From the NCBI GenBank assembly GCA_040754455.1, contig JBFMCP010000008.1, positions 1-30,429 on the forward strand: a stretch of DNA of 30,429 nt. The letters are read 5' to 3'. Position 1 is the first letter of the stretch. Each line of letters starts with the position of its first letter. Both the position numbers and the translations under genes were made by a program. Origin of the DNA: Nitrospirota bacterium (GTDB lineage Bacteria; Nitrospirota; Thermodesulfovibrionia; Thermodesulfovibrionales; Dissulfurispiraceae). The notes below the pieces were generated by a model that saw only the letters and a program-made list of their open reading frames with translations, was not told where the DNA came from and ran no database searches. Shown one piece after another: positions 1-30,429 of the stretch.

Positions 1-125
1 TAAGGATCATCCTTGGCGGAAGTTCAACATCAACCGCGACAAGCGAAAAGCCCCGCAGACGGCGGCGGCATAAACCGGACATTTCTATTTTGGTAAAAAC
101 AGGACATTTCTAAATTGGCTTGACA
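1..125 (+). mobile_element. Right end of an IS1202/ISNCY-like insertion sequence
   Basis: Two direct repeats GGACATTTCTA (77-87, 102-112; 25-bp period), each followed by wwTTGG, then a terminal TTGACA (120-125). This fits the TGT...ACA ends with repeated subterminal transposase-binding sites seen in this family. Confidence 0.65.
2..73 (+). CDS. C-terminal fragment of an IS1202/ISNCY-like transposase (cut by window start)
   Basis: Frame 2 reads KDHPWRKFNINRDKRKAPQTAAA* (TAA 71-73). I recognise DHPWR as a C-terminal motif of IS1202/ISNCY-type transposases, and an IS-end structure follows directly. Confidence 0.65.
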   Translation, partial: KDHPWRKFNINRDKRKAPQTAAA

Positions 126-140
126 AACTATTCCTTGTAG

Positions 141-169
141 TTGCTAATCAGCCGTAAAAATGATATGCT
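141..169 (+). promoter_or_regulatory. Putative sigma70 promoter of csp1
   Basis: TTGCTA (141-146), 17-bp spacer, TATGCT (164-169), with an extended -10 TG at 161-162. Confidence 0.5.
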
Positions 170-203
170 ATCAAAAGAGTTTCGGAAGTTTTTATGTCCA
201 CAC

Positions 204-242
204 AAGGCCACAAAGACTTTTAGCTTTGTGGCCTTTTTGTTT
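204..242 (+). promoter_or_regulatory. Terminator-like hairpin in the csp1 5' leader
   Basis: Perfect 12-bp stem AAGGCCACAAAG (204-215) / CTTTGTGGCCTT (224-235) followed by a T-rich run. A near-identical copy lies upstream of csp2. Confidence 0.7.
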
Positions 243-287
243 CTCCTGCTTCTTCTGAGGCTCTAATTCATAAAAGGAGGTTATGAA

Positions 288-488
288 ATGGCAAACGGAA
301 CAGTAAAATGGTTCAATGAGTCAAAGGGGTTCGGCTTTATTACCAGTGAAGACGGCACCGATGTCTTCGTGCATTATTCCGCCATTCAGGGCAACGGCTT
401 CAAGTCCCTCACCGAGGGCGACGCGGTCAGCTTTGATACCGAGAAGGGCCCCAAGGGCCCCAAGGCAGTGAATGTGGTACGGCAGTAA
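288..488 (+). CDS. cspA: Cold-shock domain protein (CspA family), copy 1
   Basis: 66 aa with GTVKWFN, RNP1 KGFGFI and RNP2 VFVHYS; SD AAGGAGG upstream. Confidence 0.97.
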
Positions 489-509
489 GAAATCATACTG
501 AACTGAACG

Positions 510-540
510 CCCCCTGCGCTCCGCAGGGGGATTTTTCTTT
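510..540 (+). terminator. Intrinsic terminator of csp1
   Basis: Stem CCCCCTGCG / CGCAGGGGG followed by ATTTTTCTTT. Confidence 0.75.
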
Positions 541-552
541 CGAGGGGGAACA

Positions 553-915
553 ATGATCAGCAAACAGAAGAGCGCCGAGCGCGCCGAACGGCGGCAGCAG
601 AAGCTTGACGCAGGCACAATGTCCGGCCGCTATCCGGAGGTTGCGTCCGTCGTAATTACCATGAACTACTACCAGAAGGGCTCGGCTTCCGCGCTCATAC
701 AGCGGACAGTCAACTTCTTCCCCGGCAGTGCCGCTTATTTCCTTATGGAATGCCTGAAGCACGATTGTGTCGAAGGGGGGTTCGACCTCGAGCCGGTGAT
801 CACCACCATGGTGCGGGGCCGCCGGGAGTCGGACAGCGGCGAGATCGTCTGTCCCGGCAATAATGCCGCGGGCCATACGCGGGTCGATTACAAGATCGCC
901 ATTCAGTATAATTAA
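553..915 (+). CDS. Hypothetical 120-aa protein, possible Zn-binding (C-x4-C...C...H)
   Basis: ATG with SD GAGGGGG; globular-looking sequence with ECLKHDCVEGGFDL...VCPG...GH. No family recognised with certainty. Confidence 0.75.
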   Translation: MISKQKSAERAERRQQKLDAGTMSGRYPEVASVVITMNYYQKGSASALIQRTVNFFPGSAAYFLMECLKHDCVEGGFDLEPVITTMVRGRRESDSGEIVCPGNNAAGHTRVDYKIAIQYN

Positions 916-1049
916 GACGGACGTAGTGCCCTTCCCCGCCCTCTTTTGCACACAGCGGTTCTGTAGTTCCCACGGAATGATAAACGTCTTTACTCTGTCC
1001 TTCGGATATCAAAGGTGCCCGTTGCTTTCATTGCTTTGTAAGCGGATAG

Positions 1050-1700
1050 TCAGCCCGCAACTGCGAGGTGTCTGAAGGAGGAGATGATGAAATAGGTGGC
1101 GAGGAGGAGGAGGAAGATGCTGAAGACAAAATTTATCTTCCGGATGGTCGGCGGAGAGATATATTTTTTTGCCCAGTTGATGAAGAGGGAGAGCGCTACA
1201 AGATAGGAGGCGAGTCCGAGGCTGCCTGCGATGATGAACGAGGCGGCGAAGTCGCTGGTAAGCACGGGGATCAGACCGATTTCCCTGAAAAGGTGCGCAC
1301 TGGTGAGCCACCACAAGATCATTACGGGGTTCATGACCGAGAGCGATATTCCGCCCAGGAGCGACCAGCGCTTTTTTTTCAGGAGCAGCGAGCCGGCGTT
1401 GATCTCCTCCTCTTTTGCACTGTGCCGTATGCCGAGGATGCCGAGGATGATGAGGATAACGCCGCCGATGAGCCCGAACCATGCCATCACTTCTTTACGT
1501 TCGAGGAACGGCGCTATGCCGAAAAAGGCGATGGTACCGTAGAACACATCGACACAGAAGGCGCCGAAAATGAACATCAGCGCTGCCCGCACATGCCCGT
1601 GGATCGATCTTCGAATGACCTCTATCTGCACAGGACCGGCAGGTATCGCTGCAATGCAGCCCATGACAAAGGCTGCGGTGATGAAAAGAATAAAGCGCAT
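1050..1700 (-). CDS. LysE-family transporter
   Basis: 216 aa, multiple hydrophobic segments, N-terminal IPAGPV motif and central MNP motif typical of LysE; GAGG SD and TATAAT upstream. Confidence 0.85.
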   Translation of the reverse strand: MRFILFITAAFVMGCIAAIPAGPVQIEVIRRSIHGHVRAALMFIFGAFCVDVFYGTIAFFGIAPFLERKEVMAWFGLIGGVILIILGILGIRHSAKEEEINAGSLLLKKKRWSLLGGISLSVMNPVMILWWLTSAHLFREIGLIPVLTSDFAASFIIAGSLGLASYLVALSLFINWAKKYISPPTIRKINFVFSIFLLLLATYFIISSFRHLAVAG

Positions 1701-1759
1701 GCCCGCGTACCTCGAACTATTATAAACGATCGGGAGTGCCGGAGCGCGGACGCTCCTTG

Positions 1760-2077
1760 TTATGTCTTCTCTTTGCGCTCCCGGTGCAGTATCCTCCGCA
1801 GCACCAGCTCGCCGCGGTCGAGCAGCGCCGCGACGACGCGGAACTGTGCTGCGATGAGCGCAAGCCCCGGTATGCCGAGGAAGATACCGGGTGCGCCGGG
1901 GAGAAAGCCGAGGAAAAAACCTGCCGCGATGAGCACTATCCCGGGAAGGATATAGAGCATACGCTTGAAGGGATGCCCCTTGCGTACCGCTCTCCTGCGC
2001 TTGTAATAATTGATGAAACGCTTTCCGGGCGTGTCATGAGCGACCTGGGAAAATTGGCGCTCCAATGTCTTGAACAT
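1760..2077 (-). CDS. Small membrane protein (PGPGW-like hairpin)
   Basis: Basic N-terminus, two hydrophobic segments joined by LPGAPG, basic tail. ATG at 2077 preferred over TTG at 2092. Follows the cytochrome gene directly. Confidence 0.65.
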   Translation of the reverse strand: MFKTLERQFSQVAHDTPGKRFINYYKRRRAVRKGHPFKRMLYILPGIVLIAAGFFLGFLPGAPGIFLGIPGLALIAAQFRVVAALLDRGELVLRRILHRERKEKT

Positions 2078-2095
2078 CACCGTGCACCGCAACGG

Positions 2096-3610
2096 TCAGG
2101 GCTGGATGCCACTGTGGCAATTGTAGCAGGCGCCTCCTGTCCAGGCATTGCCGATATTGACGGGATGGCGGAACTGAAGGCCGGTCTCGAGGTCCAGCTC
2201 AACGGAGGGATCGCTCTTCCCCTGGGAGAGAATGATGTGGCAGTTCGTGCATTCGTTGGTGACCGCCTTTCCCACGGGGTCCTTGTGGTTGCCGTCATGG
2301 CACCGCATGCAGCCGGGGAAGATGAAGTGGCCGACGTTGTTCGGGTAGACAGACCAGCGCACTCTCATTTCAGGAAAGAAATTCTTCTGATACGCGAGTT
2401 GTACCGCTCTGATGGCGCTGTCGACCATTGCCGCATTCTGTGCATAAAAATCAGGGTACACGGTCCGGTAGGTATCGGTGAGGGACCGCGCAATGCCCTG
2501 CAGCGCTTCGGCCTCGCTGCGGTACTGCAGGGTCAGCGCATTGACGGCAAAGCGTTTGATATCAGGGATGGCCTGGTTGATCTGACCTGAAGCGAGCGCA
2601 GCATCAACCGCTGCATCAGGCGATTGATAATGGTGGCTGGGACGGTTGTGGCAATCGATGCAATCCATGACCCGCGGCCTTTGCGAAAGGAGCTGCGGTG
2701 AAGGAGGGTTGGTTGCGTCCTGATAGACGGTGCTTGTTCCCCTTATTCTGTCCGTTACCCGTATCCATGGGATATCCTGACGCTGCGTATCGCGGGCGAT
2801 GTATTCGATCCGTATACTCTGGTCCGTGTGCCAGTGTATGCCGGTGGCACGCCGTATGCCTGCGTTGCCGCCGCCCACTTTAATGAGCATGGCGATCGGC
2901 CAGCGCGCATTGGTTTCGTTATAGCGGTAGTGGTCGAACCGTTTCTGCATGGCTCCGAAGAAATGGCTCGGCCAGTGGCACTCTTCGCAGGTCTCGCGTG
3001 CAGGTCGCAGGTTCTCGAGCGGCGTTGGAATAGGCCGGGGGTAGACATTCGCGAGCACTGCGTAGACCTGATAGAGGCCCGACAGCTTCGACCGGGCATA
3101 CCAGCCTGCGCCGGGGCCGATATGGCACGCAACGCACTTTACCCGCGCGTGGGGCGAATTCTGGTATGCCGTGTATTCGGGCTTCATCACCTTGTGGCAG
3201 GTCAACCCGCAGAACGTTACCGAATCGGTGTAGTGGTATGCCTGGTAGGTGATTACCATGCTGATGAGGATAAAGAGCAGCGTGCCAAGGAAGAATATCA
3301 GCGCGGCATTGCGGTGCCGGTGGTTGTTCAGGTCGACGGAAGGCCATTTGAAGACCGGCATCTCGCCGGTCTTCTGCCAGGTGCGCCACTTGACGTACAT
3401 CCCGAGAGGAATCAGCAGCAGCCCGCCGATAAGGAAAAAAGGCAGAAACATATAGAGCACGATGCCGAGATAGGGGGTGGTGATGGGGCGGAAATAATTT
3501 ATGATGAGAAGAAAGATAATGGCAACTACCGAGACAACGGCGGCAAGCGCTCCGGTGGCGCTGATCCAGTTGTATGCCAGTTGCGGTAGTTTTTCTTTCC
3601 TCACGGTCAC
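2096..3610 (-). CDS. Membrane-anchored multiheme cytochrome c, NapC/NirT-type N-terminal domain
   Basis: Three N-terminal TM helices. Heme motifs CGLTCH (CX3CH), CVACH, CEECH, CIDCH, CMRCH, CTNCH, CYNCH. The NapC-like FCG.TCH..M.PEY..Y..SPH segment is present. Confidence 0.92.
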   Translation of the reverse strand: MTVRKEKLPQLAYNWISATGALAAVVSVVAIIFLLIINYFRPITTPYLGIVLYMFLPFFLIGGLLLIPLGMYVKWRTWQKTGEMPVFKWPSVDLNNHRHRNAALIFFLGTLLFILISMVITYQAYHYTDSVTFCGLTCHKVMKPEYTAYQNSPHARVKCVACHIGPGAGWYARSKLSGLYQVYAVLANVYPRPIPTPLENLRPARETCEECHWPSHFFGAMQKRFDHYRYNETNARWPIAMLIKVGGGNAGIRRATGIHWHTDQSIRIEYIARDTQRQDIPWIRVTDRIRGTSTVYQDATNPPSPQLLSQRPRVMDCIDCHNRPSHHYQSPDAAVDAALASGQINQAIPDIKRFAVNALTLQYRSEAEALQGIARSLTDTYRTVYPDFYAQNAAMVDSAIRAVQLAYQKNFFPEMRVRWSVYPNNVGHFIFPGCMRCHDGNHKDPVGKAVTNECTNCHIILSQGKSDPSVELDLETGLQFRHPVNIGNAWTGGACYNCHSGIQP

Positions 3611-3667
3611 ACCCTACTACATTTTACTATGGATTCGCATTCAGTGCACTGGCGATATCGGAATGCG

Positions 3668-3697
3668 TTGCCTTCTTCTTACAAAATATGGTAATCT
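3668..3697 (+). promoter_or_regulatory. Putative sigma70 promoter of csp2
   Basis: TTGCCT (3668-3673), 18-bp spacer, TAATCT (3692-3697), with extended -10 TG. Positionally equivalent to the csp1 promoter. Confidence 0.45.
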
Positions 3698-3740
3698 TTT
3701 TGAAAGTTTCAGAAGTTTGTGCGTACATATCTGTGTCGTC

Positions 3741-3780
3741 AGAGGGCCACAAAGACTTTGAGCTTTGTGGTTTTTTTGTT
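3741..3780 (+). promoter_or_regulatory. Terminator-like hairpin in the csp2 5' leader
   Basis: GGCCACAAAG-ACTTTGAG-CTTTGTGGTT followed by TTTTTGTT. Homologous to 204-242. Confidence 0.7.
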
Positions 3781-3819
3781 GTTCTGAACTTTTAATTTTT
3801 TGTAAGGGAGGTACAGGGA

Positions 3820-4020
3820 ATGGCTAACGGAACCGTGAAGTGGTTCAACGAGACAAAGGGCTTCGGCTTCATTACCGGTGAAGACGGCAGCGACGTATTT
3901 GTCCACTACTCATCTATTCAGGGCAACGGCTTCAAAGCCCTTGCAGAGGGCGACAAAGTCAGCTTCGATGTCGAAAAGAGCCCTAAAGGACCCAGGGCAA
4001 TCAACGTTACAAAACTGTAA
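3820..4020 (+). CDS. cspA: Cold-shock domain protein (CspA family), copy 2
   Basis: 66 aa with RNP1/RNP2 motifs; close paralog of 288-488; SD GGGAGG. Confidence 0.97.
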
Positions 4021-4026
4021 TGTGCC

Positions 4027-4067
4027 GATCCCCCTGCCCCGCGCAGGGGGATCTTCCTTCTTTCTTT
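4027..4067 (+). terminator. Intrinsic terminator of csp2
   Basis: 11-bp stem GATCCCCCTGC / GCAGGGGGATC followed by a pyrimidine-rich tract. Confidence 0.7.
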
Positions 4068-4296
4068 GAGTTTTGCCCCGCCTTTCTATAGAATTTAATA
4101 AGAGCGTCCACGTCTTCTGTAAATCATCAACGACTGCATCGTTTGATACCTGAGAACTTATAAATGTACTTCGCCGCAGGTGACGAGGCCCTGCCTCACC
4201 TATTTGTGCATGTATTCCTCAATCTGGTTTTATCACTTTCATCCTGAACAGCGCGGATAATCGAGAAAAAGTCCTGACACGGGAGCATCCAAGCAC

Positions 4297-4324
4297 TTGA
4301 AAAATTTAAAGGAAGTGCTATTAT
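4297..4324 (+). promoter_or_regulatory. Putative cfa promoter
   Basis: TTGAAA (4297-4302), 16-bp spacer, TATTAT (4319-4324), with extended -10 TG at 4316-4317. Confidence 0.45.
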
Positions 4325-4385
4325 GTAAATAAACGTTTCCGATCCGGTACGCGATGATTTCTGGAGAAGCAAGGGGGTAGGCACT

Positions 4386-5492
4386 CTGAAAGAACTCGTA
4401 CAGGAAATACTGCATCCTGCAGGCATTGTCATTAACGGGACAAATTCATATGATCTCCAGATCAGGGATGAGCGCGTGTTCAGGAGAATCCTGCGGGAAG
4501 GGAGCCTCGGTTTTGGCGAGGCATACATGGACGGCTGGTGGGAATGCGAACGCCTCGATGAGTTCTTCTGCAGGATCATGCCCTGCGAGCCCGAGCAGCG
4601 GCTCAGGAAAAATCCGAAACTGATCGCCTATCTTTTGAAATCCCGCCTGCTGAACGCTGGCAGCAAGGCAAAGGCATTTACGGTCGGTGAGCGGCATTAT
4701 GACCGAGGCAATGAGCTTTACCGGCATATGCTGGACCGCCGGATGGTCTACAGCTGCGCGTATTGGAAGGATGCACAGACGCTCGACGATGCGCAGGAGG
4801 CGAAGCTCGATCTGATCTGCCGGAAGATAGGTTTGCAGGAGGGCGACAGGGTGCTCGACATCGGCTGCGGCTGGGGGAGCTTTGCGAGGTATGCTGCAGA
4901 GAGGTACGGTGTGCATGTTGTCGGCATCACTGTCTCCCGCGAGCAGGCAGAGCTGGGCAGAGAACTCTGCAGCGGATTGCCGATCGAGATCAGGTTGCAG
5001 GATTATCGTGAGGTGAAGGAGGTCTTCGATCACATTGTCTCGGTCGGCATGTTCGAGCATGTGGGATACAAGAATTACCGTACCTATATGGAGGTAGTCC
5101 ACCGCTGCCTTAAAGAGGAGGGTCTTTTCCTTCTGCATACGATAGGGAGGAATTCTTCGCAAGTTGCGACGGATCAGTGGATCGATAAATATATATTCCC
5201 GAACTCGCTTGTCCCGTCGATGAAGCAGATCAGTGCTGCGGCAGAGCGGCTCTTTGTCATTGAGGATTGGCATAATTTCGGCCACTATTACGACCCGACT
5301 CTGATGGCGTGGTTCGGAAATTTCGACAGTAACTGGGACAAACTGAAAAAACAGTATGATGAACGGTTCTATCGCATGTGGAAATACTATCTTCTGAGCT
5401 GTGCCGGCTCCTTCAGAGCACGCTACTTACAGGTCTGGCAGATCGTCTTCTCGAAGAAGGGAGTGCCCGGAGGGTACCAGCCGGTCCGCTAG
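4386..5492 (+). CDS. cfa: Cyclopropane-fatty-acyl-phospholipid synthase (start uncertain)
   Basis: Motifs GSLGFGEAYMDGWW, HYD.GN, YSCAYW, LDIGCGWG (SAM binding), VGMFEHVG, YIFP. Cfa-like sequence (LVQEILHPAGIVING..YDLQIRD) continues in frame upstream of the track's GTG at 4476. CTG at 4386 is the proposed start. Confidence 0.92.
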   Translation: MKELVQEILHPAGIVINGTNSYDLQIRDERVFRRILREGSLGFGEAYMDGWWECERLDEFFCRIMPCEPEQRLRKNPKLIAYLLKSRLLNAGSKAKAFTVGERHYDRGNELYRHMLDRRMVYSCAYWKDAQTLDDAQEAKLDLICRKIGLQEGDRVLDIGCGWGSFARYAAERYGVHVVGITVSREQAELGRELCSGLPIEIRLQDYREVKEVFDHIVSVGMFEHVGYKNYRTYMEVVHRCLKEEGLFLLHTIGRNSSQVATDQWIDKYIFPNSLVPSMKQISAAAERLFVIEDWHNFGHYYDPTLMAWFGNFDSNWDKLKKQYDERFYRMWKYYLLSCAGSFRARYLQVWQIVFSKKGVPGGYQPVR

Positions 5493-5551
5493 AATATCCG
5501 CCCATCCTGCTTTGCTTGTTTTTTCCTGTCCTTTCGTTATAGGGTAAGAGT

Positions 5552-6625
5552 ATGCAAGAGCTCGTAGAGCAGATACGGCGCAACTGTGCGATCTCCGATG
5601 CGAAATTCTGGGGATACTACTCGATCTGCGGCCTGCTCATGCGCTATCGTGAGCTCTACCGGAATGAGCAGGGGCTCAAACCGTGGGAGCGTATCGAGAA
5701 GGAGAGAATAACTGCATGGATAGAAGAACGGGAACGGTTGTGGAAGGGGCTTGAGCACGAAGATCTTCAGCAGTTGGTGATCGGAGGTGCTGCTATCCAC
5801 GCCTTCGATGTCAACAGGGTGAACACGCTCCTCAACCCCTCAGGCCTCGTTTACGGAAGCGGCTACAGTCTGTTCGGCAAGCCGACTTTTTTCCTCGCCG
5901 AACTCATTCAGAGAAGAGAGATCTACGACTACCGCGTCTACTATGCAGGAAGAGAGCTCTGCAGGGATCTTGCGGCCTCGCCGGCCATGCTCCAGGGCAG
6001 GTGCATCTATATCAGGCTCGAGGTGATGGAGTCGCTTCTCTGGGATAAGTTTCAGGAACTGGGGCCTGGAAAGCAGGGCAGCGCACTTGAAGAGATCTTT
6101 TCATTGTACGGCATAACCAAAGAGAAGGGAGCTCCTGAGGAGGACCCCGCGGCTATCGGCGGCAAGATCGAGAGTATGGCCCGTGATATTGCCGACCTCT
6201 TTGTGCTCCATGAAATCGGCGAGGCCTATGAGGATGACCATAGCGATGCATGGCTCGGGTTTCTCTCTGTCTGCAACGACAAGCATTGCGAGACCTACAC
6301 CCGCGGCATAAAAGACCTCATGGCAGACACCTCCGAGATGGGCCCCCTCAAGACGATCATTCGGAATAAGGATCTCTTTCTGTTGAAATGTTATATGGTA
6401 TTCCTCGACGGGATAAGAAAAACATTGTTCCCCGAAATCGGTGCGGCGCTGCGCCGTTTCAGCGAAACCGGCGACTGGTCCACGCTTGAACACGCGCGGA
6501 ACGAGGGATACCGAAAGGCCGGAGCGATGAAGAACACGCTGCTGCAGCTCCTTGCCAAAGAGAGCGGGGAGGGAGGACTCTCCGCTGCCAGGGATTATCT
6601 CAGGAACGTCTTCTCACGCGCATAA
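5552..6625 (+). CDS. Conserved hypothetical protein, Sfum_1244/DUF6866-like
   Basis: 357 aa. The N-terminal NCAISDA..WGYYSICGLLMRYRELY..E..L.PW and internal LHEIGE motifs recall this family (recognised from memory, not searched). Confidence 0.7.
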   Translation: MQELVEQIRRNCAISDAKFWGYYSICGLLMRYRELYRNEQGLKPWERIEKERITAWIEERERLWKGLEHEDLQQLVIGGAAIHAFDVNRVNTLLNPSGLVYGSGYSLFGKPTFFLAELIQRREIYDYRVYYAGRELCRDLAASPAMLQGRCIYIRLEVMESLLWDKFQELGPGKQGSALEEIFSLYGITKEKGAPEEDPAAIGGKIESMARDIADLFVLHEIGEAYEDDHSDAWLGFLSVCNDKHCETYTRGIKDLMADTSEMGPLKTIIRNKDLFLLKCYMVFLDGIRKTLFPEIGAALRRFSETGDWSTLEHARNEGYRKAGAMKNTLLQLLAKESGEGGLSAARDYLRNVFSRA

Positions 6626-6646
6626 GGTATACTGAGCAGAGGATAC

Positions 6647-6817
6647 TCACTTCTCCGGGACCTTCTCTTTTTCCTCCGTGGCTGTTTTTTCTTCTCGGGG
6701 TTCGGGTCTGCATACCGGGCAGTAAGGGTCTCCGAGGTCCAGGAGACAGACATGCCCTCATTCCGGACAGCAGACGCATTTCTCGATCGAGAACCCGCAT
6801 ACCGGACAGCGTTCCAT
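6647..6817 (-). CDS. Small Cys-rich protein with in-frame TGA at codon 20 (candidate selenoprotein, or nonsense pseudogene)
   Basis: Manual translation: MERCPVCGFSIEKCVCCPE[TGA]GHVCLLDLGDPYCPVCRPEPREEKTATEEKEKVPEK*. SD GGAGG 5 nt upstream of ATG 6817. The TGA is at 6758-6760. Not in the ORF track. Confidence 0.75.
6717..6757 (-). promoter_or_regulatory. Candidate bacterial SECIS hairpin
   Basis: Starts immediately after the UGA: lower stem GGGCA/UGCCC, upper stem GUCUCC/GGAGAC, apical loop UGGACCUC beginning 16 nt after the UGA with G at loop position 2. Confidence 0.55.
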
Positions 6818-6849
6818 ACAGTCCTCCCATGAATAGTGCTTTTGTCAAG

Positions 6850-7172
6850 CATAAAATTTCATCAACATATTTTTCTGATCTTCGTTACCATTCTTCTTTG
6901 AGTCCCACAGAGAACCTTCCATTCATCAGGGAATCAGCCATCCTCCCCTTCGGGCTCGCACTCAATGCGGCCCACCTTACTGATGCTGTTGGCACGCCCA
7001 TTCTCCTTGTCGGCCTCTCAGGACCAGGTCTGTTGTACGGGCTATGCCTAACCGTTGTTCCCTTCACAACAGGTTCATCATGTCCAGGACTGCTCCACAC
7101 CTTTTTCCTGACCTAAGCTTTTTCCCCTGAAAGGAAAAAGCCGCCTCCCCTCATGGATGAGGGTCTTAGCCG
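6850..7172 (-). ncRNA. Putative bridge/seekRNA of the IS1111-type element (boundaries approximate)
   Basis: Structured non-coding right end: hairpins 7117-7141 and 7148-7163, closed by CTAAG/CTTAG. It contains target-matching segments at 7086-7092 and 6975-6980. Confidence 0.6.
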
Positions 7173-7173
7173 T

Positions 7174-8196
7174 TCACCTCGTGCTCAGCAGCCGATAATC
7201 ATACTGCCGTCTGTCACGAAGGACGTAAAACATGATCTGTATCAGCGCAAGCCCAACCAGGGCCGTCTTAAACCCCCGTCGCTTTGCTACCTGCTCATGC
7301 CACACCCTTAAAGGTCTGCTCTCTGCACTCTTGCTCCTAAGCACCGCATGCGCCCCCTGTTTGACCACCCCCCTGACCTCGCTACGCTCCTCCCTGGTGA
7401 TATGCCCATACTCCGTCCGCTCTCTGCTGCTCCTCACAGAAGGCACCAATCCGCAGTAGCTGGTCAGTTTCTTTGCACTGCCAAACCTCTTTACGGTATC
7501 TATGGCCGCATAGATCGTCTTGGAGGCTACCTCTCCCACCCCAGGAACACTCTTCAGCAGCTCTATTTCGTTGTTCTTGTATTTGCCGATCACTTCATCC
7601 AACTGCCCACGCTCTCTGAGCAGTTCTTCGATGGATCTCCGGTAGCTCTCTATCACCGGCTTTAAGTGCAGAGGGATATCTTTGCTCTTCTTCAGCTCTT
7701 CAAATATCTCTCCATCACGGAAGGCCTCGGCTTTCAGCTTTACCCCCTCCTGCCTCAATAATCCCCTCAGTTGGTTCATCAGGCTCGTGGCGCTCTTTAC
7801 CAACTGCTGCCGTGCCCTCAACAGGTCTCTTAGCTCTCTGATGTCGCCTTCTGCCATGTGTATCTTCTCCGGTAATCCCTCTATCCTCAGCAACTCCGCC
7901 AATACCTTCGCATCTACTTTATCGGTCTTCCGCTTCGTCTCGGCGATCAGCTTCACTTTGTTGGGATTCACTACATATACCCCTACCCCCATCTTCGTGA
8001 GTAGATCGTATATCCATCGACTGTGCCCTCCGGCCTCTAACGCTACTTCTATAACCTTGTCTTTCCATTTCCTGAGGTATCCCCGGTATCCTTCTTTGTC
8101 CGTCGGGATCTCTTTGCTCTCTACCTTCCTGCCCCTCCGGTCAACCACATACACATAACTGCTCTTGCTTGCTACATCCAATCCCGCATAGTACAT
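7174..8196 (-). CDS. IS110-family DEDD transposase/recombinase
   Basis: N-terminal GLDV, ALEAGG and KTDKVDA (DEDD RuvC-like); C-terminal SVPGVG..F.S.KKL.SYCGLVP...SS; SD GGGGAG. Confidence 0.95.
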   Translation of the reverse strand: MYYAGLDVASKSSYVYVVDRRGRKVESKEIPTDKEGYRGYLRKWKDKVIEVALEAGGHSRWIYDLLTKMGVGVYVVNPNKVKLIAETKRKTDKVDAKVLAELLRIEGLPEKIHMAEGDIRELRDLLRARQQLVKSATSLMNQLRGLLRQEGVKLKAEAFRDGEIFEELKKSKDIPLHLKPVIESYRRSIEELLRERGQLDEVIGKYKNNEIELLKSVPGVGEVASKTIYAAIDTVKRFGSAKKLTSYCGLVPSVRSSRERTEYGHITREERSEVRGVVKQGAHAVLRSKSAESRPLRVWHEQVAKRRGFKTALVGLALIQIMFYVLRDRRQYDYRLLSTR

Positions 8197-8485
8197 TTCG
8201 GCTCCCCTCTCCTCATCGTATTTACTTGACTCAGGGTAGTACTATTCAGGGATGTTGTCAGCCTCTACTGCTATTCATAGTATCTCCTTACCAGGAAATC
8301 CGAAACTCCAAGCATGAAATTCCAGGCGCGCACCTCTAACGGATGAAAGAATTCCAATGCGTAACTAAACTTACTTAAATTGTAGTAGCAAATCGCATAA
8401 AAGAAAATATTCTGCAGTGCCCCCTCCCGCCTTTACTCACGTATGCATCTTTAAAAAGGCAAGTTCTGCGTAGGGCATAGACGGC

Positions 8486-10192
8486 TTAATGTATGACCCA
8501 ATCGCTTTTTTGTATCAGTTCGGGAGTAGGGCCGGAGGTCAACTGGACGATGTAGCAGCCCTTTGCGGCATAGCGCTGTCCGGGGCCGAAGCTTACCCGT
8601 GGATAGACAGCAATGGAATAGGTTTGATCATTGGCCATATCAATCACATCGAGGAAGTAGTCGCGGTAGAAATCGCTCTGCATCATCATGAGCGCCTCGG
8701 AAATCATCCAGCCGACAAAATACATCCTGGATTGAATGGCGAAATTGGTGACCGGGATCTTTTTGATCCTGAGCCAGTTCTCTATGACGAGCCTGCTCCG
8801 GTGCTTGTCCCGCGGCAGACGGTAAGGGTAAGCGATATAGGTGAACGGGCGGATACGTTCCGGAACTGCGGAGAGCGCAGTGTCGAGCAGGCTTGCTGCC
8901 ATGAAGACCATTTTCGGTTTATGGGGGCTCTTAGCAAGCGCTGCGATGGTATCGAGATCTTTCGGCGAGAGCCATACCACCAGAATCGCTGCAGGATATG
9001 TGTCAGCCAGCTTGCTCCAGAATTCCGTGGTGGCCGTCTCTCCGGGAGAGAGAGCTCTGTCTTCGGGCAGGGGGAGGCCGAGCTTTCTCCTCGTCTCTCT
9101 GAAGGCCCTTGAAAGAACCATGCCCTCACGGGTATTTCGAAATACCTGAATGACTGGAACATCTGCCGGCAGATCCGCTAAGGAGCGGAGATACCGCGCC
9201 ACGGCTTCCCCTTCCTGATAAAGACCCTTGGAGAAATAGAGCGTATACCAATCCGTCTCCGTTATTACCGGGTAGTCGGTGATAGGAAAGATGCAGGGGA
9301 TTTTCTGCTGTTCGCAGAACCGGTGTATGGGGTCCCACCCGAGTGTCGTGATGCCTCCAGCAAGGGCAAATACCGGCTCTTTTTTGTAATAGGCCTCAAG
9401 CTGGCTCTGCCAGGTTTCGGGTGCGCCTTTCAATTCCCATGTCGACAGTGCGATTTTGCGGTAGGAGCTGTACATCTCTTCAAGGAAGGGGCCTCCGTGC
9501 TTCGCCCGTTTTTCCTGATGTCTCGACTGGGATGTCCTGTCACGAAAGTATGCCGTGAGGGGAGCAAGCATCGCTTCACGGTCCTTTTGCGGCACCTCAT
9601 CGGTAATGACAGTAGCGAAACGGAGTGTTGTGTCTGTTACACCGGGAGAAAACTCGGCGGAAAGATTTTTCAGGTAAAATACCATGATCTCCATGTCGCG
9701 TTCGGAGAGCATGTAACGCGGCATGATGTCGTTGAGCTTCCTGCCTTCCGGATCCACTCCTGCCAGGAGCGCCATCGCAAGCGATGTATCGGTGTAAGCC
9801 GGCCGTATATCGCCGCCCGAATATTCTTTGGGAAGCTGCTCTTTGGGGGCGCCGATCACTCCCTGTCCACGGGGCAGGGGCTTATAGAGTGCCGCGCCGT
9901 TCGTAGGCGGAGTAAAGACCGTACCTTCGTTCGATCCCAGGCCGCTCCTGAGATGGCAGCTCACACAGGTGAACATCGTCCCCTCAACCGGGATATCCCC
10001 TTCGACAACTGCCTGCATGGGTTCACCGGAAGGCAGGATCCCCTCACGGTACATTCTCTCGCCGAGCCTCAATGCCTCGTCCCTGGAGAACCCTGCAATG
10101 AGATCTCCTGCCTCTGCCGCAGTGGTCCATAGGGCGATCACTACCGGCAGGAGCATGATGCAACGCTGGAGAGAAGCGGGGATCCTGATCAT
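8486..10192 (-). CDS. Exported cytochrome c / periplasmic-binding-protein (type I, branched-chain-like) fusion
   Basis: Signal peptide, single CVSCH and a distal MPRY, followed by a PBP1-like region (PVFALAGG..W.PIH.FCE..KIPCIFP). Start moved to ATG 10192, which overlaps the SCO stop (ATGA). Confidence 0.8.
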   Translation of the reverse strand: MIRIPASLQRCIMLLPVVIALWTTAAEAGDLIAGFSRDEALRLGERMYREGILPSGEPMQAVVEGDIPVEGTMFTCVSCHLRSGLGSNEGTVFTPPTNGAALYKPLPRGQGVIGAPKEQLPKEYSGGDIRPAYTDTSLAMALLAGVDPEGRKLNDIMPRYMLSERDMEIMVFYLKNLSAEFSPGVTDTTLRFATVITDEVPQKDREAMLAPLTAYFRDRTSQSRHQEKRAKHGGPFLEEMYSSYRKIALSTWELKGAPETWQSQLEAYYKKEPVFALAGGITTLGWDPIHRFCEQQKIPCIFPITDYPVITETDWYTLYFSKGLYQEGEAVARYLRSLADLPADVPVIQVFRNTREGMVLSRAFRETRRKLGLPLPEDRALSPGETATTEFWSKLADTYPAAILVVWLSPKDLDTIAALAKSPHKPKMVFMAASLLDTALSAVPERIRPFTYIAYPYRLPRDKHRSRLVIENWLRIKKIPVTNFAIQSRMYFVGWMISEALMMMQSDFYRDYFLDVIDMANDQTYSIAVYPRVSFGPGQRYAAKGCYIVQLTSGPTPELIQKSDWVIH

Positions 10193-10773
10193 TTGGAGAG
10201 TCCTTTCTGATATTCTTCCATGAGCTCTCCAGTGCCGATGAGTCCGTAGATGCGTACCCATGCGTCATTGCCCGGAAACCGCAGGAGCGTTAAAGGATAG
10301 TGCGCCATTTTGTTCGGGACATAGGCATCAAAGGCCCTCATGACGCGGTCGATATCCTCTCGTGTCCCTGTCAGGAAGTCCCATCCCGGTTTTGCACGGT
10401 ACCGCTTGAGATATTCCCGCATGACTTCCGGCGTATCATGTTCGGGATCGATCGAGATGGAAACGAGCTGCACGTTCTGTGCAGCGGGGCCGAGCTTTTT
10501 CTGGAGATTCGAATAGCCTGCGGAAAGCACGGGGCAGATGGTGGTGCAGGTCCCGTAAATGAAATCGAGCATAACCGGCTTATCCAATTGAAGGAGCTTT
10601 TTGAGCTTCACCTTAGCGCCGTCCTGGTTGATCAGGACGACATCGGGAATTGCGTATTGCTCGACGGTCCTCTTGTAGCGCTGTTTCGTTTCAGCCTGCA
10701 CGGAAGAGAGGGGAAGGAGAGAGAGAAAAGAAAGAAGACAAAAAACAGATAGAAAAATCCGGGACCGTCTCAT
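10189..10773 (-). CDS. SCO1/SenC-family copper chaperone
   Basis: Signal peptide, FIYGTCTTICP (CxxxC), SISIDPEHDTPE, WDFLTG and a conserved His (AHYP). ATG 10773 follows SD CAGGAGG. Confidence 0.92.
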   Translation of the reverse strand: MRRSRIFLSVFCLLSFLSLLPLSSVQAETKQRYKRTVEQYAIPDVVLINQDGAKVKLKKLLQLDKPVMLDFIYGTCTTICPVLSAGYSNLQKKLGPAAQNVQLVSISIDPEHDTPEVMREYLKRYRAKPGWDFLTGTREDIDRVMRAFDAYVPNKMAHYPLTLLRFPGNDAWVRIYGLIGTGELMEEYQKGLSK

Positions 10774-10988
10774 TATATAAGCCTCCTGCAACAATAAATA
10801 ATGTGCGAGCTCCTCTCACACTATATCACCCCGCAGCTGTCTTTACAACTGTAATTTTAGGTGCAGACATATCTCTTTTTTAACAAAAAGGACTTACATA
10901 TTTGAGCCACGGGCAGGGAGGGACACTCAAAGGAGCATTCTCATCCGCACCCCTCCCTGTCTGCTGAGCGCAAGTTCTCAGGAGTTCG

Positions 10989-11999
10989 TTAGGTTGTCCG
11001 GAGGAGGGAAAGGTTACCGAAGAGTATGGGCCAGGATGCGATGGCGAGGAAGCAGAGCATAAAGATGATGCTCAGCGTGACCCATTGCTGCTCCGATTTC
11101 CTGATAACCTCCTTAAGCGATTCGATCTGTTTCAGAGGCTGGGCGATGCCGGGCAAAAGGCCGAAGAGTACGCCGCCGAACAGGCTTATATAGAGCGGAT
11201 AGCCGATGAAATGATAGTTTTTCTGCAGGACATCGAAGGGACAGTGGTGGGAGGGCAGTTCATAAAAGTAGAGGGAAATAAATGAGACCATCGCAGCGAG
11301 AGATACGAAGAGCGCGGCTCCTGAGAGCAGCGTAAGGAGATAGCGTAAAATTCCCGTTTCGTGCTTCCGGCAGAGCAGTGCAACGGTCAGAAAGAGAGCC
11401 AGGGTCCCGTAAAAGATGAGCATCGTCTGTCCGGGAGGAAGTCCCGCGAGCTCGCCTGCCACGCTGCCGTCATTATCGCTGAAGAGGGAGCCGCAGCAGG
11501 AGGTGATGACCTCGGGCTCCAGGCCGAGGAAATACCCGAGCTGGAAGAAGAGGTCCAGCCCGACAAGCACGGTGAGCATGAGCAGTGCCACATATTTGGG
11601 CTTCACCAGCGGAAAATTGATTGCCTTTTGGTCGAGGGAGTTCAGCATGATCCAGAGAGAGGCGGCAAAGAAGATGATGATTTTTGCATACAGCGCATAC
11701 CAGCCGATGGGATTTGCATTCAGAGAGCCGGTGGCGCACATGGCGCCGACAAATACTTTATGGAGATCATCGACGGTGTACAGGAAGAGCAGGCCCGAGA
11801 GCAGTTCGAATCCCAGCGCATACTTTATGATAGAGGCAATGAGATAGGTCTGCCGCTCAAGCGAGAGCTGTTCTTCCGAGCTGCTCTCGAAATCCCATCG
11901 TGCCAGCACCCTGATGCCAGCAGCACTTGCGTAGAGCAGCATGACGAAAACGACCGCAGTTCCCGTGATGAGCGCAAGAATGCCGGGGTGCAGGATCAT
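10989..11999 (-). CDS. Polytopic membrane protein with Cys/His motifs
   Basis: About 8 hydrophobic segments; loops GAMCATG, TSCCGSLF and HHCPFD. Translationally coupled to the ABC ATPase. Confidence 0.8.
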   Translation of the reverse strand: MILHPGILALITGTAVVFVMLLYASAAGIRVLARWDFESSSEEQLSLERQTYLIASIIKYALGFELLSGLLFLYTVDDLHKVFVGAMCATGSLNANPIGWYALYAKIIIFFAASLWIMLNSLDQKAINFPLVKPKYVALLMLTVLVGLDLFFQLGYFLGLEPEVITSCCGSLFSDNDGSVAGELAGLPPGQTMLIFYGTLALFLTVALLCRKHETGILRYLLTLLSGAALFVSLAAMVSFISLYFYELPSHHCPFDVLQKNYHFIGYPLYISLFGGVLFGLLPGIAQPLKQIESLKEVIRKSEQQWVTLSIIFMLCFLAIASWPILFGNLSLLRTT

Positions 12000-12688
12000 C
12001 GCTGCACTACTCCCTCAATCCTGCCGTTTCTCATTCCGATGGTTTTTGTAATGAAGGGATGCTCGTGGACGAGCGGGTCATGGGTGGCGATAACGATAGT
12101 TTTGCCTTCCCTGTTCAACTGCTCCAGAATGGCGAGGAGGTCGGTGGCGAGCTGCCGGTCGAGGTGAGCGGTCGGCTCATCGGCGATGATGACCGTCGGC
12201 TTGTTGATAAGCGCCCTGGCGATCGCGACGCGCTGCTGTTCACCGCCCGAGAGCTGCTTTACTTTGAGATGCCTTTTCGCTCCGATGCCGAGCGTATCCA
12301 GAAGACGGTCAGCCCGTTGCTGCATAGCCGGCACGTCGATGTCGACGGGATAGAGGGGCAGAAGGACATTATCAATTACACTGACGTCGCGCAACAGGTT
12401 GAACTGCTGAAAAATGAAGCCGAAAGTACTGCGCCGTATCGCAGTGAGAAACCGCTCGGGAAGTTTCGCTACATCTCTGCCCTCCACCACAATGCGGCCT
12501 GACGTTGGTCGTCCCATGCATCCGATAAGGCTGAGCAGGGTTGTCTTTCCGGAGCCGCTGGGTCCTTTAAGGGCAACGACCTCTCCGCGGTTTATTTGTA
12601 TGGAAACGCCTTCCAATGCCCGCATCTCATCCGGTTTGCGGGGATTGTAGATCTTTGTTATCTCTTCAGTATGGATGAGGTGTTCCAT
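11996..12688 (-). CDS. ABC transporter ATP-binding protein (LolD/MacB-like)
   Basis: Walker A GPSGSGKT, FIFQQFNLL, LSGGEQQRVAIARAL, ADEPT, ATHD. Confidence 0.95.
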   Translation of the reverse strand: MEHLIHTEEITKIYNPRKPDEMRALEGVSIQINRGEVVALKGPSGSGKTTLLSLIGCMGRPTSGRIVVEGRDVAKLPERFLTAIRRSTFGFIFQQFNLLRDVSVIDNVLLPLYPVDIDVPAMQQRADRLLDTLGIGAKRHLKVKQLSGGEQQRVAIARALINKPTVIIADEPTAHLDRQLATDLLAILEQLNREGKTIVIATHDPLVHEHPFITKTIGMRNGRIEGVVQR

Positions 12689-12695
12689 AGTACGG

Positions 12696-13853
12696 TTACG
12701 TCCTCATGACGCTCTCAGGGTCGGTAATCGCCGCCTTCCATGAGGGGACGATGGTGCTTGCAATGTAGGGGACAACGGTCAAAAATCCCATGACCGTTAT
12801 CTGGTAGAAGTCGATCGACGGCGTGAGCCTGAACTCGGGGAACAGCACCGACCAGCCTTTGATCACCGGCGCCAGAAGAGAGGCGCTGAAGAAGAACACA
12901 TGGACATAAGCGGCGATACTGCCGAGGAGGAACGAGGTGAGTGAAAGCGCAGCGCCTTCCCAGAACTTGAGCTCAAGGATATCCGAGGTATCCCACCCGA
13001 TGGCCTTGAGAATGCCGATCTCGCGTTTTTCTTCGGCACTGATGCCTGTAGCCTTGTCCCAAGCGAGAATGCAGAAAGCGATCAGCGCAGAGGAGAAGAT
13101 GACGAGCATCATGCCGCTCCGCCAATTGAAGACCGCATCGTAGGTCCTGATGATCTCATTCTTTGTGATCGGTCGAGTGTCGGGAAGGACCTGCCTGATC
13201 TTGGCGGCAATGGTCGGCACTTCGCGTTCATTATGCACCTCAACGGCGATATCAGTTGCCCTATCTGCAGGCAGGCCAAAAAAGCGCATGAGCTCACCCC
13301 TGGTCAGGACAACGAGATCGTAGGTGAGAAGATTCGATTGCGCACTGAAGGTGCCGGTGATCTCGTAGGCAGTGCCGGTATTGTGACTGTCCACAATAAT
13401 CAGTTCATCGCCGACGCCGACAGATCGCACAGCTGCCACTCCTGTTCCGATCGCGCATTGTCCTTTGTCGGAAGGGAGGCTGCCCTCGACCAGATGCAGA
13501 CCGGGCATGCCGGTATCAATGCCGAGCACCGTATAATTGGAGCGCGTCAGGGCATCGTAGTAATAGCCCCAGTGGCGAGGCGATGCCTTTTTCACCCCGC
13601 GGATTTTCTCGACGGCCCTGGCATACTGCACCGGAATGAGATCGTGCCTGCCGGCAGCCATTTTCTGCACCACGAGATCAGGGGCATCGAGGAGCAGGAA
13701 CGAGGCCTCCTGCTTCAATGCATGGGTGAGGAAGAGAATCGAGGCAAGGAGCATTATGGTAAAGGTATAGACGAGAAGGATGGCAAGGTTCTTATACTTC
13801 CTCCGAACCAATGAAGAAAGGGCATACTCCAATATTTTGATGTGGCGTCTCAT
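12696..13853 (-). CDS. ABC transporter permease (FtsX/LolE/MacB-like)
   Basis: N-terminal TM, large periplasmic loop, EKREIGILKAIGW motif and three C-terminal TMs. ATG 13853 with SD GAGG. Confidence 0.9.
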   Translation of the reverse strand: MRRHIKILEYALSSLVRRKYKNLAILLVYTFTIMLLASILFLTHALKQEASFLLLDAPDLVVQKMAAGRHDLIPVQYARAVEKIRGVKKASPRHWGYYYDALTRSNYTVLGIDTGMPGLHLVEGSLPSDKGQCAIGTGVAAVRSVGVGDELIIVDSHNTGTAYEITGTFSAQSNLLTYDLVVLTRGELMRFFGLPADRATDIAVEVHNEREVPTIAAKIRQVLPDTRPITKNEIIRTYDAVFNWRSGMMLVIFSSALIAFCILAWDKATGISAEEKREIGILKAIGWDTSDILELKFWEGAALSLTSFLLGSIAAYVHVFFFSASLLAPVIKGWSVLFPEFRLTPSIDFYQITVMGFLTVVPYIASTIVPSWKAAITDPESVMRT

Positions 13854-13873
13854 AGCCTCATCAATTATACCAC

Positions 13874-14185
13874 CTACCGTAGCGGGAAGACGGGATCGAC
13901 TGAAAAAGTGCGGGGCGCAATGAGCGAGCCTGCAGGGAAGTGCTCGAAGGATGCAGGGAAATCCTGGAAGGGAGTGAACCAATCCGCCTGCGACGGGTGC
14001 CGCGTATAGCGGGCCTCTGTCCAGAGTGAAAGATCGGTGAGCCTGAGTGATGCAACCAATTCCCGCAAGGCGGGGAGCTCGATCCTGTCCCGTTCCTTGG
14101 TTGCAAGGGTGCCGTAGAGGGAGAGCATGAGGAGAATGATTACTTCAGCGAATAGTATGCCTATGAATACTTTATGTTTATTCAA
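13874..14185 (-). CDS. Small membrane-anchored hypothetical protein
   Basis: One N-terminal TM then LTDLSLWTEARYTRHPS..PFQDFP..FEHFP. Overlaps the upstream nosL-like gene within the operon. Confidence 0.7.
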   Translation of the reverse strand: MNKHKVFIGILFAEVIILLMLSLYGTLATKERDRIELPALRELVASLRLTDLSLWTEARYTRHPSQADWFTPFQDFPASFEHFPAGSLIAPRTFSVDPVFPLR

Positions 14186-14666
14186 GATCCTTCATCACCT
14201 CCGGGGTAATATCCTTGAAGGTGAGGATTTTCTTCCCTTTATGGTCCCGCAGGAACTCTTTCGCGTCCTTCATATTCTGGAAAGGCACCAGTTCTTTGCC
14301 CATGGGGCCGTACATATCGCTTCCCATAACGTAAAAGGCCTTGGTCCCGTCAATAGGCTTCAGCGTGTAGTAATCGGTGACGAAGAGGGAGGCGATAGCG
14401 TTCCGCTCTTTCGAGGGCGTGTAGCGCTTTACGGCAAAAAGATACTTGAACAGATCTTTGGGACCGTCGAAGACCGCGTAGGACCCGTCGCTGAAAATAG
14501 CCTGGGCGATCCAGTCAGGATACTTTGCGACGAACATGCCGCATACGGGACATTTATCCTTCGTCGTAGGCATAACAGGAGCACGCTCTCCTCCAAACGA
14601 CGGCGCGGTTGCCAATAAAATAATGAGAACTATTGTTCCTGCAGCTTTTTTATATGTATGCTTCAT
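14178..14666 (-). CDS. NosL-family copper-binding accessory protein
   Basis: Signal peptide, CPVCGM, FDGPKD, YVMGSD..GPMG.ELVPF....A..F..DH.G. Confidence 0.9.
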   Translation of the reverse strand: MKHTYKKAAGTIVLIILLATAPSFGGERAPVMPTTKDKCPVCGMFVAKYPDWIAQAIFSDGSYAVFDGPKDLFKYLFAVKRYTPSKERNAIASLFVTDYYTLKPIDGTKAFYVMGSDMYGPMGKELVPFQNMKDAKEFLRDHKGKKILTFKDITPEVMKDLE

Positions 14667-14692
14667 GAAGCCTCCCTCTTCGCCGGTACGAC

Positions 14693-15196
14693 CTAATGCT
14701 GGTGCTCCTTGTTCTTCATTTTCATCATTTTTCTCTTCTCACGGATCATTCTGGTGTCCTGGTACATATCTTCGTAAGCTGCCTTCATCGCCTCATCGAA
14801 GGTGACGACCGTTCCCCCGTTTTCTTTGACAAACTGCTCCGCAGCACCCTTTTGCTCGAAAGCCCATTTCGCACGCTTCGTCATAACGCCGGGCTTGTTG
14901 CCGCCGAGCACCCAGAAGGCTTTCTCGGCATCGATAAGCTTTTTGGAGCCGTAATCGCCGACGCCGATCATCTTCGGTGTTTTATCAATATGCAGTGAGA
15001 GATCGATGGCGGCGCAATGAATGCTGCAGGTTCCGACTGACGCGCCGTCATCATAGTCGATGAGCATGCGACTGTGAGAGAATTTCTCCCTGTCCATCCC
15101 GCAATACGTGCAGGACCGAGCCTTCTTCACGTCTTCCTGTGCAAAAACGAGTGTTGCCAGTAACAGCAGAACTACGGTAAAAGCTCCCCTTTTCAT
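14693..15196 (-). CDS. NosL-family protein, second paralog
   Basis: Signal peptide, CTYCGM, CSIHC, LIDAEKAFWV.G....GVM, AF....A..F..ENGG, Met/His-rich tail. ATG 15196 follows SD GAGGAG. Confidence 0.85.
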   Translation of the reverse strand: MKRGAFTVVLLLLATLVFAQEDVKKARSCTYCGMDREKFSHSRMLIDYDDGASVGTCSIHCAAIDLSLHIDKTPKMIGVGDYGSKKLIDAEKAFWVLGGNKPGVMTKRAKWAFEQKGAAEQFVKENGGTVVTFDEAMKAAYEDMYQDTRMIREKRKMMKMKNKEHQH

Positions 15197-15291
15197 ACCC
15201 TGCTCCTCCTCATAAAAGGTTCTCAGAGCACCTCGTATCCCCACAAGAAAATGTATAACAAAAGCAGCGGTAATGCAAGGGGTGGTCGTAT

Positions 15292-15321
15292 TTGACTAAA
15301 AACTTCTCCTGACGGTACAAT
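15292..15321 (+). promoter_or_regulatory. Putative sigma70 promoter of dnaE
   Basis: TTGACT (15292-15297), 18-bp spacer, TACAAT (15316-15321), ending 6 nt before the ATG. Confidence 0.6.
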
Positions 15322-15327
15322 TTCCGC

Positions 15328-18300
15328 ATGCAGCACGCGGATTTTGTCCCCCTCCATTTGCATACTGAATACAGTCTCCTGGACGGTGCCATTAAAATCG
15401 ATGAGCTTATCGACCAGGCGGTCGCCTTTAAACTGCCGGCGGTGGCGATCACCGACCACGGCAGCCTTTTCGGAGCCGTCGAATTTTATAAAAAGGCGAC
15501 GAAGAAGGGCATAAAGCCGATCATCGGCTGTGAAGTCTATGTCGCCCCCCAGAGCCGCTTTGACCGGGCGAAGACGAACCTCGACAGCAATCTCTCCGAA
15601 GAGGCGGCCTTTCATCTTATTCTGCTAGCGCGGGACGCCGCAGGCTATAAAAACCTTACCACACTCGTATCCAAAGCATACCTTGAAGGGTTTTACTATA
15701 AGCCGAGGATCGACAAAGACCTTCTCGAGCAGTACAGCGGCGGGCTCATCGGCCTCAGCGCCTGCCTCAAGGGGGAGGTCCCCTATTTTCTCAGGCACGG
15801 CAACAGAGATAAGGCGCGCGAATTGGCGCTGCAGTACAAGCATATCCTCGGACCCGAAAATTTCTATTTCGAGATCCAGCACAACGGACTCCCCGAGCAG
15901 GAGGAGGTCAATAAGCTGCTTATCGAGCTCGCCGAGGAGTTGCATATCCCGCTCGTGGCGACCAACGACTGCCACTATCTGCGACGTGACGACGCAAAGG
16001 CGCACGATATCCTCCTCTGCATACAGACCGGCAAGACTGTTAAGGATGAAAAGCGGCTCAAGATGTCGACGGACGAGTTTTATTTCAAATCGCCTGAAGA
16101 GATGAAGGAGGCCTTCAGCGATACGCCCGAGGCGATCCGGAATACCGTCAAGATCGCCGGGCGGTGCAACTACGAGTTCGTCCTCGGCAGGAATCTCCTG
16201 CCCCGCTATGAACTGCCGAACGGCGTTTCTCCTGACCATTACCTTGCAGAGCTGGCGTCCGCAGGGCTTGCAAAGAAGTTCAAGGGCGATGCTCCTGCGC
16301 CGTACCGCGACCGTCTCACGATGGAGTTGAGGGTCATCAAGAAGATGGGGTACTCCTCATATTTTCTGATCGTCTGGGATTTTATCAACTACGCACGCAC
16401 GCATGGCATCCCGGTCGGCCCCGGCAGAGGATCTGCCGCAGGCAGCCTTGTGGCATACTGCCTCGGCATAACAGAAATCGATCCCATCAGATATAACCTG
16501 CTCTTCGAGCGCTTTCTCAATCCCGAGCGGGTGAGCATGCCCGATATCGATGTGGATTTCTGCAAGGACCGGCGCGGCGAAGTGATCACCTATGTCGCAA
16601 AGAAATACGGCGACGACCATGTTGCCCAGATCATCACCTTCGGTACCATGGCGGCAAAGGCGGCCATCCGGGATGTGGGGAGGGTGCTCGATATCCCCTA
16701 TGCCGAAGTGGACCGGATAGCGAAGCTCGTCCCGAATAACGCGAGTATCGACGAGGCCATCAGGCTGGAGCCGCAGCTGAAGGAGCTCTATGAGAGTAAT
16801 GCAACGGTAAAAGAATTAATTGATATCGCGAAGAGGCTCGAAGGCCTTGCGCGGCATGCGTCGACGCACGCAGCGGGGGTGGTGATCGCACCCGAACCGC
16901 TGACCGACTTTACCGCGCTTTATAAGAACCCGGCTGAAGACGCGATCATCACGCAGTTCGATATGGGATCGATTGAGAGCGTGGGGCTTCTGAAGTTCGA
17001 TTTCCTGGGGTTGAAGACCCTGACCGTCCTCCAGAAGACCGTCGAGTATATACGGCAGCAGGGCAAGGAGCTTGTCCTTTCGGAAATCCCCCTCGATGAT
17101 GAGCCTACCTACAAGCTCCTCAGCGCTGGCGAGACGACCGGTATTTTCCAGCTCGAGAGCAGCGGCATGAGAGACATCCTTGTGAAGATGCAGCCGAACC
17201 GCTTTGAAGATCTCATCGCCCTCGTGGCGCTCTACCGTCCTGGGCCTATCGGCAGCGGCATGATCGACGATTTCATAAAGCGGAAAAAGGGAGAGACAGA
17301 AGTCGAATACGAGCTCGTGCAGCTGAAAGATATCCTCGATGAGACCTACGGCATTATCCTCTACCAGGAGCAGGTCATGAAGATCGCCAATGTGATCGCG
17401 AACTTCTCCCTCGGCCAGGCCGACCTTCTGAGGAGGGCGATGGGCAAGAAGAAGCCCGAGGAGATGGCGAAGCAGAAGGAGGTCTTCATCAGCGGAGCAC
17501 TTGCCAACAATATCCCTGAGAAGAAGGCTGAACGCCTCTTCGAGCTCATGGCGTTCTTTGCAGAATATGGGTTCAACAAATCACATTCCGCAGCCTATGC
17601 CTATCTCGCGTACCAGACCGCCTACCTGAAGGCGCACTACCCCGTCGAGTTCATGACTGCGAACCTGAGCGCCGATATGGGCGATACCGACAAGATCGTG
17701 AAGCTCATCGGTGAATGCAGAAGCATGGCGATCGATATTCTGCCGCCTGATATCAATGTGAGCGAACGGGAGTTCAAAATTTTCGGCAATTCGGTGCGGT
17801 TCGGCCTCGAGGCAGTAAAAGGCGTCGGTACCGCCGCGATCGAGATCATTCTCAACGAGCGGCAGAACGGTCTTTTTACCTCCTTCGAAGAGTTCCTCTC
17901 CCGTGTGGACAATAAAAAGGTCAATAAGAAAGTCATCGAGAGTCTTATCAAGGCAGGCGCTTTTGATTCGCTGTATACTGAACCGCCCTATAACAGTAAA
18001 TTCTGGGCGCGTTCGAAAGCAATGGATTCCCTCGCGGCTCCTGCAAAGCACAACTGCGGCCCCGGCCTTTTCGGCGATTTCGAGCCGGAGAGCTTGGTCG
18101 GGGCGTGGGACGAAAAAACCTTGTTGGGATACGAAAAGGAGGCACTCGGCTTCTATGTCTCGGGCCACCCCCTCTCGCGGTACCGGCGCACACTCGCGAC
18201 CATGGAGGTGCACCAGATCGCCGTTGTGGATGAAAAAGAGGACAGGGAAGAGGTCTGCATTGCCGGCATCATCAGCGATATGAAGAGCAAGGCAAAGGAA

Positions 18301-18732
18301 AAGGGCGTCACTGCATTTCTCTCTCTCGAGGACGAAACTGGCGGCTGCGATGTGCTGGTATTCCCTGCCCTGTACAAGGAACATGCCGATACCCTGAAGA
18401 AGGGGAATGTGGTGATGGTGCGGGGGCAGGTCTTCAGGGCCGAGAAGGGCAGCAAAGTGATGGCGCGGGATATCCGCGATCTGTCCGACCTCGAGATTAG
18501 CCAGAAGTATGAGGTGACCCTGCGCTGCAGCGACACGGAGAGGGCGAGTGACGCGATCAGACGTATACGGGGTCTCCTGGGCATTGCCACCAATGGAAAG
18601 AACAGTGTATCATTATGCTTCAGGGTATGCCTCCCTGAGTATTGCGTCATCATTGCATCGCAACTGGTACCGGCGAACAACTTTCTTTCAGAGGTCGAGA
18701 AGATCACCGGTGAGACGGTCAAAATTTACTAA
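15328..18732 (+). CDS. dnaE: DNA polymerase III alpha subunit
   Basis: PHP domain (HLHTEYSLLDG, ITDHG), GPGRGSAAGS, MPDIDVD, KFDFLGL, YGFNKSH, C-terminal OB fold. Confidence 0.99.
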   Translation: MQHADFVPLHLHTEYSLLDGAIKIDELIDQAVAFKLPAVAITDHGSLFGAVEFYKKATKKGIKPIIGCEVYVAPQSRFDRAKTNLDSNLSEEAAFHLILLARDAAGYKNLTTLVSKAYLEGFYYKPRIDKDLLEQYSGGLIGLSACLKGEVPYFLRHGNRDKARELALQYKHILGPENFYFEIQHNGLPEQEEVNKLLIELAEELHIPLVATNDCHYLRRDDAKAHDILLCIQTGKTVKDEKRLKMSTDEFYFKSPEEMKEAFSDTPEAIRNTVKIAGRCNYEFVLGRNLLPRYELPNGVSPDHYLAELASAGLAKKFKGDAPAPYRDRLTMELRVIKKMGYSSYFLIVWDFINYARTHGIPVGPGRGSAAGSLVAYCLGITEIDPIRYNLLFERFLNPERVSMPDIDVDFCKDRRGEVITYVAKKYGDDHVAQIITFGTMAAKAAIRDVGRVLDIPYAEVDRIAKLVPNNASIDEAIRLEPQLKELYESNATVKELIDIAKRLEGLARHASTHAAGVVIAPEPLTDFTALYKNPAEDAIITQFDMGSIESVGLLKFDFLGLKTLTVLQKTVEYIRQQGKELVLSEIPLDDEPTYKLLSAGETTGIFQLESSGMRDILVKMQPNRFEDLIALVALYRPGPIGSGMIDDFIKRKKGETEVEYELVQLKDILDETYGIILYQEQVMKIANVIANFSLGQADLLRRAMGKKKPEEMAKQKEVFISGALANNIPEKKAERLFELMAFFAEYGFNKSHSAAYAYLAYQTAYLKAHYPVEFMTANLSADMGDTDKIVKLIGECRSMAIDILPPDINVSEREFKIFGNSVRFGLEAVKGVGTAAIEIILNERQNGLFTSFEEFLSRVDNKKVNKKVIESLIKAGAFDSLYTEPPYNSKFWARSKAMDSLAAPAKHNCGPGLFGDFEPESLVGAWDEKTLLGYEKEALGFYVSGHPLSRYRRTLATMEVHQIAVVDEKEDREEVCIAGIISDMKSKAKEKGVTAFLSLEDETGGCDVLVFPALYKEHADTLKKGNVVMVRGQVFRAEKGSKVMARDIRDLSDLEISQKYEVTLRCSDTERASDAIRRIRGLLGIATNGKNSVSLCFRVCLPEYCVIIASQLVPANNFLSEVEKITGETVKIY

Positions 18733-18814
18733 AATCAAAATGCAAAAGAAAAATTTGAAAATAAGGAATTCTCCCGCCCTATTTTTGAATTTTTCATTTT
18801 ACATTTTTAATTGG
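18731..18814. repeat. Intergenic heptamer-repeat inverted arms
   Basis: AAAATC-AAAATGC-AAAAG... left arm facing GAATTTT-TCATTTT-ACATTTT-TAATT right arm. Confidence 0.55.
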
Positions 18815-18827
18815 AGCAACGCGACGT

Positions 18828-19785
18828 ATGAGTTATTACCTAGAGTTTGAAAAGCCGTTGGAAGAGCTTGAGACCAAAATCGAGGAGCTGAAGAGGCTCT
18901 CCGACGATAAAGAGATCGATATCACCTCCGAGATCAAGCGCCTCGAGAAAAAGGCGAAGGAGCTGCGATCGGAAATATTCTCCAGCCTGACGCCCTGGCA
19001 GAAGACTCTGATTGCCCGCCATCCCGAACGGCCCTATACGCTTGATTACATCAACATGCTTGTCGAGGATTTCGTCGAGCTCCACGGAGACCGGCGCTTC
19101 GGTGATGACCGTGCGATTGTGGGCGGCATCGGCAGGATCAACGGCATACCGATGATGATCATCGGCCACCAGAAGGGGAGGGGAACGAAGGAGCGGATCG
19201 CCAGGAATTTCGGCCAGCCCAACCCCGAAGGGTACCGCAAGGCACTACGCCTGATGAAGCTGGCTGAACGGTTTAGAACGCCGATTGTGACGCTCATCGA
19301 CACCCCCGGGGCGTTTCCCGGCATCGGTGCGGAAGAGCGGGGCCAGGCTGAAGCCATTGCCACCAATCTGATGGAGATGGCGCGGCTGAAGACGCCGATC
19401 GTCTCGATCGTCATCGGCGAGGGGGGCAGCGGCGGCGCCCTCGCCCTGAGTGTTGCGGACAGGCTCTACATGCTCGAGCTGTCGGTCTATTCGGTCATCT
19501 CACCCGAAGGGTGCGCTGCTATCCTGTGGAGAAAGAACGGCGACCTCTCGTCAGAAGATTTCTCGAGAGCGGCCGAGGCGCTGAAACTGACTGCTCAGGA
19601 CCTCAAAGCCTTTAAAATTATCGACGATATCATTCCCGAACCGCTCGGCGGCGCGCATCGCGACCCTGAGGCGACGGCAAAACGGATCGCCGAGTATATC
19701 ATCAAATCGGTGGAAACGCTTAAGACAAAGAATCCCGCAAAGCTGATCGAAGAGCGGTACAAAAAGATCCGCAAGATCGGCTGCC

Positions 19786-19805
<20 letters not shown>
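18828..19805 (+). CDS. accA: Acetyl-CoA carboxylase carboxyltransferase alpha
   Basis: [55 protein letters not shown]. Confidence 0.99.
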
Positions 19806-20691
<886 letters not shown>

Positions 20692-20728
20692 TCCCTTATT
20701 TTAAAACAGAAGAAATACGTGGTCAAAT

Positions 20729-20772
20729 AAAAAAGCCGTCAATCATGCGGTGTCTGCCGGCTGACGGCTCTT
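20729..20772 (-). terminator. Intrinsic terminator downstream of the Ig-repeat gene
   Basis: AGCCGTCA / TGACGGCT stem with T6 on the minus strand. Confidence 0.6.
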
Positions 20773-20786
20773 TCTGATTAGAAACG

Positions 20787-22598
20787 CTACTGGCGCAGCG
20801 TAATGGATATGGCGTTCTTCTCTTTCTCTACATGGTATTTGACCGGCTTGAGCAGCTCGATCCTGATCACCACCGTATCCTTGTCCTTTTCATCCTCTTC
20901 AACGGAAACATTGCCGACGAAGGTGGAGTCGAACTTGAGCGACTTTTCCACCTTGCTTGCGGGGGGATGGATTCTGAGCACGATCCATTTCTTCCCGTCT
21001 GCGGTTTCGGTAGCTACATCATACTTTACGGTAGCGTCAAGATTTGGTATGTGCACTGTTACGGTAGATTTTTTCTTTGATTCGACGAGAGAGATATTGG
21101 TAATTTCGAAGGTCTTCGTCTTTACCTTTGCTGTTTTTTTCTCAACCTTTTTCACTGCTCCCTCTTTGGCCTTTTTGGCCTTCTTGGCCGGCTGTTTTGC
21201 AGGAGGACATGCAGTTGGCGCCTTGGGCTGTGGTTTCTCTACTGCTGCCGGTGCTGGCTTTTTCACTGCAGGCGATGGCTGGGGAATTGAGGGCGTTGTG
21301 GTTTTTGCAGGTGAAGCGATGATTGAGAAGGCCTCTGATTTGTTGTACTGCACTTCGACAACGGTCGTGCCGTTGACGAATTCGGAAGCAGGAATCTTGT
21401 TCGGTATCAGTGTACCAGTGCCGGTGGTCGACAGGAGCACATCCGGGCCGACGAGGTTGTAATTCTTGATAACATGACCGAGCTGGTTATAAACCGTGAT
21501 CTTGATCTTGAACTTCTGGCCCGCGACGGCGGATTCAGGCACCGTCACTTCATAACGCTCAGGTATCGGCGATACGACACGGATCGTGTCGGTCGTTCCC
21601 TTCGGCCCCTTGCCGGTTTCCGTGACCGTCAACGTAATATCTTCTGCGACATCGTAGCGCAGATCCACCTTTGCCTGACCGTTCACGAATTCGTATGCCG
21701 GAATGGTGGACGGAAAGGGTTTCAATTTCCCTGAGGTGGTGATGGTAACGCCGCTGCCGGTGGTTGCGTAGTTTGTCACTACATTATTAAAACGGTCGAC
21801 GGCGACGATAGAGAGGTCAAAGGGTTCTCCTGCGATCACCTCTTTCGGGGCAAAAATTTTGAAGGCGCTCACCGGACCGCTGGTGATTTCGATCTTGTCG
21901 CTGATGCCGGTGCTTCCGGTGATCAGGTCTTTTACTTCAATTTGCGCAGTGCCTGCTTTCTGTGAGACGAGGGTGACAGTGCTGGCGCCGCCCTTGAGGT
22001 CGGGAATGGCAGGCATGTCGATCTTCGGCTCGGCGTTACCCTTGAAGATCAGGTTGAGATTCTTTCCGGGGATAGGCTCTGTAACGGTATTTCCGAAGGC
22101 GTCTTTGGCGATGATCTTTATGTCAAAGGGTTCTCCTGCCTGCGCTCTGCGGGGTTCTTTCACGGCAAAGGAGTTCAGCTTGTTGGGAAGGACGACAACC
22201 TCTTTCATCACGATAGGAATCGGGCTCCCGGCTTCGCGAATGGTGAGCGCAACTGTTTCTGCTGTTTTGTCGATGAGCGAGAGGGTCAACGATCCTTTTA
22301 CAAAGGATGATGCCTTGAAAGCGGACGGTTTCACCACTGCCGAACCGGGGGCTGAGATCTGGAACTCCCGCTCCGTCTCCCCGAAGTTGGCGATGACGTT
22401 GTTGAAGGCATCCACTGCTTGCAGTTTTATCATCGCTTCTTCTCCCGCGATGATTCTGTCAGGCATCGAAACATTGAAGTGATCGAATTTTCCAGGCTTT
22501 ATAACAATCTCTGCAGAGGAGACGAAAGAGGGGACTGCAAAGGCCAGGGTTATCAGTAATTGTACAAAGAACCACCGTCTGCGCTTTTTTTGCATCAT
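20787..22598 (-). CDS. Exported protein with four Ig-like repeats, P/A/K-rich linker and AMIN-like C-terminal domain
   Basis: Signal peptide (MMQKKRRRWFF...VSSA) and four ~100-aa repeats of F.V..P....AG..F.I.I.A.D.F.N. A low-complexity linker precedes a beta-rich C-domain ending VVIRIELLKPVKYHV...ISITL. Confidence 0.8.
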   Translation of the reverse strand: MMQKKRRRWFFVQLLITLAFAVPSFVSSAEIVIKPGKFDHFNVSMPDRIIAGEEAMIKLQAVDAFNNVIANFGETEREFQISAPGSAVVKPSAFKASSFVKGSLTLSLIDKTAETVALTIREAGSPIPIVMKEVVVLPNKLNSFAVKEPRRAQAGEPFDIKIIAKDAFGNTVTEPIPGKNLNLIFKGNAEPKIDMPAIPDLKGGASTVTLVSQKAGTAQIEVKDLITGSTGISDKIEITSGPVSAFKIFAPKEVIAGEPFDLSIVAVDRFNNVVTNYATTGSGVTITTSGKLKPFPSTIPAYEFVNGQAKVDLRYDVAEDITLTVTETGKGPKGTTDTIRVVSPIPERYEVTVPESAVAGQKFKIKITVYNQLGHVIKNYNLVGPDVLLSTTGTGTLIPNKIPASEFVNGTTVVEVQYNKSEAFSIIASPAKTTTPSIPQPSPAVKKPAPAAVEKPQPKAPTACPPAKQPAKKAKKAKEGAVKKVEKKTAKVKTKTFEITNISLVESKKKSTVTVHIPNLDATVKYDVATETADGKKWIVLRIHPPASKVEKSLKFDSTFVGNVSVEEDEKDKDTVVIRIELLKPVKYHVEKEKNAISITLRQ

Positions 22599-22608
22599 AC
22601 CAGAGAAC

Positions 22609-22671
22609 CCCCTATAAATTTTAAATGTGTTATTTTTTGAGATGAGTATATCATAATAGCCCCTATAAATT
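22609..22671. repeat. 12-bp direct repeat CCCCTATAAATT
   Basis: Exact copies at 22609-22620 and 22660-22671 in an AT-rich divergent promoter region. Confidence 0.6.
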
Positions 22672-22831
22672 GTATATAGTGTGCAGTATAGTAGCACAAC
22701 AAATTAAAATTTACCACAAAAGAAAAAAATATGCGTATATTATTTTCGGCTGATATATCCGAGAGGTTTAATCCGCTTAGAAATGGCCTGCTTTTCTTGA
22801 AAAAACGAGGGGGTATTTGATAGTATTAAGG

Positions 22832-23236
22832 ATGCCTGAGGAGAGAGGGAAGGCAAGCCTATTGCTGAGAGTCATCGCAAAAGTGGTAGATTTTCTCGTG
22901 ATAGCTGCCGCGATGAAGACTGTCCCTCAGGTCGGATATTTTGCCGGGCTCGTGTACCTTCTCATCAGTGACGGGCTTTTTGACGGAAGGAGCTTGGGGA
23001 AGAAGCTCATAGGACTGAAAGTTGTTTCGCTGCCCGCAGGAAACCAGGGAAGCATTAAAGATTCGGTAGTGAGAAATATCACCTTTTTTCTGCCCCTCCT
23101 GTTGTATAATATACCCCTGTTGGGATGGCTTTTCGTAGCAGTGGTCCTCACCTTTGAGTTTCTCCTGATGCTGGGAAATACTGAAGGGATGAGGCTTGGC
23201 GATGACCTGGCGAATACGAAAGTGATCGAGGGATAA
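22832..23236 (+). CDS. RDD-family membrane protein
   Basis: ASLLLRVIAKVVD, GRSLGKKLIGLKVV, VRN, RLGDDLANTKVI. Confidence 0.88.
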   Translation: MPEERGKASLLLRVIAKVVDFLVIAAAMKTVPQVGYFAGLVYLLISDGLFDGRSLGKKLIGLKVVSLPAGNQGSIKDSVVRNITFFLPLLLYNIPLLGWLFVAVVLTFEFLLMLGNTEGMRLGDDLANTKVIEG

Positions 23237-23240
23237 GCTG

Positions 23241-23343
23241 GTTCATAGTTCACCGTTCATAGTTCATGGCTCATACTGTAAGAGTGAGGCCGTTGTAAAA
23301 CTGTGAACCGAAAACTGTGAATCCAAAACTGTGAATGGTGAAC
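23241..23343. repeat. Intergenic heptamer-repeat inverted arms
   Basis: GTTCATA-GTTCACC-GTTCATA-GTTCATG-GCTCATA (23241-23275) facing three AAAACTGTGAAnnn units plus TGAAC (23297-23343). Confidence 0.8.
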
Positions 23344-23363
23344 GAATCTATAGGAGGAAGTAA

Positions 23364-24394
<1,031 letters not shown>

Positions 24395-24395
<1 letters not shown>

Positions 24396-25183
24396 TGTCG
24401 AAGGGTAAAAAGAGACTCCTCATCCTTCTCGCTCTTTTCTCCGTAGCCCTGACATTGATGAGCTTTCAGCACGGCAGAAGGCCGGTATCTTTTACCGAGG
24501 TCGTGTCCTATCCCTATGACGTGCTCAACCGGTTTACCGCCCACCTTATGCTCTCATTCAAAAAGGCGCGTACGACTTTCGACGAGAATGAGCGCATGAA
24601 AAAGGAACTGACGCAGTTGCTTATCGAGCGGCAACGGTACAACGAGATCATCCAGGAGAACAAGCGGCTCAAGGAGCTACTGCAGCTGAAGGAGCACCAG
24701 CCGCGAGTGATTGCGGCGGCGAAGGTGATCGCGCGCGGCTATGACCGCCTGCTGAGTACTGTTATTATCGACAAGGGCAGAGCAGCCGGCATCGAGAAGG
24801 GCATGGCGGTGATTACCACCAGAGGGCTCGTGGGAAAGGTCTATACGGTGAGGGATGACTTCTCAGACGTGCTGCTTATGAAGGACTCCAATTTCTCCGT
24901 TGCCGTCCGCTTGCAGAACAGCAGGCAGGAGGGCGTCGTTTCGGGAACAGGACTCGACCGCTATCTTCTCAAATATGTGCCCCCTGAGGGATCGGTAACA
25001 AAAGGGGAAGTTGTGGTCACCTCGGGCCTTGATGGTGTGTTCCCCGAGGGAATTCCGGTCGGCGTGGTGGGCACGGTGAAGAGGGAGGGGGTTGAATTCT
25101 TCCAGCATATAGAAGTGGTGCCCTTTCAGTCGAGCGCGACGATTGAAGAGGTCATCGTCCTCAAGAAAGAGGGAGGCCGATAG
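24395..25183 (+). CDS. mreC: Rod shape-determining protein MreC
   Basis: TM, coiled coil (ENKRLKELL), IDKG...GI..GM.V, VVTSGLDGVFPEGIPVG. Confidence 0.96.
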
Positions 25184-25229
25184 CAGGGAAGGGATCTGCC
25201 CTTTCCGCGCCTATGGTCGGGAGCCGGTC

Positions 25230-25721
25230 ATGAAAATGCTAAAGTGGATGCTGCTTGTCGCTCTGATCTTCCTGATACAAACGCAGTTTTCTTCATTAAA
25301 GAACTTTTTCAACGGTGCAGTTATCCTGGTCTATCTCTTCGGATTGAAGAGCCGCCAGGACATCTCCCTGCACGGCTATTTCAGCAGCAAGACCGAGATC
25401 AAGAGTACGCTCTTCGGCGCTTTCCTCGGGCTCGCGGAGGATATCCTTTCCGGGTCTATCATCGGTCCTGGCCTGTTGAGCAAGGGGCTGCTCGGGCTCA
25501 TAGCGCCGGTGATTTTCACCGATATGGTATTCAGATGGACTCCTCTGTGGGGAGGCATCGTCATGGCACTCTTTACGCTTATTGACGGCGGCATCATCAT
25601 AGGCTCGAGGGTTCTTTTTACCGGAATAGAGATCAGCGGCTTCACCGCTTTTCAGGTGATGGTAGTCCAGGCGGTGATGAGTATCCCTTTTGGTATAATA
25701 GTAAAGCCGCAGACCGCTTAG
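25230..25721 (+). CDS. mreD: Rod shape-determining protein MreD
   Basis: Hydrophobic ~163 aa, GAFLGLAEDILSG motif, position between mreC and mrdA. ATG 25230 with SD GGGAG. Confidence 0.85.
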   Translation: MKMLKWMLLVALIFLIQTQFSSLKNFFNGAVILVYLFGLKSRQDISLHGYFSSKTEIKSTLFGAFLGLAEDILSGSIIGPGLLSKGLLGLIAPVIFTDMVFRWTPLWGGIVMALFTLIDGGIIIGSRVLFTGIEISGFTAFQVMVVQAVMSIPFGIIVKPQTA

Positions 25722-25804
25722 CAGATGCTGTCCTGTGCTCTCTGAGAGGATTATTTTGCGCAAGGAGGATCGGAATCACGGAATCCTTTGATCTACAGAA
25801 CAAG

Positions 25805-27658
25805 ATGCTTTTGAAGAGACTGAAGTTAAGCTCCTACCTCGTCGCCGTCATCTTTGTTTTCCTCTGTTTCAAACTTTTTCAATTGCAGATATTGGAAGGG
25901 AACCGGTACCGCCAGTTGTCCGAGAGCAATCGGCTGCGCATCGTAAAGACCCCTGCACCCCGGGGCATCATCTATGACCGGAATGGCAAGGCGCTGGTGA
26001 AAAACGTGCCCTTCTTCAGCGTCTCTGTACATCCCGATGATCTCAAGCGCCTCGATCTGGACGCCCTTTCCGCGTTTCTTGGCATCGATAAGAAAGAGAT
26101 TGAAGATAAGATGAACAAAAAGGACAACAGCCCTTTTATTCCGCTGAAGCTCAAACAGGGATTGAACTTTGATGAGATCGCCCGGATCGAAGCGGGAAAA
26201 TCGGATTTCCCCGGCCTCTTTGTCGAAACCGAGGTCGGCAGGGAATATCTCTACGGCAAGACCGGCGGCCACGTTATCGGCTATCTTGGCAAAATGACGC
26301 CCGCCCAATTCGAGACGCCCGAGCTCAGGGACTTTCCTCCCGACGGCCTCATTGGACAGTGGGGAGTCGAGGGACTGTATGATAATGTGCTCAGGGGGAC
26401 GCCGGGAGAAAAGCTGATCGAGGTGGATGCCCTCGGCCGTGAGCTGCGCATGGTACAGCAGAAGTCAGCAATCAAAGGACAGGATATTTCCCTGAGCATT
26501 GATATTGATATCCAGAAAGCGGTGGAAGACGCCTTTGGTGAAAAGGCCGGAGCCCTCATTGCTATAAAGCCTGATACCGGTGAGATCCTTGCCCTCGAGA
26601 GCCTCCCTTCCTTTGACCCCAATATTTTTTCGAGAGGCATCAAATATCAGGATTGGGTGGCGCTCATGGAAGACAAGAGAAAGCCGATGCTGAACAGGGC
26701 GCTCCAGAGCCAGTATCCGCCCGGCTCCACCTTTAAGATCATCACCGGGGCCGCTGCCCTTGAAGAGGGTGTGATCGAGACGAGCCAGAAGATCAGCTGC
26801 ACCGGCGGCATAGGATACGGACGCTGGACCTTCGGCTGCTGGAAAAAGAAAGGCCACGGCATGGTCGATTTCCATAAAGCGCTCGTCGAGTCCTGCGATA
26901 CCTATTTTTACGAGGTCGGCAGGAGGCTCGGGATCGACAAGATCCATTACTATGCGACGGTGCTTGGCCTTGGAAAAGAGACAGGATTTAACCTGCTGGT
27001 CAAGGAGCGGAAGGGATTGATCCCCAGCACGCAATGGAAACAAGAAAAGAGAGGGCAACCCTGGTATCTCGGCGAGACGTACAATTCCGCAATAGGACAG
27101 GGGTATGTGACGGTTACACCGATCCAGATGGCAAGAATGCTCGCAACCTTTGTCAACGGCGGGACGATATACCCCCTCACCTTGGAAAAGGGCGGAAGCA
27201 AGCCGATCGGCCGGGTAGAACTGAAACCGGAAACCATAAGCATTATCAAGGATGCCCTCGCCGGAGTGGTGAATGAGCCCGGCGGCACTGCCCACGGCTC
27301 GATGTCGACCCACGTCGTTATCGGAGGGAAGACCGGAACCGCACAGGTAGTGGGCAAGCAGAAGGGGTTTAAAGGCGAAAAGTTTGAAGACCACGCATGG
27401 TTTGTCGCCTTCGCCCCTGTGGAAAAACCCGAAATAGCACTCACCGTTTTTGTCGAGCACGGCGGACATGGAGGATCGGCTGCCGCCCCGGTCGCCAAGA
27501 AAGCTATTGAGGCATATCTGATAAAGCAGAAGCCGGAGCAGCAGCCCCCTGCGGAGAAACAAAAGACCGATGCTGTGCCTCCGGCTGAAAACAAGTCTGC
27601 CCCCGAAAAGAAGCAGAATCCCGCGGCAGTTCAGGCAACGACAGGAGTACAGGGATGA
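25805..27658 (+). CDS. mrdA: Penicillin-binding protein 2
   Basis: APRGIIYDRNG, YPPGSTFK (SxxK), SCD, KTG. Confidence 0.97.
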   Translation: MLLKRLKLSSYLVAVIFVFLCFKLFQLQILEGNRYRQLSESNRLRIVKTPAPRGIIYDRNGKALVKNVPFFSVSVHPDDLKRLDLDALSAFLGIDKKEIEDKMNKKDNSPFIPLKLKQGLNFDEIARIEAGKSDFPGLFVETEVGREYLYGKTGGHVIGYLGKMTPAQFETPELRDFPPDGLIGQWGVEGLYDNVLRGTPGEKLIEVDALGRELRMVQQKSAIKGQDISLSIDIDIQKAVEDAFGEKAGALIAIKPDTGEILALESLPSFDPNIFSRGIKYQDWVALMEDKRKPMLNRALQSQYPPGSTFKIITGAAALEEGVIETSQKISCTGGIGYGRWTFGCWKKKGHGMVDFHKALVESCDTYFYEVGRRLGIDKIHYYATVLGLGKETGFNLLVKERKGLIPSTQWKQEKRGQPWYLGETYNSAIGQGYVTVTPIQMARMLATFVNGGTIYPLTLEKGGSKPIGRVELKPETISIIKDALAGVVNEPGGTAHGSMSTHVVIGGKTGTAQVVGKQKGFKGEKFEDHAWFVAFAPVEKPEIALTVFVEHGGHGGSAAAPVAKKAIEAYLIKQKPEQQPPAEKQKTDAVPPAENKSAPEKKQNPAAVQATTGVQG

Positions 27659-28785
27659 TCAAGATAGACCGGCGCCTGAGCAAGAGCTTTGATTGGATAA
27701 CGTTCGGCCTCATCGTAAGTCTTTCCCTTATCGGCATTATGACCATTTACAGCGCCACAAGGCCTGCGCTCGATGTCGGAAAGCATTCGGACTTTTATAT
27801 ACGTCAGATTATCTGGCTGCTGATCAGTGTCGGCGCCTTATTCACGATAGTGTTTTTCGACTACAAATGGCTCCAGCGGATCGCCTATCCGCTCTACGGG
27901 GTAGGGTTGCTTCTTCTCATGGCGGTGCTTGCTGCGGGGAGATCGAGTCTGGGAGCTCAACGGTGGCTCGATCTGGGCTTTTTCTCTTTTCAGCCTTCGG
28001 AGTTCTTCAGGATGATGTTCATCATCGCCTTCTCAACCTATCTGTCCACGAGCGAACAGCATGGGCATGAGAAGATGTCGGCAAAGAGCATCGTCATTTT
28101 CGCCCTGCTCCCTCTTGCCCTGCTCATCAAACAGCCTGACCTGGGGACGGCGATCCTTCTGTCGTCAATCTTTGTGACGCTCTCCGTCGCCAAAGGCGTC
28201 AGCCGGAAGATTATTACTATTGTTCTTGTTATCGGTCTCATCTCCGTTCCTTTTTTGGGACATATCTTCTGGGACGGGCTGAAGGACTATCAAAGGAACC
28301 GCCTCATCGCCTTTATGGATCCCGATGTTGATCCCGCGGGAATCGGCTACCACATCAACCAATCGAAAATATCGATCGGCTCCGGCGGGGTTTTTGGCAA
28401 AGGATATATGCAGGGGACCCAGGGACCATTGCGGTTTCTCCCAGAAAAGCATACGGACTTCATTTTTGCGGTCTTTGCCGAGGAGTGGGGGTTTGTCGGG
28501 AGCGTTATCCTCCTCGTCATTTATTTTATCCTCTTTATAAGGGGCATCGACACCGCTTATAAAGCAAAGGATGAGTTTGGAAAACTTATGGCGACCGGTA
28601 TCACGGCGATGTTTTTCGTCTATTTTTGCGTTAACATCGGTATGACGATGGGCATGATGCCGGTGGTAGGGGTGCCGTTGCCCTTTGTGAGTTACGGAGG
28701 CACGGCGCTGCTCAGCAATTTCATCGCTGCAGGCGTTCTGATTAATGTCAGGACGAGGCGATTCGAGTTGTTCTATCCCTCATGA
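27655..28785 (+). CDS. rodA: SEDS peptidoglycan polymerase RodA
   Basis: GAQRW, FQPSEF, QPDLGT, FLPEKHTDFIF, PVVGVPLPFVSYGG. Confidence 0.97.
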   Translation: MIKIDRRLSKSFDWITFGLIVSLSLIGIMTIYSATRPALDVGKHSDFYIRQIIWLLISVGALFTIVFFDYKWLQRIAYPLYGVGLLLLMAVLAAGRSSLGAQRWLDLGFFSFQPSEFFRMMFIIAFSTYLSTSEQHGHEKMSAKSIVIFALLPLALLIKQPDLGTAILLSSIFVTLSVAKGVSRKIITIVLVIGLISVPFLGHIFWDGLKDYQRNRLIAFMDPDVDPAGIGYHINQSKISIGSGGVFGKGYMQGTQGPLRFLPEKHTDFIFAVFAEEWGFVGSVILLVIYFILFIRGIDTAYKAKDEFGKLMATGITAMFFVYFCVNIGMTMGMMPVVGVPLPFVSYGGTALLSNFIAAGVLINVRTRRFELFYPS

Positions 28786-28805
28786 ATACAAGCAAGAAGT
28801 AACAG

Positions 28806-28879
28806 CAGAATCCAGAAGTCAGGGGTCAGGAGAAAAAGGAAGCAAGATTTTATTCTGAATTCTGGCTCCTGAATTCTTA
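28806..28879. repeat. Intergenic heptamer-repeat inverted arms
   Basis: CAGAATC-CAGAAGT-CAGGGGT-CAGGAGA facing ATTCTGA-ATTCTGG-CTCCTGA-ATTCTTA. Confidence 0.75.
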
Positions 28880-28922
28880 TTTTATGATAATATATCAAGT
28901 ACATTATGTGAGGAGGAGTGGT

Positions 28923-29384
28923 ATGAAGATCATAGAAGGTGAGCTTCAGGCAAAAGGATTAAAATTCGGTGTTGTGGTGAGCAGGTTCAACGATTTTATT
29001 ACCTCCCGCCTTCTCGATGGGTCTGTTGATGCACTGGTAAGGCACGGAGCTAAGGAAGAGGATATCGAAGTTGTGAAAGTCCCCGGTGCCTTTGAAATCC
29101 CTCTTGTGGCAAAAAAGATGGCGGCAAAGGGTTCCTATAACGCCGTAATCTGCCTCGGTACCGTGATCAGGGGAGCGACCCCGCACTTCGACTACGTTGC
29201 CGCCGAGGTCTCGAAAGGCATTGCCGCTGCCTCGATGGAAACAGGGGTGCCGATTGCCTTCGGTGTCATTACCTCTGATACGATCGAGCAGGCGGTTGAG
29301 CGTGCAGGTACAAAGTCCGGCAACAAGGGATGGGACGCTGCAATTACGGCTATTGAAATGGCACAGGTGGTAAAAAGGCTGTAA
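28923..29384 (+). CDS. ribH: 6,7-dimethyl-8-ribityllumazine synthase
   Basis: [36 protein letters not shown] 28923 follows SD GAGGAG. Confidence 0.98.
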
Positions 29385-29452
29385 TCAGTGATCGGTTATC
29401 CACGATTGGTGAGAAAAGAAGAAAATTTCTTTTACTAATTACTCATTACGAT
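29381..29452. repeat. Intergenic heptamer-repeat inverted arms (degenerate)
   Basis: GTAATCA-GTGATCG-GTTATCC-ACGATTG-GTGAG facing TTACTAA-TTACTCA-TTACGAT. Confidence 0.55.
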
Positions 29453-29455
29453 GAT

Positions 29456-29923
29456 ATGAAGCGAAGAACAGCCCGAGAATACGCGCTGCAGTTTCTCTAC
29501 CGCATTGACTTCGTCAATGTGCCTGAGGGATCTGCGCGAACCTTTGACCTGGAGACTGATTCAGCGGCTTTGAGAGAGGATATCAATGCATTTTGGGAAG
29601 AGGTTGAAGACAAAGACCCGGAGATAAAGGCCTTTGCCGAAGGCATCATCCTGGGGACCATTGGCAATCTCGCGGTGATCGATGCCCTTCTCCAAAAAGT
29701 GGCTGAGAAGTGGAAACTCTCCCGGATGGCGACCATTGACCGGAACATCCTCCGCTTCGCAACCTACGAATTGCTTTTTCGAAAGGACATCCCGAGTGCG
29801 GTGACGATCAACGAGGCGCTGGAGATTGCCAAAAAGTATTCCACTGCTGAATCGGCCGCTTTTATCAACGGACTGCTTGACAGGATCGCCCGAGAGCATG
29901 GAACCAAGAGTGATAAAGACTGA
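29456..29923 (+). CDS. nusB: Transcription antitermination factor NusB
   Basis: RRTAREYALQFLY, W.L.RM..IDRNILR, INEALEIAKKYS, FINGLLD; follows ribH. Confidence 0.97.
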   Translation: MKRRTAREYALQFLYRIDFVNVPEGSARTFDLETDSAALREDINAFWEEVEDKDPEIKAFAEGIILGTIGNLAVIDALLQKVAEKWKLSRMATIDRNILRFATYELLFRKDIPSAVTINEALEIAKKYSTAESAAFINGLLDRIAREHGTKSDKD

Positions 29924-30050
29924 TCACTCGTGGGGCACACCTTCCCCGCACCGAGCAGGACGACATGCCGCTGCGCTCACCTGCCTGCTTATGACTATAC
30001 TTCGTGAGGAGATGTCGCTCTGAATACACCCCGACTATACTACGCCGCAC

Positions 30051-30428
30051 TCATTCTTGAAAGAAGATTCTGTCGGGTGAGAGCACTGAAGCGCTGTCGT
30101 ACTCGCTCATAACCAGGTCCTTCAGATAACTGATGCTTTCGACCGCCTTGTGTTTCTGTCCGGCAACGAGCTGTGCGACACCGAGATTGAGCAGGGCTTT
30201 CGCATAATCAGGCTTGATCAGAATCGCCTGGTCGAAGGCCTCGATGGCCGCATCATACCTGCCGGTCTTGAGGTAAGTCACTCCGAGATTGTTGTGCGCC
30301 TCTGCGTAGTCGGGACGGATGGCGATGGCCTGCCTGAGGGCGTCGATCGCCTCGGAGTATCTGCGGAGCTTGCCGTAGGCGACGCCGAGACTGAAGTAGG
30401 CCTTTGCGTAGTCGGGACGGATGGCGAT
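30051..30428 (-). CDS. TPR-repeat protein, C-terminal part (5' end outside window)
   Basis: Reads IAIRPDYAKAYFSLGVAYGKLRRYSEAIDALRQAIAIRPDYAEAHNNLGVTYLKTGRYDAAIEAFDQAILIKPDYAKALLNLG..., i.e. 34-aa repeats. Confidence 0.92.
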   Translation of the reverse strand: MAIRPDYAKAYFSLGVAYGKLRRYSEAIDALRQAIAIRPDYAEAHNNLGVTYLKTGRYDAAIEAFDQAILIKPDYAKALLNLGVAQLVAGQKHKAVESISYLKDLVMSEYDSASVLSPDRIFFQE

Positions 30429-30429
30429 G

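Follow-up and report, generated by a model that had tools for sequence, protein, structure and literature searches.

A cysteine-rich mini-protein gene with an in-frame TGA

Analysis of the window (the whole stretch of 30,429 nt studied here) revealed a short minus-strand gene that belongs to a conserved family of Cys-rich mini-proteins and carries TGA at codon 20, where nearly all of its relatives encode Cys. Reading of this UGA as selenocysteine (Sec) is plausible, with about as much weight for it as against it, and is slightly favoured over a nonsense allele. The frame reads MERCPVCGFSIEKCVCCPE-TGA-GHVCLLDLGDPYCPVCRPEPREEKTATEEKEKVPEK, followed by a terminal TGA, leaving 21 nt between its stop and the end of the convergently oriented gene at 5552-6625 (Table 1). 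Besides the TGA position, the mini-protein has eight Cys and two intact CPVC motifs. Its three CxxC knuckles are near copies of one another at the DNA level, knuckle 2 (TGTCCGGAATGAGGG) differing from knuckle 1 (TGTCCGGTATGCGGG) at two bases. No second lesion was found in the mini-gene, be it a further stop, a frameshift, a lost start or Shine-Dalgarno sequence, or a lost conserved residue; such a lesion-free gene is also expected of a very recent nonsense allele. The details given by an earlier, sequence-only reading of this DNA (the Shine-Dalgarno sequence, the ATG at 6817, the TGA at 6758-6760, the frame open to 6647 and the 21-nt gap) were all correct, and the two CPVC motifs and eight Cys that it placed around the TGA can be read directly from the frame.

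Table 1. Positions of the features discussed in the text. Entries with a locus label refer to other genomic loci, all others to the window.
Feature	Position	Strand	Remarks
Mini-protein gene	6647..6817	-	56 codons; in-frame TGA is codon 20; terminal TGA at 6647-6649; full-length homology
Shine-Dalgarno sequence GGGAGG	6823..6828	-	Read directly from the sequence; 5-nt spacer ACTGT before the ATG at 6817-6815
In-frame TGA, codon 20	6758..6760	-	Aligned with the near-invariant family Cys20; candidate Sec codon or nonsense codon
Knuckle 1, C4-P-V-C7	6797..6808	-	C4 and C7 invariant in alignments A1 and A2
Knuckle 2, C17-P-E-(TGA)20	6758..6769	-	Counterpart in alignment: first CxxC in rubrerythrin's rubredoxin-like domain
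Knuckle 3, C33-P-V-C36	6710..6721	-	12 residues beyond position 20
Stem-loop, 41 nt	6717..6757	-	Begins at the first base past the TGA; also in Cys forms
DUF6866 gene ('Sfum_1244 family protein')	5552..6625	+	Convergent neighbour; adjoins the mini-gene in 0 of 60 other loci
Cyclopropane-fatty-acyl-phospholipid (CFA) synthase	4476-5492	+	Beside the DUF6866 gene
IS110-family transposase	7174..8196	-	DEDD_Tnp_IS110 and Transposase_20; 356 nt upstream of the mini-gene, same orientation
NapC/NirT-type multihaem cytochrome c, 504 aa	2096-3610	-	Side check
TadA fusion	L005:9947-10597		In frame with Cys-rich module
TadA fusion	L018:6660-7262		In frame with Cys-rich module
TadA fusion	L019:3812-4402		In frame with Cys-rich module
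TadA fusion	L020:9989-10570		In frame with Cys-rich module
Damaged copy	L013:6304-6447		Internal stop
Damaged copy	L056:5376-5477		Stop and Cys4-to-Gly (first Cys lost)
Damaged copy	L057:5185-5325		Frameshift near the 3' end

Extent, conservation and annotation of the family

With U read as C, the peptide gave 30 matches at E ≤ 1e-3 in a library of 1.84 billion representative proteins, approximately 26 of which were proteins of 50–86 aa. The best match, P0003 (E = 8e-16, 67% identity), aligned residues 1–52 with residues 1–52 and spanned the TGA. Because the matches are full-length and run across the TGA, the resemblance of the ORF to these proteins is more than chance and the gene is genuine, which bears out the earlier proposal of an unannotated Cys-rich mini-protein gene. 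Two alignments, A1 with 27 and A2 with 63 sequences, yielded the consensus CPVC-x6-C[IV]CCPECGHxCxLDxGExYCPVCxPE, in which C4, C7, C16, C24 and C36 are invariant and C14, C17, C20, G21, H22, G29, C33, P34, V35 and P38 are conserved to at least 90%. The window copy retains all of these residues, including every one downstream of the TGA, with the TGA itself replacing C20. Both alignments place the TGA at a near-invariant Cys of a CPxCG knuckle and show a Cys/TGA pair with both flanks conserved; Cys was present at column 20 in 60 of the 63 database proteins. Such a pair with conserved flanks is described as the classical selenoprotein criterion in the accessible part of PMC13188914.

No Pfam family scored above its gathering threshold with the window protein, the best reaching 13.9 bits against a cut-off of 25. 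Below threshold, Zn_Ribbon_1, RUBY_RBDX and DZR were matched by 26, 19 and 16 of the 63 members, respectively. NCBIfam returned nothing meaningful: no selenoprotein model was among the 25 families listed, of 29, for the 63 members at E ≤ 1, nor among the matches of six members at E ≤ 10. All source names were 'hypothetical protein', except for one JGI entry named 'rubrerythrin'. Judged by sequence comparison, this is a conserved mini-protein family of approximately 50–60 aa that has neither a name nor a Pfam or NCBIfam model. No description of it was found in Pfam, in NCBIfam or in a literature search that included the accessible parts of PMC13188914, PMC12013277 and PMC13510729. The statement of the sequence-only reading that no described family fits the protein accordingly stands, as far as Pfam and NCBIfam models are concerned.

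That gene callers would miss such a gene had also been anticipated, and the window copy is indeed absent from the protein collection. A match of at least 90% was present among the retrieved proteins for only 9 of the 60 intact genomic copies of the mini-gene, all Cys forms, which indicates that the family is under-called by annotation. A single-sequence word search with the mini-protein gave no match, nor did searches against plasmids by blastn (positions 6400-8400) and tblastn (the peptide).

Metal-site motifs and fold comparison

The spacing C17xxC20-x12-C33xxC36 of the family is rubredoxin-like. When the family profile was compared with PDB sequences, C17/C20 and C33/C36 fell on both CxxC pairs of the rubrerythrin-type protein 4tpu_A (E = 0.006), and the same Cys pairs fell on the zinc ribbon of the archaeal RNA-polymerase subunit B 3qqc_A (E = 0.004). 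In these solved rubrerythrin-type and RNA-polymerase B proteins, the CxxC Cys bind the metal. From this likeness we infer a rubredoxin/zinc-ribbon-type site in the C-terminal half (C17xxC20-x12-C33xxC36) that would bind metal; a second site, interleaved with it, is probably formed by C4, C7, C14, C16, H22 and C24. Position 20 has the look of a structural ligand to the metal, a point counted against Sec.

A test of a rubredoxin/zinc-ribbon fold that asked for both the CxxC spacing and a Pfam score above the gathering threshold was negative: the spacing is present, but the score (13.9 vs. 25 bits) stays below the threshold. The AF2 model had a pLDDT of 69.9 and no regular secondary structure, and Foldseek against the PDB gave no match at E ≤ 0.001; mediocre models without structural matches are usual for tiny metal-knuckle proteins. 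The CxxC-x12-CxxC spacing is common to the family and to the RUBY_RBDX domain of rubrerythrin (PF21349), Zn_Ribbon_1 (PF13240) and DZR (PF12773). In contrast to RUBY_RBDX and the zinc ribbons, the family has five extra conserved ligands (C4, C7, C14, C16 and C24) plus H22, and it is a stand-alone protein of 50–60 aa. We know of no Sec form of the RUBY_RBDX, Zn_Ribbon_1 or DZR domains.

Genomic loci and fusion to TadA

A scan of one genome per species with the back-translated motif CC[PET][EG]CGHxC yielded 60 loci, nearly all of them in MAGs of Nitrospirota/Thermodesulfovibrionia or Deltaproteobacteria/Thermodesulfobacteriota. In three of the 60, the copy is damaged (Table 1). Another of the 60 copies (L047:10001-10129) is on a MAG contig that bears the label of a Bathyarchaeia archaeon, and had a long branch and an odd composition in the tree; its archaeal placement could be due to mis-binning or gene transfer.

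Clustering was applied to ORFs lying up to 6 kb from each copy, in 61 regions that included the window. The commonest neighbours were an HD plus OB-fold protein (30 loci), an NAD-epimerase (25) and a UDG-family glycosylase (17), followed by a CMD/AhpD-like protein (9), archease (7) and RtcB (6). Since the HD plus OB-fold, epimerase and UDG genes are convergent to the mini-gene in every locus, they provide no evidence of an operon.

An in-frame fusion of a 40-residue Cys-rich module to a TadA-type deaminase (PF00383/PF14437) was found in four of the 60 loci (Table 1) and in P0018, and P0055 carries a precomputed PF00383 assignment. Downstream of the TadA-fusion loci lie tRNA-Ser(CGA) and tRNA-Ser(GGA), and in L018 and L019 a tRNA-Arg(ACG) gene lies upstream of the fusion gene; tRNA-Arg(ACG) is the substrate of TadA. 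The N-terminal extension of TadA in some Nitrospirota is the same 40-residue Cys-rich module as the window protein. Unlike the fused module, that of the window stands alone, with no tadA nearby. The gene fusion suggests a partner for the mini-protein, without giving its function. Together with the nucleic-acid-processing neighbours, the fusions point away from the redox chemistry that is typical of Sec.

Variants at column 20

The count at column 20 covered 63 database proteins, leaving out the window's own entries P0001 and P0002 and with P0063 unmatched. The three proteins without Cys have W (P0022 and P0043) or R (P0008). Cluster mates on second contigs repeat both the W (P0070) and the R (P0071); these variants are therefore not single-read errors. 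W was not among the departures at the other Cys columns (D, G, H, Y and G), and column 20 is the sole Cys column that bears it. Both W (TGG) and R (CGA/AGA) are one step away from TGA. P0070 contains two extra W in a tail that is not protein-like, and P0022 ends in W. This pattern would be expected if a gene caller had read TGA as Trp on short JGI contigs: the metagenome mode of Prodigal tries code-4 models at 42–47% G+C, and the nearest Cys-form loci have a G+C content of 42–47%. The R variant indicates that the position can be lost. In a tree of 119 core sequences over 39 columns, from which column 20 was left out, the non-Cys forms at this position need four changes; a single origin is also compatible with the tree.

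The window copy is the one verified TGA form of the family, and none occurred in the 60 loci, for which the search pattern excluded TGA. The sequence-only reading had named close homologues with uniform TGC or TGT as evidence against a Sec codon. Formally, all 60 loci do have TGC or TGT at column 20, but this result is uninformative because the scan pattern itself required Cys there, and the check is void. The TGA-spanning frames listed for the loci, 420 in all, were too noisy to be of use. In a collection of 5.8 billion clusters, no Cys form exceeded 75% identity to the window protein, although conspecific assemblies were included. The argument that the relatives must then carry TGA was set aside as weak, since only 9 of 60 Cys forms were matched at 90% or more.

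Stem-loop downstream of the TGA

The stem-loop that follows the TGA has a lower stem GGGCA/UGCCC, an upper stem GUCUCC/GGAGAC and an 8-nt loop, UGGACCUC, that starts 16 nt past the TGA, a geometry that would suit a SECIS element. The 42 nt past codon 20 folded at −18.7 kcal/mol, the best value among the 56 codon positions and the nine Cys-column codons of the gene (next best, −14.1). After 78 Cys codons of the other genes in the window, folding energies averaged −8.5 (sd 3.7), and 2 of the 78 reached −17.2 or below. Within the family, where the 42-nt folds had a mean of −12.3 (sd 3.3), the window copy ranked second of 61; L036, a TGC form, folded better (−19.3) with the same architecture. With a 60-nt fold the window copy ranked only 18th of 61, and compared with shuffled versions of its sequence it reached a z-score of −0.5.

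The covariation score over 59 sequences was 0.099, compared to 0.129–0.141 in five of six slid controls and 0.056 in the sixth. The lower helix, which lies at the invariant Gly-His and Cys-Pro codons, was paired in 83% of cells and the upper helix in 49%, and no association was found between the third base of Gly21 and the third base of Cys33. A stem-loop past codon 20 (codons 21–34) closed by GGNCA/UGYCC recurs in many Cys forms, in most of L001–L059. It shows no covariation and thus probably just follows from the conserved Gly-His and Cys-Pro codons, and its presence is not confined to the TGA form. A count of formed pairs (13 of 13 in the window) was rejected as biased because the structure had been derived from the window.

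Setting of the window copy and conspecific contigs

The setting of the mini-gene is unique among the 61 regions, with the genes for DUF6866 and CFA synthase on one side and the IS110 transposase on the other. The flanks of the IS110 transposase gene extend over 6818-7173 and 8197-8485, and two strong hairpins lie just past the transposase stop (~7115-7165). Two other conspecific contigs span the locus. On the 191,569-nt contig, identities to the window proteins were 99.9% for DnaE, 99.7% for RodA, 97.6% for a 336-aa protein and 94.7% for DUF6866; on the 14,848-nt contig they were 99.1–99.7%. The IS110 transposase has no cluster member on either of these contigs, and its insertion thus looks strain-private and recent.

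The window record is a contig of a Nitrospirota MAG, and the cluster mates of its MreB bear names such as Thermodesulfovibrionales and Dissulfurispiraceae. Its other 21 genes are intact, several of them being 99.7–99.9% identical over the full length to conspecific proteins, and many of the window proteins are also listed, with identical sequence, from a second source. TGA serves as an ordinary stop in 6 of the 21 window genes, which shows that the genome is not recoded. A tRNA search of the window found no tRNA at all and hence no tRNA-Sec, and there was none in the 60 loci either. No sel genes were found among the window ORFs (30 kb), and Rfam gave no match for the whole window at gathering thresholds or for 6400-8700 at E-value thresholds. 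The consecutive accessions MFZ5997843 to MFZ5997847 were rejected as a basis for inferring the gene content of a conspecific MAG.

Proposed selenocysteine decoding and alternative explanations

In the proposed mechanism, the ORF at 6817-6647 (minus strand) would be a functional member of a family with nine Cys and one His in anaerobic Nitrospirota and Desulfobacterota. Sec at its UGA codon 20 would either complete a Cys3Sec metal centre or form a redox-active CxxU. The stem-loop directly past the UGA, with the apical loop 16 nt downstream, would serve in decoding. Through pairing of the Gly-His with the Cys-Pro codons, this hairpin would largely pre-exist in the family, and SelB could rescue a TGY-to-TGA change at a single Cys codon of the gene, number 20. 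What has been observed is the family itself, its Cys/TGA pair, the conservation of the flanks and the presence of the hairpin; what we infer is Sec decoding, metal binding and a role of the hairpin. Among the points counted for Sec are the Cys/TGA pair with conserved flanks, the W and R variants of column 20, and the fact that, among 30 one-step routes to a stop in the ORF, a single one hits codon 20, the codon with the best SECIS-like fold.

Related cases are described in the accessible parts of the literature. A Sec-type enzyme is reported in Nitrospirota, mainly Thermodesulfovibrionia (PMC13510729), and zinc-ribbon or other metal-binding selenoproteins tabulated in PMC13188914 include the FmdB family with UxxU, YHS, CopZ-like proteins and MbdU. 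Three new selenoprotein families with Cys homologues were accepted without a TGA homologue (PMC12013277). The FmdB-family zinc-ribbon 'putative regulatory protein' (TIGR02605) is likewise small and has Sec for the Cys of a CxxC knuckle (PMC13188914), as proposed here; the window protein differs from it in having one candidate Sec instead of two and another Cys pattern. NF041197 (OS_HP3 / hypothetical protein DW) is a small selenoprotein with two CXXC and a Sec form (PMC13188914; PMC12013277), but the Sec motif given for it in the accessible parts of these sources is RxU or GxU, whereas that of the window protein would be CPxU. Neither the TIGR02605 nor the NF041197 model matched six members at E ≤ 10, and neither was among the 25 listed families, of 29 in all, that matched the 63 members at E ≤ 1. 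With regard to the candidate selenoprotein family proposed by the sequence-only reading, the gene, the family and the Cys/TGA pair have been substantiated; Sec decoding has not, since there is a single verified TGA form and the hairpin is also found in Cys forms.

The main competitor is a nonsense allele, in which a recent TGC-to-TGA change (C to A) would truncate the protein to 19 residues, with no time yet for decay, in a gene that is dispensable or silenced by the IS110 element; we regard this as a substantial possibility, though somewhat short of an even chance. The position of the TGA, which the earlier reading had found telling, is weak evidence alone in such a Cys-rich gene: TGA at a Cys codon accounts for 9 of the 30 one-step routes to any stop, and for 9 of the 12 that end in TGA. 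The near identity of knuckle 2 to knuckle 1, only two bases apart, is counted on the same side, as are the three broken copies among 60 in other MAGs and the recent insertion of the IS110 transposase 356 nt upstream. Further, the hairpin would be a by-product of Gly-His and Cys-Pro codons common to the Cys forms, and the R and W variants may mean that column 20 holds the least-constrained Cys. Against a nonsense allele stands that the one route of 30 that was taken leads to the codon with the best SECIS-like fold and with the W, W and R variants, and that the Shine-Dalgarno sequence and the start are intact and a second lesion is missing. The lack of a conspecific Cys form in the protein collection points the same way, weakly, given that only 9 of 60 Cys forms were matched at 90% or more.

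An assembly or base-call error concealing a true TGC codon is very improbable. The record is indeed a MAG contig, and MAG copies elsewhere contain stops and frameshifts, but the 21 other window genes are intact, with several 99.7–99.9% identical to conspecific proteins and many identical in a second source, and a random error would have had to produce one particular change among the 513 that the ORF allows. We give similarly little credence to leaky read-through by a near-cognate tRNA (Trp or Cys), which would produce a 19-aa peptide and a little full-length protein without selenium. The W variants would show that Trp occurs naturally at column 20, if their codons are TGG, and the hairpin directly past the stop could slow termination; however, this lineage offers no evidence of such a mechanism, and the 19-aa fragment would be without 5 of the 10 conserved ligand residues.

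Returning to Sec decoding, a broader and more tentative idea, to which we would assign about one chance in three, is that codon 20 is a recurrent switch point between Cys and Sec, enabled by the ready-made hairpin and rescue by SelB. The TGA of the window, the two W lineages and the one R lineage would then all be traces of the TGA state, and the proteins would have selenolate rubredoxin/zinc-ribbon centres and work with TadA. If codon 20 is read as Sec, the mini-protein would found a new selenoprotein family of 56 residues with Sec as a ligand in a Cys4 rubredoxin/zinc-ribbon site, a class for which there are only predicted precedents. It would also offer a compact natural system for the study of selenolate-metal centres and of how a coding-region hairpin may seed the acquisition of Sec. 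Should the TGA prove to be a nonsense allele, there would be nothing unusual in the finding. Independently of Sec, an unannotated and widely conserved mini-protein family is defined in sulfur-cycling Nitrospirota and Desulfobacterota, and gene fusion links this family to TadA.

Further observations in the window

Out-of-frame ORFs of 85, 82 and 95 aa, through which codon 20 might be read in conspecific assemblies, are absent from the protein collection, and the 85-aa ORF is without a homologue there. In this overlapping 85-aa frame, the TGA would read RNEGM. Because multihaem selenoenzymes are known in this bacterial class, the multihaem cytochrome c gene was checked for an in-frame TGA with PMC13510729 in view; it had none. 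The CFA synthase is 368 aa long in the public record, compared to 338 aa for the ORF counted from the first ATG, GTG or TTG.

Follow-up and report, generated by a model that had tools for sequence, protein, structure and literature searches.

Which bases in the non-coding end of an IS110-family insertion sequence name the site in which the element sits, and can they be recognized from one copy? The question is raised by an element (hereafter WIN) in the 30,429-nt stretch of Nitrospirota DNA that was analysed here and that we call the window. An initial annotation had taken two short segments of its non-coding end, at 7092-7086 and 6980-6975, for the guides of a bridge RNA or seekRNA. Our reading, to which we give a probability of about 0.85, is that WIN is an IS110-family element of IS1111 layout which encodes a bridge RNA/seekRNA of ~190 nt, with its target guides at 7033-7026 and 7010-7003 and a donor loop that matches the ends of the element. 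The borders, the protein family, the conserved RNA structure and the covariation of the loop strands with the flanks and with the ends were computed here; from the family, we infer that this RNA would be made, would bind the recombinase and would direct recombination. The comparison of sequences suggests that the initial annotation had the concept right and the coordinates wrong.

The element, its relatives and its core

Coordinates are those of the window, and the top strand of the element is the minus strand of the window. The features of the element outside its RNA domain are as follows.

6824-8285, minus strand: whole insertion sequence, including a copy of the AG core at both junctions
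7174-8196, minus strand: recombinase/transposase gene of the IS110 family, 340 aa (Pfam, NCBIfam and PDB homology)
8271-8278: left subterminal inverted repeat, ATGAATAG on the element top strand, separated from the left end by 5 nt
6829-6836: right subterminal inverted repeat, separated from the right end by 3 nt
6843-6848, minus strand: outward TTGACA, a candidate -35 box near the right end, read from the sequence

The recombinase matches PF01548 (1.1e-30; N-terminal, DEDD/RuvC-like) and PF02371 (2.9e-16; C-terminal), reaches 227 bits (cutoff 140) with NF033542, "IS110 family RNA-guided transposase", and is homologous to the PDB transposase chains of IS621 (E 1.5e-09) and ISCro4 (9.8e-09). 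By the sequence of its protein, WIN is a member of the IS110 family. No named relative was found among plasmids: at least 5000 records match, all below 60% identity and annotated only as "IS110 family transposase", and the closest plasmid-borne relatives among the matches listed share 31.7-32.8% identity with the WIN recombinase.

A scan of genome contigs with the WIN recombinase gave 79 loci. Those used below are listed with their identity to the WIN protein and, for elements with both ends, the insertion site written as left flank, AG and right flank.

WIN: GTAAGG-AG-GACTGT
L001, Nitrospirae MAG, 92% (86.5% in DNA over 1487 nt), both ends: ATAAGG-AG-GTTTTT
L002, Nitrospirota MAG, 66%, both ends: ACTTGT-AG-GTGTAC
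L003, Nitrospirota MAG, 64%, both ends: GTTTGT-AG-TTGGAA
L012 and L013, Thermodesulfovibrionales MAGs, 77% and 67%, left part only
L004-L009, L015 and L019, eight copies in one Pirellulaceae MAG, 43-50%: GGGGAG-AG-GGCGTG (L004)
L010, Deltaproteobacteria MAG, 40%, both ends: GCATGG-AG-GTTTCA
L011, Woesearchaeota MAG, 39%, both ends: GAATGG-AG-GGCTTT
L022, Geoglobus sp. MAG, 33%, both ends: AGAATT-AG-TTCGTC

None of the 79 loci is an identical copy of WIN, the nearest being L001, and no second copy was found within the 30-kb window. Two of the distant sets have peculiarities of their own. The Pirellulaceae copies L004-L009 lie inside arrays of a ~34-nt repeat rich in GGGGGGAGAGGGCGTGGG (e.g., L004 4405-4530), and their target is part of that repeat. 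In the archaeal L022 (313-1281), the recombinase gene is split into two ORFs (313-750 and 769-1281) and the left-guide region carries a short tandem duplication.

The borders of WIN were drawn from these relatives. Homology between WIN and L001 spans 8290 to 6814; the flanks of L002, L003, L012 and L013 are unrelated, and the ends AG-ATACTATGAA and TTCATGGG-AG are common to them. Along the element top strand one reads ..CCTGGTAAGG, AG, ATACTATGAATAG across the left junction and ..CTATTCATGGG, AG, GACTGTATGGAAC across the right one (the downstream flank can also be written GACTGTATGG). The body is thus 8283 to 6826, or 1460 bp with one core AG, and its removal leaves the empty site TTCCTGGTAAGG-AG-GACTGTATGGAA, which is the site that the initial annotation had rebuilt. 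We take AG as a 2-nt core because all eight elements with both ends read flank-AG-body-AG-flank with conserved ends; L012 and L013 have AG at their left junctions as well. Judged from the junctions alone, donor and target would share this short core, with no longer duplication of the target.

Non-coding sequence is distributed unevenly in WIN, with 87 nt upstream of the recombinase gene vs 348 nt downstream of it, and the subterminal inverted repeats (8 nt, 100% complementary) fall within the 7-17 bp of the IS1111 type. On these sequence features, the layout of WIN is that of the IS1111 type: a short left end, the recombinase gene and a 348-nt right end. The IS1111-type seekRNA elements described by Siddiquee et al. 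(2024; PMC11187229), among them ISEc11, ISPa11 and ISKpn4, likewise have a long non-coding region downstream of the recombinase gene, subterminal inverted repeats and recombinases of 330-350 aa, and the left extension of WIN would be 7 bp, as described for ISEc11, if AG is counted at the left. The outward TTGACA is conserved in seven of the eight two-ended elements (WIN, L001-L004, L010 and L011) and is absent from the right end of L022. Further inside, the left end of WIN has the inverted repeat a second time (8238-8251 vs 6827-6840; 14 nt, 86% complementary), and a related motif is visible at the same inner place in L001, L002, L012 and L013.

A predicted structured RNA in the non-coding end

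The 348-nt non-coding end does contain the two segments that had been annotated. Read as minus-strand RNA, CAGUCCU at 7092-7086 (segment a) complements AGGACTG of the empty site, GUAAGG at 6980-6975 (segment b) is identical to the left flank, and the two matches abut in the site and together span 13 bp. The weight of this coincidence was estimated from 20000 dinucleotide-preserving shuffles of the non-coding end. The exact word CAGTCCT appeared in 267 of them, GTAAGG in 1757 and both in 21; an abutting or overlapping pair with at least 6 nt each, at least 13 bp across the core and the same arrangement appeared in 283 (1.4%), and a comparable pair in any arrangement in 1396 (7%). The annotated pair is uncommon by chance yet not rare enough to stand alone, a caution that the initial annotation had itself expressed. 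The real non-coding end holds seven different matches of at least 6 nt identical to the 26-bp site. When all of its 8-mers are scored against the site, segments a and b come out best, at 7/8 each; the guides that we propose in their place score, in WIN alone, 7/8 on the right, which is a tie, and 6/8 on the left. Because these scores are so close, the window alone cannot decide between the two pairs of segments, and related elements are needed.

A covariance model was built on the stretch 7050-6929 of WIN together with its counterparts in L001-L003 and was run on 58 of 80 sources, leaving out 22 near-duplicate Paracoccaceae loci (L049-L064, L066-L070 and L073; 27-29% identity). In these 58 sources, 13 matches lie downstream of the gene, including those of the elements with 43%, 40% and 39% identity and one from an archaeon. 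Scores were 133-146 bits for WIN and L001-L003, 37.6 bits for L004-L008, 33.4 bits for L019 and L010, 29.7 bits for L011 and 21.2 bits (E 0.023) for L022. In the alignment to the model, which has nine distinct rows, 94.1% of the cells are paired and 18 of 28 pairs are changed on both sides, counts that are favoured by the fitting of this alignment to the model itself; none of 500 shuffles reaches either value, and controls slid along the sequence are 23-42% paired. The model points to a conserved structured RNA in the non-coding end, with the following parts, all on the minus strand.

6901-7091: predicted bridge RNA or long seekRNA domain, ~190 nt, with nested closing stems and two arms
7091-7086 with 6906-6901: predicted stem P0 (MFE folds)
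7076-7071 with 6917-6912: predicted stem P1 (MFE folds)
7063-7058 with 6933-6928: predicted stem P2 (MFE folds)
6991-7048: predicted target-binding arm, with a stem (7048-7038 with 7000-6991), an internal loop and a small hairpin (7025-7011)
6935-6988: predicted donor-binding arm, with a stem (6988-6982 with 6942-6935), an internal loop and a hairpin (6974-6951)

Both arms have compensatory support in the nine-row alignment: in helix 1, of the target arm, 5/5 pairs are changed on both sides, and in the hairpin of the donor arm (helix 5) 5/9 pairs are so changed with 100% of the cells paired. The closing stems enclose the two arms in the MFE folds of WIN, L001 and L002, and in L003 the outer stem is formed with different letters. 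The target arm is also recovered by centroid folds. Taken singly, the WIN sequence is no stabler than its shuffles (z -0.28 for 6905-7100 and -0.77 for 6850-7172), and the MFE fold of 6850-7172 is without the arms, which the centroids of both stretches show; because z is near that of shuffles and the MFE and centroid folds differ, single-sequence folding is not decisive here. A search of Rfam gave no family at gathering scores over the whole window and, at E up to 10 over 6700-8400, only three weak and unrelated matches. After the stop codon of the recombinase gene and ahead of the RNA domain, there is a perfect 9-bp hairpin, GCUUUUUCC/GGAAAAAGC (7117-7141, minus strand), which is common to WIN and L001 only and is present in the centroid fold of the longer stretch.

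Across the relatives, segments a and b do not follow the insertion sites; a lack of covariation was among the outcomes that the initial annotation had itself named as speaking against its assignment. Segment a reads CAGUCCC in L001, where the right flank is AG-GTTTTT (3/7 matched, as read from the alignment), and it has no alignable counterpart in L002 and L003, in which the conserved stretch begins at 7079. In WIN, its bases 7091-7086 are predicted to pair with 6906-6901, and in the MFE folds of WIN, L001, L002 and L003 the corresponding place pairs just 3' of the RNA. Segment a therefore looks like the 5' strand of an outer closing stem (P0), since the pairing is kept with different letters in four elements. 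Segment b remains GUAAGG in L001 and in L002, the latter with the left flank ACTTGT, and is GCAAGG in L003, with the left flank GTTTGT; it is constant whatever the left flank, it lies within the 5' strand of the donor loop, and its U-to-C change in L003 accompanies a change of the element's left end from TACT to TGCT. The initial annotation had suggested looking at whether both segments are unpaired and face each other: a is predicted to be paired in the outer stem and b to lie in the donor loop, so that they are 105 nt apart in different structural elements and are not opposite each other.

That CAGUCCU and GUAAGG are nevertheless the two target guides of a seekRNA would account for their perfect matches of 7 and 6 nt abutting at the core, for their scarcity in the shuffles and for their rank among the 8-mers, and their order, with the top-strand match on the 5' side, is that of IS1111 seekRNAs. 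Given their behaviour in L001, L002 and L003, we find this assignment exceedingly improbable: the two segments are a chance pair, one from an outer stem and one from the donor loop. What survives of the initial annotation is the proposal that the non-coding end of this IS110-family element encodes a structured RNA whose segments match both strands of the site, so that its specificity can be read, as the comparisons indicate; its placement of the guides does not survive, as it is 7033-7026 and 7010-7003 that covary with the site. The case illustrates that a single sequence can suggest the wrong guide: here the highest-scoring short matches were due to chance, and it took covariation to place the guide strands.

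Predicted target loop and donor loop

The strands of the two internal loops, all on the minus strand, are as follows.

7026-7033: predicted right-target guide ACAGACCU, complementary to top-strand AGGaCTGT (ACAGTCCT; core AG and right flank) at 7/8, with a mismatch at A7029
7003-7010: predicted left-target guide ACAAGGAG, which has the same letters as GTAAGGAG of the top strand (left flank and core AG) at 6/8
6975-6981: 5' strand of the predicted donor loop, AGUAAGG, of which AGUA (6981-6978) complements TACT (8282-8279) in the left end
6943-6950: 3' strand of the predicted donor loop, AAGGGGAG, identical to the right end and core (CATGGG-AG) at 6/8

The two target guides face each other across one internal loop, between the segments that had been annotated. 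The matching stretch of the left guide is AAGGAG (7008-7003), the left flank plus the AG core, and would pair with the bottom strand. The top-strand match is 5' of the bottom-strand match, both pairings include or overlap the core, and the guide strands end accordingly, the 5' strand in CU and the 3' strand in AG. Against the element's own site, the right guide matches 7 of 8 positions in WIN, 8 in L001, 7 in L002, 7 in L003, 5 in L004, 3 in L010, 7 in L011 and 6 in L022, and the left guide, in the same order, 6, 8, 5 (ungapped), 7, 7, 4, 5 and 8. With the core excluded, the cognate sites of the eight elements are matched at 68/96 positions against a permutation mean of 40, and 68 is reached by 7 of the 40320 site-to-element permutations, for guide anchors that were chosen by eye before the test. 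The four close relatives alone match at 39/48 non-core positions, which is the best of their 24 assignments, and where the right guides of WIN and L001 differ (AcAgAC vs AAAAAC), both differing bases agree with the flank of WIN itself. The two loop strands at 7033-7026 and 7010-7003 thus appear, from the sequences compared, to match opposite strands of the target, to overlap on the core and to covary with the site.

The agreement is uneven. The guides of WIN fit their own site at 9/12 non-core positions and the site of L001 equally well (9/12). The right guide of WIN is one base out of register relative to L001-L003, which leaves U7026 with two roles, pairing with the core and closing the hairpin. 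The left guide of L002 needs a one-base bulge, and L010 is a clear miss, its guides matching 3/12 non-core positions. When the window was searched for other target sites with AAGGAGGNCTGT, 13 places matched, all at exactly 2 mismatches, and 7 of 100 shuffles gave at least as many.

Such weak cases, notably the left guides of L010 and L011, could be taken to mean that target choice rests chiefly with the protein or with DNA structure, such as recognition of a Shine-Dalgarno-like GGAGG, and that the loop matches are a by-product of GGAG-rich ends. Four of the eight elements do sit in GGAGG-N4-5-ATG contexts, and the donor end CATGGG-AG resembles left targets such as (T)AAGG-AG and ATGG-AG. The sites of L002, L003, L004 and L022 are not Shine-Dalgarno-like, however, and the loop strands follow them; right guides devoid of GGAG content (AAAAAC, AUACAC and AUCCAA) covary as well, and guidance by RNA has been shown experimentally for the family members described in PMC11187229 and PMC11208160. 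We therefore regard a choice by protein or DNA structure as very unlikely, and retain the reading in which the RNA loops hold the specificity.

The second loop appears to match the donor, that is, the joined ends of the element. Its 5' strand, of which segment b is a part, changes together with the left end: AGUA with TACT, AGCA with TGCT (L003), AGCUU with AAGCT (L004), GAAU with ATTC (L010) and GUUA with TAAC (L022). Over six lineages 24/30 positions agree, and 4 of 720 permutations score as high. The 3' strand reads AAUGGGAG in most elements and is identical to the right end and core at 6-7 of 8 positions in all eight; G6948 of WIN is a U in seven relatives. The 5' strand does not pair with the core, having AGG where UCU would be needed.

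Based on these matches and on the family, a possible course of events can be proposed. WIN would be excised as a circle in which its right and left ends abut, and the outward TTGACA (6848-6843) would form a promoter with left-end bases at the joined ends; the formation of a promoter on joining of the ends is described as a property of the family (PMC11187229). The RNA would be transcribed together with the recombinase message. In its donor loop, the 3' strand would carry right-end AUGGG plus AG while the 5' strand AGUA (6981-6978) would pair with left-end TACT; in its target loop, the 3' strand AAGGAG would pair with the bottom strand, and the two pairings would overlap on the AG core. Once in complex with the recombinase, the RNA would place the circle's joined ends at a target similar to ACAAGG-AG-GTCTGT, and the strands would be exchanged at AG. 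Here, the target would have been the Shine-Dalgarno sequence of a small ORF.

This arrangement combines traits of two described systems. As in the IS1111 seekRNAs of PMC11187229, the segment complementary to the top strand is 5' of the one for the bottom strand, their targets overlap, and natural retargeting occurs by a change of segments with constant stems, which has been described for ISEc11/ISXne4 and is seen here for WIN, L001, L002 and L003. The differences are of size and of content: in the IS1111 set of that study the seekRNAs peak at 82-96 nt and a long form reaches 154 nt, as against ~190 nt for the WIN domain, and WIN has a second loop that matches the element ends, a contrast drawn from the published descriptions. 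As in the IS621 bridge RNA (Durrant et al., 2024; PMC11208160; 8WT6-8WT9), whose recombinase is the homologue noted above, target and donor are served by separate internal loops, each with one strand pairing to the left side (bottom strand) and one to the right side (top strand), and a 2-nt core common to donor and target is within the target-loop pairings. Unlike the IS621 RNA of that description, the WIN RNA is in the right end rather than the left, the order of the guide strands within a loop is reversed, the core is AG rather than CT, the domain is closed by outer stems so that the arms branch from a junction, and the partner of the donor 5' strand is +2 to +5 of the left end instead of the core. 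For many IS1111 orthologues, the same study describes a discontiguous RDG-RD pattern with multi-loop donor binding (PMC11208160).

RNA-guided IS110/IS1111 recombinases are in development as genome-writing tools, and each guide that can be read extends the catalogue. WIN and its relatives add to it a distant clade, with at most ~33% identity to plasmid-borne relatives among the matches listed, with an AG core, a defined RNA architecture, and members in thermophile-associated and archaeal lineages.

Insertion contexts and the state of the WIN copy

Four elements sit within GGAGG, with an ATG following 5-6 nt downstream (window 6815-6830 for WIN; L001 4371-4390; L010 4318-4336; L011 1520-1539), and the other four (L002, L003, L004 and L022) have no ATG within 25 nt. 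The right end of the element, ..GGGAG, followed by the flanking G restores a Shine-Dalgarno-like GGGAGG. The ORF downstream of L010 encodes an encapsulin shell protein (PF19307, 7.2e-93); the one downstream of L001, open for more than 215 aa, matches no Pfam family at E up to 0.01. In WIN, the downstream ORF is a small one.

6650-6817, minus strand: short ORF (56 codons, rich in Cys) with its ATG 6 nt after the right junction; WIN is inserted in its Shine-Dalgarno sequence

This ORF has an in-frame TGA at codon 20 with a predicted hairpin starting right after it, which makes it a candidate small selenoprotein. It matches no Pfam family, and a word-indexed search of proteins of 30-98 aa gave no homologue.

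A precedent may exist in IS900, an IS110-family element of Mycobacterium avium subsp. paratuberculosis, which reportedly inserts at translation initiation signals in one orientation. WIN differs from it in belonging to a different branch of the family and in its host, and Shine-Dalgarno targeting is seen here in four of eight related elements, where it comes with the guide sequences and is no fixed trait. A broader and speculative proposal, which in its full form we consider unlikely, would be that these elements form an uncharacterised IS1111-like clade that branches deeply and extends over Nitrospirota and Planctomycetota, a MAG from Deltaproteobacteria and, in archaea, Woesearchaeota and Geoglobus. 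Its bridge RNA would be closed and of junction type, with a core-skipping donor guide, and several members would aim at Shine-Dalgarno sequences in such a way that the ribosome-binding site of the downstream gene is restored by their right end, ..GGGAG. If this were true, insertions would be nearly harmless and open to read-through from the element. Apart from this proposal, the elements compared hint that some members aim at ribosome-binding sites while preserving them.

Whether the specificity read in WIN is a working one depends on the state of this copy. Its recombinase was aligned with those of six relatives, L022 being left out as its gene carries a stop. D7, E54, D92, D95 and S257, the last in a G-x-x-P-x4-S-G motif, are invariant across the seven sequences and, following the family literature, are the putative catalytic residues; the four acidic ones align with GiDta, iEAtG and KTDtVDA of IS621. 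At other conserved places WIN departs from its relatives: the residue after S257 is R258 in WIN, G in 5/6 relatives and S in L004, residue 270 is E in WIN and G in 6/6 relatives, and a 2-residue gap falls within a conserved ARK (residues about 317-318). The SG residues are required in Piv (PMC11187229). In L001, guides and protein both look undamaged.

It is conceivable, then, that the RNA architecture is real and the WIN copy a decaying relic, the guides of which record a past specificity. Besides the three protein changes, this would fit the mismatches of the WIN guides to their own site at 3/12 non-core positions, where L001 has 12/12 matched, the donor-loop G6948, which is private to WIN, and the single copy within the 30-kb window. 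Conversely, the reading frame is intact over its 340 aa, and the columns aligned with the DEDD residues and S257 are kept. We lean against decay while giving it real weight, and WIN may no longer be active.

Elsewhere in the window, a cold-shock-protein-like gene is present twice, at 195-475 and 3734-4007, together with a conserved hairpin upstream of it. The copies are alike over 189 nt (79% identity) and over 47 nt (85%), and an ORF lies at 3820-4020.
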